In this document: positions 1 through 64,000 of the stretch, piece by piece | Layout of the letters: every line of letters begins with the position of its first letter | How positions within the stretch are numbered: position 1 is the first letter of the stretch | Origin: Minisyncoccota bacterium | GTDB lineage: Bacteria > Patescibacteriota > Minisyncoccia > UBA6257 > 1-14-0-10-44-23 | Reading direction: 5' to 3' | Assembly (NCBI GenBank): GCA_041389085.1 | Contig: JAWKSL010000001.1 | Span: 34,921 to 98,920, forward strand | DNA: 64,000 bases | The notes under the pieces: model-generated | What the model saw: only the letters and a program-made list of their open reading frames with translations | Databases searched by the model: none | Told to the model about the DNA's origin: nothing | Translations under genes and position numbers: made by a program

Positions 1-1836
1 CTTTCTTATGTTTTCTTGAGCGGCCTTTTGAGCAGCCTGCCAGACTTCGCCAAGCACTGCGCTGGCGTCTATTACTTGGTCTCTTTCTTGGCCTAACTGG
101 GCTAAAAGCTGGCGTTCTACCTCAACTATTTGCTCACTGCTATGTACTCTCTCAAGAGCCTCTTTTTCGCGCCTCTGATAGCCTTCTAAGCGGCTTCTGC
201 CCTCTTCTCTTGTGAGATCTAGGGCTTTGCCCATAACGCCCTTAAAACCGCTTAAAACGGCCCTTATCGGCCTGCTGTGGCTGTCTCCAAACTCGTTGTC
301 TACTTGCGTATATGCGCTCCTAAATCCGTAGAGGAAGGCGCCTGCATAAGTGCGCTTGGCTACAAGCTCTTCGCGCGTCTCTTTTCTCTTTTCTCTCTCT
401 GCCTTTGCTGCGTCTCCCGCTTCTTGGCCTTTTGTTTTCTGCTGCTCTATCGTCTCCTCCTTTTCGGCTATACTCTGACGAGTACGCTCAAGCTCGTTGG
501 CTAGGAAGTAGTTTTCTCCTATGCTCTCAATGTCTTCTATGGCCTGTTTTTGGAATTTGATAACGAGCTGCTTTTCTAGCCCTTTTTCAATTTCTGCTCC
601 GTGTTCAACTTTAAATATATCCCTTGCATTTGCTACGAAGGCCTTAGCTAGCTCTGGCGCATTCTTATAGGCTACCCAAGAGCGCACCATCTGCTCGCTA
701 TGATCTATATCTGGACTTGTTTCATAGTGAGCTGAAAATGCCCCTACAAAGCCTTTATCTGCTAGCGCTTGATCGAGAAGCTTTTGTTCCTCTGTTTTTG
801 ACTGCTCTCTTCTTACCTGCTCAATTCTTTCCTGAACGTAGGTTATGCTGTCACTATCTCTTCGCCCTTCGTCAACTACTTCTAGAGAGTCATTAAATGC
901 TTCTTTTTCAGTAACCTCACCCTTTTCGAGGGCCTCCATAATTTGGTCTACCCTTCCTCTTTGCTCCTCTGTAAGAGGTATATCTCTGCTTTCCTGAACC
1001 GACTCTTCTGTCTTTTCTGGAGCCTCTATCCTTACTCTCTGAGGTTCTTTTCCCTCTAAGTCCTCTACCTTGAACTGTGTATTCTCTGCGCTTTCTTGTT
1101 CTTTCTTTTGCTCAATCTCCCTCTCTTTATCTGCTTCTTCCGGTATCTCCTGCTCTTCGAAGTGCTGATCTTCGTCCTTTTGCGTTGGCTCGTAGTCTAA
1201 AATATTTGTTACTATCTCGCTAAATCTCCTCTGCACGGGCATTGCGATTTTATCAACCTGAGCCTTGCTTAGACCCTCTTTTTCCGACAGGGTGTCTTTT
1301 GCTTCCTTAAGAATTTCTCTAAAACGCTCCTGGGCTTCTGTTTCATTTATTCTTTCTACTTCTAGCTCATCAAAAATTTCCCCAACACCTGCTTTTAGTG
1401 CATCTCTGAGTTCGTCTTTGTACCTTGAGAATTCTTTGCTTGATAAAGCCTTCCGTTTCACCGCAGCTTCTGGCTGCTCCGGAGTAATTTTCTGATAGGC
1501 TCTCTCTGCACGCTTAAAATCACTTTTGAATGATGTGACTATTTTCTCTGCATCTTCATCGCTGCACTTTCCCTCAAGAAGTCGCTTCACGTAGTCAGGT
1601 AGCTCAGCAATGAACCGCCCTGCCTCTTCTTTGGAAATTGCCCCTTTTTCGCAATCTGAATGAACCTCCCTAATGTGCACGTTTAGAGCCTTTCTTGTTT
1701 CTGCCCTTAATGCACTTACCTCGGGCGATCTTTCACGTTCTAAAATTTTTCTAGCAGCACTGAGCTTTTCTTCACTGATCTGATCTACATCTCCTGCAGC
1801 ATCTTGTATTTGCGCTAATTCTCCGCTTTTCTCCAT
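1..1836 (-). CDS. Large acidic, Glu/Lys-rich alpha-helical hypothetical protein. Its 5' part lies in the window (ATG at 1836) and it runs off the window start.
   Basis: Open minus-strand frame from ATG 1836 (MEKSGELAQIQ...) to position 1 with no stop codon. It is absent from the ORF track only because it is truncated. No recognisable catalytic motif. Confidence 0.5.
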   Translation of the reverse strand, partial: MEKSGELAQIQDAAGDVDQISEEKLSAARKILERERSPEVSALRAETRKALNVHIREVHSDCEKGAISKEEAGRFIAELPDYVKRLLEGKCSDEDAEKIVTSFKSDFKRAERAYQKITPEQPEAAVKRKALSSKEFSRYKDELRDALKAGVGEIFDELEVERINETEAQERFREILKEAKDTLSEKEGLSKAQVDKIAMPVQRRFSEIVTNILDYEPTQKDEDQHFEEQEIPEEADKEREIEQKKEQESAENTQFKVEDLEGKEPQRVRIEAPEKTEESVQESRDIPLTEEQRGRVDQIMEALEKGEVTEKEAFNDSLEVVDEGRRDSDSITYVQERIEQVRREQSKTEEQKLLDQALADKGFVGAFSAHYETSPDIDHSEQMVRSWVAYKNAPELAKAFVANARDIFKVEHGAEIEKGLEKQLVIKFQKQAIEDIESIGENYFLANELERTRQSIAEKEETIEQQKTKGQEAGDAAKAEREKRKETREELVAKRTYAGAFLYGFRSAYTQVDNEFGDSHSRPIRAVLSGFKGVMGKALDLTREEGRSRLEGYQRREKEALERVHSSEQIVEVERQLLAQLGQERDQVIDASAVLGEVWQAAQKAAQENIRK

Positions 1837-1976
1837 AAAAGCATTATACCTTAGAACTAGATTTTAGAGGCTCGATTTTAGACGTTGGAATAGCGCTCAA
1901 ACAAAACACTACAACAAATCCGGCCGGATATGATATAGTGCTTTTCTTGATTTGGCGGCTCCTGAGCGTACGCCCG

Positions 1977-2026
1977 CCCAGAACTTTAACGGCTCACACG
2001 TACGTGTGAGCCGTTAAAGTTCTGGG
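1977..2026. repeat. Perfect 50-bp palindrome (core 40 bp aactttaacggctcacacgt/acgtgtgagccgttaaagtt). Repeat family copy I, downstream of rpsR.
   Basis: Read directly: X + revcomp(X) with no mismatches. The same 40-mer recurs at 21909-21948 and 51622-51661. Confidence 0.85.
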
Positions 2027-2080
2027 CTAGAACGTAGTATTGATGCGCCCCTGTCCGTGTGAGGCGTTTAAATCAAATGC

Positions 2081-2290
2081 CTATCGGGTGGTGAATGGAA
2101 GAAGAGCCATGTGGCGAGCGCGCTTGATAGCTACTGCCAATTGACGCTGGTATTTTGCACTGGTGCCGGTGTACTTTGGGTCGATTATCTTCCCTTGTGC
2201 AGAAACGAAACGCTTAAGAAGATCGATGTCTTTGTAGTCGATGTACTTTATGTTTTGGCTTCTAAAGTGGCACTGCTTTTGTTTTTTCAT
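2081..2290 (-). CDS. rpsR: 30S ribosomal protein S18
   Basis: 69 aa with a typical S18 sequence (..[28 protein letters not shown]). Conserved rpsF-ssb-rpsR order. Confidence 0.9.
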
Positions 2291-2294
2291 ATAT

Positions 2295-2759
2295 CTAGAA
2301 TGGTAAATCTTCTGGCTTTATCTCATCGTCGAGGTCTATGGTTGGAATTTCTTCCTCTTTTACCTCTTGGCTTTGATTTTCTTGGCTTGCTACTGGCTTA
2401 CTGAATGAGGGGCTTGGACCTGAACTTCCCCCTCCTGCCTTGGCACCAAACTGTACTCTGTCGGCGATAATTTCAGTAACGTAGCGCTTGTTTCCTGACT
2501 GGTCTTCGTAGTTTCTGGTTTGAATTCTTCCCTCTACAAGGGCCTCTTGGCCTTTTTTGAGGTACTGCGCTGCTGTTTCTGCCTGCTTACCCCACACAAC
2601 AATGTTGTGGAACTCAGTCTCTTCTTGGCGCTGACCGTCTTTTGTCCAGTAGCGGTTTGTTGCTACTGAGAAACTTGCTACGCTCTGACCTGTTTTTGTT
2701 GATCTGAGCTGTGGGTCAGCTGTGAGTCTACCGATGATGTAAGCCTTGTTAAGATTCAT
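2295..2759 (-). CDS. ssb: Single-stranded DNA-binding protein
   Basis: OB-fold SSB N-terminus ([19 protein letters not shown]), Gly-rich linker and acidic C-terminal tail [11 protein letters not shown]. Confidence 0.9.
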
Positions 2760-3151
2760 TAACTTACGAGTTCTTCAAGCTTTTCTTCGAGCTTTTCGTT
2801 GCTTAGATTTTCGATATTTTCAACCTTGGTCTTTGCTGCCTTCTTTTGCTTCTTTTCTTTCGTTTCTGGCTTTGGAAGCTTGATTACAAGAATACGGAGC
2901 ACCTCAGGGGTCATTTCGAGCTTATCTGAAAGCACTTTGATGTTTTCTGGGTTTTCAGCGGTAAAGTGCAGATAGCCAAATTGTCCTGTGGTTTGCTTCT
3001 TTATTTCGTAGGCAAGGCGGATGTCTTTGAGCTCTCCCTCGTGTACAAGATCAAGTGAGCTTGCCTTTAGGAGGTCTAAAACAACGCTTTTTTCTACCCC
3101 GTCTTTGAGAAGGTAGCCAAGTTCGTAGATTGTCTTTGTTTCTTTTTCCAT
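2759..3151 (-). CDS. rpsF: 30S ribosomal protein S6 with a Lys/Glu-rich C-terminal extension
   Basis: S6-like core (YELGYLL..DIRLAYEIKK..GYLHF) and its position upstream of ssb-rpsR. Confidence 0.75.
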   Translation of the reverse strand: MEKETKTIYELGYLLKDGVEKSVVLDLLKASSLDLVHEGELKDIRLAYEIKKQTTGQFGYLHFTAENPENIKVLSDKLEMTPEVLRILVIKLPKPETKEKKQKKAAKTKVENIENLSNEKLEEKLEELVS

Positions 3152-3206
3152 TCTGTATGTTTTATTGGGTAAGCTTGAAATTAACAGATTTTGAGCTTCT
3201 GGTCAA

Positions 3207-6200
3207 CTAGGCTAGAGCCTCTTCGTCGTCTTCGCCAGTATCGTTGTTAAAGGCCTGATCTCCGAGGTAGTTGAGCCCTACTGGGATGGTGCGACCGATA
3301 ATAACGTTTTCCTTAAGACCGCGGAGCTTGTCTACCTTTCCGTCGAGGGCGCTTGCGATAAGAACGCGAGCGGTTTCTTGGAAGGATGCTGCTGAAAGGA
3401 AGCTTTCGGTTGAAAGTGCCACCTTGGTGATTCCCATAAGGATCTGCTTTGCCTTTGCAGGGGCTTTACCAGCCTTTTTCAGCTCTGCGTTCATTTCCTT
3501 AAACTGGCTTTTTTCGAGCACTTCACCGCGAACGAGGTCGCTGTCTCCTGCGTCTTGAATCTTTACGCGTGAAAACATTTGGCGAGCGATAAGCTCAATG
3601 TGCTTGTCGTTGATGTTTGCACCTTCGCTTGCGTACACTTGCTGTACTCCCTTTACGATTTCGCGCTCTACGTCGTCTGAACCTTTTGCTTCAAAGAGTT
3701 CGCGGAGGTCGAGGTTTCCTTCACAGAGTCTTTGCCCTGCTTTTACCTCGTCTCCTACGTTTACGAGAAGTTCGTTGCTGTTTGGAATTGGATATTCGTT
3801 TCCTTTTTCTTTCTTCGCAGCTCCTTCACGAACAACCTTAACGATACGAAGTCCTTCGCGCTGTTCGATGTCTACCACTACTCCGTCTTCCTTTGCTACG
3901 AAAGCCTTTCCTTTTGGAGGGCGTACTTCGAAAATTTCAACTACACGTGGAAGTCCGTGGGTAATGTCGGCTCCAGCAACTCCTCCGATGTGGAAGGTTC
4001 TCATGGTGAGCTGAGTTCCTGGCTCTCCGATTGACTGTGCTGCTACTACTCCTACTGCCTCTCCCTTTTCGATTGGCTTGTTCTTTCCAAGGTCGAATCC
4101 GTAACACTTTGCACAAAGTCCGTAGAGTGTGTTGCAGGTAAGTGGTGAGCGCACTACTACGTTGTCTGCTGTAGTCTTTTCTATTTCTTCTGCAACCTGG
4201 CGAGTGATGATTTCCCCTGCTTTTACGAGCGTCTTTTTACCATCCTTTACATCTGCTCCTGCAGTGCGTCCGAAGAGACGGTCTGCATAGCTTACGCCCT
4301 GAATACTGTCGCTATCTTCGCGGCGGAGTTCGATGGTTTTCTTTGTTTTACAGTCGTCTTCACGGATAACAAGGTCTTGAGACACGTCTACGAGCTTACG
4401 AGTAAGGTATCCAGCCTGCGCAGTCTTAAGAGCAGTGTCGGTGGTTCCTTTTCGAGCTCCGTGAGTTGAGTTGAAGTACTCAAGCACGTTGAACCCTTCT
4501 TTGAATGAAGACTTGATAGGAAGCTCAATGCTTTCTCCTTGTGAGTTCTGCACCATTCCTTTCATACCGGTAACCTGAGTGATCTGAGTCCAACTTCCAC
4601 GAGCTCCTGATGCAACGATTGAGTATACTGAACCGTTTTTGTCGAGTGTTTCTGGAACGAGCTTTGCCACCTCTTCTTTTGCATCGCGCCAAATTGAGGT
4701 AATTCTGGTGTGGCGCTCCTCGTCGGTAAGAAGCCCTTGGTTGAACTGATCCCAAACTTCTGCAACTTTCTTTGCTCCTTCTCCAAGAATTTCTTCTTTC
4801 TTTTCTGGAACAACAAGGTCGTCCATTGACCAGGTAATTCCTGATCTGGTTGCGTAGTGGAATCCGATCTTTTTAATAGTGTCGAGGTAGTGTGGTGCTT
4901 TATCTGCCCCGTAGGTGTCGATGATGCCTGAAACGATTTTCTTTAGCTTCTTCTTTCCTACTTCTTCGTTTACGAATGGGTATTCTACTGGAAGCGTTGA
5001 GTTAAACATAACGCGCCCTACTGAGGTTTCTACTTTTCCAATCTTTTCTCCGTAGATCTTGATGTTTGCGTTGATGTCGATGATGCCGTTTTCGTAGGCC
5101 AAAAGAGCCTCGTTTCGAGATGAGAATGCACGGCCCTCTCCCTTTGCTCCTTCTCTAATGCGGGTGAGGTAGTACACACCAAGCACGATATCTTGTGCTG
5201 GCACTACGATTGGGTCTCCGGTAGATGGTTTGAGGAGGTTTTTGCTTGAAAGCATAACTTCTCCTGCTTCACGCTGCGCTTCTGCTGAAAGTGGAAGGTG
5301 CACAGCCATCTGGTCTCCGTCGAAGTCGGCGTTAAACGCTGGACATACAAGCGGGTGAAGACGAATAGCAAAGTCTTCGATAAGGAGTGGCTCAAACGCC
5401 TGAATTCCGAGACGGTGGAGGGTTGGTGCACGGTTGAGAAGAACTTTTTTTCCGGCAATAACCTCTTCAAGGATTTCCCATACTTCTGGGCCCTTTGCGT
5501 CGATCAGCTTGTTTGAGTTCTTTACGTTGTGGGCAAGTTCGCGCTCGATTATCTTTGCGATAACAAATGGTCTAAAGAGCTCGAGAGCCATCTTCTTTGG
5601 AAGTCCACATTGGTGGAGCTTAAGCTCTGGACCTGCAACGATAACGCTTCGTCCTGAGTAGTCTACACGCTTACCAAGAAGGTTCTGGCGGAAGCGCCCT
5701 TGCTTTCCTTTAAGCATGTCTGAAATTGAACGGAGTGGGCGGCGCTGTGAGTTAAGCTGCTGACTTCCTTGGCGAGCAGAGTTGTCTACGAGTGCGTCTA
5801 CGGCTTCCTGGAGCATGCGCTTTTCGTTTATCAGAATAACCTCTGGCGCACGGAGCTCCATAAGCTTCTTAAGACGGTTGTTTCTGTTGATAACGCGGCG
5901 GTACAAGTCGTTTAAGTCGCTTGTCGCGTAACGTCCTCCGTCGAGTGCAACCATTGGGCGAAGGTCTGGTGGAATAACTGGGAGTACGGTAAGAATCATC
6001 CACTCTGGGCGCATATCTTCAGCAATCATTGAAGAAATCATCTTCAAGCGCTTAAGGTTTCGCACCTGACGAACTGAGTCTACTTTGTCCTTATCTATCT
6101 CTTTCTGAACTGCTTTTTTATATTCTTTAAGGTCTATCTTCTTAAGAATCTTTTGAATTGCTTCAGCTCCGATACCTGCCTCAAATACGTCTCCGAAACG

Positions 6201-6821
6201 AGCTGAGAGTGTGTAGTATTCGTTTTCTGAAAGCACCGCTCCTGGTACGAGAGCTTCAACTTCCTTCTTAGTGTCGGTTGCTGCCTTCTTAAGATCGGTA
6301 AGGTCGATACCTTCGTCTTTTACGGTCTTCTTTCGAGACTTAAACTCTGATTCGATTTGCTCAATAGCAGCTTTTTTCTTGTCTTCGTCGATGCTGGTAA
6401 CTATGTATGCTGCGTAGTAAATAACCTTCTCAAGCTTTGGAAGTGGAATATCGAGGAAAAGACTAAGCTTTGAAGGGATGTTTTTAAAGAACCAGATGTG
6501 CGCTACTGGAGCGGCAAGAGTGATGTGTCCCATGCGCTCACGGCGAACAACAGCGCGGGTAACTTCAACGTTACACTTATCGCACACTACTCCTTTGTAT
6601 CGAATTCGGCGGTACTTTCCACAGTAACACTCCCAATCTTTTGTTGGTCCGAAAATGCGCTCTGAAAAGAGTCCGTCTTTTTCTGGGCGCTGGGTTCGGT
6701 AGTTGATGGTCTCTGGCTTTATGACCTCTCCGTATGACCAGCCGAGAATGTTTTCTGGCGAAGCGATCTTAAGCTGGATCGCTTTGAATTGCTCTGGAGT
6801 CATTTTTGTTTTTAGTGCCAT
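3207..6821 (-). CDS. rpoC: DNA-directed RNA polymerase subunit beta' (short, 1204 aa)
   Basis: [12 protein letters not shown] catalytic motif, Zn-finger [19 protein letters not shown] near the N-terminus, bridge and trigger helices. Confidence 0.97.
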
Positions 6822-6842
6822 ATATTTTTATGTAAGCGCGAT

Positions 6843-9800
6843 TTATTTTTTCTTTGAACCCTTTGTCTTTGGACCTTTACTGAAGGGCTTGCCGTCTTCA
6901 TCGAGCATGATGAGGTTGAGCGAAAGCGCTTTAAGTTCGTTGAGCAACACGTTGAATGCCGCTGGTGCATTTGGGCTCTTTATTCTTTCTTGGCGGATGA
7001 TAGCCTCGTATGCACTTGCACGTCCGGTAACGTCGTCACTTTTAATAGTGAGCATTTCTTGAAGCACGGTTGGCACCGCGTATCCTTCAAGAGCCCACAC
7101 CTCCATCTCTCCGAATCTCTGTCCTCCTGACTGAGCTTTTCCTCCGAGTGGCTGCTGAGTAATAAGAGAGTATGGACCAATTGATCGCATGTGGATCTTG
7201 TCTTCTACAAGGTGGTTGAGCTTGAGCATGTAGATAATACCTACCGTAACCTTCTGATCGAATGGCTTTCCGGTGCGTCCGTCGATAAGCGTTACCTTTC
7301 CATCTGCTGGAAGCTTTGCTGCCTTGAGCTCGTCTTGAATGTCTTTCCAGCTTGCTCCTGAGAGTGATGGGGTTTGTGCTCGATATTCGAGTGTTTCAGC
7401 TGCCCATCCAAGACTGGTTTCCATGATCTGTCCGATGTTCATACGAGAAGCAACTCCGAGTGGGTTCAAAATAATGTCTACTGGAGTTCCGTCTTCCATG
7501 TGTGGCATGTCTTCTACTGGAAGAATCTTTGAGATAACACCTTTGTTTCCGTGTCGTCCTGCAAGCTTGTCTCCCACGCGCACTTTTCTAAGCTGAGCTA
7601 TCTCAACCTGAATGCGCTTAATAACTCCTGGCTCGAGCTTGTCTCCGCGCTCACGAGCAAAGATTTTTACTCCTACAACACGCCCACTCTTTCCGTGTGG
7701 CATGGTAAGACTGGTGTCTTTTACGTCGCGAGCTTTTTCACCAAAGATAGCGCGAAGAAGGCGCTCTTCACTGGTAAGTTCGCTCTCTCCTTTTGGAGAA
7801 ATCTTTCCTACGAGAATGTCGCCGCTGCGCACTTCTGCTCCGATGCGGATAATTCCCTCTTCGTCGAGGTTTTTGAGCTTGTCTTCGCTTACGTTTGGAA
7901 TGTCTGGAGTGGTTTGCTCAGGACCAAGCTTGGTGTCGCGCACGTCGATCGTAAAGTCGTCGATGTGGATTGAAGTAAAGCGATCTTCGTGTACTACGCG
8001 CTCTGAAAGAATGATAGCGTCTTCGTAGTTTGCTCCTCCCCATGAGAGGAAGGCTACGCGAAGGTTTTGTCCGAGCGCGAGCGCTCCGTTGTCGATACTT
8101 GGACCATCGGTCATTATCTGCCCCTTCTTAAGAGTCTGTCCTGGCTTCACGAGTGGCTTCTGGTTGATGGTGGTGTACTGGTTTGCTGCCTTAAACTTGG
8201 TGAGCTTGTACTCCTTCAGTGCTCCCTTTCCTTTTTCGCCCTTGAGTGAAAGCACTATTTTTGAAGCATCTACTTCCTTTACCGTAGCTTCTGATGGAGC
8301 GGTAAATACGTATCCACTGTCGAGTGCTGCTTTTTCTTCCATTCCGGTTCCTACGTATGGTGCGTCTGGAATAATTGAAGGAACTGCTTGGCGTTGCATG
8401 TTGCTTCCCATCAGTGCACGGTTTGCGTCGTCGTGCTCAAGGAATGGGATAAGTGAGGTAGCAACAGAAATAGTCTGGCGTGGTGCTACGTCGAAAAAGT
8501 CTACTTCGCTCTTCTTTACACTTACTGGCTCTCCTTTAACACGAGCGCTTACCGTTGGCTTAAGAATTTCTCCGGTGTCTTTTATTTCTGTACCTGCGTG
8601 AGCGATGATGTGGCTTTCTTCTTGGTGTGCGTTAAGCCAAGCAACTTTTCCTGTTACCTTTCCATCTTTTACTTCTAAGTATGCAGTTTCAACGAAACCA
8701 AAGTCGTTGAGGCGTGCGTAGTTTGCAAGCTGGTTTACCAACCCGATGTTTGGTCCTTCTGGGGTTTGGATTGGACAAATACGTCCGTAGTGGCTTCGGT
8801 GAACGTCGCGTACTTCGAATCCTGCGCGCTCGCGGGTAAGCCCTCCAGGACCCATCGCAGAAATACGGCGCTTGTGCTCGATTTCAGCAAGCGGGTTTAT
8901 CTGGTCCATGTACTGAGAGAGCTGTGAGCTTGAGAAGAAATCGCGGATGATTGAAATAACTGGGCGCGCGTTTACCAGCTGCACTGGGTTGAGAAGCTCT
9001 GGGTCGAGCGTACTCATTCTGTCTTGCACGATACGGCGAAGACGAGCCATTCCGATGCGGAGGCGGTTTTGAAGTTGCTCTCCTGCGGTACGAACGCGGC
9101 GGTTTCCAAGGTGGTCGATGTCGTCGCCTTCTGAAGTTGGGTCGTTGTTAAGACGGATAAGCTCGCGGATGATTGAAACGATGTCGTCCAAATCAAGAAG
9201 AAGGTTGTCTTTCTTCTTTATATTAAGTCTTTCGTTGAACTTAAATCGTCCTACTTTTGAAAGGTCGTAGCGGTCGTCGCGCTGGAACATCGCGTCGATA
9301 AGGCTCATCGCGTTTTCTGCAGTTGCGAGGTCTCCTGGGCGGATGCGGCGGTAAATTTCGATGTATGCGTCTTCTTTTGTCTTTACGCTGTCTTTCTTTA
9401 TAGTCTTTTCAATAGCACCTTCGGTGTCGATGTCTGCAAAAAGCTTTTGCATTTGGTCAGTTTCATTGAGACCAAAAATGCGAAGCAAGGTGCTTACTGG
9501 AGCTTTTCGGCGGCGGTCGATCTTAACGCTGAGCGATCCATCTGCGTCGGTTTCAAACTCGAGCCATGCTCCACGGCTTGGGATAACCTTTGCGCTAAAG
9601 CGCTTCTTTCCGCGTACGAGTGAGGCGCTGTAGTAAACACCTGGTGAGCGGATAAGCTGACTGATAACTACCTTTTCGTTTCCGTTGATAATAAAGGTAC
9701 CGCGGTCGGTCATAAGTGGAAGGTCACCAAAGTACACTTCCTGCTCTTTTGTTTCTTTTGTTTGTCCGTTTACCAGCTTTACCTTTACGCGAAGAGGAGC

Positions 9801-10091
9801 TTCGAAGGTAAGGTCTTTAAACTTTGCATACTCTTCATCGTACTTTGGCTCGTCGAAGTAGTAGTCGCCAAAATAAAGCTCGATGTTTTTGCCGGCGTAG
9901 TCAGTGATAGGAGATATTTCGTCGAAAAGCTCACGAAGACCCTCCTTCAATATCCACTCATATGAGTTAGTTTGGATTTCTGCCAAGTTTGGCTGGGCGA
10001 TGTCTTTTCCTCTAAATGAGGTAAACATCTTTGTCTTTACTGGAGTGCGCTTTCTTTCAGCGACTGCTCCTTTTGTGCTTTTCTTTTGCAT
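6843..10091 (-). CDS. rpoB: DNA-directed RNA polymerase subunit beta (1082 aa)
   Basis: Conserved beta-subunit blocks (GEMEVWALEGYA, NMQRQAVP, rifampicin-region motifs). Immediately upstream of rpoC. Confidence 0.97.
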   Translation of the reverse strand: MQKKSTKGAVAERKRTPVKTKMFTSFRGKDIAQPNLAEIQTNSYEWILKEGLRELFDEISPITDYAGKNIELYFGDYYFDEPKYDEEYAKFKDLTFEAPLRVKVKLVNGQTKETKEQEVYFGDLPLMTDRGTFIINGNEKVVISQLIRSPGVYYSASLVRGKKRFSAKVIPSRGAWLEFETDADGSLSVKIDRRRKAPVSTLLRIFGLNETDQMQKLFADIDTEGAIEKTIKKDSVKTKEDAYIEIYRRIRPGDLATAENAMSLIDAMFQRDDRYDLSKVGRFKFNERLNIKKKDNLLLDLDDIVSIIRELIRLNNDPTSEGDDIDHLGNRRVRTAGEQLQNRLRIGMARLRRIVQDRMSTLDPELLNPVQLVNARPVISIIRDFFSSSQLSQYMDQINPLAEIEHKRRISAMGPGGLTRERAGFEVRDVHRSHYGRICPIQTPEGPNIGLVNQLANYARLNDFGFVETAYLEVKDGKVTGKVAWLNAHQEESHIIAHAGTEIKDTGEILKPTVSARVKGEPVSVKKSEVDFFDVAPRQTISVATSLIPFLEHDDANRALMGSNMQRQAVPSIIPDAPYVGTGMEEKAALDSGYVFTAPSEATVKEVDASKIVLSLKGEKGKGALKEYKLTKFKAANQYTTINQKPLVKPGQTLKKGQIMTDGPSIDNGALALGQNLRVAFLSWGGANYEDAIILSERVVHEDRFTSIHIDDFTIDVRDTKLGPEQTTPDIPNVSEDKLKNLDEEGIIRIGAEVRSGDILVGKISPKGESELTSEERLLRAIFGEKARDVKDTSLTMPHGKSGRVVGVKIFARERGDKLEPGVIKRIQVEIAQLRKVRVGDKLAGRHGNKGVISKILPVEDMPHMEDGTPVDIILNPLGVASRMNIGQIMETSLGWAAETLEYRAQTPSLSGASWKDIQDELKAAKLPADGKVTLIDGRTGKPFDQKVTVGIIYMLKLNHLVEDKIHMRSIGPYSLITQQPLGGKAQSGGQRFGEMEVWALEGYAVPTVLQEMLTIKSDDVTGRASAYEAIIRQERIKSPNAPAAFNVLLNELKALSLNLIMLDEDGKPFSKGPKTKGSKKK

Positions 10092-10366
10092 GGGGTAAGT
10101 GAGGGTTATTTTTTAAACTTGGTGCAACACACTGGCTCCGCTTCCTTGGCGGAGTGCACCTTTTGTATCCTTACTAAAAAAGAAAATAGCCCATTTGGAA
10201 TGGGTTTTTGTTTCTCCTCTCTTTTTATAGAATGCCGGCTGACATTGAAAAATTCGAAGGATACACTACGGGGCGCTTTGTAGCTCCGTTAGTTGTCCAG
10301 TCAATTTAGCCTGTTTACATAAAAAGGTCAAGTGTCAAGACCCCCTTCTGGGGATAAGTCAGCCCC

Positions 10367-11305
10367 TTAGCGAAGGTGCTCTGCCCTTTTGGTGTCGTGC
10401 TCGTCGAAGGTCTCTGAGAAGAGCGTCTCCCCTGTTTCTGGCTGGCTAAGGTAGTAAAAATAGTTTGATGGGGTCGGGTTAAGCGCTGCTTCTATCGCCT
10501 CGAGGCCTGGATTTGCTATCGGAGTTGGTGGTAGGCCGGCAAACTGGTAGGTATCGTACGCTTCTCCGTAGTCTTTGGCGTAGATAAGGGTGGCGTCGAG
10601 CTGAAGCCCCATACCTATCTCAAGCCTGTTTTGAATAACGCCCGAGACAAGCTTTCTATCTTCTATGTGCGGAACTTCCTTTTCTATCATTGAAGCGATG
10701 ATGAGAGCGTCGTAGGGAGCCTTTGCTTCAGCAAGCATTGGGAGCGCCTTCTCTTCGAAGTTGCCCAAGAACCTTTGCAGTATTTCTTCTGGAAGAAGAG
10801 CTGGGCTGAGTTGGTAGGTGTCTGGGAACAAATACCCCTCAAGCGAAGTCCTGCCCTCTAAGAAGGGAAAGTCGCCCACAAGATCTTTGATTGGAAATTC
10901 TTTGATTTGCCCTCTTTTGATAAGGCCAAACTCTGCAAGACGCTCATCTATTTGGTCTACTGTCTTCCCTTCTTGAATAAGGAAGGTAACTTCGTTGTCT
11001 GGGCCGGAAATAAACTTCTCGGTGATTTCTTTTACGCTATTTGCTTTCGAAATAAGGTAAAGCCCTGGCTTAAGCTGGTGCGCTGTTCCTTTCAAGACAC
11101 TGTAGAGCTTAAAAAACTTTTTTGATCGTATAAGGCCTTGGTCTTCAAGGTGCGTAGCAATTTCGTCGAGACTTGAACCCTTTTCGATTGAGAACTCGTG
11201 GATCTTTGGATCGTTTGCTACTGGTCCAAAGTTGAACACTGCGTATGGCAACCAGAGAAGAAAGACTATAATTCCTAGCGAGAGTAGCTTGATGAGTGTT
11301 TTCAT
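10367..11305 (-). CDS. mltG: Endolytic murein transglycosylase MltG/YceG
   Basis: N-terminal TM anchor plus YceG signature LEGYLFPDTY and LQLDATLIY. Confidence 0.85.
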   Translation of the reverse strand: MKTLIKLLSLGIIVFLLWLPYAVFNFGPVANDPKIHEFSIEKGSSLDEIATHLEDQGLIRSKKFFKLYSVLKGTAHQLKPGLYLISKANSVKEITEKFISGPDNEVTFLIQEGKTVDQIDERLAEFGLIKRGQIKEFPIKDLVGDFPFLEGRTSLEGYLFPDTYQLSPALLPEEILQRFLGNFEEKALPMLAEAKAPYDALIIASMIEKEVPHIEDRKLVSGVIQNRLEIGMGLQLDATLIYAKDYGEAYDTYQFAGLPPTPIANPGLEAIEAALNPTPSNYFYYLSQPETGETLFSETFDEHDTKRAEHLR

Positions 11306-11336
11306 AACTTAATAAAGACTAGCAGATTCGGTGGGG

Positions 11337-12445
11337 CTAAAAAATAGAGCTGTGGATTGGGGCTATTTTAGGCGCATGTGCAAAGCGTTTGGCGCTTTGG
11401 ACTATGCCGACTAGTACTGCGTTCATAAGAATGCTCGACCCTCCGTAGCTAAAGAATGGGAAGGTAACTCCAATAACTGGCAGCATCCCCGTAGCAGACC
11501 CGACGTTGATAATAAACTGCACCAAAAACATAAATGCCACTCCAAGACAAAGCAGGCGGTAAAAGTTTGATTCGGAATTCATACCTATCTGCACAATTTT
11601 GAAAAGCATGGTGAAAAATGCGGCGAGCACTACTACTGCACCAAATAGTCCCCACTTTCTGAGAGCGCGGCAAAAATAAAGTCTGTTTCTGGCTCAGGGA
11701 GAAATCCGAGCTGCGTCTGCGTCCCCTGCCGAAATCCTTTTCCAAAAAATCCACCGCTGCCAATCGCTATCTTGGCTTGAATAGTTGAGTAGTTTACTCC
11801 GAGCGGGTCGTAGTCTGGCTGGAAAAATCCGATGATTCTTTCTTTCTGATATGGAGCGAATACAAAAAACCACGCGATAATCACGAGTAGTATGCCAACT
11901 CCGAGCCCGATTAAAATATGTTTTGGCCTAAGCCCGCTTACCAAAAGAAAGCCGATCCAGATTCCGGTGAGTACAATCATCGTTCCCATGTCTGGCTGAA
12001 GGAAGATAAAAATTGCCGGTAGTAGGTAGTAAAAGAATGATCGAGCTATATTGCTGAGCTTGGCAATACCAATGTGGTGACGGGCAAAATAGTAGGCAAG
12101 AATGATAATGAGAGCCACCTTCATAAGCTCGGCTACCTGGAACTGTACAGGGCCGATTACGAGCCAGCTGCGCGTATTCCTTATCACTGGCGCAAAAAGG
12201 CTTGTAAGGGCCAAAATAAGCAAAGAAACGAGGTATATAGCCCCAATAACGATTGGACGCGAGCTCAATGTACGCCAGTTTATATGGGCGCAGAAAATCA
12301 TGAGCGCGAGAGCAAGGATGACGGAAACTACCTGCTGAATTACAATCGGGCCTCCGATGCTAATGATCATCACAAGGCTGGCAAGCATGAGCGTCCAGGT
12401 AGCGCAGTAAAGTACTATGTCTTGTCTATTGAGAAAGGCGAGCAT
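11337..12445 (-). pseudogene. SEDS family peptidoglycan glycosyltransferase (FtsW/RodA) split into two ORFs (11633..12445 and 11337..11630) by a single-base frameshift in an A-run near 11655-11662
   Basis: Upstream ORF ends ..[16 protein letters not shown]. The alternative frame continues ..[24 protein letters not shown] (canonical SEDS C-terminus). One extra A in 'tcagaaag' restores a single 368-aa protein. Confidence 0.8.
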
Positions 12446-13230
12446 TATCTGGTTTGTATTTCAACATCCAGTATCGGCTCAAGTACGATATTTTGCAAAA
12501 CTGCCGGACTGACCGGAGTTATAAGCTCAAAGCTCTCTTCTTCAAACCCTGCAATGCTTTCAAGCTGGGTTTGAGAAACTGCGACGACTGCATCGTTGGC
12601 GTCGCGGTAGCGCGCTATTATTTCTGCACTTCGTAGGGTTTGTGCATTTTCATTTCTGAGTAGGCCGGTAAGGATGATGCGTGGCTTCAGCTCGCTTTCG
12701 TCTACAACCACTACCTCTTGGTTTCTAACTTCATACTTTGGGCGGGCGAAACTTTCGATTGGTTGCCACTGGCGCTCAGTCACCACCGCACTGATTGAAA
12801 CTATATCGCTTGCGGCAACGCTTATGTTTGGTATAAGAACTCCTTTTCTTTCTGATGGGTAGATAAAGGTTTGTTCGCTCAGGTTTAGCGCCGCTCCACT
12901 TTTGCGCTCTACGGTGACTTCAATGTTTACTTCAGTAGCACCGTAGCTGGCATTTGGGTTTTCAAGGCTTATGTAAATGCTTGAGCGCTCACTATCTTGC
13001 GCTGGAATTGCTATAGCGCCACTTGCAGTTAGCTCCTTTAGGGTGTTTATCGCGCAGTCTTGGCAGGAGCCTCCGCAGTCGATACCAGTTTCGTCTTGGT
13101 TTTTCTTTCCATCAGTACAGCTTGGAGCTGGCTTGAGCGTAGCTTGGTAAATTAAGAATCCGACACCTAAAAGGACGAGTAGGTAGAGGGCTCCGTAGAT
13201 AAGTTGCTTTATGATGCGCCTGGAACTCAT
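12445..13230 (-). CDS. Membrane-anchored hypothetical protein with a Cys-bracketed acidic motif ([22 protein letters not shown]) and beta-rich extracellular domains
   Basis: N-terminal TM helix. Overlaps the SEDS start by 1 nt (operon). No family assignment possible. Confidence 0.5.
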
Positions 13231-13315
13231 ATATGAATTATTTTAGCAGAAAGAAAGACAAGATTTTAGACGTTAGATTTTTGATTTTTGAAGACGCTGA
13301 ACTATACGAAACAGG

Positions 13316-13344
13316 TTTGACATAGCGCCCTTTATGTTTTATAG
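13316..13344 (+). promoter_or_regulatory. Sigma70-like promoter TTGACA-17-TATAGC for GC-rich cassette A
   Basis: Read directly. Equivalent element upstream of cassette B. Confidence 0.5.
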
Positions 13345-13348
13345 CTAT

Positions 13349-13436
13349 AGGAGTTTTTTGAAAGCTATTTGCTCGGTTTTTGGCCGCACGTTTTTGCTCT
13401 TTTTGAGAGTAGAAATGTGCGGCTAAGAGGGCCGCA
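13349..13436 (+). promoter_or_regulatory. Conserved structured leader (copy A), ggagttttttgaa...gccgcacRtttttgctcttttTgagagtagRaatgtgcggctaagagggccgc, with alternative hairpins
   Basis: About 85 % identical to 14197-14269. 9-bp stem GCCGCACAU/AUGUGCGGC. The shared GCGGC can alternatively pair with the downstream GCCGC. Confidence 0.5.
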
Positions 13437-13511
13437 AATATGGGCTACGAACACCTTGGCACGATGCTAAGTTAGTAGATGCCCGATAGACTCCGAAGAA
13501 AGGTTTCTATC

Positions 13512-14078
13512 ATGCAAGGTAAAAAGATCACAATCGATCAGGGCAAGGAAGCTCTTGATCTTCTGAGCCGGCTCAGCCCGGAGCAGTACCAGGAGAGACG
13601 CGCTTGGTTGGCGCGCATTAGCGATCCTCGCTTTAACCCCAACATGCTCAGGCTATTCTACCCCTTCAAGGCTAATCAACCGTTCCAGTGGAACTGCCGC
13701 GGAGTTGAGCGCGAAGGAGCTGTCTGCGAGGCGTCTGTCACCATCGCCGATCTTGAGCTCGTCCCCTTCCACAAGGATGGTGAGAAGTGGATCAGTGGCG
13801 AAGAGATGCGCACTCGCGCTGCCGACGAGGAGGCCTACCCGGGGTGCTCAGGCTTCGGCCAGCACCAGGCCGAGGACATTCTCGAGCGAGCCTCTGAGCT
13901 GCCCGAGGAGTTCCGTAAGTACGTGATCGTCTTCGCGGACTCCGTTCTTTTGGACGGCGTCTGTCATCGATACGTTCCGTTCCTCGCCTGGGATGGCGGC
14001 CGGTGGCAGCTGAACTGGCGCTGGATCGATAGCAGCTTCGAACGCGTCTGCCGATTCCCTCGGCTGCGGCGTGAGTAG
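13512..14078 (+). CDS. Hypothetical protein (188 aa) in high-GC cassette A, distantly related in its C-terminal half to the cassette B protein
   Basis: Long GC3-rich ORF and ATG at 13512 after an AAAGG SD-like site. The ORF-track start at 13479 is an upstream extension. No known domain recognised. Confidence 0.6.
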   Translation: MQGKKITIDQGKEALDLLSRLSPEQYQERRAWLARISDPRFNPNMLRLFYPFKANQPFQWNCRGVEREGAVCEASVTIADLELVPFHKDGEKWISGEEMRTRAADEEAYPGCSGFGQHQAEDILERASELPEEFRKYVIVFADSVLLDGVCHRYVPFLAWDGGRWQLNWRWIDSSFERVCRFPRLRRE

Positions 14079-14096
14079 GAGCCGCCCACAACAATG

Positions 14097-14139
14097 ACCC
14101 CGCGCGATGCAGTGCATCGCGCGGGGTTTGTTCTTTTTT
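14097..14139 (+). terminator. Rho-independent terminator (ccccgcgcgatgcagtgcatcgcgcgggg + tttgttctttttt) of cassette A
   Basis: GC-rich hairpin followed by a T-run. Near-identical to 14950-14989. Confidence 0.8.
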
Positions 14140-14162
14140 ACCGCTCTAGAGATCTGATTGGT

Positions 14163-14191
14163 TTGACTTAAGGTGCTTTATATTTTATAAC
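14163..14191 (+). promoter_or_regulatory. Sigma70-like promoter TTGACT-17-TATAAC for cassette B
   Basis: Read directly. Confidence 0.5.
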
Positions 14192-14196
14192 TATGG

Positions 14197-14269
14197 GAGT
14201 TTTTTGAAGATTTTTGCCGCACATTTTTGCTCTTTTTTGAGAGTAGGAATGTGCGGCTAAGAGGGCCGC
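14197..14269 (+). promoter_or_regulatory. Conserved structured leader (copy B)
   Basis: Matches 13349-13436. Confidence 0.5.
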
Positions 14270-14329
14270 GTTTGAACTGTCTGGGGCTGCATCGGTGTAG
14301 ATGTGGCTGGAGACAGTGGAGCAACAATC

Positions 14330-14926
14330 ATGTCTACAGACACCCGTTTAGATCTTGGAGCCGAACTCGACCGAAAGGTGCGAGAGAAGGGTGGCACGCG
14401 CGAAAATATCGCGCTCGTACTCAGGGAGCGGCCTGACATCATTGATGCTTGTGCCGCCCTGATTGTCGACGCAGCGCGTGAGACGAAGGTCAAGATTGAG
14501 CTCTCGATCGTCGTCGGCGAGGACGAGACTTTCGATAGTCTCGTAGCGGCCGGGCATTACGGCTCGAAGGGCGACTGGGTCACCGGAGAGCAGTTCCCTG
14601 TTCGTCCGAGCCAGCCTGGCGAGCGCCAGCTCGTGCTCTTGCACTTCGCCCGCGTCGTCTCCTCCGAGAATGCAATCGATGAGGCAGCCAAGCAGGGCTT
14701 GGAGCGTCCTACCTACGAAGACGCCTTGCGCTTCGGTGCTCAGCACCCTGAGGTGCAGTGCCAGTTCCCGGTCGTTTTCCTTCATGAACCCCTGCCGGAC
14801 GCGTACGACGGCCCGAGCGTCCTCTGCCTCGATTGTCGCGCCTCGGGGCGCGACCTGGACTACCGCTGGTTCGACGGCGGTTGGGGTTGCCTCTACCGCT
14901 TCGTCTTCGTCCGCCCTACAGCGTGA
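14330..14926 (+). CDS. Hypothetical protein (198 aa) in high-GC cassette B
   Basis: GC3-rich ORF with ATG at 14330 and GGAG 9 nt upstream. The 3' end and terminator module are shared with cassette A (gcgtgagtaggagccgNccacaacaatgacccc...). Confidence 0.6.
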   Translation: MSTDTRLDLGAELDRKVREKGGTRENIALVLRERPDIIDACAALIVDAARETKVKIELSIVVGEDETFDSLVAAGHYGSKGDWVTGEQFPVRPSQPGERQLVLLHFARVVSSENAIDEAAKQGLERPTYEDALRFGAQHPEVQCQFPVVFLHEPLPDAYDGPSVLCLDCRASGRDLDYRWFDGGWGCLYRFVFVRPTA

Positions 14927-14949
14927 GTAGGAGCCGACCACAACAATGA

Positions 14950-14989
14950 CCCCGCGCGATGCAGTGCCTCGCGCGGGGTTTGTTCTTTG
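14950..14989 (+). terminator. Rho-independent terminator of cassette B (one-base variant of the cassette A terminator)
   Basis: Hairpin plus T-run. Confidence 0.8.
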
Positions 14990-14992
14990 CTG

Positions 14993-15024
14993 CTCTAGAG
15001 TTATCTCTAGAGATAACTCTAGAG
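14993..15024. repeat. Perfect 32-bp palindrome ctctagagttatctctagagataactctagag between cassette B and the mraY stop
   Basis: Read directly. Related CTCTAGAG-containing palindromes lie at 14147-14160 and 62196-62215. Confidence 0.7.
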
Positions 15025-15030
15025 AGAGAT

Positions 15031-16083
15031 TTAGAAGAACTTGTTGAGGAAGAAGACTACGAGCCCCATACCCACGCTCATAACTGAAACTATCCAAAAG
15101 CGCATCGTTACTCGTGTTTCGTGCCAGCCGAGAGCTTCGAAATGGTGGTGAATTGGCGCTGAAAGGAAGACTTTCTTCTTCCTTATTTTTTTACTTAAAA
15201 CTTGGATGATGACTGAGCCGCTTTCGATGATGAAAATTGGGGCGAAAAGTGGAAGAAGGAGTGCTGTGTCTGTAAGCATGGCGATAACTCCGATAGTAAT
15301 TCCAAGCGGCATTGACCCTGTGTCGCCCATAAAGAAGCGGGCTGGATAAATGTTGAACCAAAGAAAGGCAAGAAGAGCGCCGATAATAACTCCGCCGAGC
15401 ACTGCGAGGTCGTAGCGACCGAGTGAGAAAGCTACAACGGTAAGGGCTACGTAGGTAAAGAGCATAACTCCTCCCGCAAGGCCGTCGAGGCCGTCTGTTT
15501 CGTTTGCTGAAAAGGCGCTGGCTACGAGCACAAAGATGAAAAGTGGAATGTACCAAACTCCGATGTTTACGTTTCCGAAAAACGGAATATTGAGTGTGTC
15601 CCAATCGAGCCTAAAGTAGAACCAGAGTGCTCCGAGGGTTGAAAAGATAGTGTAGACAAGAAGGCGGTGGCTCATCTTGAGCCCTCCCCCTTTTGGGCCG
15701 ATACCGCGAATACCAAACACGTCGTCTACATAGCCTACGAGGGCTGCGAGGAAAAGTGCTGCGAGTGGAAGGTATGTTTGCGCTCTATCGACAAAGTTTA
15801 GGTAGTCCCAGAAGCCGCCAAGCATTTTTGAAAGAAGGAAAATAGCTACTGCAAGAGAGACTACTGTCGCCCACACGATAATTCCTCCCATGGTCGGCGT
15901 GCCTACCTTGCCTTTGTGAAGGCTGTGAAATACTGGAGCGTCTTTTTTAGAACGAATTTGCTTTTTTGCGTTTTGAGTGTTGAGAAAGCTTAAAACTGGA
16001 CCGGTTATTAAAAATGCCATCACAAAAGCTAGAAGTGATAGCCCTATAACGCGAACTGCTTGTAAAACGGTAATACTAATCAT
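15031..16083 (-). CDS. mraY: Phospho-N-acetylmuramoyl-pentapeptide transferase
   Basis: Polytopic membrane protein with DDxxG/NETDGLDGLAGG and SAPIHHHFE motifs. Confidence 0.95.
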   Translation of the reverse strand: MISITVLQAVRVIGLSLLAFVMAFLITGPVLSFLNTQNAKKQIRSKKDAPVFHSLHKGKVGTPTMGGIIVWATVVSLAVAIFLLSKMLGGFWDYLNFVDRAQTYLPLAALFLAALVGYVDDVFGIRGIGPKGGGLKMSHRLLVYTIFSTLGALWFYFRLDWDTLNIPFFGNVNIGVWYIPLFIFVLVASAFSANETDGLDGLAGGVMLFTYVALTVVAFSLGRYDLAVLGGVIIGALLAFLWFNIYPARFFMGDTGSMPLGITIGVIAMLTDTALLLPLFAPIFIIESGSVIIQVLSKKIRKKKVFLSAPIHHHFEALGWHETRVTMRFWIVSVMSVGMGLVVFFLNKFF

Positions 16084-17054
16084 CTTGTACCAGAGTACTC
16101 GGTAAGGAGCGCTTCACTGTCGGCAAACCTGTCGTTGCTTCCAAGCACTATGACAATGAGTGGCTCGCTTGCGCCAATATTAAAGAGAGAAACAAGGTTT
16201 CCCTTTGCCTCATCAGTATAGCCTGTTTTACCGCCTAAAAAGTCTGGCCTCTGTGCAAACTTATTTATCGTTCCAAGCACTCTATTTGCCCCTGTTGAGT
16301 GCTCTACAAGAATTGTTTGACTCTGTGTAGCTGCGCTAAAAATTTGTGGGTGGTTTGCAAGCACATACTGCGCAAGGATGCGGATGTCTGAGAGCGTAGA
16401 CTGATTTAAATACGAAAGTCCGACTGGGTCGTCAAACTGAGTGTTGTACATACCTATTTCGTTTGCCTTCGCATTCATGAGCTCTACGAAATACTCGAAG
16501 CCAAACGGAGTTGCGATGGCCATCGCCGCATCGTTGCTGGACACTGTCATCATCGCGGCTATCAGGTCGTGGACTGAATAGATTTCTTGCGTGTTGAGTC
16601 CTCCTGAAACCCCTTCCTCATCTACTGCTGTTTGGCTAATGGTAATTGTTTCTTCAGGGCTAAAGTTTTCTAAAGCTATAACCGCGGTCATTATTTTTGT
16701 GAGCGAAGCGAGCGGCCAGCGCTTGTGGTCGTTGAGCGCTATTTCATTTCCATCTTGTGAATACAGAAGGCTTGCAAGCTGTGCAAACGGTGGCTCTTTT
16801 GGCTTTGGCTCTACTACCTCAAGCGGCCTTACCTCTTCTTGCTTCTTTGGCTCATTTTCAGCTACGAGCATTGTTTCTTCTGGTACTACCTTTGCTGCGA
16901 TGCTGGCGTTGGTAAGCGCTACAAGCTGAACTCTTTCTGCTTCTTTATTCACTTCCCTTTTAACAGAAATGCTAAAGACAAGCGAAAACGCTAAAAGAAG
17001 ACCTGAAAAGACAAAAAGATTTTTCCTAAAACTATTCATTTTCCTCGTCGGCAC
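16080..17054 (-). CDS. Serine-type D-Ala-D-Ala carboxypeptidase (peptidase S11, PBP5/DacA-like)
   Basis: SxxK (SLTKIMT), SxN (VSSNDAA) and KTG (GGKTGYT) motifs with an N-terminal signal/TM. Confidence 0.8.
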   Translation of the reverse strand: MPTRKMNSFRKNLFVFSGLLLAFSLVFSISVKREVNKEAERVQLVALTNASIAAKVVPEETMLVAENEPKKQEEVRPLEVVEPKPKEPPFAQLASLLYSQDGNEIALNDHKRWPLASLTKIMTAVIALENFSPEETITISQTAVDEEGVSGGLNTQEIYSVHDLIAAMMTVSSNDAAMAIATPFGFEYFVELMNAKANEIGMYNTQFDDPVGLSYLNQSTLSDIRILAQYVLANHPQIFSAATQSQTILVEHSTGANRVLGTINKFAQRPDFLGGKTGYTDEAKGNLVSLFNIGASEPLIVIVLGSNDRFADSEALLTEYSGTR

Positions 17055-17598
17055 CCTGCTCGTTTAAGTTTTTTGCCAGGGCAAAAAACTTCTCGTACTC
17101 TGGCAACTCTTTGAGCTCGGTGATACCGAGGTATTTTAGCAGATCGAAGCTGGGTTTATAAAGGAAGGAGTTTTTATTTGCCGGATCGGTACGGCGCTCG
17201 ATAAGCCCGCGGATGAGTAAGTTTTTTAATATAAAGCTTGAGTTTACCCCTCGGATATAGTCTATGTGTGCCCTACTGACTGGTGCGCTGTAACAAACTA
17301 TCGCGAGTGTTTCGAGGGCTGCTGGGCTCAGCGCATCGTTCATTTCTGCTTTGAGTACTGACTGCAAAAGAGTGGCGTACTCTGGCTTTGTGGTGAGCTG
17401 AAACTTGTCTTCAATGTGGGTAAGGCTGAGCGCTAAGCTGCTTTCTTGCAAGTTTGTTTTAAGAAGCTCTACTGCTGCGTCAAAATCTTCGTCGCTGAGC
17501 TCAAGAAGTTTTTTGAGCCTGTTTTTTGAAATAGGCTCTCCGTAAATAAAAAGGAGGCTTTGAATTTTCCCTGCGTTGTCTTTACTGGCTTGGCTCAT
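17032..17598 (-). CDS. scpB: Segregation and condensation protein B
   Basis: ScpB-like tandem winged-helix (LLFIYGEPIS...). Overlaps scpA. Confidence 0.85.
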   Translation of the reverse strand: MSQASKDNAGKIQSLLFIYGEPISKNRLKKLLELSDEDFDAAVELLKTNLQESSLALSLTHIEDKFQLTTKPEYATLLQSVLKAEMNDALSPAALETLAIVCYSAPVSRAHIDYIRGVNSSFILKNLLIRGLIERRTDPANKNSFLYKPSFDLLKYLGITELKELPEYEKFFALAKNLNEQGADEENE

Positions 17599-18328
17599 GC
17601 TCGTTTTTCTTTGAAATCGTTATACTTCCAAAACCTTGGTCCTGCTTCACTTCAAGAAGCTTGTTTGCAAATAGGTGAAGAATAGCTAAAAACAATACTA
17701 CCACCTCTTGCCTATCCTTTCCTTCGCTTAGTCTTGAAAAGTCTTGCGTAGCTACTCGCTCAAGTGTTTGCTTAAGCTCGGCCATTTTATCCTGCAAACT
17801 GGTGAGCTTAATCTTAATCTCTGCTTTTTGGGGAAGCAAATCTTTAAGTGAAGCAAAAAGAGTGCGCAGGCTAGTTTGTAGATGCTCTGGCTTTAAATTT
17901 TTTGGCGGGTAAAACAAATTCTCTGCAAAAAGCTGTTGAAGCATCTGCCGGCTATAGCTCTTTTCTTTTCTTTGCCAGAGCTTGTCTACGTGTGCCGCTG
18001 CGTTGTCGCTCTTCCCCTGCTTTACGCTGAAGTGTTGGTAGAGCATAAGGCGAGCTTCAAGGTCGGCTATGTCGGCTTCTTCTTCAGTGCTGAGCTCAAG
18101 AGTTGGAAGGAGCGATTTTGACTTGATAAGGAGCAGCCTGCTCGCTGTTTGCACAAAGTCGGCTAAAAGAATTGGCTGCACGTTTTCTAAGCTCTCTACG
18201 TAACTGATAAAGTCTTGAGTAACGCTGGCTAGCCCGAGCCTGTTTATATCTATTTTCTTTTCTTGAATAAGGCTAAGAAGCTTGTCTAAGGGCCCGGAAA
18301 ACTGCTCTGTCTTTACTTGATACTGCAT
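17582..18328 (-). CDS. scpA: Segregation and condensation protein A (kleisin)
   Basis: ScpA N-terminus FSGPLDKLLSLIQEKKIDI and operon with scpB. Confidence 0.85.
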   Translation of the reverse strand: MQYQVKTEQFSGPLDKLLSLIQEKKIDINRLGLASVTQDFISYVESLENVQPILLADFVQTASRLLLIKSKSLLPTLELSTEEEADIADLEARLMLYQHFSVKQGKSDNAAAHVDKLWQRKEKSYSRQMLQQLFAENLFYPPKNLKPEHLQTSLRTLFASLKDLLPQKAEIKIKLTSLQDKMAELKQTLERVATQDFSRLSEGKDRQEVVVLFLAILHLFANKLLEVKQDQGFGSITISKKNEHEPSQ

Positions 18329-18398
18329 TTCTACTCTATTGTATTATTATTTTCGCTGCTGTGTAGGGCGCCTTTTGTATAATGATTTCCTGCGTTCT

Positions 18399-18483
18399 CC
18401 CCGCGTGCTTCGCGCGCTGCAGCAAAGCCAACGAGTCTTCGCTCGGGCTTGCTGCGGGACAGGCGCCGCATCCACCTGGATGC
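18399..18483. repeat. Structured hairpin element, copy 1 of 3 (related to 34536-34636 and 37226-37325)
   Basis: Hairpin ctgcagcaaagcc/gggcttgctgcgg with loop AACGAGTC.., then GGGACAGG. Stems differ between copies by compensatory changes. Confidence 0.5.
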
Positions 18484-18490
18484 ATTTATG

Positions 18491-19777
18491 CTAACTTTCG
18501 TCTTCATGGCTTCGTAAAGCTTCTTTAGTATATCTATTACTTGCATTCCATAGCATCCAGCCAGATACGTATTTTGAGCAGGCTCTTTTTTCTGTAAGTG
18601 TTTGGCAGTCTGAATACTTTGCTGCGCTGTCTTCTATAGCTTGAATTTGCGCCCGTACTTTTGCGGCATCGTAGTCTGCTCCAAGATCGAAGTCTTGAAT
18701 CCACGGTCGCATAGTTGGCTGCACTGGGAAACTTCTTACTTGAGCTGGAACCTGCGGCGTAGCGCTCGCGGTTGCTGTTTCTGGGGTAGACGGCGTCGGA
18801 GTATACACAAGGTTTAGACGCGCAAGCGCTTCGTCTATTGAATACTTCATAACTTCGTAAGGATACTCTGCTGGGTTGTCGTAGCCGATAAAGCCGTCTG
18901 CATAGTGGCTTGGGTAAGTCATTGGCGCAATTGCGTTTATATACGGCATAGCATCTTCAAGTACTTGGCCGATGCCTATGTCTCTTCTCGCGTAGGCAAC
19001 TTCGCCAAAAAGGTCTGCGCTTATCATGGCGTTTGGTAAACTTTCGCGTACGTATTTAAAGAAGCTTTTTAAAATATCTCTCTTTGGCGTTACCTCGTCG
19101 TAAAACGGGTAGGCTATATCGTCTGTATTGCCATCGGTAGCAAAGCGAATGTAGTCAAAATTTACCTCATCGAAGCCTCTGTCTAAAATGTCTTTGGCTA
19201 TCGCTATATTGTAGTCCCAGACTTCTTTGCTGGAAGTATCCATCCAGTGCACATCTTTTCTGTCGCCCCAAATGCCGCCCTTGCTTTTACTTTGAATGGC
19301 TAAGTCTTGTCTCGCGTTTGCCAGCTTATTGTCTTGAAAAGTAGAGATGCGCGCTATAAGGTAAATGCCGTTTTTGTGGAACTTGCGAATGAGCGCGTCT
19401 ATGTCGGGAATGCGATTTTCAAACGCCTCGTACTCTACAACTGCTTCAACGTCTGGCTTGTACGAAACAACACCGGTGTAGTCTTTTATATCTATAACGA
19501 TGGCGTTGAGCTCTGTGGAATTTATCAAATCGATAAAACCATCTACTCGCTCGCTGTTTCCCGCAGAAAACGCTGTGGCGTATATTGCCTTCACTACCTC
19601 TGGCGGATTTTTCAGCTTTTGGAGGAGTGGGTCTTTTTCTTCTTTTTTCTCCTCTTGGTGCTTTGTGGCGTTTTCCGCATTGAGCGTAAACGACACTGAG
19701 TTGTCTTTTGCTACTACTATCAGCACAAAGAGGAAAATAAGGACTATCGCGATAATAATGAGGTTTCTTCGCGTCAT
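18491..19777 (-). CDS. Membrane-anchored putative glycoside hydrolase (GHL10/YddW-YngK-like TIM barrel)
   Basis: N-terminal TM, GFDEVNFDYIRF block reminiscent of the GHL10 G-DG-LDY-R-P motif. Family recalled from memory, not searched. Confidence 0.5.
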   Translation of the reverse strand: MTRRNLIIIAIVLIFLFVLIVVAKDNSVSFTLNAENATKHQEEKKEEKDPLLQKLKNPPEVVKAIYATAFSAGNSERVDGFIDLINSTELNAIVIDIKDYTGVVSYKPDVEAVVEYEAFENRIPDIDALIRKFHKNGIYLIARISTFQDNKLANARQDLAIQSKSKGGIWGDRKDVHWMDTSSKEVWDYNIAIAKDILDRGFDEVNFDYIRFATDGNTDDIAYPFYDEVTPKRDILKSFFKYVRESLPNAMISADLFGEVAYARRDIGIGQVLEDAMPYINAIAPMTYPSHYADGFIGYDNPAEYPYEVMKYSIDEALARLNLVYTPTPSTPETATASATPQVPAQVRSFPVQPTMRPWIQDFDLGADYDAAKVRAQIQAIEDSAAKYSDCQTLTEKRACSKYVSGWMLWNASNRYTKEALRSHEDES

Positions 19778-19825
19778 TAGCCTTTAGTATCTTTTAGTTT
19801 GCGTGTATGGGCAAGTGGCTGTTTG

Positions 19826-19854
19826 ATAGGATGGGCCGCTTTGGATATACTCAA
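19826..19854 (+). promoter_or_regulatory. Promoter TTGATA-17-TATACT upstream of dnaX
   Basis: Read directly, 10 nt before the ATG. Confidence 0.4.
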
Positions 19855-19863
19855 TAAAAACCT

Positions 19864-20970
19864 ATGGCTCTGGCCTTATACCGCAAATACAGACCTAAAA
19901 ACTTTTCTGACATTTTTGGGCAGGAGAGCGTCGTTGAGGTATTGAAGAATGCAGGAAAACTGGACCGCATCGGGCATGCATACCTTTTCTACGGTCCGCG
20001 AGGAACTGGGAAAACCACCATTGCCCGCCTTTTGGCCAAGCTTGCTGTTTGCAAAACTCGAGAGACTGACAAAAAGTTTCAGACTAAAGGAGAACCTTGC
20101 AACAAGTGCGATGCTTGCACTGCAATCGATGCTGGGCGTGCAATCGACGTTGTTGAAATTGACGCTGCGACCAACACGGGGGTAGACGAAATTCGTGAGC
20201 TTAAAGAAGGCATTCGCCTTGCACCTTCATACTTTTCTCGCAAGGTAGTAATTCTTGACGAGGTACACATGCTCTCAAAGAGTGCCTTCAACGCCCTGCT
20301 TAAAACACTTGAAGAGCCGCCAGCTCACGTACTTCTTATTCTTGCTACTACTGAGTTTGATAAGCTTCCAGCTACGGTAACTAGCCGTACACAGCGCTAC
20401 CACTTTAAAAAGCTTACAAACGCGCAAATTACTGAAAAGCTTGGTGCAATTGCAAAAGAAGAGGAAATAGACGCTGATACTGAGGCGCTTGAGCTCATCG
20501 CAAGCCTTTCTGAGGGAAGTTTGCGCGATGCTGAAAGTCTACTCGACCAAGTACGCTCTGTATCTGCAAAAGTAGATGTGGAGAGCGTAGAGAAAAACCT
20601 TGGGAAAGTAGGGCTTGTACGCGTTGGCGAATTTAGCGCACTACTCCTGAGAGAAGACTTAAAAGGAGCCCTTGCCTATATACAGGAGCTTGAAGAGCTT
20701 GGATACAACACTACTGAGTTTACCCGCGAACTTATACACTACTTGCGCCGCGTTATCACTCTGGCATTTAACAGCGACCTAGAAGTAGAGTTTTCAAAAG
20801 AGTTTAGTTCTAAGGAACTTGCGATGCTTAAGGAGCACTCAGCTCTGGTAGCAAAAGAAAAGCACCTTCCTTTGCTTAAAGGACTCATACTTGCCTACTC
20901 ACAAATGCGCTACAGCCCGTTTGCTGCTATACCGCTCGAAGTAGCCCTTATAGAACGATTTAGTAAATAG
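19864..20970 (+). CDS. dnaX: DNA polymerase III subunit gamma/tau (short form, 368 aa)
   Basis: YRP..F.D..GQ, Walker A GPRGTGKTT, Zn module CNKCDAC, SRC-like TVTSRTQ. Confidence 0.85.
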   Translation: MALALYRKYRPKNFSDIFGQESVVEVLKNAGKLDRIGHAYLFYGPRGTGKTTIARLLAKLAVCKTRETDKKFQTKGEPCNKCDACTAIDAGRAIDVVEIDAATNTGVDEIRELKEGIRLAPSYFSRKVVILDEVHMLSKSAFNALLKTLEEPPAHVLLILATTEFDKLPATVTSRTQRYHFKKLTNAQITEKLGAIAKEEEIDADTEALELIASLSEGSLRDAESLLDQVRSVSAKVDVESVEKNLGKVGLVRVGEFSALLLREDLKGALAYIQELEELGYNTTEFTRELIHYLRRVITLAFNSDLEVEFSKEFSSKELAMLKEHSALVAKEKHLPLLKGLILAYSQMRYSPFAAIPLEVALIERFSK

Positions 20971-20971
20971 T

Positions 20972-21835
20972 ATGAATTCCTCAAAAGATACTCACGAATT
21001 TGAAGCTATAAAAAAGAACCGCCACGTTGAAGTTGAGTATCCTCCTGAGCTTCTTGCCCCAATCCAGAGAAATACCCAAGCATGGAGCGATCTTTGCGCT
21101 CTCAGCCCAGAGATTAAGCAAAAGCTTCGTTTCGTTGAAGATCCTCGCTACCTTGACGGCGAAGGATACGAACTTAAAACAACCCCAGGAGACAACCTCG
21201 ATCTTAAAGAGAACTTTCACTTCACCCTCAGTGCCTACGAAAGACTTGCCGAGAGTGCCAAAGCACATCCGGTACTTCAAGAGTTTATTGAAAGCTCCCG
21301 GTCATTAATTGAGAGCTCGGCTGAGCGCATTGTTGCCTTTGCTTCCGAGCTTGAGATTTCTGGTAACATGCCGGGGTTAGCTGATGAAGTTGCGAGTGGC
21401 AAGAACCGCTGGATCCTTAGAAACCTTCACTACTTTCCTGGGCACGACCAAGACATCGTTGCTGGAGCACATACCGACAAAGCTGGCTTCACTCTCCACC
21501 TTTTTGAAGACAAGCCTGGGCTTGAATTTTACGATGGAGTAAACTGGCAGCCTTTTCCTACTGGGCCTGGTCACACCGTTATCTTGCCAGATATACAAAT
21601 GCAGTACCGAAGTGGTGGGCTCATTGAAGCCACATGGCACCGCGTAGTCGCAAACGCTGACGTTAAGGCTCAGGGGCGTAAGTCTGCTGTAATGTTTATC
21701 CCTTTTCACAAGACTCCATACTTCGACAAAGTACGCTTCGGACGACAGCAAGACCTCCCTCTTGGGTTTAACTACGGTATGCCGTTTGAGAAGTTTAGAG
21801 AAATGTTCCGGGACTCTCCTTTTCAAGAAGGATAA
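20972..21835 (+). CDS. 2OG-Fe(II) oxygenase superfamily protein (isopenicillin-N-synthase-like)
   Basis: HTD...H facial triad candidates (AHTDKAG..., WHRV) and double-stranded beta-helix-like pattern. Family-level only. Confidence 0.5.
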   Translation: MNSSKDTHEFEAIKKNRHVEVEYPPELLAPIQRNTQAWSDLCALSPEIKQKLRFVEDPRYLDGEGYELKTTPGDNLDLKENFHFTLSAYERLAESAKAHPVLQEFIESSRSLIESSAERIVAFASELEISGNMPGLADEVASGKNRWILRNLHYFPGHDQDIVAGAHTDKAGFTLHLFEDKPGLEFYDGVNWQPFPTGPGHTVILPDIQMQYRSGGLIEATWHRVVANADVKAQGRKSAVMFIPFHKTPYFDKVRFGRQQDLPLGFNYGMPFEKFREMFRDSPFQEG

Positions 21836-21865
21836 GTAATATAAGAAATATCGATCGCGAAGCTA

Positions 21866-22000
21866 AATGGCCGTGCCTACGGCAGATAAACTCACACATA
21901 TCGCCTTCAACTTTAACGGCTCACACGTACGTGTGAGCCGTTAAAGTTCTAGTCTAGGATGTAGTATCCATGCGCCCCTTTCCGTGTGAGGCGTTTGTGG
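21866..22000. repeat. Mosaic repeat copy II: small hairpin + aaactcacac + 40-bp perfect palindrome (21909-21948) + conserved tail ...gtagtatccatgcgcccctttccgtgtgaggcgttt
   Basis: Palindrome identical to copy I. The tail matches 2022-2072. The head (ggccgtgcctacggcagataaactcacac) matches 51524-51552. It sits between convergent genes (bidirectional terminator position). Confidence 0.8.
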
Positions 22001-22018
22001 ACTAAGGAATCTATTGCG

Positions 22019-22441
22019 TTATTTGCGTCTGAGCCAACGCTTCCCTTTTCCTGGGAAACCGTAGAAAGCGAGGAGTGCAAGTGGAGCGCCCCAGTTTGCC
22101 CAACGCTCAAAGAAGTCCCAAATTGGATCAGGGCCAATTGGCCACCTGATCATGGCAGTCCAGAGACCCCATAGAGCCATCCATGCAAGAGCGAGTCTGA
22201 ATGGTACAAAAAGAACAATGATCGCAAGCAATATATCCATAACGCCAATGTATGGCATTAGGGTGTTTGCGGTGGCATCTGATATACCTACAGAGTTGAA
22301 GTACTTTAACCACCCTGCTTTTTGCTGGAGAGCAAAGACTCCGTGTCCCAAGAACTCTCCAAATATACCAATCCTTAGAGCCCACTCAATTACTTTCTTG
22401 TTCATTTTTTTTAAGAAAAAATTATTGACCCCGAGGCTCAC
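22019..22441 (-). CDS. Small polytopic membrane protein (DoxX-like, low confidence)
   Basis: Three or four TM helices. No catalytic motif. Confidence 0.45.
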   Translation of the reverse strand: MSLGVNNFFLKKMNKKVIEWALRIGIFGEFLGHGVFALQQKAGWLKYFNSVGISDATANTLMPYIGVMDILLAIIVLFVPFRLALAWMALWGLWTAMIRWPIGPDPIWDFFERWANWGAPLALLAFYGFPGKGKRWLRRK

Positions 22442-22501
22442 CTCTTCTAGAGTCGTGTTTCGCCCCAGTACTTATATTTTACTCCTTTTAAAACCCTCCC
22501 T

Positions 22502-23665
22502 CTACTGAGTTGTGGAGAGGTGCATTTGGTTCACGCTTGGAAGTGAGGCAATGTCGTCTTCAAATATAAAGCGATATTGGTCAAACCCTGAGAAAAGAAT
22601 TGTAAGAATGATAATTGCTCCAAAAATAGTTCCCCAGAAGTAGGATATTCCACCGAAAAACTTTCGCTTTAAACTGCGGAATACCGCCCAAAGAATTAGG
22701 AGATAGAGGGTGATGTGTAGCGCAAGCAATGCAAGGAAGTAAAATACTGGCATTTTAATGATTGGCATAAAAAGTAGGTCTGCACTGCCAATCGTTAGGT
22801 AGAGAATGTATGTTACAAAGATTGACACGAGGAATGCGACAAAGATCGGCACGGCAAAATACAGAAGTGCTTTCTTTGATAGACCGCTACTGCCCCTTCC
22901 AATCAAGCTGCGCGTTTCTTTTATTGCCTCTTTATAGTTTCTTGGACGTGTGTGTGGGTGGCGTCTATTTTCAACAATAAAGGCGATTATTGCTCCCGCG
23001 ATAAACGCTACGAGCGTACCAAGCCAAGAAAGCAGAACTCCTGAGGCGCTTAGCCCTCTTGGGCCGGCAACTTGATCTGTGTATTCTGCAGAGGTCATAA
23101 GGAGCGGTCGCACTTCTGTTGGCACACAATCAATTCCCACACAGTCTTCGCGCGGCTCAATAGTAAGTGAAACTCCTTTTAGCCCGGACAGTACGTTTGT
23201 AGCGCTTCCGTCGTGTGCTAGAACCTCACCACTTGCAAGCTCAAACTTTGCCTCTCCTGCTTGAAGCGCTCGAAATGTAGCAGAAAAGATGTGGCCGCTT
23301 GCTGCTCTAAACCCTCCATCCTTCAAGAGGATACCTTCAAAGGTTATAAGGCTTGTTGCCGGGTCGTACTCTGGCTCTTTTATCCAAAAAGAAACTGCTG
23401 AATCCTCCAGGTCTGTTGTAACGAAATCGAAGTGCTCAAACGGCACAAAGACTGACCCAGAGATGGCATTTATAGCGGTGAAGTTTTCTTTTAGCTGAAC
23501 CCCTACTTTAATAATCTGACCCTCTTTAAGGTTTGAGACCCTTGACTCAAGAGAAATAATCGCTGCATCGGTAGGCTGAGGAGCGAGAAGCACCGTAACG
23601 GCGGCGATAAGTAGGACGGTCTTAGCGAATATCTTTTTTATGTCTGAAGAGTACACGATAGGCAA
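22502..23665 (-). CDS. Polytopic membrane protein with an N-terminal signal peptide and a cohesin-like extracellular beta-sandwich domain
   Basis: Signal peptide, extracellular domain paralogous to the neighbouring 283-aa protein, then multiple TM helices. TTG/GTG start. Confidence 0.5.
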   Translation of the reverse strand: MPIVYSSDIKKIFAKTVLLIAAVTVLLAPQPTDAAIISLESRVSNLKEGQIIKVGVQLKENFTAINAISGSVFVPFEHFDFVTTDLEDSAVSFWIKEPEYDPATSLITFEGILLKDGGFRAASGHIFSATFRALQAGEAKFELASGEVLAHDGSATNVLSGLKGVSLTIEPREDCVGIDCVPTEVRPLLMTSAEYTDQVAGPRGLSASGVLLSWLGTLVAFIAGAIIAFIVENRRHPHTRPRNYKEAIKETRSLIGRGSSGLSKKALLYFAVPIFVAFLVSIFVTYILYLTIGSADLLFMPIIKMPVFYFLALLALHITLYLLILWAVFRSLKRKFFGGISYFWGTIFGAIIILTILFSGFDQYRFIFEDDIASLPSVNQMHLSTTQ

Positions 23666-24473
23666 GTGTGGTTACTGCTAATACTGCTAGTGCGACTGCC
23701 AGCCATACATAAATAAATCCGTGCTTGCTGAGAGTAAAGACTGCTGAGTTCCCTGCTACGTCAAACACTCTCGCTTGGTATGGAGGCTCGCTACCCTTCA
23801 TTATATAAGGGTTTTGAGCTTTTTTCCACCCTGACCAGGGCCATTTTTTTATCTGGAAGCCTGCTATACCCGACTGTCTGTCTTCTGCATACAAGAATAA
23901 AAGTGACTCACCTTGCTGCTGAGTGTTTTCTACAATTTCAAATTGTAGCTCCCTTGGTGGAGTTGTGTCTTTTGGTTTTTCAAAATAGTCACCGCTTCCC
24001 GCGTTGATACTAATTTTTTCCTGGAGAGAAACAAGTGTTCCTTCGCCGTCGCTCTTTGCCACCTGAGAGCCTTCGAGCACGGTGGCTACAACATCTCCCT
24101 TGCTTTTACCGACTACTGTAAACAAATAGCCATTCATCTGCATAAGGCTTTGCTGGGCATAGCTCTGAGAGTTGTAGCCGCCAGGAATAATGCCCGCGAG
24201 CGAAACTGTGCCCTCCTTCACTAAAGGAGCTTGTATCCATGTAGGAATAATGCTTTCTCCGTATGAGATGCTTTCTACTTCTATGTTTACGAGCCCTATT
24301 TTGAGCTCAGCAGCGTTTATTTCTTCCGACTGAGTATCTATGAAGAAGCTTAGCTCTGTGCGATCTCCCTGAGAAGTTTTCAGGTTTTTTGCTTTCGCAA
24401 AAATTGAAGCTGCGCTTGCTTGATGCGCTATGAGAAGAAAAGCTACGGCGATGAGAGAAATTGTTCGTTTCAT
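23622..24473 (-). CDS. Secreted C-terminally TM-anchored protein with a cohesin-like domain
   Basis: Signal peptide (..HQASA), beta-sandwich with cohesin-like alternating hydrophobic pattern (ELSFFIDTQSEEINAAELKIGLVNIEVESISYG), C-terminal TM. Confidence 0.5.
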   Translation of the reverse strand: MKRTISLIAVAFLLIAHQASAASIFAKAKNLKTSQGDRTELSFFIDTQSEEINAAELKIGLVNIEVESISYGESIIPTWIQAPLVKEGTVSLAGIIPGGYNSQSYAQQSLMQMNGYLFTVVGKSKGDVVATVLEGSQVAKSDGEGTLVSLQEKISINAGSGDYFEKPKDTTPPRELQFEIVENTQQQGESLLFLYAEDRQSGIAGFQIKKWPWSGWKKAQNPYIMKGSEPPYQARVFDVAGNSAVFTLSKHGFIYVWLAVALAVLAVTTLAYRVLFRHKKDIR

Positions 24474-24474
24474 A

Positions 24475-25326
24475 CTATCCTGTCCAGTAGTAAGCCAAAA
24501 TACTAAAATCTCGTAGAGTAATTCTGCCGTCTCCGCTCAGAATTCCAAGCTCTGCTTGGCGAATAGTTTCTGGAAAGTCTAATCTATTCATCCAATATAC
24601 AAGAATGGAGAAGTCTTTCAGATTTACCCTATTGTCGCTGTTTAAGTCTCCTCTTGTCTGGCTGGTCATTTTTGAAGCATCGACATCGCTTATCACTGCC
24701 TGGCTCGACTGGGAGTTTTCAACTGGAAAGCTTTGATTGAGTGACCTTAAATTTCCTGTGCTGGCGTTGATAGTGTAGGTATAAATTCCAAGTGGTTGAC
24801 TGGCTACAATGATTTGAAAGCTTCCCGCTTCGTCGGCTTGCGCGGTTGCAACAATAAGACCGTTCCGAAGAATAGTTACTGTGGCGTTTGGCAAAGTTTG
24901 CCCACTAAACTCAACTGAGCTATTTGCGTCGCTTGGGATATTTTGTCCAGGTTGTGCGACTTGGCTCGATCCTGTGCCACCGTAACTACCAGAAACTGCT
25001 CCTGTTGATTCTTGTGTTGCATTAACCTCGCTGTCATCTGAGCTTGATTCACAGCCAGGATCGGCTGGATAGTCGGTAAGCCCATCGCCGTCATTATCTA
25101 TACCGTCTTCACAGAGACTGAGCGGAGGAGCTTCGCTATCGTCGGTTGCTGAATCGCAATCTGCGTCGCTGGGATAGTCGGTAAAACCATCAGCATCGTT
25201 ATCGCTTCCATCTGAGCACTCAAAAACAGCGACTGTAACGCTTACGCTGACTGTTGCTGCAAGAGCCCGCCCGGCAAGGAAGGTAAGGAATAGTGCGAGA
25301 ACTAGAGTCCATTTACTCTTTGCCAC
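24475..25326 (-). CDS. Secreted protein with two Cys-bracketed acidic repeats (TSP3-like) and a C-terminal type-I dockerin-like domain
   Basis: CSDGSDNDADGFTDYPSDADC and CEDGIDNDGDGLTDYPADPGC repeats. Dockerin duplicated segments GDLNSDNRVNLKDFSILVYWM and ILSGDGRITLRDFSILAYYW. Confidence 0.6.
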   Translation of the reverse strand: MAKSKWTLVLALFLTFLAGRALAATVSVSVTVAVFECSDGSDNDADGFTDYPSDADCDSATDDSEAPPLSLCEDGIDNDGDGLTDYPADPGCESSSDDSEVNATQESTGAVSGSYGGTGSSQVAQPGQNIPSDANSSVEFSGQTLPNATVTILRNGLIVATAQADEAGSFQIIVASQPLGIYTYTINASTGNLRSLNQSFPVENSQSSQAVISDVDASKMTSQTRGDLNSDNRVNLKDFSILVYWMNRLDFPETIRQAELGILSGDGRITLRDFSILAYYWTG

Positions 25327-25330
25327 ACGA

Positions 25331-26212
25331 CTATCGTCTTTTTCTTCGCTTAAGTTTTAGGAAGGCAAACACAATAACTATAAGCCCTAAAAGACTAGCT
25401 CCTACAGATAGATAGGTTTTATTTTTTTCAAAAAATGTCTTCTCGAGCACATTGAAGACTGTGCGCTGCTCGGCTACAACATCGTTTCCCTCAAAAACTT
25501 TTACATGCCCCCAATACTCACCAACTCCAAGCTTAACGTCTATCGGGAAAAGCATATCAATAGCTTCTTCGCTAAATGCTGGAATTCTTTTTACGTCATC
25601 TATCGACGTGTATGCAAGGCGAACGTCGCCAAACTTACTAAAGAGCTCAAAAGTAACAGCGTCTGGCCCACCTGGTACGTTTCCTGTGTTTTCTACCAGA
25701 ATTCGTGCATGCGGGAAATCGTTTTCTTTCACCGAAAGGAGGTCTATCTTCTTAACTTCGTAGCTAGAAAAAACATCATCTCCTACGGTAAGTTCGAGGC
25801 GAATGTTTGCTCCAAGAGCAATGGAAACTTGGCCATTTTCCGTTGCCGCTTCTGGAATAGTGGTAACGTTTAGCTGCCCTTCGTAAATACCAAGATCTGC
25901 ATCATCTGGGATTTTGATCTTTACTTTTAGTGGGAACTGCTGAGCTCCTGCAGGAATAGTAAACTTCTCCCCTTGAGTAACGCTAAGCCAGCCCTCGATC
26001 TCTTTTGGCACGTCGAAAATTGCTTGCACTGGCAGCGGTTTATCTGTATTACCCTGTACAAGATATACCTGCTTTTCGATGGTGATACCTGGTACGAGCC
26101 TATCTTCTTTTATCAGGGGAGGAGAAACTCCAAAACCCGCTTTAGCGCTCTGTGGAAGTAATACCGCCAGTGCGAGCAAGATTGTTGGGAAAAGCTTAAT
26201 ATAGGCCTTCAT
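25331..26212 (-). CDS. Cell-surface protein with signal peptide, two beta-domains, C-terminal TM anchor and basic tail
   Basis: Signal peptide begins at the ATG at 26212 (MKAYIKLFPTILLALAVLL..). The ORF-track GTG at 26242 is a likely extension. Confidence 0.5.
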   Translation of the reverse strand: MKAYIKLFPTILLALAVLLPQSAKAGFGVSPPLIKEDRLVPGITIEKQVYLVQGNTDKPLPVQAIFDVPKEIEGWLSVTQGEKFTIPAGAQQFPLKVKIKIPDDADLGIYEGQLNVTTIPEAATENGQVSIALGANIRLELTVGDDVFSSYEVKKIDLLSVKENDFPHARILVENTGNVPGGPDAVTFELFSKFGDVRLAYTSIDDVKRIPAFSEEAIDMLFPIDVKLGVGEYWGHVKVFEGNDVVAEQRTVFNVLEKTFFEKNKTYLSVGASLLGLIVIVFAFLKLKRRKRR

Positions 26213-26228
26213 TGTGTGCTTAATGCTA

Positions 26229-27185
26229 TCAGTATTCCTCACGGATGGGAAGCTTACTTACTACTGGGCAGTTCCTGCTAGTAATAGTGTTTGTTCCGGT
26301 ATAGGTTCCTGCTGCAGTTGCCGGTGGTACTCCAAGTCCCCACGAAATTGTATCTGTTGTTGTCGGGTTTCCGTCGTTTGTCGGTTGAGGAAGGGTAATG
26401 TTGATGTAGGTTGGCGTTGTAGAAAGGTCGGTTCCTGCGCTGTAAACGAAGGGATCAGCATCGTACTCCTGGTTTCCTACGGTAAGAGTATCTCCACCGC
26501 TTGTCATGTTAGTACCTGAAAGCTGTGGGTCCATATCTACGTTCCCTGTGTTGGTAACAGTAGTTGTAGAGTTTTGATCTGCAGAGTCTGATCCTGCAGC
26601 GAGTGTTCCATAGGCTATGGAAGCGGTAACGTCGAGTGCCTGCAGGGTGTTAATTTCGGTGGTTCCGGTGCTGTCTGTTGATGTTGCAGTACCATCTCCT
26701 GCTTTGAGAGTTGCTACCCAGTTTTGTGCGCTAAATGAACCAGTGTCGGTAGGGTCTGCATAGTACTGAATTGGTACTCCGCACCCATAAGCTGCTGAAG
26801 TGTCTGAGCCACCGTCGCAGGTGTTTGAGTCGAGCACAACACAGGTTACTTGCGCGTAGCAATTGTTGTTGTCTGACTCTCCGCTCGTGTCGCAACCCGT
26901 TGCAGTTATACCTGAGCGATAAAAGTCGAGCGTAACAGCAAAAATCTCACCACAGCCGTTTGTGTCGGTAACGGTAAGCGTGGTTGTGGCTACGGTAATA
27001 ATCCCCTCTGTTAGGGTAATGTTGCTTCCACTGTTTACTGAAACGCTAGAAATAGATGGAGTGGCGTTTCCGACAGTAACTGAGGTGCTTACTGAGTCTG
27101 CTGATACTAAGGTTGCTGAGAAAATCATGACTGCTGAAATGACAACTGCCAGCAGAATGTTCTTCGTAGTACTTGAAATGCTCAT
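26229..27185 (-). CDS. Secreted Thr/Ser/Gly-rich Cys-containing protein, paralogous to the C-terminal 300 aa of the 765-aa protein
   Basis: Signal peptide begins at the ATG at 27185 (MSISSTTKNILLAVVISAV..). C-terminal about 100 aa nearly identical to the C-terminus of 27260..29557. Confidence 0.55.
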   Translation of the reverse strand: MSISSTTKNILLAVVISAVMIFSATLVSADSVSTSVTVGNATPSISSVSVNSGSNITLTEGIITVATTTLTVTDTNGCGEIFAVTLDFYRSGITATGCDTSGESDNNNCYAQVTCVVLDSNTCDGGSDTSAAYGCGVPIQYYADPTDTGSFSAQNWVATLKAGDGTATSTDSTGTTEINTLQALDVTASIAYGTLAAGSDSADQNSTTTVTNTGNVDMDPQLSGTNMTSGGDTLTVGNQEYDADPFVYSAGTDLSTTPTYINITLPQPTNDGNPTTTDTISWGLGVPPATAAGTYTGTNTITSRNCPVVSKLPIREEY

Positions 27186-27259
27186 ATTTATTTTTTTATG
27201 TGTTGTTGTAGGTAATTTTACCCCAAACTCGAATTTAAGCCTCTTTTTTTTGTGGAAAA

Positions 27260-29557
27260 CTACTGCCCCGCTCCTGCAGTAATAGTGTTTGTTCCGGTAT
27301 AGGTTCCTGCTGCAGTTGCCGGTGGTACTCCAAGGCCCCATGAAATGGTGTCGGTGGTTGTCGGGTTTCCGTCGTTTGTCGGTTGAGGAAGGGTAATGTC
27401 GAGTGCGGCACTAAGACCAGATAAGCTCGTGCCTGCTCCATAAGTAAATGCGTCTGCAGCATACTCTATGTTTGATGCTGAAATTGAGTTTGCGCCGCTT
27501 GTCATGTTAGTACCTGAAAGAAGTGGGTCCATGTCTACGTTTCCAGTGTTGGTAATAGTTGTTGTACTATTTGAACCGCCCGTATCGTTTCCTGGGTCGA
27601 TAGTGCCAAAGTCGATGGTGCTTTCCGTAATTTCTAAGGCAAGAAGTGAAGCCATTTCAATAGTGTCGCTACTTGTTGTTCCTGCACCATCGCCGTCGCT
27701 TGGCGTTAGCGTACATGTCCAGGTATCGCTTGCATTTGGCGAGCCTGCATCGGTAGCGTCTGCATAGTAGTAGACCGGGATAGTGCACGTATACGTTTCG
27801 CTATTCCCTGACCCACCTGATGGGACGCACTCGCTATCGCCCGATTCTTGATAGTGGCTATTGTTGTCGAGCCCTGAACCAATTCCTACTGATGTTCTAA
27901 ATAAGTCTGCCTTCACTGAGTCTATGTCTGCATAACCATCCGCATCCGTTACCGTGCCGGCGCAGACTACGTTTTTTGTTGTTCCTTCGGTAAGGGTTAT
28001 CGACGATGCATCTGAGTCTATCGAAATTGCACTTGCGATTGGCGCTGTGTTTCCACTCGATGTAGCAAAGGTTGCAACGTTGATGGCGAAGAAGCCTACT
28101 GTATTTGCTTGTGTTCGATCTGTCCCTCCACCCTCTGTTCCTGTAATCGGATTCATATCAAGACCGATGTCGTGGCCGTCAGTAGCTACAAAATATATAG
28201 CTCCTGGGTGGAAGCTTCCTGCAAATGTGTCTTGACTTCCCTGGTTTCCGCGCGTGTAGGCACCGTGTCTGCCGAGCGTTTGCTGAGTGCCATTTACGGT
28301 GATCGATCCGTACGCGGTCAATCGCTGCCCAGCACTTACGTTGTTTCGTGCTGTCCATACGTTTGCCCAAGCTAAAACATCGGTTGAGTTTACAACATTC
28401 ATCGCTGAGTTGCTTGCTTTTGTAAAACTTTCAGAGTCGTTAAATTCTACGTCGCGCATAGCGTTCAGCGTTACCGCGCTGGTGATATTTTGGAGCCCTG
28501 TTGAGTCGTGTGACTTAAACACTTCTACGTTGTCTGGTAGCTCTAGCACCACTATTTGACCATTCCCATCAAGGTCAAACGATCCGTCTACATCTGCACC
28601 TCCTTGGTCTGCAGATACACCCGGACCTCTAAATACCTCTACCTGAATGTCGATGTCCGATGTGCTTGTTTCGATAAGATCCATAGAGCCGATACCGCAG
28701 TACTCGTTTGCACTGCTTCTCTGATAGCAGTATGAGCGCGTTGATAGTGCGTCTGTGCCTCCATACTCAAGGTGCCCAATTCTTTGAGTTCTTGAACCCC
28801 CTGTATCTCCTGATATTCCCCAGGCAATAAGGTAGCGCTTATTATCTCCCTTTACGGTTACAGTGTCTGCTGAGGTGTTTACTTCTATAGCGCTGGAGTT
28901 TGATTGCACAACAGTTCCTGTGAGGTCCATTGTATTTGGAGTTGTGCCTCCTGCTGCTCCACTTGTCGCTCCGTAGTTATATATACCCCAGTTTTCTGGG
29001 TTTATTCTTACAATCTGAAGGTTTGATAAGCCAGCAACACTTCCTCCTGTAGCTTCGTCTGTGTCTCGCCTTGTTTGTATTTCTACTCGCGAGTTTGCGG
29101 TTGCACCAATAATGACCCCGACAGCTCGGCTCCAGTACTCATCTTCTGAGTTGTCGCGAGAATATCCGGTCATATAGGTTGTAAATACTGATCCGCTTCC
29201 TGAGGTTTGTACCACTTTTGACTGAATGTTGTTTCTTCCGTTTGAAGTATCGTTTCCTCGTGTTGTAGCCAAAATAAGATAGCTTCCTGCTTCATCGAGC
29301 TCAATTGTTGAGCTGCTTATTTGCGTATAGATGCCGTCGTTTCGAATTTCAGTATCGTATTCGTACGCGGCAAAGCTTGTACCCGCAGTCTGGCTTCCCG
29401 TTTGGTCTTGCCAGTGCCCAATGTCTCCGACAGCTGCCTCTACACTCTCAGGTCTAGGAGGAAAATTAAGGTCGCCCCAAACTTGAGGCCATCCTGCAAA
29501 AATCCAAGCAAGAACCAGGGCGAATATCGCTATGTTTCTTCCGAGCCTTAATTTCAT
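27260..29557 (-). CDS. Large secreted Ser/Thr/Gly-rich surface protein (765 aa)
   Basis: N-terminal signal peptide, low-complexity T/S/G-rich composition, paired Cys. Shares a C-terminal module with the downstream gene. Confidence 0.6.
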   Translation of the reverse strand: MKLRLGRNIAIFALVLAWIFAGWPQVWGDLNFPPRPESVEAAVGDIGHWQDQTGSQTAGTSFAAYEYDTEIRNDGIYTQISSSTIELDEAGSYLILATTRGNDTSNGRNNIQSKVVQTSGSGSVFTTYMTGYSRDNSEDEYWSRAVGVIIGATANSRVEIQTRRDTDEATGGSVAGLSNLQIVRINPENWGIYNYGATSGAAGGTTPNTMDLTGTVVQSNSSAIEVNTSADTVTVKGDNKRYLIAWGISGDTGGSRTQRIGHLEYGGTDALSTRSYCYQRSSANEYCGIGSMDLIETSTSDIDIQVEVFRGPGVSADQGGADVDGSFDLDGNGQIVVLELPDNVEVFKSHDSTGLQNITSAVTLNAMRDVEFNDSESFTKASNSAMNVVNSTDVLAWANVWTARNNVSAGQRLTAYGSITVNGTQQTLGRHGAYTRGNQGSQDTFAGSFHPGAIYFVATDGHDIGLDMNPITGTEGGGTDRTQANTVGFFAINVATFATSSGNTAPIASAISIDSDASSITLTEGTTKNVVCAGTVTDADGYADIDSVKADLFRTSVGIGSGLDNNSHYQESGDSECVPSGGSGNSETYTCTIPVYYYADATDAGSPNASDTWTCTLTPSDGDGAGTTSSDTIEMASLLALEITESTIDFGTIDPGNDTGGSNSTTTITNTGNVDMDPLLSGTNMTSGANSISASNIEYAADAFTYGAGTSLSGLSAALDITLPQPTNDGNPTTTDTISWGLGVPPATAAGTYTGTNTITAGAGQ

Positions 29558-29591
29558 TTTACTTTGTCATATTATACAGGAGCGAGCGCTT

Positions 29592-29627
29592 AAAAATCTA
29601 GGTTGATTCTCACTTGTCATTTTGCCT
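29592..29627 (+). promoter_or_regulatory. Promoter TTGATT-18-TATAAT upstream of tRNA-Gln
   Basis: Read directly. Confidence 0.45.
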
Positions 29628-29659
29628 TATAATCATTAGAATATACCCTGTCCGTATAG

Positions 29660-29733
29660 TGCCCGGTGGTGTAATGGCAGCACGTCTGGTTTTGGTCCAG
29701 GAGATTGGGGTTCGATTCCCTGCCGGGCAACCG
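29660..29733 (+). tRNA. tRNA-Gln (anticodon UUG)
   Basis: Cloverleaf folded by hand: acceptor tgcccgg/ccgggca, U8, D-arm gtgt/gcac with GG, anticodon stem tctgg/ccagg with loop ttTTGgt, T-arm tgggg-ttcgatt-ccctg, discriminator A. Confidence 0.8.
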
Positions 29734-29735
29734 CT

Positions 29736-30149
29736 ATGAAAAACAGTCGCGAAGATTTGGTTCGTAAGCTTCATGAAGCATTTTCTCTGCCTGTAGGAGA
29801 AGAGCCGAGTGCTTCTCTTTTAGAGCTTCGTATCCGCCTTATTCATGAAGAGGCTCAAGAGCTCTTTAAAGAGATGAATGAAGCTGTCGCTCTTATATCT
29901 TCTGGAAAGGAAGTACCGAAAGAGCTTTACGCTAACATGCTTAAAGAACTTGCTGATCTGCAATATGTACTTTCTGGAACTGCAGTTTCCCTTTTTCCAC
30001 TTTCCAATCTTCAAGAGGCATTTGAAAGGGTGTATGAGTCAAACATGAGCAAGCTTGATGAGAATGGGAAACCGATCATGCGAGAAGATGGAAAATTTTT
30101 AAAGAGCGATAGATATTTTGCTCCCAACTTGAACGACTTGATTGAGTAA
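29736..30149 (+). CDS. MazG-like all-alpha nucleoside triphosphate pyrophosphohydrolase (low confidence)
   Basis: EExxE-type acidic helices (IHEEAQELFKEM ... ELADLQYVL), about 137 aa. Starts 2 nt after the tRNA. Confidence 0.45.
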   Translation: MKNSREDLVRKLHEAFSLPVGEEPSASLLELRIRLIHEEAQELFKEMNEAVALISSGKEVPKELYANMLKELADLQYVLSGTAVSLFPLSNLQEAFERVYESNMSKLDENGKPIMREDGKFLKSDRYFAPNLNDLIE

Positions 30150-30153
30150 GAGC

Positions 30154-31152
30154 TTACTGCGGTAAAAAATCGAGAGTGAATATATCCTCGACTTCAAGCT
30201 CATCTTTGACCACTCCTCTTTGCTTCATTACCTGATAGAAGCGCTGCCAGCTCTCTTTTGTCATTTTCCCAATTGCAAAGTCTTCTGACGGCTTAATAAG
30301 TGGCTCGCTTTGTTTAAGAATATATGCCTGATAGTCTCTATCTTTGTAATCTTCATGGGTTACGTAGCCAAGCACTATGTCGAGAGCTTCGTCTTGATGT
30401 GCGAACGCATATTCCCATCCTTCAATGCTTGCTGCAATAAAACGCTTTATCATTTCCGGCCTCTTCTCGACTGTATCGCGGCGCGCCACCAAAACGTCGT
30501 TATAAAACGCTGCACCGTACTGCTCAGGATAAATTATGTTGTAGTTACTATCTTCTTGTTCGAGCTGGTAGAGTCGCGTTCGATAAAAACCGATTACATC
30601 TACTGTACCGCTCTTTAAATCCTGGTATTCTAAGCCCTCGAGTGGTAGATATTTTATTGTTACATCTTCTAGTGATAGCCCTGCTGCTTCGAGTAGTAAG
30701 CCAAGAATTGGCTCTCCCTCTGCTCCGCTACCACCCTTTACACCAAGAACTTTTCCTTTGAGCTGTCGAGGCGACGTTATTCCTGATTCTTCAAGGGAGG
30801 CTACTATATATGGAGAGTTTTGATAAAAAGCTGCAACTGCGACAAGATCTTCTCCTTCGGCAATGTGTTGTAGATATTCATTTGCACTCATTAAGCCTAG
30901 ATCTGTTTTCTTTGCCTTTAAGTCTTTTAAAACTGATCCGCCAAACTCAAACTCTTTAAAATCTACATTAATTCCATTCGTTTGATAGAAGCCTTTGTCC
31001 TTTGCGGTAAAGTACCCGGCAAACTGCGCTTGATTGACCCACTTTAGACCAAAGGTTATATTTTGATCGTTCTCTAAGGTTTTACCTCCAAGTATGGCTA
31101 ATACAGTAATGCTTACTGCAACTATAAATACTGCCAGAAATACCTTTTTCAT
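30154..31152 (-). CDS. ABC-transporter substrate-binding protein, NMT1/THI5 (SsuA/ThiY-like) family
   Basis: Signal/TM anchor and periplasmic-binding-protein type II pattern. Family-level inference. Confidence 0.55.
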   Translation of the reverse strand: MKKVFLAVFIVAVSITVLAILGGKTLENDQNITFGLKWVNQAQFAGYFTAKDKGFYQTNGINVDFKEFEFGGSVLKDLKAKKTDLGLMSANEYLQHIAEGEDLVAVAAFYQNSPYIVASLEESGITSPRQLKGKVLGVKGGSGAEGEPILGLLLEAAGLSLEDVTIKYLPLEGLEYQDLKSGTVDVIGFYRTRLYQLEQEDSNYNIIYPEQYGAAFYNDVLVARRDTVEKRPEMIKRFIAASIEGWEYAFAHQDEALDIVLGYVTHEDYKDRDYQAYILKQSEPLIKPSEDFAIGKMTKESWQRFYQVMKQRGVVKDELEVEDIFTLDFLPQ

Positions 31153-31206
31153 TCTTTTGATAATTATACACGCTGTGAAAAAACCGCGCGGTGCGCGGTT
31201 TTTCTT

Positions 31207-31437
31207 TTACAGCAAAGCTTCAATTTTATCTTTATCAAATCCTACTGTTGCTTGCCCATCTATTTCGATTACTGGTACTCCGAGCTGACCGGTTTTTTCA
31301 ACCATCTCTTTTCTTTTATCCATATCTGCTGCTACGTCGTACTCGGTGTACTCAATTCCTTTTTCTTGGAAGAACTCTTTTGCCATGTGGCAGAAGTGAC
31401 ACGTTGGCGTAGAGTAAATGACTACTTTTTTACTCAT
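31207..31437 (-). CDS. Glutaredoxin-like protein (CHFC active site)
   Basis: 76 aa, VVIYSTPTCHFCHMAKEF.., thioredoxin fold. Confidence 0.8.
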   Translation of the reverse strand: MSKKVVIYSTPTCHFCHMAKEFFQEKGIEYTEYDVAADMDKRKEMVEKTGQLGVPVIEIDGQATVGFDKDKIEALL

Positions 31438-31487
31438 ATGTTTTAAGATGAATTTATATTGGTGTTTTATTGTAGCAAACTTTTAGT

Positions 31488-32240
31488 TTATTTTGCATTA
31501 CTTATACCAAGAGCTTTTAACAGCTCTGCAACTTCTGGCTTTGTAAGTTTTTTTAGCTCGCCAGACTTCATATCGGTAGCTCTAAATCCCAAAATTGCAG
31601 TACGGGAAAGGTCTTCTACTTCGTAGCCGAATATTGCGCACATTCTTCTAATTTGATGGTGCTTGCCTTCGGTAATCGAAATGCTAAATGCTTTTGGCCC
31701 TAGCTTTTTAACTTTTGCTGGCTTTGTTTTATAGCCATCTTCGAGTGTTACACCCTCTTCCAAGTGCATTAGAAATCCTGGACGAAGAATTTTATTTACT
31801 TTTACCTTATATTCTTTCGCGTGGTTAAACTCTGGGCTGAGGAGCTTCTTGGTAATGCGCCCATCGTTACTGAGCAAAACAAGCCCTGTCGAAAGCTTGT
31901 CGAGCCTACCGATTGGAACCACGCCTTTTTCTAGAGAAACAATGTCGCGTATTTCCTTGTCGCTTCCTTGCGCGTTTACCGTTACGATACCCTTTGGTTT
32001 AAAAAAGAGTAAATAGGCTCTTTCTTTCTCAAAGCCCTTTTTCGCCTCTCTTTTTAAAGAAACCTCATCGCCTTTTTCTACTTTTTGACCAAGCTCGGCT
32101 CTTTTCCCGTTTATTAAAACGGCGCCGCGAGCGATAAGCCTGTCGGCCTCTTTCCGCGAGCACATTCCTTCGTTCGCTAGATATTTATTTATTCGAATAG
32201 GGAAGTCCATTTTTATTTTTTGAAAAATGATAGTATCCAC
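31488..32240 (-). CDS. rRNA pseudouridine synthase (RsuA/RluB family) with N-terminal S4 domain
   Basis: S4 motif INKYLANEGMCSRKEADRLI and catalytic GRLDKLSTGLVLLSNDG. Confidence 0.85.
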   Translation of the reverse strand: MDTIIFQKIKMDFPIRINKYLANEGMCSRKEADRLIARGAVLINGKRAELGQKVEKGDEVSLKREAKKGFEKERAYLLFFKPKGIVTVNAQGSDKEIRDIVSLEKGVVPIGRLDKLSTGLVLLSNDGRITKKLLSPEFNHAKEYKVKVNKILRPGFLMHLEEGVTLEDGYKTKPAKVKKLGPKAFSISITEGKHHQIRRMCAIFGYEVEDLSRTAILGFRATDMKSGELKKLTKPEVAELLKALGISNAK

Positions 32241-33121
32241 GCGAAAAATCTTTGAAACACATTTTGCTCTGGCTGGCTTGGACTCAGAACCTCACTTTCT
32301 TCGCTGCTACTTGCCGCTTCTGCGCTTGGCTCGTTTGTAGTCGTGCTTACTTCAGTGCTGGTTGAATATATGCCTTGTTCGTATGTCGCAATTCCCTCTT
32401 TGTTAAAGGTGAGGCGATAGCTTACTTGAGCACTTCCACCAAACGGGAAAAATTTTTGTGGATCTATACCCTCTTGGTGATGCACTGCGCTAAAGAGTTT
32501 AATTTCTTGAACTATTTTGTTTGCTGGTTGGACCGACTGGGTTGGTACAAGTTCGTAGTCTTTTTCGCGCAGTGAAAATAGTGCTTTTGTCTTACAGCTA
32601 TACCCACTACACTCCATCGGTTCTGACGCTCCAACTTTTATGTTTTCTCCTTTGAACGAGTAGTTATTAAAGCTATCTGATATAAAAGCATACTTTGCCA
32701 CTCCATCTTCGTTAAAGATTCCGGTAAAGCGATAGTCGCAGACTTCAAGCGGTGGCGCTTTTATAACCGCGTCTTCCTTTTCAAGGACGATACCGTTTGC
32801 CATATCGGCAGGAATTTTAATAGTAAACGCATCCCAGTCTGCATCCTCGTCTACTTTTTCAAAAGCATCAAGGTCGTTTGCTTGGTAGGCCTCGATGAGC
32901 GCTTGATAACTGTCGATATCGAAGTGTACTGTCGCTGCTGAGTCAAAGGTGTATACCCACTTAAGGTCGAGAATGTAGTCGCCGTTGTCTTGTATGCGAA
33001 TGTCTTCCACGGTACCAAGCAGTGGATAAGTCTTTATGCATGAAAGAGCCTGGGTGCTTGGAAGTACGTACACTCCAATCGCAAGAAGGAGCGTGAGAGC
33101 ACTGATTTGTATAAGCCTCAT
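32213..33121 (-). CDS. Secreted Cys-containing hypothetical protein with Ser/Glu-rich tail
   Basis: Signal peptide. No known motif. Confidence 0.45.
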   Translation of the reverse strand: MRLIQISALTLLLAIGVYVLPSTQALSCIKTYPLLGTVEDIRIQDNGDYILDLKWVYTFDSAATVHFDIDSYQALIEAYQANDLDAFEKVDEDADWDAFTIKIPADMANGIVLEKEDAVIKAPPLEVCDYRFTGIFNEDGVAKYAFISDSFNNYSFKGENIKVGASEPMECSGYSCKTKALFSLREKDYELVPTQSVQPANKIVQEIKLFSAVHHQEGIDPQKFFPFGGSAQVSYRLTFNKEGIATYEQGIYSTSTEVSTTTNEPSAEAASSSEESEVLSPSQPEQNVFQRFFAWILSFFKK

Positions 33122-33200
33122 ATTGCCTTGGAGTATAGCGCACTTGTGCTTTCGTCTCCATTGGCATTTTTTCCTTAGGACAGGTAGAATTTAAGGCACT

Positions 33201-33965
33201 ATGGAAAACAACACACTTTCGAAAAAGCAACAAAAACGCCTTGCGCGTGCTGCTAAAAAGCAGGCTCAAATGCAAAATCAGAAGACTGGCCGTGCAGTTA
33301 AAAGCACTGCTACTTGGGCAATTACCCTCCTTGTAATAGTAGGAATTGTATACGGACTTGTGCTCCTCGTACGCAATTCTTCAACAAATGAACTTATCGG
33401 AGTAGATACCGATCTTTCAATTGAAAGCACTGATTGGACGATTGGAGAGGCTGAGGCTCCTGTACAGCTGATCGAGTTTTCAGATTTCCAGTGCCCAGCA
33501 TGTGCGGCATACCACAGCGTGGTTAAGCAGGTGATTAGTGAATACCCAAGTGATGTACTTTTTGCCTACCGCCACTACCCTCTTAGCCAGATTCACCCAC
33601 ACGCGGAACTTGCTGGTCGCGCTGCGGAAGCTGCTGGAATCCAGGGTAAGTTCTGGGAAATGCACGATAAGCTTTTTGAGACTCAGGCAAGCTGGTCTGC
33701 TCGCGCAAGCGTAAAAGACCTCTTTGTCGAGTTTGCTAGTGAACTTGGCCTGGACGTTACCCGCTTTGAAGCCGACATTGATAGCGATGAGGTGAAGGAC
33801 GCTGTAGAAGGCGAAGCTCTTCAGGCTCGTGCGCTCAACCTTCCTGGAACCCCAAGCTTTATCGTGAACGGAGTATACGTTCAGAACCCACCAAGCATTG
33901 ATGCGTTTCGCGCAATAATAGAAGATGCAATTGCAAATGCAGGAGCAGACACCACAACTGAGTAA
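33201..33965 (+). CDS. Membrane-anchored DsbA/BdbD-like thiol:disulfide oxidoreductase
   Basis: N-terminal TM, thioredoxin fold with FSDFQCPACAAYH (CPAC active site). Confidence 0.8.
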   Translation: MENNTLSKKQQKRLARAAKKQAQMQNQKTGRAVKSTATWAITLLVIVGIVYGLVLLVRNSSTNELIGVDTDLSIESTDWTIGEAEAPVQLIEFSDFQCPACAAYHSVVKQVISEYPSDVLFAYRHYPLSQIHPHAELAGRAAEAAGIQGKFWEMHDKLFETQASWSARASVKDLFVEFASELGLDVTRFEADIDSDEVKDAVEGEALQARALNLPGTPSFIVNGVYVQNPPSIDAFRAIIEDAIANAGADTTTE

Positions 33966-34389
33966 GAAGCTCGTACTCCTTTTTGGGCTCTTCGCCTTTA
34001 TTGGATTTCTCGATGCGGCGTATCTTACGGTAGTTCACTTCTCAGACATACCACTTCTTTGTGGTGCGAATAGTGGCTGCGAAACAGTAACTACAAGCGT
34101 ATACTCCGCTATCGCTGGCATTCCTGTAGCTCTTCTTGGAGCGCTCTACTATATTGGACTTCTTTTCCTTACTATCTTTTATCTTGATAGAAAGAACTCA
34201 ACCGTTATGCATCTTGCACTTCGCTTGAGCGCTATCGGGCTTGTCGCTTCACTATACTTTGTTGGCCTGCAGCTTTTTGTGCTCAAAGCGCTCTGCATCT
34301 ACTGCATGGCAAGCGCCATAAGCTCGACTACACTGTTTGTGATTGGGCTCTTCGGTAGACGCGCTGCTCTTAAAACTGTTGTACAATAA
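33925..34389 (+). CDS. Vitamin K epoxide reductase (VKOR)/DsbB-like membrane protein
   Basis: 4-TM protein with CGANSGC loop cysteines and a CIYC active site. Overlaps the dsbA end (coupled pair). Confidence 0.7.
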   Translation: MQLQMQEQTPQLSKKLVLLFGLFAFIGFLDAAYLTVVHFSDIPLLCGANSGCETVTTSVYSAIAGIPVALLGALYYIGLLFLTIFYLDRKNSTVMHLALRLSAIGLVASLYFVGLQLFVLKALCIYCMASAISSTTLFVIGLFGRRAALKTVVQ

Positions 34390-34447
34390 AGACATGAAAA
34401 AATTTGGCGACAACATGGGCCTTTTTGCAGACTACTGCATCTAGGCA

Positions 34448-34478
34448 CTAAAAAGCGCCCCTTGCGGGGCGCTTTTAT
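34448..34478. terminator. Bidirectional rho-independent terminator aaaagcgccccttgcggggcgcttttatttt
   Basis: GC hairpin flanked by A-run and T-run, between convergent genes. Confidence 0.8.
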
Positions 34479-34535
34479 TTTCAATACTCATTAAACACTT
34501 TTGAGTTCTACTCTACGGCTAGCTTCGAATTTCTA

Positions 34536-34636
34536 CCCCGCATGCTTACGCGTGCTTGCAGTAGAGCCAACGAATCAAGTTCGGGCTCACTGCAGGGCAG
34601 GACTCTTTCACTCTATCCTGGATTCCCAAAGATAAG
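34536..34636. repeat. Structured hairpin element copy 2 in the 3' region of the adhesin gene
   Basis: Stem tgcagtagagcc/ggctcactgca, loop AACGAATCAAGTTCG, tail GGGCAGGACTCTTTCACTCTA shared with copy 3. Confidence 0.5.
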
Positions 34637-34657
34637 ATTAAGAGTGGTTTGAAGTTT

Positions 34658-36112
34658 CTAGCTTCTTATCTCTACTGGGCCGTGAGTTGATACATGCGTA
34701 GTCTTTCTACCGCTTAGCAAGAGGTATACGAGCAACGCAATGATTATCAGGATAAGGAACCATGGGCTGAAGATGAGGTACCCAAGTGCAGAGAATGCAC
34801 TTGCGAATGCCACATCGTTTCGAACACCAGTTTCAATAACGGTAGTGTTTGTTCCAAGCACTCCATTAGTGATGATTCCTTCTGGGAGTTGCACGAATGC
34901 AAGCTCTCCGGTGGTATCAGTCTGCTTACCTGCTACGGCGTGAGCCTTTAGGTAGTAGGTAGTGTTCATTGGAAGACGACCAAGGTTCACTTGGTGGTAG
35001 GTGGTTGTTCCACCTGCGCTTCGAACGAACTCGTAGGCTGATAGTCCTTGCTCCTCATCGTCAACGTGTGAGCTGAGCGAGTAATATACGCTTCCTTGTG
35101 CTGGAATGGTGGTTTGGAAGCTTACGATTACGTTGAGGTTTGCATCGTTTTCAACCCGAAGGTCGAAGATGTCCAAGTCTGCTACTGCAGGCTCAACTAC
35201 TACTGTAGGGCCTGGTACGTAGATGATTTGGCGCCCCTGTACGTATACAGAGAAGCTCTGAGTGGTAAATGCCTTTCCATCAAACGCCTGTACGGTTACC
35301 GCGTGTGATGTGTTTGCAAGACCACCTGCAGCAGTCCAACTGATAAATCCAGTACTTGGATTAATAGTCATTCCTGCTGGAGCTTGAACAAGCGCGAACA
35401 CTACAACATCGCCGTCTGCATCAAATGCGTTTACGTCGTAGCTGTATGAAGTTCCTGCTTGAACAAGAGTAACTGGGCTAGAGATGATTTGAGGAGCACG
35501 GTTGCCTGTGCTTGGGTTGTCGTTTCCTTCGCCAACGCGCACCGTTGAACAGCGGTCGCTGTCGCGGTTTCCGTTTGCATCGGTAACTTCTACCTCTACA
35601 TCATACTCACCAGTTCGGTTGAAACGAACTGACTCTTCGTCGTCGTTTCCACTAATGTCTCCATCCCAATCGATGTCGTATGGAGCTCTTCCGCCACTAA
35701 TCTTTACCTCAAAGTCCACACGGTCTCCTGCCTCGATACGAGTATCAGAAACCTCACAGCGAACTGAAAGATTGTTTGTTGGTGGTGGGGTGGTTGGAGT
35801 ACCACATGAAACACATGTGTTGTTGGTGTTTGTCCAACCTGAGTTTGTGTTTGTGTTACTTACTACACCTCCTCCCTGCTCAGCATTGATCGTTGGATCA
35901 TAGCTGTTTGGGTTGTTTGCATTCCAGTCTGTGTGACAAGCTGGATCTTGGCTATCGATAAGACCGTTTTGGTTGTTATCGTAGTTATCAGAACACTGGG
36001 TGAAGCCAGCGGCAGTTCCGACCAAAAGTGCTGTACCTGAAAGAGACACTATTGTTACAAGCATCACAATCAGGACAGTCATTGCCTTTCCTATTGATTT
36101 TCGGTTTTTCAT
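34658..36112 (-). CDS. Multi-domain surface adhesin-like protein (signal peptide, Cys-bracketed acidic motif, PKD-like, Ig/cadherin-like, FN3-like, C-terminal TM anchor)
   Basis: RVDFEVKISGG..YDVEVEVTDANGN (PKD-like), APQIISSPV..FDADGD (He_PIG-like), FN3-like YYLKAH segment, C-terminal TM. Paralog of 37347..38810. Confidence 0.6.
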   Translation of the reverse strand: MKNRKSIGKAMTVLIVMLVTIVSLSGTALLVGTAAGFTQCSDNYDNNQNGLIDSQDPACHTDWNANNPNSYDPTINAEQGGGVVSNTNTNSGWTNTNNTCVSCGTPTTPPPTNNLSVRCEVSDTRIEAGDRVDFEVKISGGRAPYDIDWDGDISGNDDEESVRFNRTGEYDVEVEVTDANGNRDSDRCSTVRVGEGNDNPSTGNRAPQIISSPVTLVQAGTSYSYDVNAFDADGDVVVFALVQAPAGMTINPSTGFISWTAAGGLANTSHAVTVQAFDGKAFTTQSFSVYVQGRQIIYVPGPTVVVEPAVADLDIFDLRVENDANLNVIVSFQTTIPAQGSVYYSLSSHVDDEEQGLSAYEFVRSAGGTTTYHQVNLGRLPMNTTYYLKAHAVAGKQTDTTGELAFVQLPEGIITNGVLGTNTTVIETGVRNDVAFASAFSALGYLIFSPWFLILIIIALLVYLLLSGRKTTHVSTHGPVEIRS

Positions 36113-36246
36113 GATTTGTTGATAAAAAATCAGCCTTCCTATGGAGCTGAATGTATAAATATTGTAATAGCCACTTCTGGCTTCTGGCCTTGTTTTATCA
36201 GAAAAAGCGCCCTTTTGTCAATGATTTGCCCTATAAAAAGTTTTGA

Positions 36247-36276
36247 GGCGCGATACATTGCTGTATCGCGCCTCAG
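36247..36276 (-). terminator. Rho-independent terminator (gaggcgcgatacagcaatgtatcgcgcctc + aaaactttttat) of the GC-rich gene
   Basis: Hairpin plus U-run on the minus strand. Confidence 0.75.
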
Positions 36277-36289
36277 CGTCTTGGATAGC

Positions 36290-36982
36290 TCACTCGCGCG
36301 GAGCGAGGAACTTGTCCATGGGAACACCCATGCCGTTGAGCGTCAGGCTGTGAGGCCCGACCCCGGCGGCACTGCTCCAGTCGATGGCGAACTTGTCGCC
36401 AGGGCTCACCGTGCCTTCCCAACGAGCCTCATCGCCGTTTGCGAAGTGGATGAGCAGGCGTCCGTGCCTTGGCCCGTAGAGCCAGACCGGCTGCCCGTTC
36501 TGGAAAGCCCAGATCTGGTTGCAGTTCTTGTCCTGCGGGGTGTTGAAGTACCCATTGTCCGGGTAGATCATGCGGTCGATGCCAACCCCTGTGTAGAACC
36601 CTGTCTCCGGATCGCGGATGGCCTGAGGGCCACCGTACATCCAGTTACCACCACCGACGCTGTAGTCGCACCAAGCGTAGCCATCGATGGCGCATTCGGC
36701 GTTGGGCCGGATGCAGACACAGAAGTCTGTAGGCTGGGGCGCGGTAGGCGGAGGCGGCGGGGGCGGCGGGGGCTGAGTGCAGTTACGGCAGGGGCGAGGC
36801 CCGCTGTCGTCGTCGTCCAGATCAAGGAAGTAGCCGCCGACGATGACACCACCGACGAACTCGATGAGCCCGCAGGGGATGCAGCCAAGGGCTGCGAGGA
36901 ATCCGCCAGCACCGCATCCGCCGATGATGACACCGGAGGTGATGAGGACTGCTGCGGTCGCGTTGCGCAAGGCGTTGAGCAT
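36290..36982 (-). CDS. High-GC secreted/membrane-anchored hypothetical protein (230 aa): Gly-rich hydrophobic N-terminus, poly-Pro (P9) linker, Cys-containing C-terminal domain
   Basis: ATG at 36982 preceded by AAAGGAGG. The ORF-track 37120 start is an upstream extension. About 65 % GC versus the 45 % surroundings. Confidence 0.6.
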   Translation of the reverse strand: MLNALRNATAAVLITSGVIIGGCGAGGFLAALGCIPCGLIEFVGGVIVGGYFLDLDDDDSGPRPCRNCTQPPPPPPPPPTAPQPTDFCVCIRPNAECAIDGYAWCDYSVGGGNWMYGGPQAIRDPETGFYTGVGIDRMIYPDNGYFNTPQDKNCNQIWAFQNGQPVWLYGPRHGRLLIHFANGDEARWEGTVSPGDKFAIDWSSAAGVGPHSLTLNGMGVPMDKFLAPRE

Positions 36983-37043
36983 GGTTAGCTCCTCCTTTGG
37001 GCGCCCTGCGCCCAGAAGTTGGGGTGAATTTGAAAGATCTCTC

Positions 37044-37073
37044 ACTAACTCGCAAGAGCTAGTGTTGAGCCAA
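37044..37073 (-). promoter_or_regulatory. Promoter TTGACA-18-TAATAT for the GC-rich gene
   Basis: Read directly on the minus strand. Confidence 0.55.
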
Positions 37074-37111
37074 ATATTAGCATATAAGTTTGTATTTGTC
37101 AATAGATAACT

Positions 37112-37137
37112 AAAAAGCACCCGAAAGGGTGCTTTTT
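37112..37137. terminator. Bidirectional terminator aaaaagcacccgaaagggtgcttttt
   Basis: Read directly. Confidence 0.8.
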
Positions 37138-37225
37138 AGAATCTCGTGTAAGAATGGCTTTTAGCCTGTCTTTATCTCTCGATAAACTCGAGATGAGACG
37201 TCGGCTTTAACCAATCTCAACCCTT

Positions 37226-37325
37226 GCCCCGCCGAAGGCGGGGCTCGCACCAAATCTAACGGTCAAGCCAGAGATTGGTGCGGGGCAGGACTCTTTCACT
37301 CTACCTTTGGATTTCCAATGATAGG
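37226..37325. repeat. Structured hairpin element copy 3
   Basis: ccccgccgaaggcgggg hairpin, stem gcaccaaatct/agattggtgc with loop AACGGTCAAGCCAG, tail GGGGCAGGACTCTTTCACTCTA. Confidence 0.5.
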
Positions 37326-37346
37326 AGCGAAGAGTAACAGGAAGTT

Positions 37347-38810
37347 TTAGCCTCCTATTTCTACCTGTGCTGGCTGCTGATAAACAGCTACATGGCTTTC
37401 CTTTCTCTTGAAGATAATCAAGAGAAGAAGAGCTATGATAACCAGCAGCAAGAAGAATGGGTTGAAGATAAGGAATCCAAGAGCAGCTATTGCTGAACCA
37501 AGTGCTACAGAATTAATAGAGTTTGCACTGTTGAGCATGATAAAGCTTCTCTCTTCTGAAACCTTAACCTGAGTACCTACTTCGCTTACGATGCGGAAGT
37601 AGTATGTACGGTCAGACTGAAGGTTTCCGAGCCATACCTTGTGAGAGGTAGATATAGCGGTGCTTTGTGGGCTGCTATATTCGTAACGATAGTTTTGTAC
37701 GTTTGGTTGGCTTGCAAGTCCGTAGACTACATATCCACGTGATGGCTTGCTTGTCTCCCAGATAACATACACGTTGTCGTTCTCGTCCTTTTCTACACGG
37801 ATGTTGAACTGTGAAAGATCGATGTTTGAGTCCACTTCAACTACTTGCGCGGTGCGCTCTACCACTACAGTACGGGTTACTGGAACCTGAACGATAGTTG
37901 GGGTAATTGGAGCTGGAACGTTGATCTGCGGAATAGTTGGGTATGAAGGAATTTGCACAGTTGGGGTGGTGTTTCGAACACGGTCAGCCTCAACAGTAAT
38001 TTTAATGTCTCCCTCACACTCTGAGTATCCATCGGTAGCTGAGTATTCGAATCGGTATGTATCCTCATCGCCTACTTCAGTAGTCCAGCTAAAACGACCA
38101 GTGTTCTTATTGAAGTCTGAACCACGTGGCTCATCATCAATGTCGTAATCAATGTCGTTTGTAACTGATCCACGTACATCCACTTTGAAACTTACGCGCT
38201 CTCCCTCGTCTACACGCACGCTCTCGTCTTTACAAACAAGGTTGCTTGTAGCTGGATTTGGCGCTGGACTTGGTTGTGGCTGTGGGGTAGGATCTACTAC
38301 CTGGTTTATCTTATAGATACTAAGAGTTACTTTCTGACTTCCGTTTCGGTTGTCAGTGATTGGGCTATCCTTAAGCCAAAGCCAAAGGTTTGTACCCGAT
38401 CCTGAGATGGTAATAGTCTTTGACTTACCAGCTCCTGCCTGACTAGCAGAATATTGGTCTTGGAAGTATCCAGGAGCTATATCGATGGCCTTTTGAAGAC
38501 CAGTTTCAGATATATACTGAATGTTTGCACGTGGTACCCATGTACCAGTAGTTGTGTACTGGCTAGCACCTTTATCTTGGTCGCTTGACCATGGGCTCCA
38601 TGAACCTCCTTCGTGTTCGATCACGTAAGTTCCTGGTTCAAGAGAAAACCCGTTTACGTTCCCTGGGGCTGCGGTAGCGCTGCTACGAGCATCGAGGGTA
38701 ACGCGTTGTATAAACTGCTTTGTAGTAGCAGCATCTGCCGGCATTGAAGCTGAAAGTGCTACGAAGAGCACAAGCCCAAACGCAAGGCTAAATTTTACGA
38801 GATTATTCAT
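37347..38810 (-). CDS. Surface adhesin-like paralog (signal peptide, Ig-like, FN3-like, C-terminal TM anchor)
   Basis: Same architecture and C-terminal anchor (GFLIFNPFFLLLVIIALLLLIIFKRK) as 34658..36112. Confidence 0.6.
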   Translation of the reverse strand: MNNLVKFSLAFGLVLFVALSASMPADAATTKQFIQRVTLDARSSATAAPGNVNGFSLEPGTYVIEHEGGSWSPWSSDQDKGASQYTTTGTWVPRANIQYISETGLQKAIDIAPGYFQDQYSASQAGAGKSKTITISGSGTNLWLWLKDSPITDNRNGSQKVTLSIYKINQVVDPTPQPQPSPAPNPATSNLVCKDESVRVDEGERVSFKVDVRGSVTNDIDYDIDDEPRGSDFNKNTGRFSWTTEVGDEDTYRFEYSATDGYSECEGDIKITVEADRVRNTTPTVQIPSYPTIPQINVPAPITPTIVQVPVTRTVVVERTAQVVEVDSNIDLSQFNIRVEKDENDNVYVIWETSKPSRGYVVYGLASQPNVQNYRYEYSSPQSTAISTSHKVWLGNLQSDRTYYFRIVSEVGTQVKVSEERSFIMLNSANSINSVALGSAIAALGFLIFNPFFLLLVIIALLLLIIFKRKESHVAVYQQPAQVEIGG

Positions 38811-38865
38811 AATTTTTAGGTTGAGATTGTTAAGCCAGGCCCTTCGACTGAGCCTGTTACTTCAT

Positions 38866-38894
38866 ATTATATACCTATTTGACTTATTTGTCAA
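38866..38894 (-). promoter_or_regulatory. Perfect-consensus sigma70 promoter TTGACA-17-TATAAT for the adhesin paralog
   Basis: Read directly. Confidence 0.6.
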
Positions 38895-38932
38895 GTATTG
38901 GCTTTTTAGGCTATTTTTGCTATATTCCCTCT

Positions 38933-39270
38933 TAGTAGCAGGGCAACTACTCTAGATTGTTTACATTCTAGGGAGGAAAGTCCGGACTCCCTTTCCCCTT
39001 TCGGGGTCAAAAATGTAGTAGCTAACAGCTATCACAGGTGACTGAGAGATGCGAGCAGAGACGCTGGCGCAGAAATGCTGCCAGGACCCTTATCTCAAGC
39101 TAAACGGGTCAATCCAGCCATAGAGACAAGAAAGCTGGGGTGAAACGGCTAAATTCTTACAGGGTGCAAGGCCGTGTCCCGCTTTGCGGGAAGTGCCGCT
39201 TGAGGGCTGTGGCGACACAGCTCCTAGGTAAATTGTTGCCAAGAACAGAATCCGGCTTACTCGCTACTAA
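38933..39270 (+). ncRNA. rnpB: RNase P RNA (bacterial type A)
   Basis: P4 halves GAGGAAAGUCCGG (38974-38986) and ACAGAAUCCGGCUUAC (39244-39259). P1 pairing AGUAGC../..GCUACU. Followed by a terminator. Confidence 0.85.
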
Positions 39271-39273
39271 CTA

Positions 39274-39297
39274 AAAAGCCCCTTTCGGGGTTTTTTA
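39274..39297. terminator. Bidirectional terminator aaaaagcccctttcggggtttttt
   Basis: Read directly. Serves rnpB (+) and the DHH gene (-). Confidence 0.8.
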
Positions 39298-40143
39298 GTT
39301 TTTATACTTCCACGGAAAGGGCTTATTTATGTGCCAGTGAAATCCGGCCGAATACCGGTGCCCTCCCCCGCCATATTTCTTGGCTATTTTCATAACGTCT
39401 GCTTTTGTGCCCACTTTTGCTCTTAGGCTCACTTTTGGTCTTCCTTCGTCTAAGTAAACTACGACGGCAATGTTCCCAGGGAATGCTTCGTAGAGCGCTG
39501 CACCGATGTGTGTGCGGAGCGCTGAAATTCCGTATGTAAAGCGAGCTTTCTGGCCTTCGAAAATTATTGGCACACTGCTTTCTACGGCAGAGTGTACAAT
39601 ATTGCTTTCTCGGGCAAGAATTTTCTGGCCCTCCTTTTCATATTGTTTAAGCTTTTTCTTATCTTCAAAGGCTCTAATAAGCTTTGGCACATCATCGAGT
39701 GACTTAAGCTCCAGGCTTGCAGATGCAAGAGTGCCTATTTGCCCCTCTGTTTGCTTTTGCCAAAGATCACTTTTTTGAACTTGGCTTACGAACTTTGGCA
39801 TTTTCTTTTTTGGGAAGAAATATTTCCACGCTAAACCTGCACCAGAATAGTTCAGGTTATAGACTCCCTTTTTGTGAACCTTAAACTGCTCTGCTGCAGT
39901 TGGATGGTGGTCGAGGATAAAAACTTCGTTGCTTTTATGTATCTCTACAAAGTCCTTGAGTAGCGGAACAGCGTCTATGAAAAATATGGTTTTATTTCTT
40001 AGCTTCTTAAAACCAGTGTAGGTAAAAGGCATTGGCACATACTCTGCCTTGTTTTTGAGTGCCATTTTTGCGATACCAGCTCCTACAAAACCGTCTCTGC
40101 AGCCCTTGTGGTAGTACACTACTATTTTCTTCTCTGTCTTCAT
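39295..40143 (-). CDS. DHH/DHHA1 phosphoesterase (NrnA-like oligoribonuclease/pAp phosphatase)
   Basis: ILDHH motif and DHHA1 GGGGH motif. Confidence 0.75.
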   Translation of the reverse strand: MKTEKKIVVYYHKGCRDGFVGAGIAKMALKNKAEYVPMPFTYTGFKKLRNKTIFFIDAVPLLKDFVEIHKSNEVFILDHHPTAAEQFKVHKKGVYNLNYSGAGLAWKYFFPKKKMPKFVSQVQKSDLWQKQTEGQIGTLASASLELKSLDDVPKLIRAFEDKKKLKQYEKEGQKILARESNIVHSAVESSVPIIFEGQKARFTYGISALRTHIGAALYEAFPGNIAVVVYLDEGRPKVSLRAKVGTKADVMKIAKKYGGGGHRYSAGFHWHINKPFPWKYKN

Positions 40144-41253
40144 TTAAGAAATGTACTTCTTGCGCCTGAGCGCGTCAATTCCTGGCATTTTTTTGCCAGC
40201 GAGAAATGCGAGCATCGCTCCGCCGCCAGTAGAAAGAAAGCTTACTGAGTTTTGCTTGTTCATTTCCTCTATCAGAGTGCCTGTTTCTCCCCCTCCTACA
40301 ACCGAATAAATTCCTTTTTTAGTAATTGCGCGCGCTATCATCTCTGAACCCTTGCGAAACTCTTGTTGCTCAAAGTAACCAACTGGGCCGTTCCACACTA
40401 CCGTTTGAGACTTGCGAATGATCTGTAAAAATTCTTGGCGCGCTTTTCTACCAAGGTCGTATATCTTCCCGTGCGGCCCAAACTCGAAGTCTACTGGCAA
40501 AACTATCTTTTTCTTTTTAAGCCACGGCTTTATGTGGTGCAGAAGGCTTTCATCTACAACTGACTGCCCAACATTTTGGCCCGCTGCGAAAAGGAAGGTG
40601 TTTGCGAGCACTCCTCCTACTAAAATTTTATTTACTTTTGGATAAAGCTTTTCAATTACTGCAAATTTATCTGCCGCCTTGCCTCCACCCAAAATAAGAG
40701 TGAATGGCTTCTTGGGGCTTTTCATTACCTTTGAAAGGTTTTCAACCTCCTCCATTAAAAGGAGCCCTGCATAGCTTGGAAGATAGTTTGTTATTGCCTC
40801 TACTGAGGCATGCGCTCTATGGCAGGATGCAAATGCATCGTTTACATACATGTCTGCGAGCCCTGCAAGCCTGTGGGCGAAGGTATGGTCGTTTTCCTCC
40901 TCGCCCCTGTTGAAGCGAAGGTTCTCAAGTAGAAATATTTTTCCGGGACGACCTCTTTTTATCGCTACTTCTAGCTCCGCAAAGTCCCACTCTGGCAGGA
41001 ACTGCACTGGTTTTTTAAGAAGCTTTCTGAGAGCTGAGGCTGTACTCTTTAGGCTCTCTTTCTCTACTCGTTTTCCGTGAGGCTTTCCTTTGTGGGAGGC
41101 TACGATAACTATCGCCCCCTTGCGGACGAGAAACTTTATTGTGTTAATGGCGCGGTGGACTTTGTATGAATCCTTTAGGTTTTCAGTATTTAAATCTGCC
41201 CGTAACAATACGCGCTTTCCTTTTAAGCTTTTTGCGTTCTCTACCGCCTTCAT
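40144..41253 (-). CDS. pgk: Phosphoglycerate kinase
   Basis: PGK N- and C-terminal blocks (..GGGAMLAFLAGKKMPGIDAL). Confidence 0.9.
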   Translation of the reverse strand: MKAVENAKSLKGKRVLLRADLNTENLKDSYKVHRAINTIKFLVRKGAIVIVASHKGKPHGKRVEKESLKSTASALRKLLKKPVQFLPEWDFAELEVAIKRGRPGKIFLLENLRFNRGEEENDHTFAHRLAGLADMYVNDAFASCHRAHASVEAITNYLPSYAGLLLMEEVENLSKVMKSPKKPFTLILGGGKAADKFAVIEKLYPKVNKILVGGVLANTFLFAAGQNVGQSVVDESLLHHIKPWLKKKKIVLPVDFEFGPHGKIYDLGRKARQEFLQIIRKSQTVVWNGPVGYFEQQEFRKGSEMIARAITKKGIYSVVGGGETGTLIEEMNKQNSVSFLSTGGGAMLAFLAGKKMPGIDALRRKKYIS

Positions 41254-41317
41254 ATTGTCTAATAATAACGCAAAAGCCCCAACGTGTGGGGCTTTTTGTA
41301 TACACAGATTTTTCTTT

Positions 41318-42577
41318 TTAGTACTCGCGGATAGAAACTTGTGATTCTATTTGGCGGTATGTTTCGAGCGCCACTGAAACTACGATGAGCAATGCGGTAC
41401 CTCCGATCGAAAGTGTGTTGGTGTTGGTAAATGCTTGCGTAATGATTGGAAGCACTGCGATAAGACCAAGGAAGACTGCTCCAAAGAGGGTGATTTTTCC
41501 GGTAGTGCTCTTGAGATATCGCTCGGTTGGCTTTCCTGGGCGAATTCCAGGGATAAATCCTCCTGAGTGCTGAAGATTCTTTGAGAGCTCTTCAGGGTTG
41601 AAGGTGATAGCAGTGTAGAAGTAGGTAAACACAGCTACGAGTACGAAATAGGTCAGTCCATAGGCAAGATGGTTTGCGGTAAAGGCTGCAAGGATTCCTT
41701 GAAGTTTTACTGCGAAGCCACTTGAGAATGCGGTTAGGATTTGTGCAAGAAACTGTGGGAAGAGCAAGATAGAGATCGCAAAGATGATCGGAATAACTCC
41801 TGCTTGGTTCACCTTTAGTGGAAGATAGGTGCTGGCACCTCCATATACTTTGTTTCCGCGTACGCGCTTTGAGTATACTACTGGAATTTTGCGCTCTCCT
41901 TCCGTTACAAACACAACTCCAGCGATAATTGCTACTGCTACTGCAGCAAATACGAGGTAGCTAATAAGAAGGTCTTCGTTGTATGAGAAGAATGCTGTTT
42001 GAATGGCACTTGGAAGTTGCGCTACGATACCAGCGAAAATGATAAGGCTGATTCCGCTTCCAATCTTTTGCTCGCTCATAAGTTCTCCTATCCACATAAG
42101 CAGCACTGATCCAGCAGTTACAATGAGCACGTTTTGGAATATCTGCGCGCTACTAAATGGACCAATAAGGCCTTGGCTCTGGAAAAGATTCAAAAGTCCG
42201 TACCCCTGCAATGCTGCAAATGGAACAGTGAGCCAGCGGCTAATGCGGTTGAACTTCGCGCGACCAATAGCCCCCTGCTCGTAGTAGAGCTCTTTGAGGT
42301 TTGGGAAGATCATGGTCAGAAGCTGCATGACGATGGTGGCGGTAATGTATGGCCCTACACCAAGCATCATGATAGAAAGATTGTCGAGTCCTCCTCCTGC
42401 AAATAGGTTCAAGAAGCCAAAGAATTGGTTTCCTGCGAGGAAGTTTCGAAGCTGCTCTACGTTGATTCCTGGAATCGGGATAGCAGCAAATAGGCGGAAT
42501 ACTGCGAGCAGTCCGAGTATGATAAGTATCTTTTTGCGTGTCTCTGGGATCTTAAATGCTTGGAATAGTGTTTTCAT
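41318..42577 (-). CDS. secY: Preprotein translocase subunit SecY
   Basis: 10-TM SecY pattern and position after rplO. Confidence 0.95.
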   Translation of the reverse strand: MKTLFQAFKIPETRKKILIILGLLAVFRLFAAIPIPGINVEQLRNFLAGNQFFGFLNLFAGGGLDNLSIMMLGVGPYITATIVMQLLTMIFPNLKELYYEQGAIGRAKFNRISRWLTVPFAALQGYGLLNLFQSQGLIGPFSSAQIFQNVLIVTAGSVLLMWIGELMSEQKIGSGISLIIFAGIVAQLPSAIQTAFFSYNEDLLISYLVFAAVAVAIIAGVVFVTEGERKIPVVYSKRVRGNKVYGGASTYLPLKVNQAGVIPIIFAISILLFPQFLAQILTAFSSGFAVKLQGILAAFTANHLAYGLTYFVLVAVFTYFYTAITFNPEELSKNLQHSGGFIPGIRPGKPTERYLKSTTGKITLFGAVFLGLIAVLPIITQAFTNTNTLSIGGTALLIVVSVALETYRQIESQVSIREY

Positions 42578-42612
42578 TTTCGTATAAGATACTGACTGTT
42601 ATCTGGAGCTAG

Positions 42613-43086
42613 CTACTCAGCTTTATCCTCTGACTTTTTCTTAGTCTTTGGAAGAGTTACGCTTCCTCCAGCCTTTTCAATCTTTTCCTTTGCCTTTGCT
42701 GAAACTTGAACGTTTTCTACGGTAATCTTTCGGCTTATTTCTCCCGTGTTGAGAATCTTTGCAGACTCCTTTCTCTTGAGAAGACCTTCCTTGCGAAGAG
42801 CTTCGTTGGTGATTTTGTCGATTGAAAGCTTTTCGAGGGTTGAAAGACTAATAGCGCGAGCTTTGAGCTTTTCTGAGTCTACAGTTCGAGCGCGGTTCTT
42901 TCCGTATCCACGGCGCTTTGGCAAACGTTGAACAAGGTCACGGATTGCTGGACGAATTCTGTGTCCTGCACGTGCTTTTTGTCCTTTTGTACCCTTACCT
43001 GCGGTAGTACCTCTCTTTCCTCCTCGTCCTACGCGTGGGCGCTTTGTTTGGTTTCCTTTTGGTCGCTTTAGATTGTGAGTTTGCAT
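42613..43086 (-). CDS. rplO: 50S ribosomal protein L15
   Basis: Gly/Lys-rich N-terminus GRGGKRGTTAGKG, conserved order. Confidence 0.9.
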   Translation of the reverse strand: MQTHNLKRPKGNQTKRPRVGRGGKRGTTAGKGTKGQKARAGHRIRPAIRDLVQRLPKRRGYGKNRARTVDSEKLKARAISLSTLEKLSIDKITNEALRKEGLLKRKESAKILNTGEISRKITVENVQVSAKAKEKIEKAGGSVTLPKTKKKSEDKAE

Positions 43087-43094
43087 ATATTTCT

Positions 43095-43772
43095 TTACTT
43101 ACTTTCCTTTGCAACTTTTTTCTTTGGAGCAACCTTTTTCTCTACTACTGGCTTTGCTGCCTCTTTCTTCTTTGATTTTCGCGCAGGTTTAAGCTGCTTG
43201 AGTGCATCGATTGTTGCAAGTGCGTTGGTAACCTTGTTTGTAGTGCGTCCAAGGCACTTTGCTGTTGCATCGTTTACTCCTGCAAGGTGAAGTACTGTTC
43301 GTACCGCTCCTCCTGCTACGAGTCCGTTTCCTTCTTTTGCTGGCTTGATAAGTACGCGAGCTGCTGAGTACTTTGCGTCTACTTGATGTGGGATTGTTCC
43401 TTTGTTCATCTGCACGATGATAAGGTTTTTCTTTGCTTTGTTCTTTGCCTTCTGGATTGACTGCTGTACGTCTCCTCCCTTACCCATTCCAATTCCAACG
43501 CGGCCCTTCTTGTCTCCGATAACAAGGGTTGCTCGGAAGCGGAAGCGCTTTCCTCCAGCCATAACACGCACAACGCGGCGAAGGTCGATTACTTGCTCTT
43601 CAAATTCTGGCTTTTGGCGAACGAATGGCTTTCGGTCTTGTCCGCGACGTCCGCGGCGTTGACCTCTGCCTCCGTGGTTTCCACCGCGACCTCTTTGAGG
43701 GCCTCTCTTTTCAGCTGCTGGTGCTGCTGATTCTGGCTTTGCTTCTTTTTGTACTGCTTTTACTTCTGTCAT
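43095..43772 (-). CDS. rpsE: 30S ribosomal protein S5 with a basic N-terminal extension. No L30 gene follows.
   Basis: S5 dsRBD/C-terminal blocks (VVRVMAGGKRFRFRATLVIGD, GIGMGKG). 8-nt gap to rplO. Confidence 0.9.
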   Translation of the reverse strand: MTEVKAVQKEAKPESAAPAAEKRGPQRGRGGNHGGRGQRRGRRGQDRKPFVRQKPEFEEQVIDLRRVVRVMAGGKRFRFRATLVIGDKKGRVGIGMGKGGDVQQSIQKAKNKAKKNLIIVQMNKGTIPHQVDAKYSAARVLIKPAKEGNGLVAGGAVRTVLHLAGVNDATAKCLGRTTNKVTNALATIDALKQLKPARKSKKKEAAKPVVEKKVAPKKKVAKESK

Positions 43773-43784
43773 GGGTTTGTTTGG

Positions 43785-44153
43785 CTAGATCTTAAGTCCT
43801 GCTTCTTTTACTCCATCAGCAAGCGCCTTGACCTTTCCGTGAAACGCGTACTGCCCTCTGTCGAATACGACTTCGGTTACTTTTTTCTCTGCTGCCTTTT
43901 GTGCGAGCTGCTTTCCTGCTTCAAATGCCTTTGCTATTCCTGCGCTCATACCTTCAGCTGCCTTTGCGGTGATTCCTTTAGTTGAGATTGATGCGAGAGT
44001 TGTTCCGGTTTTATCGTCGATGATTTGTGCGTAAATTTCTTTGTTAGAACGAAATACACTCATGCGTGGGCGGGTGCTCAAAGTACGTACTTTTGCTCGG
44101 GTACGGTTCTTTCGACGTGCTGCGGTTTGGTTTTTTTGCTTTGATCGATTCAT
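43785..44153 (-). CDS. rplR: 50S ribosomal protein L18
   Basis: Family match and order. Confidence 0.9.
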   Translation of the reverse strand: MNRSKQKNQTAARRKNRTRAKVRTLSTRPRMSVFRSNKEIYAQIIDDKTGTTLASISTKGITAKAAEGMSAGIAKAFEAGKQLAQKAAEKKVTEVVFDRGQYAFHGKVKALADGVKEAGLKI

Positions 44154-44164
44154 ATTTTTATATG

Positions 44165-44707
44165 CTATTCAGAGCCAACCTTCTTACCGGCCTTTCGTCT
44201 AATGTATTCGCCTTTGTATCGCACTCCCTTTCCTTTGTATGGTTCTGGTTTGCGGATCTTTCGAATTTCTGCTGCTACCTGTCCTACTGCTTGCTTGTCT
44301 ATACCTTTAATAACAATAGTGTTTTGGTCTGGAGCGGTAAGTTCTATTCCTTCTGGTGCTGGAAACTTTACTGGGTGTGAAAAGCCAAGGTTAAGGGTAA
44401 GCCCCTTTCCGTCTTGTGCTACTCGGTATCCAACTCCTTCTATTTCAAGAGTCTTTTCGTAACCGTTTGAAACTCCCTCAACTGCGTTTTCGGTAAGTGA
44501 TGCTACTGTTCCCCAGTTGCTTCGAGACTGCTTCCCTTCTCCTGCGAGTGCAAAAGTTACCTCCTTGTCAGCGATGTTTACTGAAACACCTCCTAGAAGG
44601 GTTACTTTCTGTTCTCCTTTCGGCCCTTTTACGAGGAGCTGGTTGTTTTCTTGGCTTACCTCTACTCCGTCTGGAAGACTAATTGGTTTTTTTCCTATCT
44701 TGCTCAT
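44165..44707 (-). CDS. rplF: 50S ribosomal protein L6
   Basis: Family match and order. Confidence 0.9.
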   Translation of the reverse strand: MSKIGKKPISLPDGVEVSQENNQLLVKGPKGEQKVTLLGGVSVNIADKEVTFALAGEGKQSRSNWGTVASLTENAVEGVSNGYEKTLEIEGVGYRVAQDGKGLTLNLGFSHPVKFPAPEGIELTAPDQNTIVIKGIDKQAVGQVAAEIRKIRKPEPYKGKGVRYKGEYIRRKAGKKVGSE

Positions 44708-44711
44708 ATGT

Positions 44712-45095
44712 TTACCAAATTTCGAATAACATTTGTCCTCCGACTTTTTCTTTTCGTGCTTGCTGTTCGTTCATGATTCCTTTTGAGGTTGAAACAACAG
44801 CCATTCCGTATCCTTGGCGTACTGACTTCATATCTTTGTATCCTACGTAAAGTCTGCGGCTTGGTTTGCTTACAAAGCGAACTCCTTGAATTGATCCGTT
44901 TCCGTTTTCGTCGTAGTTGAGTGCTACATCGATAACACGCTTTGGCATTCGCCCCTTCTTCTCTACTGCACCTACAAAGCCACGCTTTGAAAGAAGCTCG
45001 AGAATAGCGAGGTTCATGTTTGAAAATGGGAGTTTTACGCTCTCCTTTCCAGCTGCCTGTGCATTTCTAATTTGTGTAAGTATTTCTGTGTACAT
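44712..45095 (-). CDS. rpsH: 30S ribosomal protein S8 (start at ATG 45095; longer ORF-track start rejected)
   Basis: MYTEILTQIRNAQAAGK matches the S8 N-terminus. Upstream extension would overlap rpsZ. Confidence 0.85.
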   Translation of the reverse strand: MYTEILTQIRNAQAAGKESVKLPFSNMNLAILELLSKRGFVGAVEKKGRMPKRVIDVALNYDENGNGSIQGVRFVSKPSRRLYVGYKDMKSVRQGYGMAVVSTSKGIMNEQQARKEKVGGQMLFEIW

Positions 45096-45102
45096 AAACG
45101 TT

Positions 45103-45288
45103 TTACCAGCTTGCTTTCTTAACTCCTGGGATTTCTCCGCGTGATGCCATTTCTCTAAAGCAGATTCTGCAGATTCCAAAATCTCTCATGTATCCGTGGC
45201 GGCGTCCGCATGCGAAGCAGCGACGAATAACCCGAGTTGAGAACTTAGGCTTTCTGTTCGCTTTTGCTATCATTGATTTCTTTGCCAT
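45103..45288 (-). CDS. rpsZ: 30S ribosomal protein S14 type Z (Zn-binding)
   Basis: 61 aa with CxxC...CxxC ([20 protein letters not shown]). Confidence 0.9.
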
Positions 45289-45307
45289 ATGTTTCTTTTA
45301 AAATGAT

Positions 45308-45808
45308 TTATTTTGCGGTGCTTACTTCACGCTCAAGTGGAACACCAAGTTCTTTATAGAACTTAATAGCGTCCTCCTTGCTCATTGGTTTTTGAGGCAC
45401 GAGAGTAACTTGTAGACCGAAGGTGACCTTTGTCTCTTCGAGTATGATTTCTGGAAATACAGTGTGCTCTTTGATACCAAAGCTCAAGTTTCCGTCTGAG
45501 TCGATGTTGTTGATCTTTATTCCCTGGAAGTCGCGGATACGTGGGATAACGATGTTGGTAACACGGCTAAGGAAATCCATCATTCTCTTGTGGCGCAAGG
45601 TTGTGCGCATACCGATAACAACACCTTGGCGAAGCTTAAACCCGGCGATAGCCTTCTTTGAAGGTCGCTCTTGTGGCTTTTGTCCGGTGATCTTTGCAAG
45701 ATCGGCAGCAACTGCAGGCTTAAGAGTTTTTTCAAACTCTGAAAGCGTGCTCATTCTACCAAGCCCGGTGTTTACAACTATCTTTTTTAGTGGGTATTTG
45801 CTTATCAT
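45308..45808 (-). CDS. rplE: 50S ribosomal protein L5
   Basis: Family match and order. Confidence 0.9.
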   Translation of the reverse strand: MISKYPLKKIVVNTGLGRMSTLSEFEKTLKPAVAADLAKITGQKPQERPSKKAIAGFKLRQGVVIGMRTTLRHKRMMDFLSRVTNIVIPRIRDFQGIKINNIDSDGNLSFGIKEHTVFPEIILEETKVTFGLQVTLVPQKPMSKEDAIKFYKELGVPLEREVSTAK

Positions 45809-45813
45809 GGTGT

Positions 45814-46047
45814 TTATTTTCCTTGAACTTCAAGATTTGATGTGTGAATGGTTCGTGGAACACTTACGATCTCTCCTTTTTGCCCCTGCTTTGTTGGACG
45901 CTTGTGCTTCTTATACATGTTTACTCCTTCTATAAGAGCGCGGGTCTTGTCTTTGGTAACCTTAAGCACCTTGCCGGTTTTTCCTTTGTCCTTACCTGCA
46001 AGAACTTTTACTGTTACTCCTTTTTTCAATGCTTTCTTGAGTTTCAT
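45814..46047 (-). CDS. rplX: 50S ribosomal protein L24 (start at ATG 46047)
   Basis: KOW motif MKLKKALKKGVTVKVLAGKDKGKTGKV. The longer ORF would overlap rplN. Confidence 0.85.
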   Translation of the reverse strand: MKLKKALKKGVTVKVLAGKDKGKTGKVLKVTKDKTRALIEGVNMYKKHKRPTKQGQKGEIVSVPRTIHTSNLEVQGK

Positions 46048-46051
46048 ATTT

Positions 46052-46420
46052 TTATACGATTTCTTCTGCCATTGAAAAGACCTTTTCAAATCCTTTTGCT
46101 TTGATTTCGCGAGGAATTGGTCCGAAAACACGAGTTGATTTTGGCTCTTTCTTGTCGTCCACGATTACTACTGCGTTCTCGTCAAAACGAACTACTGATC
46201 CGTTTACTCTCTTAAGCGGGTTTCGAGTACGCACAACAACACACTTTACAATGTCCTTTTTCTTAACATTCTTGCGTGGCTCTGCTGTTTGCACTGATGC
46301 GATAACGATGTCGCCGATGCGAGCGTATCGCTTGCGGGTTCCACCAGGAAGGTGAAATACGCGCACTGTCTTTGCGCCACTGTTGTCTGCTACTTTTGCT
46401 ATTGATTGTGCTTGCAACAT
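46052..46420 (-). CDS. rplN: 50S ribosomal protein L14
   Basis: MLQAQSIAKVADNSGAK.. family match. Confidence 0.92.
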   Translation of the reverse strand: MLQAQSIAKVADNSGAKTVRVFHLPGGTRKRYARIGDIVIASVQTAEPRKNVKKKDIVKCVVVRTRNPLKRVNGSVVRFDENAVVIVDDKKEPKSTRVFGPIPREIKAKGFEKVFSMAEEIV

Positions 46421-46424
46421 ATGT

Positions 46425-46667
46425 TTATTTCTCCTCTCCTACCATTGAAATGATAGTAAAGTGCTTGTCTTTTGAGAGTGGACGAGTTTCTTCCATTACA
46501 ACCATGTCTCCGACCTTGTACTTGTTTTCTGGATTGTGCGCCTTAAAGCGTTTGGTCACCTTAAAGTGCTTAAGATACTTTGAGTGCTTCTTTAAACGAG
46601 CAACCTCAACAACCGCAGTGAGCTGCATTTTGTCTGAAACAACTTTTCCTTCTATTTTTCTTTTCAT
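46425..46667 (-). CDS. rpsQ: 30S ribosomal protein S17
   Basis: Family match and order. Confidence 0.9.
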   Translation of the reverse strand: MKRKIEGKVVSDKMQLTAVVEVARLKKHSKYLKHFKVTKRFKAHNPENKYKVGDMVVMEETRPLSKDKHFTIISMVGEEK

Positions 46668-46697
46668 ATTATTGCGATTGCGAATTGCGAAATTCTA

Positions 46698-46925
46698 CTA
46701 TTTTTCTTCTTTTTTGGCAACCATCTCCTCTTTTCTCTTATGAGTGATAATTGTCTTTGTTTGCGCTATGTCTTGGCGGATAGCTCTTATCAAATGAGCA
46801 TTTTTCTCCTTGCCGTTGTGGATTGCTTCCATGGTTTTGTAGAGCTTATCTTTGAGAGCTGCTACATCCTTTTCAAGCGCTGCAAGTGACTTCCCTTTTA
46901 CTTTTTCGAGTTCTTTCTTTTTCAT
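46698..46925 (-). CDS. rpmC: 50S ribosomal protein L29
   Basis: Family match and order. Confidence 0.85.
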   Translation of the reverse strand: MKKKELEKVKGKSLAALEKDVAALKDKLYKTMEAIHNGKEKNAHLIRAIRQDIAQTKTIITHKRKEEMVAKKEEK

Positions 46926-46929
46926 AGGC

Positions 46930-47340
46930 CTACTTGCTTACGATCTTAGTTTTTACTGGAAGCTTGTGTCCTGCTCGGCGGAGCGCTTCTGTTCCTGTTT
47001 CGTTTGCAACTCCGCTGATTTCGAACATGATGCGACCTGGGCGTACTGGGAATACGTAGTGATCTACTGATCCCTTACCCTTACCCATTCCCACTTCTGG
47101 TGGCTTCTTTGTTACTGGCTTGTCTGGGAAGATGCGAATCCATACGCGTCCTTCACGCTTCATGTAGTTTGTCATTGCTCGACGAGCAGCTTCTATCTGG
47201 CGTGAGTTTATCCATGCGCTTGTAGTAGCCTTAATACCCACGCTTCCGTGAAGCAGTTCTGTTCCGCGTAGTTCAACGGTGCGCCCTTTACGGCGACCCT
47301 TGTTCCACTTTCTGTGTTTTACTTTCTTTGGTACTAGCAT
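46930..47340 (-). CDS. rplP: 50S ribosomal protein L16
   Basis: Family match and order. Confidence 0.92.
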
Positions 47341-47358
47341 GGTATTTTAATATCGAAT

Positions 47359-48072
47359 TTATTTTTCCTGTCTGCGATGGGTGGTAACTTTCTGTGTTTT
47401 TTCTTTATCGAATACAAGACCCTTATAAACCCATACTTTGATTCCGATACTTCCGTATGTGGTTTTTGCGGTTGCGTGTGCGTAGTCAATGTTTGCACGG
47501 AGTGTCTGGAGAGGGAGCTTTCCATCTGAAAGCACCTCTGCACGAGCGATTTCTGCTCCGTTAAGTCGTCCTGATACGCGGATCTTTACTCCTTCAACGT
47601 CGCGGTTTTGCATCGCGTTTTCGATAGACTTCTTCATCACGCGACGGAACGGCATACGGCGTTCGATGTCGAATGCTACTTGAAGCGCAATGTTTTGTGC
47701 TGAAATTTCGTTGCGCTTGAGCTCCTCAACGTTGAGTGAGAGGTTTACTCTTGGCGCTTGGTTTCCTTGGCGGCGAAGGAGACTTTCAAGCTTTCCTTTT
47801 AGAAGCTTGCTGAGCTCTTCGATTCCTTGCCCTCCGCGACCGATTATGAGTCCTGGACGAGCTGCCTTTACGATTACTCGGTAGGCGTCGTTTCCAGTGC
47901 GCTCAATTTCGGTGCTGATAATTCCTGCGTTTGCGATTTTTTCTTGGATGGTACGGCGAATAACCAAGTCTTGCTCAAGGCGGTGTGGATATTTTGACTT
48001 TCCAAACCATCGGCTCTTCCAGTCCTTGATGATTCCTAGTCTTAGTACGTCAGGTCGAATTTTCTGTCCCAT
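47359..48072 (-). CDS. rpsC: 30S ribosomal protein S3
   Basis: KH domain and GRGGQGIEEL.. blocks. Confidence 0.92.
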   Translation of the reverse strand: MGQKIRPDVLRLGIIKDWKSRWFGKSKYPHRLEQDLVIRRTIQEKIANAGIISTEIERTGNDAYRVIVKAARPGLIIGRGGQGIEELSKLLKGKLESLLRRQGNQAPRVNLSLNVEELKRNEISAQNIALQVAFDIERRMPFRRVMKKSIENAMQNRDVEGVKIRVSGRLNGAEIARAEVLSDGKLPLQTLRANIDYAHATAKTTYGSIGIKVWVYKGLVFDKEKTQKVTTHRRQEK

Positions 48073-48086
48073 AGTATTGTTTTATT

Positions 48087-48626
48087 TTAGATGGACTTAC
48101 GGCGGAACATTTTGTTTACTACTCCACCACTTTTCTTCTGACCTTTTGCTTTTGTTTCAGTTGTTTTCTTTTCAGCTTTTTTCTTTGACTCTTCTGCCTT
48201 TTCTGCTTTTGCTGGCTTTGCTGCTTTCTTTTCAGTCTTTGCTTTCTTTTCCTTTGCCACCATCGTGAAGCGAGCTGGCTTTACTGAGTCGCTTTCTTCA
48301 AGAGTAAGGGTGATGTGGCTCATTCTCTTCAAAATTGGAGTTGCGTTTCCTTGCGCACGTGGAAGGAAGCGCTTGAGTGAAGGACCTCCATCTACTGTTA
48401 CGCTCTTTACTACGAGGCGTGACACGTCGATGTCGGTGTTGTTTTTTGCGTTTGCTACGGTTGACTTAAGAAGCTCAAGTATTTGAGGAGCGCTTCTTTG
48501 GCTTCGCTGCATAAGCTGGCTTTGTGCTTGCCACACAGGAAGTCCTTTGAGTGACTTAGCTACAAGACGCACCTTGCGAGGAGCGATTCGTACATATCTT
48601 AGTTTTCCTACTTGTTGCTTCTTCAT
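48087..48626 (-). CDS. rplV: 50S ribosomal protein L22 with a Lys-rich C-terminal extension
   Basis: Family match and order. Confidence 0.88.
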   Translation of the reverse strand: MKKQQVGKLRYVRIAPRKVRLVAKSLKGLPVWQAQSQLMQRSQRSAPQILELLKSTVANAKNNTDIDVSRLVVKSVTVDGGPSLKRFLPRAQGNATPILKRMSHITLTLEESDSVKPARFTMVAKEKKAKTEKKAAKPAKAEKAEESKKKAEKKTTETKAKGQKKSGGVVNKMFRRKSI

Positions 48627-48636
48627 ATGTCTTTAA

Positions 48637-48951
48637 CTATTTCTTTGCTGCTGGTGCTGCTGGTTGAGCTGCTGCTGCTTCAAGCTGCTTTTGCATCTTT
48701 CCTCCGTGCTTAGTGAACTTACGGGTAGGAGAAAACTCTCCAAGACGGTGACCAACCATCTCTTCTTTTACGAGCACTTCGATAAATGACTTTCCGTTGT
48801 GTACACCAAAGGTGTATCCGATCATTTCAGGTGAAATTTGGCTTGAGCGTGCCCAGGTTTTGATAACCTTTCTGTCTCCAGGCTTAATATCCGCTATCTT
48901 CTTGAGAAGCTTTGGGTCAACGTATGGTCCTTTTTTAATTGATCGTGACAT
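48637..48951 (-). CDS. rpsS: 30S ribosomal protein S19
   Basis: [12 protein letters not shown].. family match. Confidence 0.92.
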
Positions 48952-48966
48952 AGTTTTCTAATTAAA

Positions 48967-49812
48967 TTATTTACCTCCGTTTCTCTTTACTGGGCGACGC
49001 TTAAGAATAAGCTTGTTTGACCACTTCTTCCGTCCACGAGTTTTGCGACCACCAGTAACGTTTCCCCAAACGTCCTTTGGACGCTTTGTTCCACGTGGCT
49101 GTACTTGCTCTCCTCCTCCGTATGGGTGGTCTACTGGGTTCATAGCGGTACCACGAACGGTAGGGCGAATTCCGCGCCATCGGCTACGTCCTGCCTTTCC
49201 AAGGCTGATAAGGTTGTAGTCTGGGTTTGAAACTTGTCCGATGCTTGCAAAGCAGTTTTCGCTTACGCGACGAACTTCTTTTGAAGGCATGCGAAGGTCG
49301 GTAAATCCGTTTGATGTTCCAAGAACTTCAAGGTAGCTTCCTGCGCTGCGTGCAAGCTTTCCTCCGCTCTTTTCACGAATTTCTACGTTGTATACAAATT
49401 GTCCGATTGGAATGTTCTTAAGCTGAAGGCGGTTTCCTGTTTTAAGCTCAGCTTTTGCTGAAGTTACAATAGAGTCTCCTACGTTAAGTTTTTGAGGAGC
49501 GAGAATGTAGCGGCGCTCTCCGTCTTTATAAACTACCTGTGCGATAAATGCGCTGCGGTATGGGTCGTACTCGATTGACTCGATCTTTGCTGGAATATCA
49601 AGCTTGTCTTGCTTGAAGTCGATCATACGATAAAGCTTTTTGTGACCAGCTCCTTGGTGGCGCATAGTGATGCGTCCTTGGTTGTTGCGACCAGCGTGCT
49701 GCTTTATTTTCTTGGTAAGCTTCTTGTTTGGTTTTGTGCGTGTCAAAACCTTGCTGTACTCAATGTCAGTTCGCTGTCTAACTCCTGGGCTTGTTGGTCT
49801 AAACTTTTTCAT
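48967..49812 (-). CDS. rplB: 50S ribosomal protein L2
   Basis: Family match (GGGEQVQPRG.. region). Confidence 0.95.
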   Translation of the reverse strand: MKKFRPTSPGVRQRTDIEYSKVLTRTKPNKKLTKKIKQHAGRNNQGRITMRHQGAGHKKLYRMIDFKQDKLDIPAKIESIEYDPYRSAFIAQVVYKDGERRYILAPQKLNVGDSIVTSAKAELKTGNRLQLKNIPIGQFVYNVEIREKSGGKLARSAGSYLEVLGTSNGFTDLRMPSKEVRRVSENCFASIGQVSNPDYNLISLGKAGRSRWRGIRPTVRGTAMNPVDHPYGGGEQVQPRGTKRPKDVWGNVTGGRKTRGRKKWSNKLILKRRPVKRNGGK

Positions 49813-49816
49813 TGTT

Positions 49817-50104
49817 TTATTGGCTTACCGTTGGCAATACATCAAGGGTTTGACCTTTCTTAAGCTGCACGATCGCCTTCTTGTATCCTGGCTTTTCTGA
49901 AATGTTTCGTCCAAGGCGGCGCTTCTTTGGCTTGGTGTTGATTATCTTTACACCAGTTACGGTTACTTTGTGTTCAGTCTGAATAAGCTTCTTTATCTCT
50001 GACTTGGTTGCTTTTTTGTCTACCAAAAACATGTACTGTCCGATTGCTCCAAGGTCAGTAGACTTTTCTGAAATGATTGGGTTTTTGATAAGAAACTTGT
50101 TCAT
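49817..50104 (-). CDS. rplW: 50S ribosomal protein L23
   Basis: Family match and order. Confidence 0.88.
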   Translation of the reverse strand: MNKFLIKNPIISEKSTDLGAIGQYMFLVDKKATKSEIKKLIQTEHKVTVTGVKIINTKPKKRRLGRNISEKPGYKKAIVQLKKGQTLDVLPTVSQ

Positions 50105-50108
50105 AAAA

Positions 50109-50732
50109 CTACTTTATTTCTTCTACCGCTGATTTTTCGATAATAACGTTTTTGTGGTTGAGCACATCAACAAGGCTGATTGACTGGGTTGGGCTTGTTG
50201 AAACTCCCTTTATGTTTTTCGCTGCGCGTGCAACTGCTTTGTTTTCCTTTGCAGCGATTATAAGGGTGCTTGGCATCTTTTTTTCGTCTTTATAAAACTC
50301 CTTCAGTGAAGCTGAGAATACTTTTGTCTTTGAATCCTTCACATCAAGACCGTCTACAAACATAAGCTCACCATCTGCAAGCTTCTTTGAAAGTGCAGTA
50401 AAGAGGGCAGCCTTTTTCATCTTCTTGTTTATCTTCTTTGAGTAGTCGCGGTCGTTGCGTGGCCCGTGAGTTACACCTCCTCCAACCCAAATAGGGCTGC
50501 GGGTAGATCCGTGACGTGCGCGCCCGGTTCCCTTCTGGCGCCATGGCTTCTTTCCTCCTCCGCTTACTTCACCGCGGTTCTTTGTGTGTGCCCATGGGCG
50601 GCGAGTGTTTGCGAGCATTGAAGTAAACACTTGATGAACAAGGTCGTTGTTCCACTTTCGTGCAAAGATCGCATCGTTTAGCTCGATGCTTCCTTTCTCT
50701 TCTCGTTTAAGGTTTAGTACGCTCGCTTTCAT
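50109..50732 (-). CDS. rplD: 50S ribosomal protein L4
   Basis: Family match and order. Confidence 0.9.
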   Translation of the reverse strand: MKASVLNLKREEKGSIELNDAIFARKWNNDLVHQVFTSMLANTRRPWAHTKNRGEVSGGGKKPWRQKGTGRARHGSTRSPIWVGGGVTHGPRNDRDYSKKINKKMKKAALFTALSKKLADGELMFVDGLDVKDSKTKVFSASLKEFYKDEKKMPSTLIIAAKENKAVARAAKNIKGVSTSPTQSISLVDVLNHKNVIIEKSAVEEIK

Positions 50733-50752
50733 ATTAAAAAAGATATTAGATT

Positions 50753-51346
50753 TTAGACGTTAGATTTTTGATCTGCTTCTTCAACCTTCTCGTCTTTTTT
50801 CTCTTTTGTTTTTTCTGCTTCGCTTGGTTGTGCTGGTGATTGTTCTGTCTCAGCGCCTTCTGGATTTTCTTCACCTACCTCTTGAGTCTGAACACTTACC
50901 TCTATCTCAGATGGTCCTTCAAGGTCGGCAAAAAGCTCAACTTCGCGCCCTACTATTCCTGGTGCGCTTCCGTGAAGCATTACAATCTTGTTTTCTGCGT
51001 CTATTTCAGCAATTTTAATACCCTTGTAAGTAATGGTTTCCATACCGTAGCGTCCTCCCATTTTTCGTCCTGGGACTACGCGAGCCATTTGCTTGCTTCC
51101 GATAGAACCTGGTGCGCGGTGGTAGTGCTTCTGACCGTGAGTCTTTGGCCCTCCGCGGAAGTTCCAACGCTTAATAACGCTCGCAAATCCGTGTCCTTTA
51201 GACTTTCCGGTTACTTTGAGCGGCATTCCAGCCTCTACACCTTCAAGGTTTGCTTTTTCTGAAAGCTTAATAGGGGTGACACCAAGGGCGCTCCCATCCT
51301 TAAAGATTTGAGTCATTTTTAGCTTTTTTCCAGTAAGTTTTCGCAT
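50753..51346 (-). CDS. rplC: 50S ribosomal protein L3 with an acidic C-terminal extension
   Basis: N-terminus MRKLTGKKLKMTQIF matches the L3 consensus. Confidence 0.92.
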   Translation of the reverse strand: MRKLTGKKLKMTQIFKDGSALGVTPIKLSEKANLEGVEAGMPLKVTGKSKGHGFASVIKRWNFRGGPKTHGQKHYHRAPGSIGSKQMARVVPGRKMGGRYGMETITYKGIKIAEIDAENKIVMLHGSAPGIVGREVELFADLEGPSEIEVSVQTQEVGEENPEGAETEQSPAQPSEAEKTKEKKDEKVEEADQKSNV

Positions 51347-51474
51347 CTTTCGATGAATATCTCAGCTATCTATTCAGCTGTGATTTTATCTCGGGTATTA
51401 GAGCCACCGAGCTTGGGCTTGAACAAAAATAGCTATCCAGAGGACTGGATACCTATTCCAATTCCGTAGCGAGT

Positions 51475-51502
51475 ATTATACACACCCTCAAAAATAATGC
51501 AA
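51475..51502 (-). promoter_or_regulatory. Promoter TTGCAT-16-(TGTG)TATAAT (extended -10) upstream of rplC, inside the rpsJ-rplC insert
   Basis: Read directly on the minus strand. Confidence 0.5.
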
Positions 51503-51519
51503 GCCCCCTACTGACTTTA

Positions 51520-51661
51520 ACGGCCATGCCCGCGGCAGGTAAACTCACACTGAACGCCAAGGAAGTACCGAATCTCGAAACTTTAACGGCTCACAAACGC
51601 CAAGGAAGTACCGAATCTCGAAACTTTAACGGCTCACACGTACGTGTGAGCCGTTAAAGTT
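51520..51661. repeat. Mosaic repeat copy III: head ggccatgcccgcggcaggtaaactcacac, a 43-bp tandem duplication (51553-51595 / 51596-51638) and the 40-bp perfect palindrome (51622-51661)
   Basis: Palindrome identical to copies I and II. Tandem duplication read directly. Confidence 0.8.
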
Positions 51662-51745
51662 GGCTAGGCATCCCCAGTCTTGGCTGTCTTTCGCCCCTTC
51701 GGGGCTCAAGACGAAGACTGTGAAGCCGTTAAAGTCCCCTGCCGA

Positions 51746-51773
51746 GGCACCAAAAAGCCGCCCTTTCGGGCGG
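51746..51773 (-). terminator. Rho-independent terminator directly after rpsJ (gccgcccgaaagggcggc + UUUUU on the minus strand)
   Basis: Read directly. Separates rpsJ from rplC. Confidence 0.7.
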
Positions 51774-51803
51774 CTTTGTATGCTTCTTAGCCTGGCAGAG
51801 GCT

Positions 51804-52154
51804 TTAGAGCATTTTGATTTCTACGTCTACACCAGCTGGGAGGTTTAGGTTCGAGAGCGCTTCGATTATCTCAGGTTTTGGGTTGAGAATGTCGATAAGG
51901 CGCTTGTGAATTCTAAGCTCAAACTGTTCACGGCTGTCTTTGTGAACAAAGGTTGAGCGGTTCACTGTGTACTTGTGAAACTGAGTTGGAAGCGGAATAG
52001 GACCGCGAATTTCAACGTCGTGTTTCTTTGCAGTGTCTACGATGAGCTTAGCGCTGTTGTCGATAAGCTTGGTGTCGTAGGCTTTTATCTTTAGTCGGAT
52101 TTTTGCTCCTTCCTCTTTTTTTGCTGGCATATGTTTTGGAGTGGTATTTTTCAT
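51804..52154 (-). CDS. rpsJ: 30S ribosomal protein S10
   Basis: [17 protein letters not shown] matches the S10 N-terminal consensus. Confidence 0.9.
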
Positions 52155-52191
52155 CGCGCCAGTTGGCGGACGCCTATACCGTTATCTGGTG

Positions 52192-53388
52192 TTACTTAGT
52201 AATCTTTGTAACAACTCCTGCTCCGACTGTTTTACCACCTTCACGAATCGCGAAGCGCTGTTGCTCTTCAAGAGCTACTGGGTTGATGAGCTTCACGTTT
52301 AGCTTGATGGTGTCTCCTGGCATAACCATTTCAGTTCCCTCTGGGAGGATAACTTCTCCGGTGATGTCAGTAGTTCTGATGTAGAACTGTGGCTTGTATC
52401 CTTTAAAGAATGGGGTGTGACGTCCACCTTCGTCCTTTGAAAGAACGTAGATTTCACACTCAAATTCTGTGTGTGGCTTTACAGATCCTGGTACAGCAAG
52501 TACCTGTCCGCGCTCGATGTCTTCTTTCTTAAGACCACGAAGGAGAAGTCCTACGTTGTCTCCTGCCTCTCCGCTGTCGAGAAGTTTGTTGAACATCTCA
52601 ACTCCGGTAACAGTTGTCTTTTGGGTGTCGCGGATTCCAACGATTTCGATTTCTTCGTTTACCTTTACGGTTCCACGCTCAATACGTCCGGTAACAACAG
52701 TTCCACGTCCTTCGATTGAGAAGATGTCTTCTACTGGCATAAGGAATGGCTTGTCGGTTTCACGAACTGGGTCTGGAACGAAGTTGTCGAGGGCTTCGAT
52801 AAGGTCAACAACTGGCTTGGTAGCTGGATCATCTAGGCTCGTAGCTTCAAGTGCTTTAAGACCTGATCCGCGGATAACTGGAGTGTCGTCTCCTGGGTAT
52901 TCGTACTTGGTAAGAAGTTCACGAACCTCAGCTTCAACGAGGTCTACGAGTTCTGCGTCGTCTACCTGGTCGATCTTGTTGAGGAATACCACGATTGAAG
53001 GAACTCCAACCTGGCGTGCAAGAAGTATGTGCTCTCGGGTTTGAGGCATAGGACCGTCGGTAGCACTGATAACGAGGATTGCTCCGTCCATCTGTGCAGC
53101 TCCGGTGATCATGTTCTTGATGTAGTCAGCGTGTCCTGGCGCATCGATGTGTGCGTAGTGACGCTTTTCTGACTGATACTCTTGGTGAGAAAGTGCGATG
53201 GTAATTCCACGCTCCTTTTCTTCTGGTGCGTTGTCGATTGCATCAACTGCTTTCTCTTCTGCAAATCCCTTCATGTGAAGGACGTGCATGATAGCCGCGG
53301 TAAGGGTGGTCTTTCCGTGGTCAACGTGACCGATGGTACCAACGTTTACGTGTGGCTTTGTGCGTTCAAATTTTGCTTTTTCTGCCAT
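52192..53388 (-). CDS. tuf: Elongation factor Tu
   Basis: [22 protein letters not shown] motifs. Confidence 0.98.
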
Positions 53389-53482
53389 ATTTTTTTAATT
53401 AATTTACTTTATTTTTAATCTGCGAACAATTTTAAAGTCTTGTTATTCTATATAACTTGACTGCTTTGTCAATAAACCTTTT

Positions 53483-55603
53483 CTACTTTTTCCTTCCTGC
53501 AATGATCTCTTCCGCCACGTTTCGTGGGGCTTCTTCGTAGGCATGGAATTCCATGCTGAAGTTTCCTCGACCTTGCGTCATCGATCTGAGCTTTGTCGCA
53601 TATCCGAACATTTCAGATAGTGGGACAAAAGAATCGATAACTTTTACTAGAGGTCTGTCTTCCATTCCGTCAATTCTTCCTCTTCGTGAATTGATGTCTC
53701 CGGTTACGTCTCCCATGAATTGCTCAGGAACGATGATCTGCACTTTCATAACTGGCTCAAGAATTACTGGGTTTGCGATCTGAGCTGCTTCTCTGAAGGC
53801 CATCGATGCTGCAAGTTTGAAGGCTGCTTCGGAACTGTCCACATCGTGGTAGCTTCCATCGTAAAGTGTTGTCTTTACATCTACTACTTGGTATCCAGCG
53901 TTGATACCGCGAGTCATTGCTTCTTTTATACCTTTCTCTACCGCTGGAATGTATTCCTGAGGAATGTTTCCTCCCTTAACTTCGTTTACAAACTCGAAGC
54001 CACTTCCTGGTTCGAGAGGTTCGATACGGATCTTAACGTGTCCGTATTGTCCGCGACCTCCAGACTGCTTCGCATACTTGTGGTCTGCCTGTGATTCTTT
54101 TCGGATTGTTTCTCGGTATGAAACTTGTGGGCGGCCAACGTTTGCTTGAACGTTGAACTCTCTCTTGAGGCGGTCAACGATAATTTCAAGGTGAAGCTCT
54201 CCCATTCCTGCGATAAGGGTTTCTCCTGTTTCTGGGTCTGACACAACTTTGAATGTTGGGTCTTCTTCTGCGAGCTTCTTAAGCGCGATACCCATTTTTT
54301 CTTGGTCACCCTTTGAATTTGGTTCAATGCGGATAGAGATAACTGGCTCTGGCACGTCGATACCTGCAAGAAGGATTGGCTTTTCTTCTTCGCAGAGAGT
54401 GTCTCCGGTGGTGGTGTCTTTCATTCCCACGAGCGCACCGATTCCTCCTGCGTACATTTCTTCTACTTCTTCACGGTCGTTTGCGTGCATACGGAGAATG
54501 CGTCCTACGCGCTCCTTCTCACCCTTACTTGAGTTATATACGTAGCTTCCGCGCTTGAGCGTTCCAGAATACACACGGAAAAATGTAAGTGCTCCTACGA
54601 ATGGGTCGTTTGCAACCTTAAACGCAAGTGCTGAAAATGGAGCCTCGTCGCTTGCTTCACGGCTCTCTTCTTGGTTGGTGTCTGGGTTTACTCCCTTTAC
54701 GGCTTCAATATCGGTTGGAGCTGGAAGGTAGTCGATAACAGCGTCGAGAAGAATTTGCACTCCTTTGTTCTTAAGTGCAGTACCGGTAAATACAGGGATG
54801 ATTTCGTTTTTAAGAGTACCTTTTCGAAGTGCTGCTTTGAGCTCGTCGAGTGAAAGCTCTTGGCCTTCAAGGTACTTGTTCATCAAGTTCTCGTCTTGCT
54901 CTACGATCTTTTCGATAAGAGTCTGACGGTCCTTTTCTGCACGCTCTTTAAGATCTGCTGGGATTTCTCCTACGGTTACCTGCTCTCCCTTGTCTCCCTC
55001 CCAGATACGAGCCTTCATGGTAAGAAGGTCTACTACTCCTTTGAAATCTGACTCAGCACCAATTGGCACCTGCATAGCAACTGCGTTTGGGTTTAGTCTG
55101 TCTTTGATTGACTGCAAGCTCTTGTCGAAGCTTGCTCCGGTTCGGTCGAGCTTGTTGATAAAGCAGATGCGAGGAACTTTGTACTCGTCTGCGTAGCGCC
55201 AGTTTGTTTCACTCTGTGGTTCTACTCCGCTTACTCCGTCGAATACTGCAACTCCTCCGTCAAGAATACGGAGTGAGCGCTTTACCTCAACGGTGAAGTC
55301 GATGTGTCCTGGGGTGTCGATGATGTTGATGCGGTAGGTGTGGTCTTTGCGGTTTGCAAGCTCTGCTTCTGTTTTGTAGGTTGGAACCCAAAAACACGTA
55401 GTAGCTGCTGAGGTGATAGTAATTCCACGCTCACGCTCCTGCTCCATCCAGTCCATCTGAGTGTCTCCCTCGTGCACCTCACCGATCTTGTGGCTTACTC
55501 CGGTATAAAAAAGAATACGCTCGGTTACGGTTGTTTTACCTGCGTCGATGTGGGCAAAGATTCCTATGTTTCTTGTTCGGTCGAGTGGATATTCGCGTGG
55601 CAT
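53483..55603 (-). CDS. fusA: Elongation factor G
   Basis: [22 protein letters not shown] plus EF-G domains III-V. Confidence 0.98.
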
Positions 55604-55665
55604 TTTTTTATGTTCTGATATTTATGTGAATTAACAAAAACAATAGGTGAGTACCATTTGAGGAA

Positions 55666-56136
55666 TTATCGGCGCGCGAAGTGTGCAAACGCGCGGTTTG
55701 CTTCTGCCATTTTGTGCACGTCTTCTTTTTTCTTAATTGCAGCTCCTTCTCCCTCTGCTGCTTCCATTATTTCTTTTGCAAGAAATTCTGCGGTTGATTT
55801 TCCGGTTCCGCCTTGTGCTGCAGCAACGATCCAGCGAACAGCAAGCATAAACTTTCGCTCTGGGCGAACTTCGATTGGCACTTGGTAGTTTGCACCTCCT
55901 ACGCGGCGGCGAGAAATTTCGAGTGTTGGCATTACCTTATCAAGAGCAAGGTGAAACACTTCAAGAGGCTTCTTCTTGGTTTTCTTTTCGATTATGTCGA
56001 AGGCATCGTATACAACTTTTTCTGCCTTTCCTTTCTTTCCTTCGCGCATAATAACGTTAATGAAGCGGGTTACCGCTACGTCGTTGTACTTCACGTCTGG
56101 AAGAAATTCTCTTTTGTAGTTTCGCTTTCGTCGCAT
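55666..56136 (-). CDS. rpsG: 30S ribosomal protein S7
   Basis: Family match and str-operon order. Confidence 0.92.
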   Translation of the reverse strand: MRRKRNYKREFLPDVKYNDVAVTRFINVIMREGKKGKAEKVVYDAFDIIEKKTKKKPLEVFHLALDKVMPTLEISRRRVGGANYQVPIEVRPERKFMLAVRWIVAAAQGGTGKSTAEFLAKEIMEAAEGEGAAIKKKEDVHKMAEANRAFAHFARR

Positions 56137-56148
56137 TGCTCTTTAGTT

Positions 56149-56571
56149 TTATTCTGCTTTTTTCTTTGGTTTCTTAGCTCCGTACTTTGATCGGCGTTGT
56201 CCACGTCCCTCAACTCCTCCTGCGTCAAGAACTCCACGTACGATGTGGTAGCGAACACCTGGAAGGTCTTTTACACGTCCTCCACGGATCATTACTACTG
56301 AGTGCTCCTGCAAGTTGTGTCCCATTCCTGGGATGTAAGCGGTAACTTCCATTCCGTTGGTAAGACGAACACGTGCAACTTTTCGGATAGCTGAGTTTGG
56401 TTTCTTTGGAGTGGTGGTAAACACCTTGGTGCATACTCCGCGCTTAAATGGCGCGTCAGTCGCAACTGGGCGGTTTTTTATGAAATTAAAAGTTCGTCGC
56501 ATTGCTGGCGACTTAGATTTTACTTCCGGTGTTTTGCGCTTCTTTTTGAGAAGCTGGTTTACTGTTGGCAT
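56149..56571 (-). CDS. rpsL: 30S ribosomal protein S12
   Basis: PKKPNSALRK and [13 protein letters not shown] blocks. Confidence 0.95.
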
Positions 56572-56647
56572 TTCTTAAAAGATACTCCGCTAAAATTTAG
56601 CGGCAAATTAACATAAAACAAATCCGCAATCGCGGACTAGTAAAGGA

Positions 56648-56676
56648 ATACTATTCGATCACTCTTTATTTGTCAA
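56648..56676 (-). promoter_or_regulatory. Promoter TTGACA-17-TAGTAT for the rpsL-rpsG-fusA-tuf operon
   Basis: Read directly. The following 5' UTR carries two small hairpins. Confidence 0.5.
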
Positions 56677-56764
56677 CCCGGTGGAACAACTTTGTAGGTA
56701 TAAAAACTCCCCTTCGATTAGAGCTACTAGGGTCAGCTCAAAGTAGTGCCACCGGGTCAATGCT

Positions 56765-57403
56765 TTAGAAGAGCGTTGCGAGTGCCTGCCCGACTAATAA
56801 CTTGTGGGTACCTAAAACGAGCGGCTCTAAGAAGGGAATATTGGCGAAGAATACGAGAAAAATAAGGATGTAAAAACCGTACTGGTTAAGAAATCGCTGA
56901 ATACCTCCGCCAAGGCGTGCTGGGAAGAAGTAAAAGAGGATTTTTGAGCCGTCGAGCGGGGGAATCGGAATAAGGTTGAAGAAGCCTAGAATAAGGTTGA
57001 TTATCACTATTATATTGAAGAGTACGAGCACCATTCCGCCTCCGACCATGAGTAGGTCGAAAAATGCCATAGCTCGTATCAACACGGCAAAGATTATCGC
57101 AAGGATAAAGTTACTTCCTGGACCGGCCGCTGCTATGAGCGCTGCTCCCCTTTTTGGATTTTTCAAATTATACGGGTTATATGGAACTGGCTTTGCATAC
57201 CCAAAAACAGGCAAACCAGATATGGCAAGTAAAAGAGGCAAAATTACTGAACCAAACGGATCGAGATGTTTTGCCGGGTTTAGACTTAGCCTGCCCTGTA
57301 TTTGAGCTGTCTTGTCCCCTAGCCTGAGAGCGGCAAGCCCGTGGCTCACTTCGTGGATGATTGCCGAGAAGAGAAGGACTATGATTTGAAAAACTATCAG
57401 CAT
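56765..57403 (-). CDS. Site-2 protease family zinc metalloprotease (peptidase M50)
   Basis: HEVSHG (HExxH) in a TM helix and LIPIPPLDGS motif. Confidence 0.8.
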   Translation of the reverse strand: MLIVFQIIVLLFSAIIHEVSHGLAALRLGDKTAQIQGRLSLNPAKHLDPFGSVILPLLLAISGLPVFGYAKPVPYNPYNLKNPKRGAALIAAAGPGSNFILAIIFAVLIRAMAFFDLLMVGGGMVLVLFNIIVIINLILGFFNLIPIPPLDGSKILFYFFPARLGGGIQRFLNQYGFYILIFLVFFANIPFLEPLVLGTHKLLVGQALATLF

Positions 57404-57405
57404 GT

Positions 57406-57984
57406 TTAAAATTCTACGTTTTCAATTGCTTCTTTACCCTGGTTGTACGGGTGCTTTATTTCTTTCATTTCGGTAACCAAGTCTGCCTTGTCGATAAACT
57501 CCTGAGGAGCTCCTCTGCCAGTAAGTACAAGAATTTTTTGCTCCGGAAAGTTATGTACTACTTCCTGTAGTACTTCTTCAACTTCAATGAGGTCGAGACT
57601 AACTGCTACGTTTACCTCGTCGAGAATTATAAAATCCCAGTAGCCTGAGTCTATTTCTTTTTTAGCAAGAGAAAGCGCGTCGCGCGCTGCATTCTTATGG
57701 TCTTCAAGTGGAAGCTTGTCGCCTAAGATGCCGACAAAGCCAAGCCCCTTCTTTATGAGCTTAAATTCTCCGCCGCCCGATCTTTGATTGGGCGAGCCTT
57801 CGCTTTTTTTAAAGGCAGGGCTATTTGCTGCTGTTTGTAAGTCTATAAAGTCTTCGCCGCTCTTCCATGGGCCTTTTATAAACTGAATCATTAAAACTTT
57901 CTGTCCACGCCCCACAGCGCGAAGCGCAGCTCCAAGAGCTGCTGTAGTCTTTCCTTTCCCATTTCCCGTGTTTACTACAATCAT
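57406..57984 (-). CDS. ATP:cob(I)alamin adenosyltransferase (CobO/BtuR/CobA family)
   Basis: TGNGKGKTTAALG...QFIKG P-loop block characteristic of the family. Confidence 0.75.
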   Translation of the reverse strand: MIVVNTGNGKGKTTAALGAALRAVGRGQKVLMIQFIKGPWKSGEDFIDLQTAANSPAFKKSEGSPNQRSGGGEFKLIKKGLGFVGILGDKLPLEDHKNAARDALSLAKKEIDSGYWDFIILDEVNVAVSLDLIEVEEVLQEVVHNFPEQKILVLTGRGAPQEFIDKADLVTEMKEIKHPYNQGKEAIENVEF

Positions 57985-58096
57985 TTGTCTCTATTATAGC
58001 AAAACAAAAAAACTTGACAGTTTCTTTGTTTTTATATATTTTATTTCTAATTCCGATCGCAAATTGGTGCGCGGAGTTAAAACGAAAGGAGGCTAT

Positions 58097-58261
58097 ATGC
58101 CTCGAGACAAGAGTGGCAACGCCGATCGTCGATCCAAGGATCGTGACAAGAGGCGCACCCCCAAGGGCCCTCAGACCCACAAGAGTGGCGGGCGTCAGCG
58201 CAACGTCGGGCACCCCCGTGGCGAGGAACACTCGCGCATTGCCAAGGGTAACCGCGGCTAG
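58097..58261 (+). CDS. High-GC small basic Gly/Arg/Lys-rich protein (54 aa) immediately upstream of the M16 peptidase gene
   Basis: ATG preceded by AAGGAGG (58086-58092) with GC3-rich codons. MPRDKSGNADRRSKDRDKRRTPKGPQTHKSGGRQRNVGHPRGEEHSRIAKGNRG. Confidence 0.55.
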   Translation: MPRDKSGNADRRSKDRDKRRTPKGPQTHKSGGRQRNVGHPRGEEHSRIAKGNRG

Positions 58262-58271
58262 CCCTCTCACG

Positions 58272-58310
58272 GCCTGCTATGGTTTAAAACTATGGCAGGC
58301 TAATTTTTTA
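58272..58310 (+). terminator. Rho-independent terminator (gcctgctatgg..ctatggcaggc + taatttttt)
   Basis: Hairpin with two G-U pairs plus a T-run. Confidence 0.65.
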
Positions 58311-58342
58311 CCAAATAAAGCTATACTTAAAAAGTATATAAT

Positions 58343-59587
58343 ATGAACTCTTGGCCCACCCTTATTTATCTTCCATCAGACAATCCCTTTGTTACCATGA
58401 AGGTCTATTTTCGTACTGGTCCACGCTATGAAAGCCTAAGACATCGTGGATTGTCTCATATTATTGAACATATTGTTTCTGATCTATTCGAGAAAAAGCT
58501 TTCAAGAGCTACTCGCCTACCAGCCTGGATTCGCCCCTTCTCTCTAGACACCTTTTCTGCCAGCACTCATTTTGAGTTTTGCTCTTATGAAATTTCGATT
58601 GATCAAAAAAACTTTTGGAAGTCAGCCAGCTCTCTTATATCTTCCTTCGCCCCACGGAAGATCACCAACTCATTTCTCTCCAAGCAAAAGAAAATTGTTG
58701 CTTCTGAGGCGCATGAGAGTATGCAGGCGAATGGTTTTGCGCTTGCTGCACAGAAAGCACATTTCCAAGGAAGTTCTTTGGAAAGGAGATTTATCTCTAA
58801 CCAAGATTATTTAAAAGATATTACCGCTAATAATGTATTTGATTACTGGCATCAAACATATCAAGCACGGCACTGCACTGTTATGATATCTGGGAACCTC
58901 ACACGCAATACTCTTCTCAGACTCAAGAAACTACTCGTCAAATCCCTACCCTCTCAACTCGAGATGAGCTTGCCTGATGACTTCTCTATAGACCTTAAGA
59001 GAAATATCCTTCATCTTTCGCAAGATTCTCTTCCTGGCACCTCTATCGAGGCTTCTTTTCTGCGCCCTGCAACAAAACCCTACGACATTCTATTGGCACA
59101 ATTTTCTATGTACCTCCTTGTTGAATATTTGGAGTACCAGCTCCGCGAAAAGCTGGGTATATTGTATTCCGTTAAAACAGATGTTATATCGGGAAGTGAC
59201 TTTGTTTACAATTCTTTCGCCCTTGATTCACCAAGCTCCCCGCTGGAAACCATACAAAAGCTTCATAAGTCCTTAAAATCTTTCCCGAGGATAATTACAA
59301 AAGACGTTTTTTCCAAAGCCCTTCAAAATCATAATCTTGCGCTAAGTAGGCAGGCGGGCGACCATAATTCTTTTTTACGTATGCTTGAGTCTTTTATCCC
59401 GCTATCTTCAAGCTCAATCCCCTCAGATAAATCTGAATATTTGAAGATTGCCCGCTCCCTGAAATTTGTTGACTTTCAAATCTTTGCTAAGTCTCTTTCG
59501 CAACACCTTAATCTTTCTGTTGCGGGAAAGATATCGAAAGCGTCTGCTGAGACCCTCTCGCGGCAACTTGGACTTGATATTATCTAA
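58343..59587 (+). CDS. Peptidase M16 (pitrilysin/insulinase) family protein
   Basis: Inverted zinc-binding motif HIIEH (HxxEH) near the N-terminus. Two-domain size (414 aa). Confidence 0.75.
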   Translation: MNSWPTLIYLPSDNPFVTMKVYFRTGPRYESLRHRGLSHIIEHIVSDLFEKKLSRATRLPAWIRPFSLDTFSASTHFEFCSYEISIDQKNFWKSASSLISSFAPRKITNSFLSKQKKIVASEAHESMQANGFALAAQKAHFQGSSLERRFISNQDYLKDITANNVFDYWHQTYQARHCTVMISGNLTRNTLLRLKKLLVKSLPSQLEMSLPDDFSIDLKRNILHLSQDSLPGTSIEASFLRPATKPYDILLAQFSMYLLVEYLEYQLREKLGILYSVKTDVISGSDFVYNSFALDSPSSPLETIQKLHKSLKSFPRIITKDVFSKALQNHNLALSRQAGDHNSFLRMLESFIPLSSSSIPSDKSEYLKIARSLKFVDFQIFAKSLSQHLNLSVAGKISKASAETLSRQLGLDII

Positions 59588-59676
59588 AGTAATTTTACTA
59601 TACTCTAAAAAGTGCGAAGCCCTGCCGAGTGATTGCTCACTGGCAGGGCTTGCTGTGATCGGAAAGTAGCGTGGGG

Positions 59677-60114
59677 CTACTCCTCGATCTCTTGGAAGGC
59701 CGGCTTGCGCAGACCGTCTACCTCCATTTGGAGGTGAGGCTGGCCCGGGACGAACCAGACGTCTTCGCTCCAGATGACTTCGCCGTCCTGGAACTCTGCG
59801 CCGATCTGAATCCAACCACCCTCGGGTGGTAGATTCTTCTCGACGATGTCTCGGTTCCAGACCTTACCGACATAGCCGACCTGAACGCCTACACCCCCGA
59901 CACCAACCCCTCCGGTCGTCAAGAAACTTCCGTCAGGGTCGCGCACCGGGAAAGCGTAGATCTCGCGACCCATGCTGTCCATGTTGAGCACAGATGCAAC
60001 CTGGGTCGCATGGACGTCGATGGGAACGGGGGTTCCGCTCCCGGCCGACCCACCACCGCAGGCGGTGAGGGTGAGTGCCAGCGCGAGGCTGGCGAGGATG
60101 AAGTAGATGCGCAT
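59677..60114 (-). CDS. High-GC lipoprotein (signal peptide with LTAC lipobox), hypothetical
   Basis: ATG at 60114 preceded by GGAAGGAGG. The ORF-track start at 60135 actually spans the SD. MRIYFILASLALALTLTACGGGS. Confidence 0.6.
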   Translation of the reverse strand: MRIYFILASLALALTLTACGGGSAGSGTPVPIDVHATQVASVLNMDSMGREIYAFPVRDPDGSFLTTGGVGVGGVGVQVGYVGKVWNRDIVEKNLPPEGGWIQIGAEFQDGEVIWSEDVWFVPGQPHLQMEVDGLRKPAFQEIEE

Positions 60115-60200
60115 TCGCGCCTCCTTCCCCAGCATGTGCTGGCTTCTAACTTGCCTTGAGCGCTACCCACCGTGGGCTGCGCTTTCGCAAGACTAATTTT

Positions 60201-60235
60201 TGTATAGCAAATAATTATTGTTTTGTCAATGTCAA
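60201..60235 (-). promoter_or_regulatory. Promoter with tandem TTGACA boxes, 17-nt spacer and TATACA for the GC-rich lipoprotein gene
   Basis: Read directly on the minus strand. Confidence 0.5.
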
Positions 60236-60334
60236 GTCATTGGCTGTGGATAATTATTATCCCCTTTTTCAGCGCTTTTGAATGCCTAAAACTGCTACAA
60301 TAGTAGGTAGATAATTAATCGTATATACGTTTTC

Positions 60335-60892
60335 ATGGACCCAATTCAAACTCAGCAAGGGCCAGTACAACCTGCTGCCCCTTTGCAAGCTGCTCCGAGC
60401 GCACCAATGCCTGTAGCAGAATCTGCTCCGCATAAGCGCGGAGGGCATATCGTTCTCTTTATAATTATTTTTATACTTGGCATTGTGCTCGGTGGCTTCC
60501 TTGGCTACCTCTGGCGAGGCATGAAAATAGACGAAAGCCTTATTTATGATCAGGCAGCTCTGGAGAGTGCTGCTGCGGAGGCTCACTCTCGTGTTCTCTC
60601 TGAGATTGAAGCAGAAAAATCCGCTGCTTTAAAAAGTGCAATTGGGGAGGTCCTCAGTGTTGAAGCGACCAGTATTCGTATACGGTTTTCTCGAGAAGGG
60701 ATTGGGGAAGATTTGCTACTACTTACCGATGAGAATACAAAATTTTCTTCTTTTGATAACTCAACAGATATCCCAACTCCGGTTGAAATAACTGCTGCAG
60801 ATATAGTGGTGGGAGATACAGTAACTGCCAACTTTAATGAAAGTGTCGAACAAAACCTAGAACTATACGCATATGAAATCATTAAGATATAA
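60335..60892 (+). CDS. Single-pass membrane protein with Pro/Ala/Gln-rich N-terminus, hypothetical
   Basis: One TM (IVLFIIIFILGIVLGGFLGYLW). No motif. Confidence 0.45.
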   Translation: MDPIQTQQGPVQPAAPLQAAPSAPMPVAESAPHKRGGHIVLFIIIFILGIVLGGFLGYLWRGMKIDESLIYDQAALESAAAEAHSRVLSEIEAEKSAALKSAIGEVLSVEATSIRIRFSREGIGEDLLLLTDENTKFSSFDNSTDIPTPVEITAADIVVGDTVTANFNESVEQNLELYAYEIIKI

Positions 60893-62168
60893 AAAGAAAA
60901 AGCAGCACCCACTCGCTGTAGCGCTCTGCCTACTCTTTCTTTCCTTTGCAGCCTTCGTTGTAGTTAAAAACGCTTCAGCAGTAGAGCTCAATGGTCAGGC
61001 AGACTTTCGCCTTTCCATTCAACTTAACGATAAAACCTGTGGTCAGCAAAATGGCACTCCGCGATCTGCTGGATTTTTAAGTCAAGGAGCCGGATATGCT
61101 CAATCGGATTGGGCGACTGACTCAAATGGTTTTGATCCTGACTGTGCTCGTCTAGGCCTTGAATCTCAAGGTGGAAACACTGTTCCGACTACCGACTTTC
61201 GGGTATGTATACAAGTAAGTGATGATATTGCTTATAGCTTTATGAGCCAAAGAGTAGTTAATGTGAACCAAGTCGGTATTGAGCGTTGCACCCCATATGT
61301 TAGTGAGGGTGGTGGTTGGAGTGAGTGGGCTTACGATGGAGGTACTGGGTCCGATCGAGCATTTGATCCTGATGCTGTCCGTCTTCGAATAGAAGCTAAT
61401 AGCACTCCTTTAGAGGGTATTGAAATTGATAATATGAGATTCGGCATTCAACTCTCTGATGATCAATGTACGGGCCAGTTTGGAGCGCCGGAGTTTACTC
61501 CTTGGCTTGTAGATGTTGGGATGAATAGCGCCTCTGAGCACTGGTCAAACTGGGCAAAGGATGGGGGGCCAAACTACAAAGACCCTGACTGTGTACGCAT
61601 AAAAATGGAAGTCATCACAAACCCAGTTGGTAATAATGAGGACGAAGAGCTTCCTGACACTCCTGCATGTTCTGATGGTATAGACAACGACAGTGATGGT
61701 TCAGCTGACTATCCAAGCGATCCTGGATGCGCCAGCGCTGACGACAATAGTGAAGCTGATAATGCTCAGAATGCTTGCGAAAACGGCGAAGACGATGATG
61801 GAGATGGCCTTGTAGACATGAACGACCCTGGCTGTGCTAGCCCAAGCGATGATGACGAGACCGACCCTATTGCCTGCAACTTTGCTGCAAACCCAACTTC
61901 GCTCGTAAAAGGAATTGGTACGAGTAAACTTACCTGGGACTGCCGACACAGCGACGGAACAGTTATGACCGGTACCGTATCTATTGTTGACGACAACGCT
62001 GCGCAAACATTTGCTGGCCTTGGAAACAACCTTGGTGCAGCAGGGTCTGTAAACGTTGCTCCTGAACAGACTACACGCTTTACTCTCAGCCCATCTCTCT
62101 CAGGACTTATTCCTGAAACAGCAACGGTGCGTATAGAAAACAGTAGCTTCGATGAAGATATTCCGTAG
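60873..62168 (+). CDS. Secreted protein with three copies of a ~85-aa novel repeat followed by Cys-bracketed acidic (TSP3-like) repeats
   Basis: Signal peptide. Repeats DFRLSIQLNDKTCG.. / DFRVCIQVSDD.. / NMRFGIQLSDDQCTG... CSDGIDNDSDGSADYPSDPGC and CENGEDDDGDGLVDMNDPGC. Confidence 0.55.
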   Translation: MKSLRYKKKKQHPLAVALCLLFLSFAAFVVVKNASAVELNGQADFRLSIQLNDKTCGQQNGTPRSAGFLSQGAGYAQSDWATDSNGFDPDCARLGLESQGGNTVPTTDFRVCIQVSDDIAYSFMSQRVVNVNQVGIERCTPYVSEGGGWSEWAYDGGTGSDRAFDPDAVRLRIEANSTPLEGIEIDNMRFGIQLSDDQCTGQFGAPEFTPWLVDVGMNSASEHWSNWAKDGGPNYKDPDCVRIKMEVITNPVGNNEDEELPDTPACSDGIDNDSDGSADYPSDPGCASADDNSEADNAQNACENGEDDDGDGLVDMNDPGCASPSDDDETDPIACNFAANPTSLVKGIGTSKLTWDCRHSDGTVMTGTVSIVDDNAAQTFAGLGNNLGAAGSVNVAPEQTTRFTLSPSLSGLIPETATVRIENSSFDEDIP

Positions 62169-62189
62169 GAACTTATAAAACGATCTAAC

Positions 62190-62221
62190 AAAAAACTCTA
62201 GAGTTAACTCTAGAGTTTTTT
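62190..62221. terminator. Bidirectional terminator aaaaaaCTCTAGAGTTAACTCTAGAGtttttt
   Basis: Perfect 10-bp stem flanked by an A-run and a T-run between convergent genes. Confidence 0.8.
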
Positions 62222-62222
62222 G

Positions 62223-63461
62223 TTACGCGCTTATCTTTGGATCTTTTTTCGAGAAAACTGTGATTGATCTGTTTTCTTTTTTGAATATCTCCTTCGCTAA
62301 ACTCATCACCTTCTCTGGTTTTATATTTTTTAGCTCTTTGAGGAATTTCTCACCTGTCGCTCCCCTTCCATGAATTGCAATATTTTTGTACCACCAAATT
62401 CTTTCTGTAATGTCTGTATCATCCGAAAGCGTAGATGTGGTTAATGAGTTTTTGTGGTTTTCGAGCTCACCTTTGTTGAGATCTTTCTTTATTTTTTCTA
62501 GCTCTTGATTTATGAGGCTTATAGCTTTCTCTGCATTCTTGTTTTCAGCACTAAACCTAAATAAAACTGTTGATACATCAGCATACATGTCGAAATAGTC
62601 ACTTACCCAATAGGTTAGATTCTCTTCTATGCGAAGCTTTTTGTTCAATCTGCCAATCCAACTTCCTGCTAGCGCGCTCATTAGGGTTGCTGTAAGGACC
62701 TGCTTTTCTACCTCCTTTATCTGAGGCATTCTAAAGCTCACTGCGATTATCGAATTGCTAATATCTTTTTTTACAAATGAATATGCCTTTGGCTCTTTAA
62801 ACTTTTCCTTCCTTGCTTTTAAGGCTTTCCCCTTTATTACTCCTGCTGTTAGCTTTTCTAGCTCCTTTTCTATTTTCTTTTGATTGAAGTTTCCTGTTAT
62901 TACAAACACCGTGTTTGAGAGGGTGTAGTACCTTTTATACCAATCCTGAATATCCTTCTTGCTTATCGCGCGGATACTTTTTTTACTCCCGAGAACACTT
63001 CTAAACGATGACATTGGAAATAAATTCTCCAATGCAACTTCTGCTATCTGATCCTCTGGAGAATTTTCTCTGCTCGCTTGCTCGTCGATTATCGCCCCTG
63101 CCTCCTCTCTTACGTCTTGCTCTGTAAATTCACTGCTAAACATTCCATCTACAAAGACCTCTAGTGATTCACTTGTAGCCTCTTTTCTTTGAAGGTGATA
63201 GTAGTAGCTGTATTCGCTTCCAGTGTATGCGTTAAATTGAATTCCCTTTTCTGCAAGAAAATTAAGCCTATCTTGATAGATTGGAAACATTTTTGTTTTT
63301 TTCATGAGCACGTGCTCAAAGAAATGAGCTAATCCCTCTTTCCCTTTTATATCTTCGCGTGCTCCTACATTTACCCACGCAGAAATAAGCGAAAGCTTTT
63401 CACTTGGCTCGTTTACAAAAATTACTCTTGCACCTGATTTTAATGTTTTTTCGTTTTTCAT
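62223..63461 (-). CDS. Peptidase M16 family protein (second copy). Start at ATG 63461; the ORF-track N-terminal extension through the GC-rich segment is rejected.
   Basis: HFFEH (HxxEH) motif. The N-terminus MKNEKTLKSGARVIFVNEP.. is M16-typical. Confidence 0.75.
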   Translation of the reverse strand: MKNEKTLKSGARVIFVNEPSEKLSLISAWVNVGAREDIKGKEGLAHFFEHVLMKKTKMFPIYQDRLNFLAEKGIQFNAYTGSEYSYYYHLQRKEATSESLEVFVDGMFSSEFTEQDVREEAGAIIDEQASRENSPEDQIAEVALENLFPMSSFRSVLGSKKSIRAISKKDIQDWYKRYYTLSNTVFVITGNFNQKKIEKELEKLTAGVIKGKALKARKEKFKEPKAYSFVKKDISNSIIAVSFRMPQIKEVEKQVLTATLMSALAGSWIGRLNKKLRIEENLTYWVSDYFDMYADVSTVLFRFSAENKNAEKAISLINQELEKIKKDLNKGELENHKNSLTTSTLSDDTDITERIWWYKNIAIHGRGATGEKFLKELKNIKPEKVMSLAKEIFKKENRSITVFSKKDPKISA

Positions 63462-63497
63462 AAAAAGATGAGCGCACCCTTCAAGGAAGGGGCGCTC
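63462..63497 (-). terminator. Rho-independent terminator/attenuator (gagcgcccc..ggggtgcgctc + aucuuuuu) ending at the M16 start codon
   Basis: Hairpin plus U-run on the minus strand between the small-peptide gene and the M16 ATG. Confidence 0.55.
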
Positions 63498-63511
63498 TGT
63501 TGTTGCCCGGG

Positions 63512-63628
63512 CTACTTCCCGCGCTTGCCGGAGCCGCCGCCCGAGCTTCCGCCCTTGCCGCCGCGCTGGCCGCCGGAACCACTCCGGCCCTTGCCGCTCC
63601 CACCGGAGCCCTTGCTCTTCTTGCTCAT
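63512..63628 (-). CDS. High-GC tiny Gly-rich basic peptide (38 aa) upstream of the second M16 peptidase
   Basis: ATG 63628 preceded by AGAGGAGG. MSKKSKGSGGSGKGRSGSGGQRGGKGGSSGGGSGKRGK. Below the ORF-track size cut-off. Confidence 0.45.
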   Translation of the reverse strand: MSKKSKGSGGSGKGRSGSGGQRGGKGGSSGGGSGKRGK

Positions 63629-63720
63629 CACGCCTCCTCTCTTGGGGGTTTACTACCTGCAGACTATCTACCGGTAGTGATGGCACCCCTATATTCAGTT
63701 TTATTTACTTATTTGTCAAG

Positions 63721-64000
63721 TTATTTTCTTATATTTTCTTCTGTGCCGTCTTGATTGAGGCGGATTACTTTTGACGCCTGTGCGCCATCGCACTGGCCTT
63801 CGTCTACGTATACTGCGATTTTGTCTGAAAAATATTTCTTCGCCTCTTCTATATTTTTTGCCGGGGGCTGGCCTTCTATGTTTGCACTTGGTGCTATGAG
63901 CGGGCCGGTCTTTTTTAGCAGCTTTTTTAAATCTTTCTTTGCTGGGAGGCGGAAGGCGAGGCTTTTGTTTCCTCTGTGTAGATATTCGAGCTCTCTTGGC
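63721..64000 (-). CDS. tsaC: L-threonylcarbamoyladenylate synthase (TsaC/YrdC/Sua5 family). Only the 3' part is in the window.
   Basis: Minus-strand frame without a start in the window translates to ..LIAPSANIEGQPPAKNIEEAKKYF..VDEGQCDGAQASKVIRL.., matching the SANxSG and C-terminal YrdC blocks. Confidence 0.6.
   Translation of the reverse strand, partial: PRELEYLHRGNKSLAFRLPAKKDLKKLLKKTGPLIAPSANIEGQPPAKNIEEAKKYFSDKIAVYVDEGQCDGAQASKVIRLNQDGTEENIRK

Follow-up and report, generated by a model that had tools for sequence, protein, structure and literature searches.

A perfect 40-nt palindrome, AACTTTAACGGCTCACACGTACGTGTGAGCCGTTAAAGTT, is present in three exact copies in the 64-kb window (the whole stretch of DNA that was analysed), each time in a gap between genes and each time surrounded by sequence that is partly shared with the other copies. 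The question raised by this locus is what kind of element carries the palindrome: a portable terminator, a mobile element, a binding site for a protein, an RNA gene or an interspersed repeat of the mosaic kind. The host is an uncultured Candidatus Paceibacterota (CPR) bacterium represented by a MAG. The L3, SSB and 2OG oxygenase proteins encoded in the window matched NCBI entries at 100% (MEZ4156380.1, MEZ4156396.1), and the next-named relatives found by protein matches were Harrisonbacteria.

The three palindromes had been reported by a sequence-only reading of this stretch, and all were recovered as exact matches at the loci given there. By allowing up to three mismatches in the 40-mer, no fourth match was found in the window, and 100 dinucleotide shuffles gave 0 matches with 0 expected. 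A profile search built from copies I-III did not detect a fourth family copy in the 64 kb, and none of the individual family modules was found in the window outside the three loci. The density of the family in the window is approximately one per 21 kb, in intergenic DNA only, and the family has no coding capacity. Its invariant unit is the palindrome with the core AACGGCTCACACGTACGTGTGAGCCGTT, from which an 18-24-bp hairpin or a cruciform could form. The family is a real, mosaic, non-coding and hairpin-forming intergenic repeat located at gene ends. The coordinates of its features are listed in Table 1.

Table 1. Features of the three repeat copies and of the neighbouring signals, in window coordinates.
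Feature	Position	Strand	Remarks
Copy I, whole	1947-2076	+	closed by TTGATTT (1947-1953) and AAATCAA (2070-2076)
Copy I, degenerate outer-left arm TTGATTTGGCGGCTCCTGAGCG	1947-1968	+	seen by direct reading and when aligned to the other two copies (MAFFT)
Copy I, perfect palindrome, 52 nt	1976-2027	.	family 40-mer inside at 1982-2021
Copy I, tail type A TAGAACGTAGTATTGATGCGCCCCTGTCC	2028-2056	+	repeat common to copy II
Copy I, outer-right arm GTGTGAGGCGTTTAAAT followed by AAATCAA	2057-2076	+	14/17 match to inner arm
Copy II, whole	~21862-22000	+	between convergent genes
Copy II, outer-left arm GCTAAATGGC, mini-hairpin CGTGCCTACGGCAGATAAA (21872-21890) and CTCACAC	21862-21897	+	
Copy II, perfect palindrome, 40 nt	21909-21948	.	
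Copy II, tail type A	21949-21983	+	~83% identity to tail of copy I
Copy II, outer-right arm GTGTGAGGCGTTTGTGG	21984-22000	+	direct reading
Copy III, whole	51513-51751	+	occupies the gap between rplC promoter and rpsJ terminator
Copy III, outer-left arm GACTTTAACGGC, mini-hairpin CATGCCCGCGGCAGGTAAA (51525-51543) and CTCACAC	51513-51550	+	
Copy III, perfect tandem duplication of a 43-nt unit (51553-51595 and 51596-51638)	51553-51638	+	
Copy III, perfect palindrome, 40 nt	51622-51661	.	
Copy III, 83-nt module	51667-51749	+	missing at the orthologous site of the sister lineage
rpsJ canonical intrinsic terminator AAAGCCGCCC GAAA GGGCGGCTTTTT	51752-51777	-	100% conserved in sister lineage
rplC promoter-like sequence TTGCAT-N16-TATAAT	51475-51502	-	-35 at 51497-51502

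Each copy is placed behind a stop codon, in non-coding DNA between genes, and the orientation relative to the upstream minus-strand gene is the same for all three. Copy I is located within about 12 nt of the rpsR stop codon (2081-2083, minus strand), at the end of rpsF-ssb-rpsR, and precedes the gene of a long acidic protein on the minus strand with its ATG near 1836. Copy II is situated between two convergent genes, one for a 2OG-Fe(II) oxygenase (ending at 21835) and one for a DoxX-like protein (stop codon 22019-22021). In the rpsJ-rplC spacer, the whole gap between terminator and promoter is taken up by copy III, and the promoter-like sequence of rplC is kept in relatives without the element. 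With a canonical terminator on one side and a promoter on the other, copy III probably undergoes little transcription. Two of the three sites are located just upstream of the promoters of minus-strand genes. For each of the three copies, the gene context had been read correctly from the sequence alone.

The family is built from an arm of 17-18 nt, ACTTTAACGGCTCACAC, which occurs in the three palindromes and in extra solo copies that are degenerate to varying degree. Taken alone, the arm has no self-complementarity; two abutting arms make up the palindrome, which is perfect. Solo arms were detected in copy III at 51514-51524, 51580-51596 and 51725-51735 and in copy I at 2057-2073 (3 mismatches), and weaker ones were identified at 1950-1968, 21862-21871 and 21984-22000 by direct reading and by MAFFT alignment of the copies. 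On the plus strand the order of the parts is an outer-left arm, a linker containing ACGCC, the perfect inner palindrome, a tail containing CTAG and an outer-right arm, and the arms recur in inverted pairing and also singly or as direct repeats. Arms at the inner positions are intact, those at the outer positions decayed. In copy III the outer arms are inverted and pair over 12/12 bp and 6 more, and those of copies I and II are degenerate.

The head common to copies II and III (21869-21897 and 51522-51550) had been taken for a module of its own; the sharing is real, but the head is the outer-left arm (GACTTTAACGGC...CTCACAC), split between GGC and CTCACAC by a mini-hairpin. This mini-hairpin, of 19-20 nt and of the form TGCC-NNN-GGCA, is an optional module, and the outer-left arm of copy I is unsplit, degenerate and without it. 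Two types of tail were found, type A in copies I and II (common stretches 2034-2069 and 21961-21996) and type B in copy III, the latter with the nested hairpin GTCTT-GA-GCCCC-GAA-GGGGC-GA-AAGAC. The 83-nt module of copy III is composed of tail type B with its nested hairpins (to 51717), an outer-right arm CTGTGAAGCCGTTAAAGTC (51718-51736) and an inverted sequence like the mini-hairpin, CCCTGCCGAGGCA. The 43-nt unit of the same copy combines a 26-nt linker with 17 nt of the left arm. Between copies I and II, the palindrome is identical in 40/40 positions and the adjoining tail in 40/48, and the chance of 40 identical bases at the divergence of these tails is ~6e-4 by our own calculation. The tail shared by copies I and II and the tandem duplication in copy III were found as the sequence-only reading had described them. 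Copies I and III are larger than it stated (copy III continues to 51751 and does not end at 51661), and the 40-mer of copy I, which is present as reported, is the inner part of a longer perfect palindrome.

A sister lineage was reached through protein matches in the Logan assemblies SRR23004066, SRR23004071, SRR23004074 and SRR23004075. The protein identity to the window is 96% for L3 and 95% for SSB, the 108-aa S10 is identical, and at the DNA level the flanking genes share 87-96% identity. Elements were present in the sister lineage at both ribosomal sites, rpsR and rpsJ-rplC, with modules differing from those of the window. At site III, the sister contig on the rpsJ side ends with ...GGGCGGCTTTTTGGTAGCCAGCTAAACGGCTCACACGTACGTGT and the contig on the rplC side begins with CCGTTTAGCTTCGCGATTCGGTACTTCCTTAGAGCCGTGTGAGCCGTTAAACTCC...; we infer that the two ends join over 3 nt (GAG). 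Compared with the window, the joined sister sequence is almost without difference in the flanking terminator and promoter/leader. The 83-nt block and the 20-nt mini-hairpin in the promoter-side arm are absent, the 43-nt unit is present once, and the palindrome reads AGCTAAACGGCTCACACGT|ACGTGTGAGCCGTTTAGCT. This minimal sister-lineage element misses the outer arm on one side. At site I, 51 nt of sister sequence follow rpsR before the contig stops, within ...AAATAAACGGCTTCGCAGTCTTCGTCTTGAGCC, where an arm runs into the first ~16 nt of tail B in place of the tail A of the window. No target-site duplication was found at the 83-nt and 20-nt indels relative to the empty state of the sister, the ambiguity being at most 1 nt, nor was any seen by direct reading in the flanks of copies I-III.

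Measured from the conserved boundaries (TAGCCA...; ...TACTTCCTT; AAACGGCTTCGCAG...), the sister contigs break off exactly 30 nt further in, as would be expected at a multi-copy repeat in an assembly graph with k=31, which we take to be the value for Logan, and therefore the sister lineage appears to carry several copies of the element, two or more. In the distant relatives L007, L008 and L011 (76-78% protein identity) the element was absent and other neighbours were found at both sites. The 2OG oxygenase of site II had no homologues besides itself, hence the comparison with relatives covers sites I and III. An insertion of ~205 extra nt in the fusA-tuf spacer of the sister lineage was also considered and is not a member of the family.

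The comparison base for the palindromes is the three window copies and two partial sister sites. A palindrome core of 28 nt is identical in all four palindromes, those of the window and that of the sister, and the core is constant across a genomic divergence of ~10% with surroundings that change. In the distal arm, the window and the sister (AACTTTAACGG/CCGTTAAAGTT versus AGCTAAACGG/CCGTTTAGCT) differ by two substitutions and one indel, and every one of these changes is mirrored on the opposite arm. All four palindromes are perfect in Watson-Crick pairing and display no asymmetry of the G-U type. This perfect symmetry, together with the paired changes, argues for a cause at the DNA level and away from selection on an RNA hairpin only. 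It points to replacement of the whole palindrome from another copy, to templating from arm to arm or to a dimeric binder. Selection for a DNA-binding dimer or for the hairpin itself could explain the perfect conservation and the mirrored changes of the arms just as well.

Searches in other genomes were made with parts of the palindrome. The 20-nt half-site gave two chance matches, both within coding sequence, in 185,579 species genomes and 241 million metagenome records, a collection in which the source genome is not included. In viral contigs, neither the half-site nor the 24-28-nt core had a match; the core, being common to the sister lineage, is the better search pattern of the two. A blastn search of plasmids and phages gave no family match, and a literature search found no description of interspersed repeat families, MITEs included, in CPR/Patescibacteria. 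The family is new and apparently lineage-restricted, the class of repeat is well known, and the current understanding of bacterial repeats is left unchanged.

With slightly more confidence than doubt, we explain the family as a lineage-specific, non-coding and mosaic interspersed repeat of the REP/BIME, BOX or SPRITE kind, evolving by exchange and slippage. The turnover of modules at orthologous sites without target-site duplications, together with a module in tandem, is the behaviour of a BIME or BOX mosaic and not of a MITE. Interchangeable modules, namely solo arms, linkers, tail A or B and the 20-nt mini-hairpin, would be arranged around the palindrome, and the copies may both diversify and stay alike through exchange at the DNA level, by gene conversion or recombination. 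Replication slippage between copies would be a second source of change and is the probable cause of the tandem 43-nt unit. Cut-and-paste transposition that leaves target-site duplications would have no part in this, and the repeats would persist solely in non-coding gaps behind stop codons, where they are presumably harmless. In these gaps the hairpin, which is strong and symmetric, probably serves as an additional block to read-through transcription in both directions or as a hairpin at the 3' end of RNA, and such a role as auxiliary terminator or read-through barrier is plausible as a secondary one.

The alternative that survives best, though we consider it unlikely, gives the hairpin the primary role. 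The family would then be a dedicated regulatory cassette, a portable bidirectional terminator or insulator with a hairpin kept by selection, which spread by duplication to the ends of strongly expressed operons (rpsF-ssb-rpsR, tuf-rpsJ) and to a gap between convergent genes. The predicted folds of the copies are very stable on either strand (z -5 to -9), that of copy I reaching -67 kcal/mol as RNA (z = -8.8). The 40-mer alone folds with -29 kcal/mol as RNA (z = -8.4) and -19.9 kcal/mol as DNA, and the 52-nt palindrome of copy I with -29.8 kcal/mol as a DNA hairpin. A cassette is favoured by the position behind stop codons in three of three cases, by the family hairpin having no strong rival downstream of the genes at sites I and II, by the palindromy preserved through mirrored changes and by the retention of the element at both ribosomal sites since the lineages split. 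The symmetric layout of the palindrome, AACTTTAA-GC stem-TTAAAGTT, is also like that of the genome's own bidirectional terminators, which were found as AACTAAAAAGCCCC...GGGGTTTTTTAGTT at 39269-39300 and as a perfect 40-nt palindrome at 62186-62225. However, the tract 3' of the GC-rich stem, TTAAAGTT, has 4/8 T (U) and is poorer than those of the A-tract/T-tract terminators used elsewhere in the genome; the variant tract of the sister lineage, TTTAGCTT, with 5/8 T, is more in favour of a cassette. A terminator scanner did not call the family palindrome at any of the three sites. Because the tract is poor and copy III adjoins a canonical terminator, the case for a terminator role is weak, and directly behind that perfect terminator the role would be redundant in a copy that is probably little transcribed. 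Furthermore, a cassette would leave the solo arms, the tails, the mini-hairpin and the tandem unit without a role, and selection on an RNA hairpin tolerates G-U pairs, whereas the palindromes are perfect Watson-Crick in all four cases.

It is rather improbable that the palindrome is symmetric because it functions as double-stranded or cruciform DNA, as a putative site of a dimeric protein, or because hairpin-templated repair copies one arm to the other. The mirrored substitutions and the position of copy III are compatible with a functional palindrome at the DNA level. The putative protein site could have a role in chromosome organisation or segregation, or in DNA uptake by an episymbiotic CPR bacterium that relies on imported nucleotides.

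Distinctly improbable, in our judgement, is an array of DNA-binding sites in which the palindrome and the solo arms, 43 nt or ~four helical turns apart, are all bound by a lineage-specific dimeric protein, for which a nucleoid or segregation factor, an uptake-signal receptor and a repressor of translation-machinery operons would be the candidates. The strict Watson-Crick symmetry of the four palindromes, the core that is identical over ~10% genome divergence with mirrored changes in the arms, the location of two of the three sites just upstream of minus-strand gene promoters and the probable scarcity of transcription of copy III would all suit such an array. Copy II, however, is flanked by convergent genes and has no promoter that it could control, the turnover of modules at orthologous sites is unlike a conserved operator, and one copy per ~21 kb, in intergenic DNA only, is too sparse for an uptake sequence. 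There is also no likeness to the canonical parS, a 16-bp palindrome of the TGTTNCACGTGAAACA type, which was absent from the window when up to three mismatches were allowed and with which the family palindrome has only CACGT..ACGTG in common.

Little probability is also left to a classical MITE, in which the 17-18-nt arm would be the TIR for a transposase encoded elsewhere and the 40-mer a minimal TIR-TIR element nested in older copies. Such nesting agrees with the inverted arms at outer and inner positions, with pristine inner arms against decayed outer arms and with the arm-bearing 83-nt module at site III that is absent in the sister lineage; the elements are also small, structured and intergenic. 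Against it stand the lack of a target-site duplication at the copy ends and at the two empty-state indels (1-nt ambiguity only), the fact that the element is not AT-rich, and the solo arms in direct repeat, which a TIR model does not predict. For such nesting, an element would in addition have had to insert independently three times, always at the homologous position inside an older copy. The window gave no sign of a transposase: a Pfam search of 40 of its ORFs revealed housekeeping, envelope and hypothetical proteins and no transposase, RAYT (Y1_Tnp), integrase, reverse transcriptase or nuclease domains. The sequence-only reading had called the family REP/BIME- or MITE-like and had proposed several checks. 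Two of these came out negative, as neither RAYT/IS200-IS605 transposases (among the 40 window ORFs scanned) nor target-site duplications (at the copy ends and the two sister-empty indels) were found. Another, presence/absence polymorphism, was borne out at the level of modules between the sister lineages, by the 83-nt module, the 20-nt mini-hairpin and the swap of tail type. Its interpretation is therefore partly supported: the feature was broadly correctly classed, REP/BIME-like being a fair term and MITE-like one that these results do not support.

A structured ncRNA gene or a cis-regulatory RNA, made as a minus-strand transcript, is very improbable. The strongly stable fold (z = -5 to -9) and the consistent orientation relative to the upstream minus-strand genes are in its favour, but a search of the three loci against Rfam (E up to 10) found no family at the gathering threshold and below it only miRNA and generic hairpin noise. 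No promoter or terminator of the element's own was seen, the decay of the outer stems affects one side and is not compensated on the other, and the module content differs at orthologous sites. Copy III has a terminator upstream and a promoter downstream, and the low level of transcription that is probable for it speaks against an RNA gene. Perfect palindromes can also come from amplification or library artefacts, but an artefact of assembly or sequencing (a chimeric palindrome or repeat collapse), which the sequence-only reading had named as what would undo its claim, is effectively ruled out, because independent Illumina-based Logan assemblies of four sister samples have these arms, this core and these linkers at the same two sites, and because the three copies have unique flanks and a good gene context.

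The genomes of CPR/Patescibacteria are tiny and streamlined, and a palindromic repeat that is retained there and rapidly reshuffles its modules shows that such DNA is still hosted in them. The family can serve to type strains and is likely to break contigs in short-read assemblies of these lineages, and its mirrored arm changes are a small and clean example in which the maintenance of perfect palindromes can be studied.

Several known elements were compared with the family and rejected as identities. Integron attC sites do not fit, since the arms CTTTAAC/GTTAAAG have the outermost position wrong in both relative to RYYYAAC/GTTRRRY, the pairing is perfect and without bulges, and the copies are surrounded by housekeeping genes, with no integrase among the ORFs scanned. 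A protelomerase or recombinase site is a misfit with three chromosomal copies that share flanks, and the spacers of a supposed CRISPR-like array are identical and represent a tandem duplication. The two mini-hairpins are mutually inverted and not direct, unlike those of an IS200/IS605-type PATE.

The genome's own bidirectional terminators (62186-62225, 39269-39300 and 51752-51777) are like the family in being symmetric hairpins behind stops, some of them equally long perfect palindromes. The canonical terminators of the genome are single-copy with clean A- and T-tracts, whereas the family palindrome is multi-copy, with a mixed tract and shared flanks. MITEs such as Correia/NEMIS of Neisseria, Nezha of cyanobacteria and RUP are likewise small, strongly paired and intergenic with inverted-repeat ends; the family differs from them by having no target-site duplication, no matching IS in the window, no AT-richness and direct solo arms.

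REP/BIME elements and REPINs of Proteobacteria consist of extragenic palindromic units and variable linkers, located at gene 3' ends and in convergent gaps without target-site duplication. The family is similarly a mosaic of palindromic units and linkers, in the same types of gap and also without target-site duplication. A REP unit is, however, an imperfect palindrome with a conserved GTAG/GGAG foot that is tied to RAYT (IS200/IS605-like TnpA), whereas the arm of the family is not self-complementary, the two-arm palindrome is perfect and the window has no RAYT. The 20-40-nt imperfect palindromes of REP/REPIN units, with their GTAG/GGAG foot and their inverted doublets, thus have no equal here. 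The family resembles BOX- and BIME-type mosaics in behaviour and probably has no sequence in common with them.

SPRITE repeats have an 18-bp duplex, are enriched at the 3' ends of CDS and have been proposed to be co-opted as terminators (PMC3049150). They are like the family in being interspersed, in the 18-bp duplex core and in the location near CDS 3' ends, but they are AT-rich with a long U-rich tract where the family has only TTAAAGTT or TTTAGCTT, and the family has a perfect palindrome with extra arms and tails. Pneumococcal BOX elements contain tandem boxB modules that are gained and lost between strains (PMC3049150). BOX elements differ from the family by TIRs and target-site duplications, no such duplications being seen here, by having no perfect central palindrome and by their host, a Firmicute and not a CPR bacterium; given the host phylum, no sequence similarity would be expected. 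The BOX element of Streptococcus pneumoniae, boxA-boxB(n)-boxC, is a composite, modular and non-coding intergenic repeat of less than 250 nt (PMC3049150), its complementary end modules fold into a stable stem, an internal module occurs in tandem (boxB there, the 43-nt unit here), and length and module content vary at one locus between related strains. In the family, the corresponding signs of a BOX-like modular repeat are the two tail types, the optional mini-hairpin, the 43-nt unit in two copies and the module differences of the sister lineage. By analogy, the pneumococcal BOX elements and SPRITE would be the closest counterparts of the family, with the enterobacterial REP/BIME elements also close.

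Both copies of the mosaic palindromic repeat that lie at ribosomal sites, after rpsR (site I) and between rpsJ and rplC (site III), are located at synteny breakpoints when the window is compared with the farther relatives L007, L008 and L011 (76-78% protein identity). In that comparison, rplC is found without a preceding rpsJ, and a PAP2 gene follows rpsR in place of the acidic-protein gene. The oxygenase gene adjoining copy II of the repeat found only itself at E<1e-10 in a search of 5.8 billion proteins, and may have been recently acquired.

Features of the window outside the palindromic repeat copies
Feature	Window position	Strand	Remarks
rplC promoter and ~150-nt leader	51347-51503	minus	counterparts in relatives: L003 60-240, L007 735-905, L008 1915-2070
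~25-nt motif AGATTTTAGACGTTAGATTTTTGAT	13250-13285; 50737-50772; 1848-1883 (weaker)		plus-strand reading
Perfect TATAAT box	1834-1848	minus	long acidic-protein gene
2OG-Fe(II) oxygenase gene	20972-21835		adjoins copy II
Tandemly duplicated gene pair	13300-15000		genes 13479-14078 and 14303-14926
Second perfect 40-nt palindrome, halves TAACAAAAAACTCTAGAGTT and AACTCTAGAGTTTTTTGTTA	62186-62225		between convergent genes

In the sister-lineage Logan contig L012, the fusA-tuf spacer (3362-3598, against window 53396-53427) carries approximately 205 additional bases. Within this addition, GCAGATTTGATTATTTTC...GAAAATAGCCAAATCTGC make up an inverted repeat that is long and imperfect; the stretch is unrelated to the family. 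The contig terminus (5199-5219) is the Illumina adapter sequence AGATCGGAAGAGCGTCGTGTA and hence a technical artefact, not a repeat boundary.

The second perfect palindrome is likewise unrelated to the 40-mer of the family and is a textbook bidirectional terminator. Terminators consisting of an A-tract, a GC-stem and a T-tract are numerous in this genome, for example at 34451-34476, 37110-37139, 39269-39300 and 41272-41296. For the tandem gene pair, neither member of which had a Pfam hit, the duplication extends to the upstream regions and to 31-nt GC-rich terminator palindromes (repeat families D3, D9, D14 and D17).

All three occurrences of the AGATTTTAGACGTTAGATTTTTGAT motif are immediately upstream of minus-strand gene starts, and it may be a common promoter or regulatory motif. 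At the long acidic-protein gene, the distance from the TATAAT box to the ATG downstream of it is just 6 nt. The transcript may be leaderless, or the real start codon may be farther downstream.

The rplC promoter and leader show 89-99% identity in relatives with just 69-75% identity in the L3 coding DNA. The RNAalifold prediction has 37 pairs, 6 of which show compensatory changes, and it includes a terminator-like hairpin, GGAATAGGTATCCAGTCCTCTGGATAGCTATTTTT. No Rfam match was obtained. In Paceibacterota, the region is a candidate for a ribosomal-protein autoregulatory leader.

Follow-up and report, generated by a model that had tools for sequence, protein, structure and literature searches.

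A tandem pair of likely DGR target genes with conserved leader and 3' modules in a Patescibacteria genome

What are two GC-rich genes with near-identical flanks doing inside a string of cell-wall genes in a Patescibacteria (CPR) genome? The pair consists of two plus-strand units (13317-14151 and 14163-15000) located between minus-strand genes in a 64-kb window, the term used here for the whole stretch of DNA analysed. The left neighbour encodes a 261-aa FxLYD-domain protein (12445-13230, minus strand), with a SEDS gene and YceG further out, while the right neighbours are MraY (15031-16083, minus strand) followed by D-Ala-D-Ala carboxypeptidase and ScpB/A. All eight genes scanned around the pair are cell-wall or segregation genes, none of them a recombinase gene. 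The GC content of ORF1 and ORF2 is 0.60 and 0.62, respectively, compared with 0.463 for the window, and jumps sharply at both borders of the pair (ca. 13.29 and 15.03 kb). A preliminary description had reported two antisense units with conserved ends and a GC content of ca. 62 % against a host value of ca. 46 %, all of which is borne out. It interpreted the units as variable cargo of a cassette array or mobile unit with foreign GC and assigned no function to either protein. Here, we find that the two independent transcription units likely encode small, apparently soluble proteins with a C-type-lectin-like (CLec) fold, belonging to two related Patescibacteria families of variable proteins whose members are hypermutated by diversity-generating retroelements (DGRs) in related bacteria.

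13512..14078, + strand: ORF1 (R3B52_00210), DGR variable-protein family 1, 188 aa, C-terminus RRE*
14330..14926, + strand: ORF2 (R3B52_00215), DGR variable-protein family 2, C-type-lectin/FGE fold, 198 aa, C-terminus PTA*

Alignment of unit 1 with unit 2 shows that the 3' modules are 91.7 % identical over 84 nt, the promoters 76 % and the leader hairpin regions 89 % with a 13-nt indel. A 48-mer of the 3' module is present in exactly two copies in the window, with 0 expected. No sharing is found in the start-proximal part of the leader. Neither unit is bracketed by terminal inverted or direct repeats.

Homologues in DGR loci and predicted variable repeats

Homologues of both proteins with 52-67 % protein identity to the window ORFs are found in other Patescibacteria contigs directly upstream of a template repeat (TR), Avd and reverse transcriptase (RT). 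The RT comes immediately after the ORF1 homologues in L003 and L004-6 and after the ORF2 homologues in L007-9, L010/L018 and L020/21/23, with apparently only an RT remnant in L020/L023. Avd was detected in L003, L007 and L018 and is encoded antisense, while the TR was explicitly confirmed in L003, L004, L007 and L010. In these relatives, the last ca. 125-140 nt of the gene, the variable repeat (VR), are copied in the downstream TR. All mismatches between the TR and VR cores are located at TR adenines (12 sites in L003, 24 in L004, 24 in L007 and 25 in L010), and non-adenine mismatches in the same four loci are confined to positions outside the repeat ends. The adenine-specific mismatch, a hallmark of DGRs, is a property shown for homologous loci and not for this genome. 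No RT is present within 4-6 kb of the family members in L016, L017/L022, L036 and L001. Overall, the genomic context of the homologues places two proteins previously left without a function in DGR target families.

The same loci account for the unusual composition of the pair. Every homologue examined has a GC content 7-16 points above that of its own locus and, where an RT is present, 15-25 points above that of the adjacent RT gene (0.39-0.46 GC). High GC is a trait of these target-gene families and, being found in every locus examined, provides no evidence of the foreign origin proposed in the preliminary description.

No Pfam, transmembrane or other conserved domain is recognisable in either ORF. 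The two proteins show weak similarity in their C-terminal halves (BLASTP, E 0.007) and their families are homologous across the C-terminal 77 columns (hhalign 94.8 %, E 5e-8), in agreement with the distant C-terminal relationship noted before. Each protein possesses its own helical N-terminal half. The ORF2 model (pLDDT 91) adopts the C-type-lectin/FGE fold and resembles, among others, the DGR protein TvpA, while the ORF1 model is of medium confidence only. A C-type-lectin fold carrying a C-terminal VR, as modeled here, is consistent with membership among DGR targets. Neither ORF is disrupted, and the residues of the VR scaffold are retained. The family fold also occurs with an invariant C-terminus, as a fusion to MOSC domains.

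Positional homology allows one VR to be predicted for each gene.

13940..14078, + strand: VR1, predicted variable repeat, last ca. 46 codons of ORF1
14792..14926, + strand: VR2, predicted variable repeat of ORF2

VR1 corresponds in position to the VRs of L004 (4783-4920) and L003 (6467-6596) and VR2 to those of L007 (6589-6713) and L010 (7717-7842). VR1 has the constant end TGCCGATTCCCTCGGCTGCGG and VR2 the constant end TACCGCTTCGTCTTCGTCCGC; in both cases, GCGTGAGTAG and a GC hairpin of 13-15 bp come next. Comparison with L011, an independent Logan assembly carrying the same tandem pair and modules, locates the divergence within these repeats. In ORF1, codons 141-180 differ in 24 of 40 residues, compared with 2-3 of 20 for flanking blocks, and codon positions 1 and 2 carry most of the changes. 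In codons 161-180 of ORF2, positions 1 and 2 account for 15 differences and position 3 for only 2. The variable codons of the window and L011 VRs align with AAC positions in the TRs of relatives, and a degenerate pattern derived from the VRs and TRs of both families matches the window VRs as well as VR and TR in L003-L010. That VR codons changed at a much higher rate than the remainder of the gene indicates DGR activity after the split from L011 in at least one lineage. VR1 and VR2 differ from each other at many non-adenine positions and by an indel, and two different TRs would therefore be required. A need for two TRs is unusual and counts against the explanation favored here.

The machinery itself was searched for across the window, which reaches 13 kb beyond the pair on the left and 49 kb on the right. 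Using two CPR DGR RTs and two Avd proteins as tblastn queries, only chance matches (E > 1) were obtained in the 64 kb. An adenine-tolerant scan allowing 20 % non-adenine mismatches revealed no TR-like copy of VR1 or VR2 in the window, and none of the best 120 of ca. 8000 related RTs originates from this contig. A DGR acting on the pair would be encoded outside the window, where it would reverse-transcribe TR RNA and misincorporate opposite adenines. The resulting cDNA would replace the VR and thereby rewrite the ligand-binding face of each protein.

Promoters, leader RNA and 3' modules

The 5' part shared by the two units appears to combine a sigma-70-type promoter with a 19-25 bp RNA hairpin. 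A second conserved hairpin, particular to each gene family, would follow a short distance ahead of the ribosome-binding site.

13317..13345, + strand: unit 1 promoter, -35 TTGACA (13317-13322), 17-nt spacer, -10 TATAGC (13340-13345)
14163..14191, + strand: unit 2 promoter, -35 TTGACT (14163-14168), 17-nt spacer, -10 TATAAC (14186-14191)
13377..13429, + strand: long leader hairpin copy 1, 25-bp RNA stem with G.U pairs
14211..14262, + strand: long leader hairpin copy 2, core stem 14216-14257, 19 bp
13418..13436, + strand: small alternative hairpin UGCGGCU-AAGAG-GGCCGCA, overlapping the 3' arm of the long stem
13442..13483, + strand: ORF1-type start-proximal leader element, GGGCUACGAAC, internal hairpin, UUAGUAGAUGCCC
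14276..14317, + strand: ORF2-type start-proximal hairpin, 7-bp and 9-bp helices, GG/GG internal loop, hexaloop GGUGUA

The promoters named in the preliminary description are present, the unit 1 promoter aligning with TTGACA-N17/18-TATAAT upstream of homologous genes in L011, L007, L010 and L017. Both -10 boxes align with the TATAAT of relatives but are not called in a strict sigma-70 scan because they end in C.

Copy 1 of the long hairpin has an MFE of -38.6 kcal/mol (z = -7.3) and is detected by covariance model R1 with 86 bits on the plus and 33 bits on the minus strand. The corresponding values for copy 2 are -31.9 kcal/mol, z = -5.6 and 84 bits. In an alignment of six leaders, 95 % of cells are paired and compensatory changes occur in 9 of 24 pairs, a level reached by 0 of 500 shuffles. 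The long hairpin is absent from the leaders of L011 unit 2, L010, L016, L003 and L004, and the hairpin model identifies no further copies in the window or 30 other loci beyond the leaders of these two families. The small hairpin folds with -11.9 kcal/mol when the 3' fragment is considered alone. All six leaders with the long hairpin can form a counterpart of 6-8 bp, whose pairing partners have changed in sequence. The mutually exclusive hairpins proposed before can therefore both form, but their stability is very unequal, the long stem reaching -32 to -39 kcal/mol and its alternative about -11 to -12 kcal/mol. The small hairpin lacks a U-run, lies 75 nt ahead of the start codon of ORF1, the distance for its unit 2 counterpart being 60 nt, and leaves the ribosome-binding site uncovered.

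Closer to the start codons, the ORF2-type hairpin was analyzed in seven distinct leaders (window, L011, L007, L010, L016, L019 and L020), where 97.3 % of cells are paired and compensatory changes affect 9 of 16 pairs. None of 500 shuffles reaches this level and slid controls pair at 33-46 %. The hairpin is found in L039 too. Leader covariation in relatives, suggested earlier as a check, is thus observed for both the long stem and this hairpin. The sequence frame of the ORF1-type element is kept in L011, L004 and L036. Its inner hairpin may vary by compensatory substitutions in 5 pairs, with support being weak since four sequences were available. A cmscan of 12500-16000 against Rfam (E ≤ 1) returned no match above threshold. 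The two sub-threshold matches are sodF_sRNA (31 bits vs a gathering score of 46), which spans the terminator and palindrome on the minus strand, and mir-96 (21 bits vs 65).

Each gene terminates within its 3' module.

14069..14151, + strand: 3' module copy 1, GCGTGAGTAG (TAG 14076-14078), 17-nt spacer, hairpin with T-run, CTCTAGAG 14144-14151
14921..15000, + strand: 3' module copy 2, GCGTGAGTAG (TGA 14924-14926), spacer, hairpin with T-run, CTCTAGAG
14993..15024, strand not assigned: perfect 32-nt palindrome CTCTAGAGTTATCTCTAGAGATAACTCTAGAG between unit 2 and the mraY stop codon

The common GCGTGAGTAG supplies the stop codons TAG to ORF1 and TGA to ORF2 in different frames, as previously noted. 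It coincides with the canonical VR end of the clade, which reads CGCAAGTAG in relatives. In copy 1, the GC-rich hairpin at 14096-14128 consists of 15 pairs (11 G-C) followed by TGTTCTTTTT. The equivalent fold of copy 2 at 14948-14980 is followed by TTTGTTCTTTG. The hairpin loop is AGU and larger in copy 2. A GC-rich stem-loop with a U-run at the 3' end of a gene corresponds to an intrinsic (rho-independent) terminator, in line with the preliminary description. GC-rich hairpins with a T-run are found after the VR in every locus inspected, and the copy 1 hairpin resembles the post-VR hairpin of L039, GACCCCGCGCGATTGCATCGCACGGGGTC. The 3' module is thus the constant end of the variable repeat joined to a GC-rich hairpin and terminator. 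In phage BPP-1, retrohoming is efficient only if an inverted repeat follows closely after the VR (PMC3240598; PMC5758913). By analogy, the module most likely acts both as an intrinsic terminator and as an IMH-like hairpin/cruciform target-recognition end, a dual role that would explain why near-identical modules are found at both targets. The 3' hairpin is also fully explicable as a plain terminator. The 32-nt palindrome probably serves this genome as a terminator or repeat rather than being part of the DGR targets as such. A similar CTCTAGAG palindrome with A-run and T-run flanks is located at 62190-62221 between convergent genes.

Between the window and L011, the 3' modules are 96 % and 91 % identical while adjacent third codon positions are 79 % and 60 % identical. 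The start-proximal leaders (94 % and 85 %) and the long hairpin (88 %) also exceed third codon positions. The conserved ends are real, and these non-coding modules are under selection, being more conserved than synonymous sites. For the promoter and leader elements, control of mRNA processing, stability or translation is the most likely role. One conceivable route is cleavage of the long stem by RNase III, after which the 3' fragment would refold into the small 5' hairpin.

Alternative explanations and implications

The two genes could be orphaned former targets, DGR-derived but left without a working DGR and now static paralogues, with flanks reflecting co-regulation, a common terminator or gene conversion. 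The lack of RT, Avd and TR in the window, the relatives without a nearby RT, the apparent RT remnant in L020/L023 and the invariant C-terminus of MOSC fusions are all compatible with this, as is the P0013 protein, which is identical across three samples and so gives no sign of ongoing variation. Against it stand the intact ORFs with conserved scaffold residues, the fast VR divergence from L011 at codon positions 1 and 2, and the 91-96 % identity of VR end and 3' module, above that of synonymous sites. In addition, DGRs are very common in CPR genomes (PMC8144416) and ca. 250 kb of contig extend beyond the window. We regard orphaned targets as possible but doubtful. A still more tentative proposal extends the favored DGR-target reading: the pair would be served in trans by a remote DGR (or two TRs), and the ca. 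80-nt 3' module would be a portable address label attached to two lectin-fold genes in two frames, with new targets recruited by module transfer. In parallel, the long hairpin and the start-proximal hairpins of each family would represent undescribed cis-regulatory motifs dedicated to CPR targets, acting for example through RNase III processing.

A cassette array or set of non-autonomous mobile units of foreign origin, inserted into the cell-wall gene string and holding unrelated, interchangeable genes between conserved ends, would fit the near-identical ends around dissimilar coding sequences, the stop codon used in two frames and the GC jump at both borders. The long hairpin is also present in unit 2 of the window but not of L011, as expected of a movable module. 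However, the cargos are homologous to each other, and in L011, the only other carrier of the 3' module, both families recur in identical order. Searching JGI metagenomes and IMG/VR with a 23-mer of the module gave 0 matches, so that the different cargo anticipated in other genomes was not found. The restriction of the long hairpin to leaders of these two families, the absence of recombinases among the immediate neighbours and of bracketing repeats, and the high GC maintained even beside low-GC RT genes make mobile cassettes very improbable. An assembly chimera or very recent horizontal insertion could produce the sharp GC step and the orientation of the pair opposite to all neighbouring genes. 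The tandem pair itself is not an assembly chimera since the independent L011 carries the same pair and modules, and L012 and L013 from other runs likewise reproduce it. The equal GC excess of homologues within many other CPR contigs and promoters of the same type as in relatives also argue against such an event, which we consider hardly credible. Similarly, a leader functioning as a ligand-sensing riboswitch or transcription attenuator that alternates between two exclusive hairpins would be in keeping with both helices being possible in 6/6 leaders and with the covariation in the long stem. Yet a 20-30 kcal/mol gap separates the helices and the 5' arm is transcribed first, making a ligand-driven switch implausible. 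The stem is uninterrupted without an internal aptamer-like junction, Rfam yields only the two chance-level matches, the small hairpin neither precedes a U-run nor covers the ribosome-binding site, and several leaders lack the long hairpin altogether. The riboswitch-like function suggested earlier is highly unlikely.

With the DGR-target assignment, two oddly composed hypothetical proteins become recognisable hypermutation targets, and conserved ends around a GC island do not necessarily mark mobile DNA in a CPR genome. DGR targets are a known kind of system and the DGR paradigm is unchanged by these findings, while the flanking RNA elements are undescribed and have no Rfam match. The covariation-supported 5'-UTR hairpins offer a first handle on the control of DGR-target expression in reduced genomes. 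If the cognate DGR is located elsewhere in the genome, the pair would represent non-adjacent CPR targets needing two templates, and surveys on short contigs cannot see non-adjacent targets, as stated explicitly (PMC8144416).

Comparison with known systems

The pair resembles the Patescibacteria/CPR targets of 'clade 2' DGRs (Roux et al., 2021, PMC8144416; Wu et al., 2018, PMC5758913) in encoding small, domain-less proteins with the VR at the extreme C-terminus and in having homologues directly upstream of TR, Avd and RT with adenine-only mismatches. In contrast to CPR DGRs, for which mostly one target is reported (PMC5758913), two families are arranged in tandem here, no RT, Avd or TR is found within 13 kb and 49 kb, and near-identical promoter/hairpin and 3' modules are common to both targets. 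Solved structures with a related fold, TvpA (2y3c), Mtd (1yu0), AvpA (5ioo) and the FGE/PvdO/EgtB C-terminal fold, likewise carry variable residues in the C-terminal part. These proteins share only 2-13 % sequence identity with the window proteins, which are much shorter (188 and 198 aa) and possess their own helical N-terminal halves, with the ORF1 model being of medium confidence.

Similar to the BPP-1 IMH and hairpin (Guo et al., 2011, PMC3240598), a GC-rich inverted repeat is located 17-21 nt past the stop codon, within the published range of 4-34 bp, and is preceded by a constant GC-rich VR end common to both targets. The stem is longer (13-15 bp vs 7-10 bp) and the AGU loop departs from the 4-nt GRNA consensus of phage DGR hairpins (PMC3240598). 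The hairpin is also followed by a T-run and hence is an ordinary intrinsic terminator as well, any role in retrohoming being putative. Targets far from the RT and several paralogous CLec targets per genome are known from Treponema denticola and Legionella (Wu et al., 2018, PMC5758913). All VRs in those organisms match one TR, whereas VR1 and VR2 cannot derive from a single TR.

The long leader hairpins of E. coli pnp and rnc are processed by RNase III. They are unrelated in sequence to the leaders described here, and the resemblance is one of form only: an uninterrupted 5' UTR stem of ca. 20-25 bp is located well upstream of the ribosome-binding site, and the 3' fragment could form a small 5'-terminal hairpin once the 5' arm is removed.

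Two plus-strand units and their neighbourhood

A 1.8-kb stretch bounded by two minus-strand genes holds two plus-strand units, whose GC-rich genes we call ORF1 (unit 1) and ORF2 (unit 2). The features are as follows.

12445-13230, minus strand: gene for a 261-aa FxLYD-domain protein (left neighbour)
13317-13345, plus strand: -35/-10 pair of unit 1
13377-13429, plus strand: 25-bp leader hairpin of unit 1
13512-14078, plus strand: ORF1, 188 aa, preceded by a further structured leader
14069-14151, plus strand: 3' module of unit 1
14163-14191, plus strand: -35/-10 pair of unit 2
14211-14262, plus strand: leader hairpin of unit 2
14276-14317, plus strand: hairpin of unit 2 next to the start codon, different from unit 1
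14330-14926, plus strand: ORF2, 198 aa
14921-15000, plus strand: 3' module of unit 2
15031-16083, minus strand: MraY (right neighbour)

The two units are 76% identical in the promoter, 89% in the hairpin region and 92% in the 3' module, and alignment between the coding regions of ORF1 and ORF2 is nearly absent (BLASTP E 0.007). The common GCGTGAGTAG supplies the stop codon TAG in ORF1 and, in another frame, TGA in ORF2. GC content is 0.60 in ORF1 and 0.62 in ORF2 compared with 0.463 for the whole window. Coordinates, identities and GC content thus bear out the preliminary description of two units with conserved ends, differing genes of high GC content and stops in two frames.

The FxLYD gene lies directly upstream of the pair as part of a cell-wall gene string and encodes a small, probably membrane-anchored protein, with an NCBIfam FxLYD domain at residues 186-244 just above the cut-off (E 1.5e-5) and no Pfam match. 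The SEDS (RodA/FtsW) gene (11337-12445, minus strand) is split. A 270-aa ORF (11633-12445) aligns to positions 36-262 of the 356-position Pfam profile and a 97-aa ORF in a different frame (11337-11630) matches rodA/ftsW profile positions 274-354/357, so that this essential cell-wall gene may carry a frameshift or a sequencing error or be a pseudogene. The motif CTCTAGAG is present in 6 copies, compared with 1.3 expected, at sites including 14144-14151, 14993-15024 and 62190-62221. Three copies spaced 12 nt apart form a perfect 32-nt palindrome adjoining the mraY stop codon, and two further copies form AAAAAACTCTAGAGTTAACTCTAGAGTTTTTT between the convergent ORFs 60873-62168 (plus strand) and 62223-63686 (minus strand). 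These palindromes resemble a bidirectional terminator or a palindromic repeat peculiar to this genome.

ORF1 and ORF2 as members of retroelement target families

Neither protein has a match in Pfam, PHROGs or NCBIfam. A large protein collection yielded 10 proteins related to ORF1 and 22 related to ORF2, all without names and mostly from Patescibacteria metagenomes. In a profile-profile comparison the two families match along 77 C-terminal columns (94.8%, E 5e-8). It is the genomic context of the relatives that is decisive for the predicted identity of ORF1 and ORF2 as target families of diversity-generating retroelements (DGRs), and structure prediction agrees with this assignment. The preliminary view that no function could be assigned to either protein is thereby superseded.

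In the numbered loci L003 and L004-6, ORF1 relatives are followed, about 0.4-1 kb downstream, by a direct repeat of the last 125-140 nt of the gene itself. The same arrangement is found for ORF2 relatives in L007-9 and L010/L018, and L020/21/23 carry a reverse transcriptase (RT) downstream. The repeat is followed by an antisense gene for the accessory protein Avd (L003, L007, L018) and then by the RT. In the four loci checked base by base, all mismatches in the repeat core fall on adenines of the downstream copy (24, 12, 24 and 25 sites), non-adenine mismatches being confined to the repeat ends. Adenine-specific mutagenesis in the transfer from a template repeat (TR) to a variable repeat (VR) is the defining signature of DGRs (PMC3240598, PMC5758913). 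Adenine-only core mismatches in a context of TR, Avd and RT therefore indicate that the loci of the relatives bear this signature. About 8000 related RTs were retrieved by a profile search starting from four RTs of CPR DGRs. Members of both families are also found without a nearby RT (L001, L016, L017/L022, L036).

Further features of these loci were observed. The cassettes of L003, L007 and L018 are ordered as target with VR, a conserved non-coding RNA-like spacer of about 350-390 nt, TR, antisense Avd (at 7087-7422, ~7260-7560 and 5090-5365, respectively) and RT. L020 (~800-2200) and L023 (~1100-2270) hold two tandem lectin-fold targets and then an apparently truncated RT, whose match is limited to RT residues ~158-340 and spread over two frames; these loci may represent a two-target DGR in decay. 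In proteins P0027-P0033, the C-terminal domain of the ORF2 family is found with the invariant sequence ELGLEGFDDRWGREYRFAFVR; of these, P0027-P0029 and P0033 (~347 aa) are fusions to a C-terminal MOSC domain (PF03473). These proteins share the fold and are apparently relatives unconnected with DGRs.

In the window, VRs are predicted at 13940-14078 (VR1, in ORF1) and 14792-14926 (VR2, in ORF2). Both C-terminal regions match a degenerate pattern that was derived from VRs and TRs of both families and matches VR and TR alike in the DGR loci of the relatives; in a collection of species-representative genomes, two other Patescibacteria contigs matched. By alignment, the variable codons of the window VRs correspond to AAC positions of the relatives' TRs. 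Amino acid differences from the closest orthologues, those in L011, cluster in the predicted VRs of both proteins. In ORF1, 24 of the 40 residues at codons 141-180 differ, whereas the blocks on either side have 2-3 differences per 20 residues, and codons 161-180 of ORF2 show 15 differences at codon positions 1 and 2 against 2 at position 3.

The common ends around different genes had previously been read as a cassette array or as non-autonomous mobile units. This reading is not supported, as both genes belong to DGR target families linked in their C-terminal 77 columns and an exact 23-mer of the 3' module has no match in JGI metagenomes or IMG/VR. Nor is there support for the tandem pair being an assembly chimera, as the pair and its modules recur in the independent Logan assembly L011 and in L012 and L013, which come from other runs.

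Leader elements and the 3' module

The part of the leader common to both units consists of the promoter and a long hairpin. As RNA, the hairpin has 19-25 uninterrupted pairs, several of them G.U, with energies of -32 to -39 kcal/mol and z of -5.6 to -7.3, and its covariance model scores 84-88 bits on the plus strand compared with 23-33 bits on the minus strand. It lies upstream of ORF1-type genes (L011 unit 1, L037/L038) and ORF2-type genes (L007, L039) and was not found in the orthologous leaders of L011 unit 2, L010/L018, L016, L003, L004 and L036. In an alignment of six leaders, paired cells make up 95% and compensatory changes occur in 9 of the 24 long-stem pairs, a result equalled by none of 500 shuffles (slid controls pair at 34-50%). 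The six-leader alignment was fitted to the model and is therefore biased towards structure; aligning five of the leaders with MAFFT led to a similar result. No additional copies were seen in the window or other loci that would make the hairpin a dispersed repeat.

Other elements are specific to one family. The ORF2-type element (14276-14317) comprises two helices on either side of an internal GG/GG loop and has a conserved hexaloop, RGYGUA. Its structure is strongly supported by covariation: among 7 distinct sequences 97% of positions pair, 9 of 16 pairs are compensatory and no shuffle out of 500 does as well (slid controls 33-46%). For the ORF1-type element (13442-13483) only four sequences could be compared; their sequence frame is conserved and the inner hairpin co-varies. 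The proposed Rfam comparison matched no family for any leader element. A minus-strand Rfam match to sodF_sRNA (14943-15029) is below the gathering score and accounted for by two adjacent hairpins. A leader peptide starting at the ATG after the AAGAGG-like loop of unit 1 was rejected; an indel in L004 breaks its frame, and L036 and unit 2 lack the ATG.

Mutually exclusive hairpins, as first proposed, are possible in all six leaders. An alternative hairpin of 6-8 bp (-8 to -13 kcal/mol), incompatible with the long stem, can form from the stem's 3' arm together with the 12-20 nt that follow it, with varying partners (GCGGC with GCCGC, GCCGU or GUCGC; GCGGUC with GACUGC). The riboswitch that had been read into this arrangement is not supported, since both the energy gap between the helices and the transcription order speak against switching by a ligand. 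Speculatively, RNA processing would be a better fit: once the long stem had been cleaved or unwound, the newly made 5' end would be capped by the small hairpin.

VRs of the relatives end in ...CGCAAGTAG, where TR/VR homology ceases and the TR reads AACTAC or AACTCT. GCGTGAGTAG occupies the equivalent place in the window and L011; after it come a short spacer and then a GC-rich hairpin of 13-15 bp with a T-run. A hairpin and T-run of this type lies 3' of the VR in all loci inspected, and that of L039 (GACCCCGCGCGATTGCATCGCACGGGGTC) is recognizably the window sequence. The modules of the window and L011 share 96% (unit 1) and 91% (unit 2) identity, compared with 79% and 60% at the third positions of codons in the coding sequence next to them, which indicates constraint beyond stem pairing. 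Intrinsic termination is the simplest function. In phage BPP-1, efficient retrohoming needs both the constant VR end, IMH, and an inverted repeat, rich in GC, that lies 4-34 bp past the VR (PMC3240598). The window units likewise have a GC-rich inverted repeat after the VR, beside the constant end, and we infer from the BPP-1 requirement that the module may also be a DGR target-recognition end, although its hairpin loop lies outside the published GRNA consensus. Such a role would explain why the same sequence is kept on two otherwise different targets.

GC excess, the absent retroelement and known systems

The high GC content had been called foreign to the host. We compared target genes in L001, L003, L004, L007, L010, L016, L017 and the window (13512-14926). 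At every homologous locus examined, they exceed the rest of their own contig by 7-16 GC points and, where an RT is present, the adjacent RT gene by 15-25 points (targets 0.46-0.68, loci 0.40-0.52, RTs 0.39-0.46). The GC island is therefore a trait of the gene families and not evidence of recent import.

Searches of the 64-kb window by tblastn found no RT or Avd, and an adenine-tolerant scan found no TR-like copy of VR1 or VR2; apparent matches near 48.2 and 50.8 kb are A-rich low-complexity stretches. A single TR cannot serve both VRs, given many non-adenine differences in the constant end and an indel needed for alignment. The odds are roughly even between present-day diversification of the pair by a remote DGR in the remaining ~250 kb of the contig and a pair of orphaned former targets that are no longer diversified. 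The enrichment of CPR genomes in DGRs (PMC8144416) and the strong conservation of VR ends and modules tilt the balance slightly towards a remote DGR.

CPR DGRs whose targets are small, domain-less proteins of lectin fold are well known (PMC8144416, PMC5758913), and the window locus belongs to this known class of CPR DGR target loci. Tandem two-target loci with an RT exist (L020/L023). Unusual here are the tandem arrangement of two different target families with no adjacent retroelement, the near-identical 5' and 3' non-coding modules on both genes, the conserved and undescribed leader RNA motifs and the consistent GC excess of the target genes.

Follow-up and report, generated by a model that had tools for sequence, protein, structure and literature searches.

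A small structured repeat of Paceibacterota, flanked by duplicated gene ends, as a candidate non-autonomous insertion element

Introduction

The YPAL/RU-2 repeats of Yersinia are without TA ends, carry internal inverted repeats, are not A+T-rich and are associated with duplications of 3-26 bp (PMC2229807). REP/BIME sequences are imperfect palindromes of 20-40 nt with a conserved head; they usually number more than 100 copies, form alternating clusters and are linked to RAYT (IS200-like) transposases, and the HUH-type transposition that concerns them leaves no target duplication (PMC2817692).

The literature that we searched holds no description of the element reported here, nor of any interspersed repeat family in CPR bacteria. 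The genomes of these bacteria are tiny and tightly packed. Among other systems that bear on the present case, integron attC sites have RYYYAAC/GTTRRRY boxes paired at the base of their fold and lie in cassette arrays beside intI. The e14 element and phage 21, which enter the icd gene of E. coli, supply a replacement gene end; they span kilobases, carry an integrase gene and have one site each. To our knowledge, no SINE-like retroposon has been found in bacteria. Here we describe a small structured element that occurs three times in a 64-kb stretch of a Candidatus Paceibacterota (CPR) MAG, part of a 312,629-bp contig (the stretch is called the window below), and we compare it with these systems.

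Results

A conserved unit of about 68 nt

A sequence-only reading of the window had reported three copies of a structured RNA-like element, and all three are borne out. A loose signature, CCCCGC..GC..AACG..GGNCAGG, applied as a regular expression, matches the 64 kb only at 18399-18463, 34536-34601 and 37227-37289. A covariance model trained on the first six copies, a type of search that the same reading had proposed, recovers the three at 68-86 bits (E about 1e-15 to 1e-20), the best other match in the window reaching 9.7 bits, and finds extra copies in relatives. The conserved unit (CCCCGC...GGRCAGGAC(T)) is about 68 nt long with a sharp 5' edge. The cores are as follows.

Copy 1 core, 18399..18465, + strand: P1 CCCC/GGGA, P2 GCGTGC-TTC-GCGCGC, P3 GCAGC-A-AAGCC-AA-CGAG..CTCG-GGCTT-GCTGC, CAGG tail; 79.1 bits
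Copy 2 core, 34536..34603, + strand: 85.8 bits
Copy 3 core, 37227..37291, + strand: P2 degenerate, with an alternative CCCCGCC-GAA-GGCGGGG possible; 68.1 bits

Nine copies were found in all, the six outside the window every one in related Paceibacterota sequences: four in one other MAG (GCA_030699515.1) and two, L117 and L118, at the site orthologous to copy 1. Scanning 185,579 species genomes for the pattern gave 104 loci, three of them true homologues (L033, L084 and L091a, all in GCA_030699515.1); the other 101 were G+C-rich coding sequence, mostly one conserved actinobacterial gene. The fourth copy in that MAG, L091b, was picked up by the covariance model at 79.4 bits. L118 (43-44 bits) and L117 (31 bits) were reached through the DUF4015 hydrolase protein, at 62-64% identity, and carry the element in unchanged orientation. 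A metagenome pattern scan gave eight matches and a viral scan one, all attributable to chance, and blastn against plasmids and phages returned no copies.

No known RNA family was recognised in the element. Rfam 15 at gathering thresholds reported only RNase P RNA and a tRNA across the whole window, a permissive Rfam scan of 34400-34700 matched only the neighbouring terminator, all far under threshold, and no ARAGORN tRNA or tmRNA prediction overlaps any copy. The RNase P RNA (bacterial class A, 38931-39275, + strand) scores 102.4 bits against a threshold of 100, in keeping with a divergent CPR form. Group II intron domain V, hammerhead or other ribozyme cores and attC boxes were considered as identities for the element and rejected on reading the sequence, from which their defining motifs are absent.

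A three-way junction with compensatory stem changes

All three window copies share one predicted fold, a three-way junction in which P1 (CCCC/GGGR) encloses P2, a short hairpin, and P3, whose helix segments of 5, 5 and 4 bp are predicted to be separated first by a bulged A and then by an AA bulge and to be capped by a 5-6 nt loop; folding of the core is predicted for every copy. The two hairpins described in the sequence-only reading are therefore both present and are, in addition, joined by P1. Its supposed loop start, AACG(R)(R)TC, is indeed conserved, not as a loop: the AA is the bulge, and what follows is the 4-bp helix segment CGAR/YTCG that carries the loop.

Across the first six copies, canonical pairing is kept in 96.4% of cells, changes on both sides are seen at 8 of 24 pairs, and the covariation score of 0.317 (0.131 in shuffles) was reached by none of 500 shuffles. 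Since pairing is also lost once the 3' partners are shifted by 1-3 columns, the compensatory stem changes noted earlier are genuine. Orthologous copies change in the same manner (GCAGCAAAGCC/GGCTTGCTGC in the window, GCACCAAAACC/GGTTTGGTGC in L118), although the flanking protein is just 62-64% identical. Two orthologues depart from the common form, P2 being lost in L117, and P2 and the tip of P3 enlarged in L118. The compensatory changes among copies and between orthologues support the earlier claim that this is not a neutral repeat, and indicate selection on the fold.

A U.G pair at one P2 position in six of the nine aligned copies corresponds to a C.A mismatch on the minus strand. In L033, the pair beside this recurrent position is G.U, and the overall tally is 8 G.U against 4 A.C. 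Because such recurrent pairs would be mismatches on the opposite strand, the folded strand is most likely the + strand of the window, as had been guessed before; RNA and single-stranded DNA are alike compatible with this.

Position of the copies relative to genes

In the window, 52 of 65 non-overlapping ORFs lie on the minus strand. Copy 1 was correctly placed by the sequence-only reading between a hydrolase gene (DUF4015, 18491-19777, minus strand) and scpA (17582-18328, minus strand). Copies 2 and 3 had been assigned to the 3' regions of two adhesin genes, upstream of their terminators; the terminators are there, and the copies are not inside the genes. They lie in the 3' UTRs, past the stops of Ig-domain genes 34658-36112 and 37347-38810 (both minus strand) and ahead of the intrinsic terminators. 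Each core is followed by a tail of 0-55 nt that is specific to the locus or subfamily and usually forms a hairpin with a U-rich end; in L084, TTTTT comes immediately after the core.

Copy 1 tail, 18468..18483, + strand: hairpin GCATCCA-CC-TGGATGC then ATTTATG; terminator-like, kept with a U-rich tail in L117 and L118
Copy 2 tail, 34604..34657, + strand: hairpin ACTCTT..AAGAGT then GGTTTGAAGTTT, common to copy 3; its end falls exactly at the stop codon
Copy 3 tail, 37292..37346, + strand: homologous to the copy 2 tail
Bidirectional intrinsic terminator, 34451..34476, both strands: serves the VKOR gene (+) and the Ig-domain gene (-); outside the element
Intrinsic terminator, 37110..37139, strand unassigned: downstream of Ig-domain gene 37347-38810; outside the element

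A terminator scan reported 34451-34476, 37110-37139 and the hairpin in the tail of copy 1; it did not report the core itself, which on the minus strand has no U-run after it. Orientation relative to neighbouring genes varies: most copies are antisense, L091b, which starts 10 nt past the glmS stop, has the same sense as that gene, and the L033 copy precedes a tRNA-Arg gene. Six of the nine copies, representing four independent sites, lie 25-55 nt past the stop of a gene on the strand opposite the core. The neighbours are housekeeping genes in mixed orientation, and the host genes (for a hydrolase, Ig-domain proteins, scpB and glmS) are functionally unrelated.

Mechanically called ORFs of 71-73 aa cross the element at 18331-18546 of the window (minus strand) and at L091 3278-3499 (+ strand), and gene callers might report them; both are probably spurious, and Pfam gave no match for the one in the window. 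The membrane-anchored Ig-domain proteins end, after a hydrophobic segment, in the conserved motif GPVEI(K/R)S and a stop (window 34658-34681, L001 11380-11409, L003 2020-2050), which may be a C-terminal sorting or anchoring signal. In the related MAG, a long run of the heptamer CCTATAA (L002 about 5484-5590 and beyond) directly follows the terminator of an Ig-domain gene.

Gene ends are duplicated beside the element

Beside nearly every copy lies what its sequence identifies as a duplication of the adjacent gene end, a feature newly found here. In the orientation of the element, the order is target copy, core, tail and a second target copy that runs on into the gene. The duplications are 18, 19, 20-24, 21, 39 and about 60 nt long; in copy 2, copy 3, L091a and L091b their end coincides with the stop codon, and none was detected at L084. 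The duplicates agree at 19/19 positions in L091a and 34/39 in L117 (0/300 shuffles each) and at 15/18 in copy 2 (3/300 shuffles); those of copy 1, copy 3 and L091b were recognised at the protein level.

Copy 1, gene-attached, 18491..18547, minus strand: functional 3' end of the DUF4015 hydrolase gene, NASNRYTKEALRSHEDES then stop
Copy 1, detached, 18331..18396, minus strand: NAGNHYTKGALHSSENNNTIE then stop; 2 nt from the 5' edge of the core and reaching the scpA start; contains TGTATAAT and the promoter-like site for scpA
Copy 2, gene-attached, 34658..34675, minus strand: VEIRS then stop, the stop and last five codons of Ig-domain gene 34658-36112
Copy 2, detached, 34519..34536, minus strand: VEIRS then stop, abutting the core; three differences, all synonymous; then native 3' UTR conserved with L002
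Copy 3, gene-attached, 37347..37370, minus strand: AQVEIGG then stop, the end of Ig-domain gene 37347-38810
Copy 3, detached, 37207..37227, minus strand: ARVEIG then stop, abutting the core; four synonymous codons, one replacement, one codon deleted in frame
L091a: attached TTATTCCAAGGTTGAGACC (gene end plus stop); detached identical, 19/19
L117: attached NPSNVYTKEALLVE then stop; detached NPSNLYTKEALLAS then stop
L091b: attached KPRNLAKSVTVE then stop; detached KPRNLAKSVTVE then stop
L033: attached full tRNA-Arg; detached about 20 nt of the tRNA 5' end

The detached copy is followed by native downstream sequence, of which AAGTGTTTAATGAGTAT, common to L002, is an example. Codon differences between duplicates are 11 synonymous and no replacement in L091b, 3 and 0 in copy 2, 4 and 3 in L117 and 4 and 7 in copy 1; in each of these cases, so few replacements would have a probability of 0.006 or less under random substitution. 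Serine codons switch between TCN and AGC in L091b and L118. A mixture model, with synonymous drift in the attached copy and free decay in the detached one, would fit most loci, not L091b. Candidate origins of the synonymous divergence are a replacement gene end carried by the element, recombination with empty alleles in the population that has overwritten the detached copy time and again, or later replacement of the gene by a diverged allele with the core as homology patch.

The idea that translation continues across the element, with ribosomes reading through or hopping to the second gene end, was rejected because the path is in frame and open only in L091b; the spacing between the gene-end copies is out of frame in L091a and, by coordinates, also in copy 2 and L117. 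A diversity-generating retroelement was likewise rejected, the differences between duplicates not being adenine-specific and no reverse transcriptase lying nearby. The tRNA-Arg 5' fragment duplicated beside the element in L033 is itself split, at about 791-843, by a G+C-rich hairpin segment of another sort (CCGCCCG...CGGGCGG, about 53 nt), which may belong to a further small insertion family.

Filled and empty sites

The DUF4015-scpA spacer contains the element in the window, where it is 162 nt long, and in L117 and L118; in L121 and L122 it is empty and measures 20-45 nt, and in L119 the covariance model finds no element. In L001-L003, which hold the nearest homologues of Ig-domain gene 34658-36112 found in relatives (48-53% identical), the stretch up to the converging VKOR gene is free of the element. 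Conversely, L084 has the element in a spacer of 275 nt behind scpB, and the window ORFs at the corresponding position overlap, leaving no spacer. The cores of L084 and L091a differ at one position, and their flanks and tails are unrelated, a pattern that speaks for recent spread.

Copies 2 and 3 can be aligned end to end over core and tail, with an identity estimated by eye at 75-80%, and the Ig-domain proteins of their host genes are 29% identical. A likeness that so far exceeds that of the proteins points to separate insertions of one subfamily. Descent from a duplication of the two genes, which the earlier reading had called paralogous, was rejected for this reason and because the nearest homologues found in relatives, at 48-53% identity, are without the element. 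The possibility that tails are repeats or copies of local sequence was also rejected, as they show no similarity anywhere among the loci compared. Patchy occurrence, near-identical cores in unrelated flanks and the flanking duplications together argue for an insertion element over a dedicated antisense sRNA gene. At L123 2483, in the same strain assembled independently from another sample, a contig stops right where the L091a core has its left edge, as expected if the core is a repeat that the assembler could not resolve.

Other repeats in the window

A second repeat family is built around a perfect 40-nt palindrome, AACTTTAACGGCTCACACGTACGTGTGAGCCGTTAAAGTT, at 1975-2069, 21902-21996 and 51553-51709, the last preceded by an exact 43-nt tandem duplication (51553-51638). 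A near-identical palindrome lies at L002 3775-3805, between the two Ig-domain genes of the other MAG, so that more than one genome holds this family. Repeats spaced by about 850 bp between 13250 and 15000 (13314-13362 with 14160-14208, and 14064-14136 with 14916-14988, including the CCCCGCGCG terminator hairpin) suggest a tandem duplication over two ORFs that have no Pfam match. A 125-nt direct repeat, 94% identical and with its copies 998 nt apart (26280-26404 and 27278-27402), lies inside two adjacent minus-strand ORFs.

Discussion

We propose, with a probability of about one half, that these copies belong to an interspersed insertion element, non-autonomous and confined to one lineage, a small clade of Paceibacterota (CPR), and that its + strand three-way junction is the substrate by which it is recognised. 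Insertion would occur beside gene boundaries, most often right after a TAA or TAG stop, and would duplicate the adjacent 18-21 nt of the target, in a few cases 39 or about 60 nt, so that the last codons are present once on the gene and once more past the core. The junction sequences, the bulged A and AA and the recurrent U.G could then constitute a single-strand substrate, RNA or DNA, for a mobilising enzyme encoded elsewhere, and such a role would account for stems that change only by compensatory substitution. We infer mobility in trans, as we do the type of intermediate, for which DNA seems somewhat the better bet (roughly three to two over RNA), and any function for the host. An inserted copy could stay at one site over long periods. 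That the orthologous copy-1 site has kept its element for so long, with compensatory changes in the stems, suggests that it has a function for the host as well.

Several observations sit uneasily with this proposal. No transposase, integrase or reverse transcriptase is present in the annotated parts of the 64-kb window, which covers about 20% of its contig, and no related autonomous insertion sequence in those parts or in what was annotated of a few contigs of GCA_030699515.1. The element is without terminal inverted repeats and is known from just nine copies. The wholly different tails of near-identical cores (L084 and L091a) speak against core and tail moving together, and the mostly synonymous differences between duplicates are not what simple duplication followed by neutral decay of the detached copy predicts.

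The best-placed alternative, which we nevertheless regard as unlikely, is a family of + strand small-RNA genes. The core, tail hairpin and U-rich end of each would make up an RNA of about 70-130 nt, working in trans or antisense to the converging 3' end. The G.U pairs favour the + strand, structure is kept at the orthologous site, and tails tend, though not uniformly, towards a hairpin with a U-rich end that would suit a transcript of that strand; a terminator-like hairpin follows copy 1, its L117 and L118 counterparts run into U-rich stretches, and a run of T comes straight after the L084 core. The sequence-only reading had suggested such an antisense sRNA, driven by a possible extended -10 promoter before copy 1. 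The box is there (TGTATAAT, 18375-18382, 17 nt upstream of copy 1), but it falls in the detached remnant of the last codons of the hydrolase (ATTATACA, where TATACA encodes ..Y T..) and is not kept in the orthologues, which have TGTATAGG (L117) and GGTATACC (L118) at this position. A promoter scan predicted no + strand promoter for copies 2 and 3, and none common to the copies was found; the detached copy also holds a minus-strand promoter-like site for scpA, from 18365 to 18338. Small-RNA genes would, moreover, be oddly represented by L091b, so close behind the glmS stop on the same strand, and they leave the flanking duplications, the empty orthologous sites and the near-identical cores in unrelated flanks unexplained. 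Duplications, empty sites and patchiness favour the insertion element instead.

We consider it improbable that the reverse complement of the core serves as a cis element of minus-strand mRNAs, placed in a 3' UTR or between operon genes as a stabiliser, processing site or aid to termination. The position 25-55 nt past an opposite-strand stop at four independent sites, and the position of copies 2 and 3 between stop codon and intrinsic terminator, are what such an element would show. On that strand, however, the recurrent U.G becomes a C.A mismatch, and the structure has no U-run after it in any of the three window copies. L091b is oppositely oriented to its upstream gene and L033 lies ahead of a tRNA, the host genes are unrelated in function, and the element is absent from homologous or orthologous genes of relatives.

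A bacterial SINE-like retroposon is, in our estimate, equally improbable. Here, a + strand RNA extending from the CCCC edge to the U-rich 3' end would be copied into DNA at a nick just past the A-rich stop; the gene-end duplication would then result from a second nick, some 19 nt off or at times further. The element resembles eukaryotic SINEs in its structured head, sharp 5' edge, variable 3' tail, variable duplications and short bases shared at the 5' junction (GACC in L091a), and differs from them in having no linked reverse transcriptase, no internal promoter and tails that differ between near-identical cores. In a bolder variant, the element would be a homing module in which the gene-end copy that abuts the core is a guide or homology arm, and a synonymously recoded gene-attached copy would escape re-targeting.

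Slightly less probable still is a tiny integrative module that brings its own replacement of the end of the target gene and enters by recombination there, its version and that of the chromosome having diverged: mainly synonymous differences and serine codon-family switches make both copies look as if they evolved as coding sequence, native sequence follows the detached copy, and the geometry is that of integration by a circle bearing a homologous segment, but each copy has a different target and no one site for a site-specific recombinase is evident, the segments of homology measure a mere 18-21 nt, the L091a duplicates are identical, and no integrase is seen in the annotated parts.

The CPR element ranks among the smallest structured repeats and shows clear compensatory evolution, and it accounts for oversized intergenic spacers, spurious small ORFs (18331-18546, for example) and assembly breaks in these MAGs. 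Its insertion signature is unusual, being a gene-end duplicate, often precise to the stop codon, whose two copies specify one peptide with different codons. If the element is mobile, this signature constrains the mechanism; if it is RNA-mediated or homology-guided, it would be a bacterial mobile element of a new kind.

Returning to the insertion-element reading, known systems resemble the element to differing degrees. Against a MITE, terminal inverted repeats are absent, the unit starting with CCCCGC and ending in unrelated locus-specific tails; its only end-to-end pairing is the 4-bp P1, within the core, and its target duplications are not of fixed length. The integron attC site is similar in keeping structure over sequence, in its bulged bases on one strand, in strand-specific recognition and in lying just downstream of coding sequence; unlike attC, the element has CCCC/GGGG at its base, an AAC in a bulge with no partner GTT, no cassette array and no nearby integrase. 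With e14 and phage 21 in icd it shares a duplicated gene 3' end specifying one peptide with different codons, and differs in being a unit of about 100-130 nt found at many different sites. Like REP/BIME, it is structured, extragenic, placed after genes and found in either orientation, and REPs are recognised as folded single strands and therefore have compensatory stems (PMC2817692); it departs from them in its 68-nt three-way junction, single copies and flanking duplications, with no RAYT gene seen.

The nearest known kind is that of the small structured intergenic bacterial repeats, with YPAL/RU-2 the closest. The element is like YPAL/RU-2 and the Caulobacter CIR in being short, non-coding, multicopy and intergenic near gene ends, with a strong single-strand fold and both filled and empty sites (PMC2229807). 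It differs from them in sequence, to which it shows no similarity, in the size of its core (about 68 nt, against 100-170 nt), in folding as a three-way junction where they form a long hairpin or two arms, in duplications of its own that run from 18-21 up to about 60 nt, are usually precise to the stop codon and have diverged synonymously, and in its CPR host. What it has in common with YPAL/RU-2, namely variable-length duplications, internal rather than terminal inverted repeats, the lack of TA ends, a composition that is not A+T-rich and filled as well as empty sites, is a resemblance in kind and not a homology of sequence.

Follow-up and report, generated by a model that had tools for sequence, protein, structure and literature searches.

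A putative envelope operon of a Patescibacterium joins a conserved dockerin–cohesin–cohesin triad to a WxL-like module

Six adjoining genes in a 64,000-nucleotide window (the whole stretch of DNA analysed) raise the question of whether a small bacterium uses cohesin- and dockerin-like modules to build a docking system on its surface and, if so, which proteins such a system would hold. The initial annotation described six consecutive minus-strand genes for secreted or membrane-anchored proteins in a small-genome, possibly episymbiotic bacterium, and this description is borne out: the six open reading frames are present, the DNA comes from a MAG of Candidatus Paceibacterota, and a simple hydropathy scan, used here for all TM assignments in place of a dedicated predictor, places an N-terminal hydrophobic segment in 6/6 proteins, a single C-terminal TM-like segment in both G3 and G5, and five more TM-like segments beyond the N-terminal one in G6. 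From G1 to G6, the genes (all on the minus strand, as are the protein features within them) encode a large secreted protein of 765 aa (G1, 27260..29557); a small secreted protein (G2, 26229..27185, 318 aa from the internal ATG at 27185, with the longest ORF extending to 27341); a WxLIP-like protein that has two Ig-like domains as well as a signal peptide, a C-terminal TM helix and a basic tail (G3, 25331..26242); a secreted dockerin protein of 283 aa (G4, 24475..25326); a short cohesin anchor in which a cohesin module and a middle beta domain lie between the signal peptide and a C-terminal TM helix (G5, 23622..24473); and a polytopic membrane protein that carries a cohesin module (G6, 22502..23656/23665; 384 aa in the NCBI call, locus tag R3B52_00260). 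Packing is tight, with successive intergenic gaps of 71, −14, 4, 1 and −35 nt. An alternative start of G3 possibly lies at 26212. The richness in Thr, Ser and Gly ascribed to the remaining genes holds for G1 (35%) and G2 (39%) against a background of 19%, but not for G3 (17%).

G4 ends in a type-I-like dockerin (24478..24669, residues 220–283) that terminates in WTG. The duplicated calcium-loop segments from which a dockerin had been proposed were found exactly as quoted, in residues 226–283, where they make up a tandem pair of ~22-residue units, with a helix after the Ca-binding loop in either unit; they can be aligned with 38 orthologues whose sequences finish in ...DFSI..[FY].WTG. With Pfam Dockerin_1 (PF00404) the support comes at the family level: G4 itself scores 22.5 bits (E 1.3e-4), 0.4 short of the cut-off of 22.9, while its L001 orthologue passes with 31.6 bits and 35/39 orthologues match at E<=1e-3 (best 2.9e-9). 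The best matches of G4 among PDB sequences are dockerins, and it matches a profile of 80 CPR dockerins with an E-value of 1.2e-21. Canonical Ca ligands of type I dockerins are D/N at loop positions 1, 3, 5 and 9 and D at position 12. The first loop of G4, DLNSDNRVNLKD, is fully canonical in this respect; the second, ILSGDGRITLRD, is degenerate, with I, S and T rather than D, N and D at positions 1, 3 and 9, and retains only D5 and D12 among the canonical ligands. As the second loop is without Asp at position 1 and Asp/Asn at position 9, G4 may bind a single Ca2+, or bind Ca2+ weakly; both loops are canonical in the orthologues of L001, L004–L006, L021, L074 and others. The two CxDGxDNDxDGxxDYPxDxxC repeats noted previously are present at residues 37–57 and 72–92 (CSDGSDNDADGFTDYPSDADC and CEDGIDNDGDGLTDYPADPGC; together 25051..25218, residues 37–92) and match NCBIfam NF033662 acid_disulf_rpt in two stretches (48.4 bits, cut-off 41); the dockerin protein carries one copy of this acidic Cys repeat in L012 and in L015. 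Between repeats and dockerin lies an Ig-like domain (Big_6 / CarboxypepD_reg-like; 24700..24918, residues ~137–209), which in G4 is below the cut-off (E 1e-4); a Big_6 match is found in 35/39 orthologues.

The cohesin modules occupy residues 22–160 of G5 (23994..24410) and residues ~30–180 of the longest ORF of G6 (23126..23578), the latter followed by a membrane region with five TM-like segments in the hydropathy scan (22604..23056). This agrees with the earlier assignment of one cohesin to a polytopic protein and the other to a C-terminally anchored one. The two domains had also been called paralogous; both are real, but direct BLASTP between G5 and G6 detects no similarity, and their kinship emerges only by way of an intermediate orthologue (G6 module against the L001 orthologue of G5, E 5e-13) and a shared profile, which recovers 6938 relatives; the G6 module aligns with G5-type modules. 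The Pfam Cohesin model (PF00963), proposed at the outset as a check, gave a divided answer: neither G5 nor G6 matches at E<=1, but 30/81 profile relatives match at E<=1e-3 (best 1.1e-9), and the L001 orthologue of G5 falls slightly below the cut-off of 24.1, with 23.1 bits (E 9e-5). Among PDB sequences, the cohesin profile matches only cohesins. Structure prediction upheld the proposed cohesin fold, with the AF2 model of G5 residues 22–160 (pLDDT 89.7) showing a nine-stranded flattened beta-sandwich (jelly-roll) nearest to solved cohesins. The G5 and G6 modules thus belong to a divergent clade of the cohesin superfamily rather than to the core Pfam family. G5 and G6 are orthologues of the genes at positions 2 and 3 of a dockerin–cohesin–cohesin triad, as their best matches are position-2 and position-3 genes, respectively, although the C-terminal part of G6 has five TM segments instead of the single TM helix usual at position 3. 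The usual position-3 protein also has a tail that, judged by eye, looks like a coiled coil.

Genomes chosen as species representatives contain at least 567 stretches with relatives of the dockerin protein. Among the 72 related loci with at least 2 kb of downstream DNA, a cohesin gene directly follows the dockerin gene in every case (72/72; median distance 5.5 nt), with two in tandem in 68/72, and 309 kb of upstream DNA holds only 1 cohesin gene. Each locus has exactly one dockerin ORF, and no dockerin was found on the upstream proteins of related loci. The 80 best-matching loci bear the names of over a dozen candidate CPR lineages, with a mean identity of about 60% for the dockerin region, a figure inflated by the choice of loci on dockerin similarity, and of 33% for the position-2 cohesin. 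The triad operon also occurs in Ca. Microsyncoccus archaeolyticus PMX.50 (L074), enrichment cultures of which have been studied with metatranscriptomics (PMC10936435). G4–G5–G6 is a divergent copy of a highly conserved operon of Patescibacteria (Paceibacteria/Parcubacteria lineages), of which we found no published description in the literature.

The three remaining genes resemble the WxL clusters of Firmicutes, which are defined by a small and a large WxL protein together with a WxLIP (DUF916-DUF3324-TM); the WxL domain has 160–190 aa and two Trp-x-Leu motifs (Pfam PF13731), the WxL/WxLIP platform binds peptidoglycan, and nearly all reports of WxL proteins concern Lactobacillales and Bacillales (PMC10599100). 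As in those clusters, the C-terminal ~150–265 residues of the large secreted protein correspond to the small one: the C-terminal region of G1 (~265 residues; 27263..28060) is homologous to mature G2 (52% identity between G2 and G1 residues 520–761, E 7e-58), and 17/19 loci tested, this window among them, show the same correspondence. Two copies of a 125-nt direct repeat, recorded without strand at the 3' ends of G2 (26280..26404) and G1 (27278..27402), are 94% identical, and the final ~40 codons of the two genes are nearly the same, which suggests gene conversion. No recognised domain was found in the N-terminal ~480 residues of G1, which carry, just after the hydrophobic segment, the motif WIFAGWPQVW..FPP (29450..29506); the first gene of related clusters shares this motif, with the consensus W[IV]FSGWPQ[IV]WQNPPxPPE, and L021, L027, L041, L066, L074 and L080 have it in their large upstream gene.

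The likeness to WxL clusters extends to the adjoining G3, with its two Ig-like domains and C-terminal TM helix. G3 alone has no match in Pfam. Its Jackhmmer family, which it matches with an E-value of 3.7e-46, comprises 39 members from 80+ loci, nearly all encoded directly upstream of a dockerin gene; 7/35 members match Pfam WxLIP_PGBD (best 5.6e-8), and the family profile matches PDB EfmWxLIP1 over residues 28–255, covering both domains (E 2.3e-6). The WxLIP combination of PGBD, HBD and C-terminal TM is therefore present at the family level, with the C-terminal TM segment seen in G3 itself, and these profile matches indicate that the G3 family and the WxLIP (DUF916/DUF3324) of WxL clusters in Firmicutes are homologous. 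Unlike in WxL clusters, the domain shared by G1 and G2 lacks a significant match to the WxL domain: Pfam WxL (PF13731) gives no match even at E<=10, hhalign against a 9-sequence Firmicutes WxL alignment returns probabilities of 1.8% and 0.3%, and only one W-x-L motif (SWGL) is present. The AF2 model of G2 has a pLDDT of 35, too low for fold comparison. Further differences are the absence of an LPXTG protein and a sortase from the cluster, a host that is a Patescibacterium rather than a member of Lactobacillales or Bacillales, and the attached dockerin–cohesin triad, which Firmicutes WxL clusters lack. The six-gene order of large, small, WxLIP-like, dockerin, cohesin and cohesin recurs in at least 13 loci; the cluster is composed of two modules and is widespread, not peculiar to the source genome. 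The initial annotation had recognised neither this make-up and wide occurrence nor the WxLIP-like nature of G3 and the large/small pairing of G1 with G2.

We consider it reasonably probable that all six genes belong to a single operon encoding a protein complex of the cell envelope, made up of two anchoring modules. G5 and G6 would be anchored in the cytoplasmic membrane and expose their N-terminal cohesin modules on the outside, and we infer that G4, once secreted, would be kept at the surface by its C-terminal dockerin plugging into one or both of these cohesins, probably with Ca2+, the partner cohesin and the Ca dependence being likewise predicted. Such docking would display the Ig-like domain and the acidic Cys repeats of G4. 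The second module (G1–G2–G3) would follow the layout of a Firmicutes WxL cluster, with G3 as the membrane-anchored WxLIP homologue; we propose that G3 would contact and hold the domain common to G2 and the G1 C-terminus, so that the ~480-residue N-terminal region of G1 would be presented outward. The complex would serve to organise the envelope and/or to adhere to a host cell.

Functional coupling of dockerin and cohesin is suggested by their strict gene adjacency throughout the 72 related loci. With two cohesins for each single dockerin, a simple 1:1 plug is insufficient as an explanation, and the conservation of the dockerin far above that of the position-2 cohesin is unexpected for a co-evolving pair. 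An alternative to which we give some weight, while thinking it unlikely, is that the modules, beta-sandwich and EF-hand-like, have a purely structural part in envelope proteins without binding one another, the three genes being co-transcribed because their products work in the same envelope structure with other partners. An S-layer or a stalk-like assembly would be an example of such a structure. The triad is also seen with unrelated upstream genes (type B loci), so that the two modules may be functionally independent. The cluster could even comprise two neighbouring systems without a physical link, a WxL-like wall- or membrane-anchored adhesin set (G1–G3) and the dockerin–cohesin triad (G4–G6), as roughly half of the loci have unrelated upstream genes (~1600-aa and ~130-aa proteins without a common domain in type B loci; other genes again in L004) and no upstream protein carries a dockerin; but the position of the G3 family directly upstream of the dockerin gene (39 ORFs in 80+ loci), the packing of the window genes with gaps of −35 to 71 nt and the repetition of the six-gene order in at least 13 loci make this quite improbable. 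Cellulosomes are marked out by their cohesin and dockerin modules, yet a miniature cellulosome-like system for polysaccharide degradation would be very surprising here, since neither the six proteins nor the 39 dockerin-protein orthologues scanned contain any CAZyme domain, whether glycoside hydrolase, CBM or another, each locus has one dockerin ORF, and every cohesin is a lone module on a membrane anchor rather than part of a scaffoldin array. On the absence of CAZyme domains from the cluster, its original designation as non-cellulosomal stands.

The proposed surface complex can be compared with known non-cellulosomal pairs, represented by the Archaeoglobus fulgidus cohesin 2xdh and the Clostridium perfringens cohesin-like modules 2jh2/2vo8/2w1n; such pairs were reportedly surveyed by Peer et al. 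in 2009, in FEMS Microbiol Lett 291:1. It differs from them in that the Patescibacteria cohesins each have their own membrane anchor and show marginal similarity to Pfam Cohesin, the dockerin and two cohesin genes form a fixed operon across hundreds of Patescibacteria species, and the cargo is an Ig-like / Cys-repeat protein, not an enzyme or toxin. In contrast to the anchoring scaffoldins of cellulosomes (such as C. thermocellum OlpA/OlpC/SdbA, R. flavefaciens ScaE), anchoring is by TM helices instead of SLH domains or sortase, and the cluster is without a multi-cohesin scaffoldin and without enzymes.

Beyond type IV pili, little is known about how CPR/Patescibacteria build their envelope and attach to host cells. 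Given its occurrence in at least 567 stretches, its near-invariant gene order and its ~60% dockerin identity, the triad is well placed as a candidate core surface-assembly device, and it probably represents a widespread means, as yet unstudied, of fixing proteins to the cell surface. The G3 family extends WxLIP homologues well beyond Lactobacillales and Bacillales, and a compact natural membrane-anchored cohesin–dockerin pair could serve surface display. More tentatively, it is possible that the triad is a lineage-wide envelope apparatus of Paceibacteria-type Patescibacteria, in which a cohesin socket pair embedded in the membrane holds a single, highly conserved dockerin protein and a WxLIP-like adaptor couples this base to large surface proteins that vary by lineage and make contact with host cells. 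If this is true, cohesin–dockerin docking would be a core cell-biological device of ultra-small episymbionts, and the WxL/WxLIP anchoring principle would be placed outside Firmicutes.

Six consecutive ORFs occupy 22502–29557 on the minus strand: G1 (27260–29557, 765 aa), G2 (26229–27185, 318 aa counted from an internal ATG), G3 (25331–26242, 303 aa), G4 (24475–25326, 283 aa), G5 (23622–24473, 283 aa) and G6 (22502–23656, 384 aa by the NCBI gene call). As the intergenic gaps from G1 to G6 are only 71, −14, 4, 1 and −35 nt, the six genes are most simply read as a single operon; promoter and terminator scans returned background level only. By a simple hydropathy scan, each of the six proteins carries a hydrophobic segment near its N-terminus, with one additional C-terminal segment each in G3 and G5 and five additional segments in G6. 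The cluster is flanked by ordinary housekeeping genes, with a tRNA-Gln(UUG) gene (29660–29732, plus strand) directly upstream on the opposite strand, and the flanks also encode a 2OG-Fe(II) oxygenase, an NMT1-like binding protein and an ORF that, judged from its translation, is presumably DNA polymerase III gamma/tau-like. Judging by size and order, we take more distant ORFs to resemble rpoB/rpoC and a ribosomal-protein cluster, and a bacterial class A RNase P RNA (38931–39275, plus strand) barely reaches its Rfam gathering threshold (102.4 versus 100 bits). G6 shares 100% identity with a protein of a ‘Candidatus Paceibacterota bacterium’ MAG, so the initial annotation was right in guessing a small-genome CPR (Patescibacteria) organism.

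G4 comprises a signal peptide, two acidic Cys repeats (residues 37–57 and 72–92; NCBIfam NF033662, 48.4 bits, cut-off 41), an Ig-like domain (sub-threshold Big_6/CarboxypepD_reg-like match) and a C-terminal dockerin (residues 226–283). The dockerin proposed initially stands at the family level, with 35 of 39 G4 orthologues matching Dockerin_1 and Big_6, although the window protein itself falls below the Pfam Dockerin_1 cut-off (E 1.3e-4, 22.5 versus 22.9 bits). The orthologue on L001, a syntenic 4.2-kb contig, passes at 31.6 bits; the G4 dockerin also matches a profile built from 80 CPR dockerins (E 1.2e-21), and type I dockerins rank top among PDB sequences. Only the first of the two Ca loops is canonical: in the second (ILSGDGRITLRD) the ligands at positions 1 and 9 are lost, unlike in the orthologues, where this loop reads DLNGDGKVDLxD, which makes G4 a somewhat degenerate member. 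Elsewhere in the window (60873–62168, plus strand), a 431-aa secreted protein with a signal peptide carries two G4-type acidic Cys repeats (CSDGIDNDSDGSADYPSDPGC and CENGEDDDGDGLVDMNDPGC), with no Pfam match and no dockerin, and may be another surface protein with this repeat.

The cohesin-like domains claimed for two of the proteins hold in fold and profile, although G5 and G6 themselves do not reach the Pfam Cohesin gathering threshold and have no match to this family even at E ≤ 1. AlphaFold2 returned a confident all-beta model of G5 22–160 (26-sequence alignment, pLDDT 89.7, pTM 0.84) with a cohesin fold, the best 35 Foldseek matches in the PDB being cohesins throughout. Word-indexed homologue searches found no homologue with the G6 cohesin module alone, two matches with the full G6 protein and four with a small alignment, so that an exhaustive HMMER search was needed; with a 7-sequence profile of the cohesin module this retrieved 6938 cluster representatives at E ≤ 1e-3. 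Pfam Cohesin is matched by 30 of 81 sampled relatives (best 1.1e-9), and R. flavefaciens cohesins are the sole PDB sequences matching the cohesin profile at E ≤ 0.05. The model, the Foldseek result and the profile and Pfam matches of relatives therefore place the G5 and G6 modules as a divergent clade within the cohesin superfamily. Their proposed paralogy found no support in direct BLASTP, in which G5 and G6 show no significant similarity, and the link consequently needed an intermediate, but it was recovered through the L001 G5-like protein, which matches window G5 (E 1e-15), window G6 (E 5e-13) and the adjoining L001 G6-like protein (E 4e-14), and aligns to positions 4–132 of 139 of Pfam Cohesin (E 9e-5, 23.1 bits versus a cut-off of 24.1).

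Scanning a single genome for each GTDB species with a dockerin-protein alignment as query revealed at least 567 stretches encoding relatives of the G4 dockerin protein, the best 80 of which were compared as loci. Taking taxonomy from the record titles as given, these 80 are almost all Patescibacteria/CPR MAGs (Wolfe-, Nomura-, Kaiser-, Zambryski-, Portnoy-, Brenner-, Magasanik-, Sung-, Colwell-, Jorgensen-, Taylor-, Veblen- and Torokbacteria, Paceibacterota and Ca. Microsyncoccus archaeolyticus PMX.50), the other labels being ‘uncultured Gammaproteobacteria’ for five (automated), ‘Candidatus Humimicrobiaceae’ for one and plain ‘bacterium’ for several. Each locus has exactly one dockerin ORF. 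Where the downstream sequence extends for at least 2 kb (72 loci), a cohesin gene always lies directly 3′ of this ORF on the same strand (median gap 5.5 nt). A tandem pair of cohesin genes is present in 68 of the 72, with one further locus encoding a two-cohesin fusion protein. The upstream side of the dockerin genes, 309 kb in total, has only one cohesin gene.

In this triad, G5 best matches position-2 genes (~290 aa; cohesin, middle domain and TM helix) and G6 best matches position-3 genes (~400–600 aa; cohesin, often Big_13, and TM helix), whose tails, judged by eye from those inspected, look coiled-coil. The only close relative of G6, an L001 protein with 61% identity, shares with it a five-TM C-terminal part, unlike the single TM helix usual at position 3. 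Mean pairwise identity falls from 62% in the dockerin (a figure inflated by the choice of loci on dockerin similarity) to 50% in the position-3 and 33% in the position-2 cohesin; taken at face value, these values would make the position-3 cohesin (G6 type) the likelier primary partner. Many top cohesin-profile matches (P0007–P0037) are 500–1200-aa proteins with two cohesin modules and TM segments between them, as is an ORF of locus L080 (6746–9409). These look like fusions of the position-2 and position-3 genes, or merged gene calls, and as fusions they tie the two cohesin proteins together again.

About half of the loci have gene types other than G1–G3 before the triad, which is thus a constant core with exchangeable upstream genes. 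One alternative type (L010, L028, L030, L035, L045, L053, L057, L073, L086 and others) consists of a ~700–1650-aa secreted protein and, immediately ahead of the dockerin gene, a membrane-anchored protein of ~130 aa, the two having no common domain; a Thr-rich protein of ~300 aa marks a third type.

The description of the remaining genes of the cluster as Thr/Ser/Gly-rich fits G1 (35%) and G2 (39%) but not G3 (17%, against a background of 19%). Across the fetched loci the G3 family numbers 39 ORFs, almost all of which immediately precede the dockerin gene; window G3 belongs to it at E 3.7e-46. Pfam WxLIP_PGBD (formerly DUF916) matches 7 of 35 family members (best 5.6e-8), and the family profile matches the structurally solved Enterococcus faecium EfmWxLIP1 (9i25, 9i1y; E 2.3e-6) across both Ig-like domains, making G3 a WxLIP homologue at the family level. 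WxLIP is the DUF916-DUF3324-TM protein of Firmicutes WxL clusters, whose other usual members are a small WxL protein and a large one that ends in a WxL domain; reports of WxL proteins come almost exclusively from Lactobacillales and Bacillales (PMC10599100). Three G3-family proteins (L059 2623–3762, L011 2149–3303 and L018 163–1326) carry a LysM domain (Pfam LysM, best 8.4e-10) after the C-terminal TM helix, an odd site for a module that binds peptidoglycan, should the N-terminus be extracellular. An unannotated stretch of plasmid CP069367.1 (labelled Klebsiella pneumoniae; 101776–102459) has 73% identity to E. faecium WxLIP1, which is unexpected there; the record may be mislabelled or contain a transferred Enterococcus segment.

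Mature G2 aligns with G1 520–761 (52% identity, E 7e-58), and the small upstream protein matches the C-terminal ~100–265 residues of the adjoining large one in 17 of the 19 loci compared, a set that includes the locus of the window. G1–G3 thus resemble a Firmicutes WxL cluster in layout (large and small proteins with a common C-terminal domain plus a WxLIP homologue) and appear WxL-like in this respect; G1 and G2 themselves are no more than candidate WxL proteins. Their shared domain is unmatched by Pfam WxL, two alignments of it used as profiles against PDB sequences gave no significant match, and hhalign against a WxL alignment from Firmicutes plasmid loci gave a probability of 0.3–1.8% over short in-register stretches only. 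An AlphaFold2 model of G2 (2-sequence alignment) was unusable for fold assignment (pLDDT 35), and an SCPU identity was not adopted, the Pfam matches being weak (E 0.012–0.039) and confined to one relative. Despite overall identity of only ~52% between the proteins, the 3′ ends of G2 (26280–26404) and G1 (27278–27402) form a 125-nt direct repeat with 94% identity, a pattern that suggests gene conversion across the last ~40 codons. Near-identity over the last 40 residues is particular to the window pair; generally greater conservation of the C-terminal strand was rejected, pooled small/large pairs having 62% identity over these residues and 57% over the rest. Right after its N-terminal hydrophobic segment, G1 has a motif (29450–29506, residues 18–36), W[IV]F[SA]GWPQ[IV]W, mostly followed by QNPPxPPE, that recurs in the large genes of L021, L027, L041, L066, L074 and L080. 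This motif may serve as a dedicated signal for sorting or processing.

With the observed domain identities, predicted topology, operon packing and conserved gene order, a docking and display mechanism involving all of G1–G6 is the most likely reading, in which we have moderate confidence; we infer its protein contacts, Ca dependence and biological role. G5 and G6 would reside in the membrane with their cohesins facing outside, secreted G4 would dock via its dockerin onto G5, G6 or both, and membrane-anchored G3 would hold the common G1/G2 domain in the manner suggested for WxLIP and WxL. The complex would display the Ig and acidic-repeat region of G4 and the large N-terminal region of G1. Competing readings are that the dockerin and cohesin modules do not bind each other or that G1–G3 and G4–G6 are two independent modules. 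A cellulosome is excluded, as Pfam and NCBIfam scans found no enzyme domain in the six proteins, nor did scans of 39 G4 orthologues, which bears out the initial description of the system as non-cellulosomal.

Cohesin and dockerin modules outside cellulosomes are already known; Peer et al. (2009, cited in PMC6487960) reportedly surveyed them, and 2xdh and 2jh2 are among those with solved structures. The operon was not described in full-text literature combining cohesin/dockerin with CPR, Patescibacteria or Parcubacteria, or WxL with CPR terms, which is absence of evidence only since coverage was incomplete, and it is not mentioned in the Ca. Microsyncoccus papers or a 2026 Minisyncoccota review. 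What appears to be new is the arrangement, a three-gene operon of membrane-anchored cohesins and a dockerin that occurs widely across Patescibacteria and is frequently fused with a module of the WxLIP type. In Ca. Microsyncoccus archaeolyticus PMX.50, an archaeon-parasitising Patescibacterium studied in enrichment cultures, locus L074 (BTXY01000001.1, 3415–9253) encodes large, short WxLIP-like, dockerin, cohesin and cohesin proteins, the small-protein gene seemingly being absent, and this organism offers an entry point for experiments. The high conservation of the dockerin protein favours a core role in the envelope over that of a rapidly evolving adhesin, and the variable large upstream proteins are the better candidates for host-specific contact.
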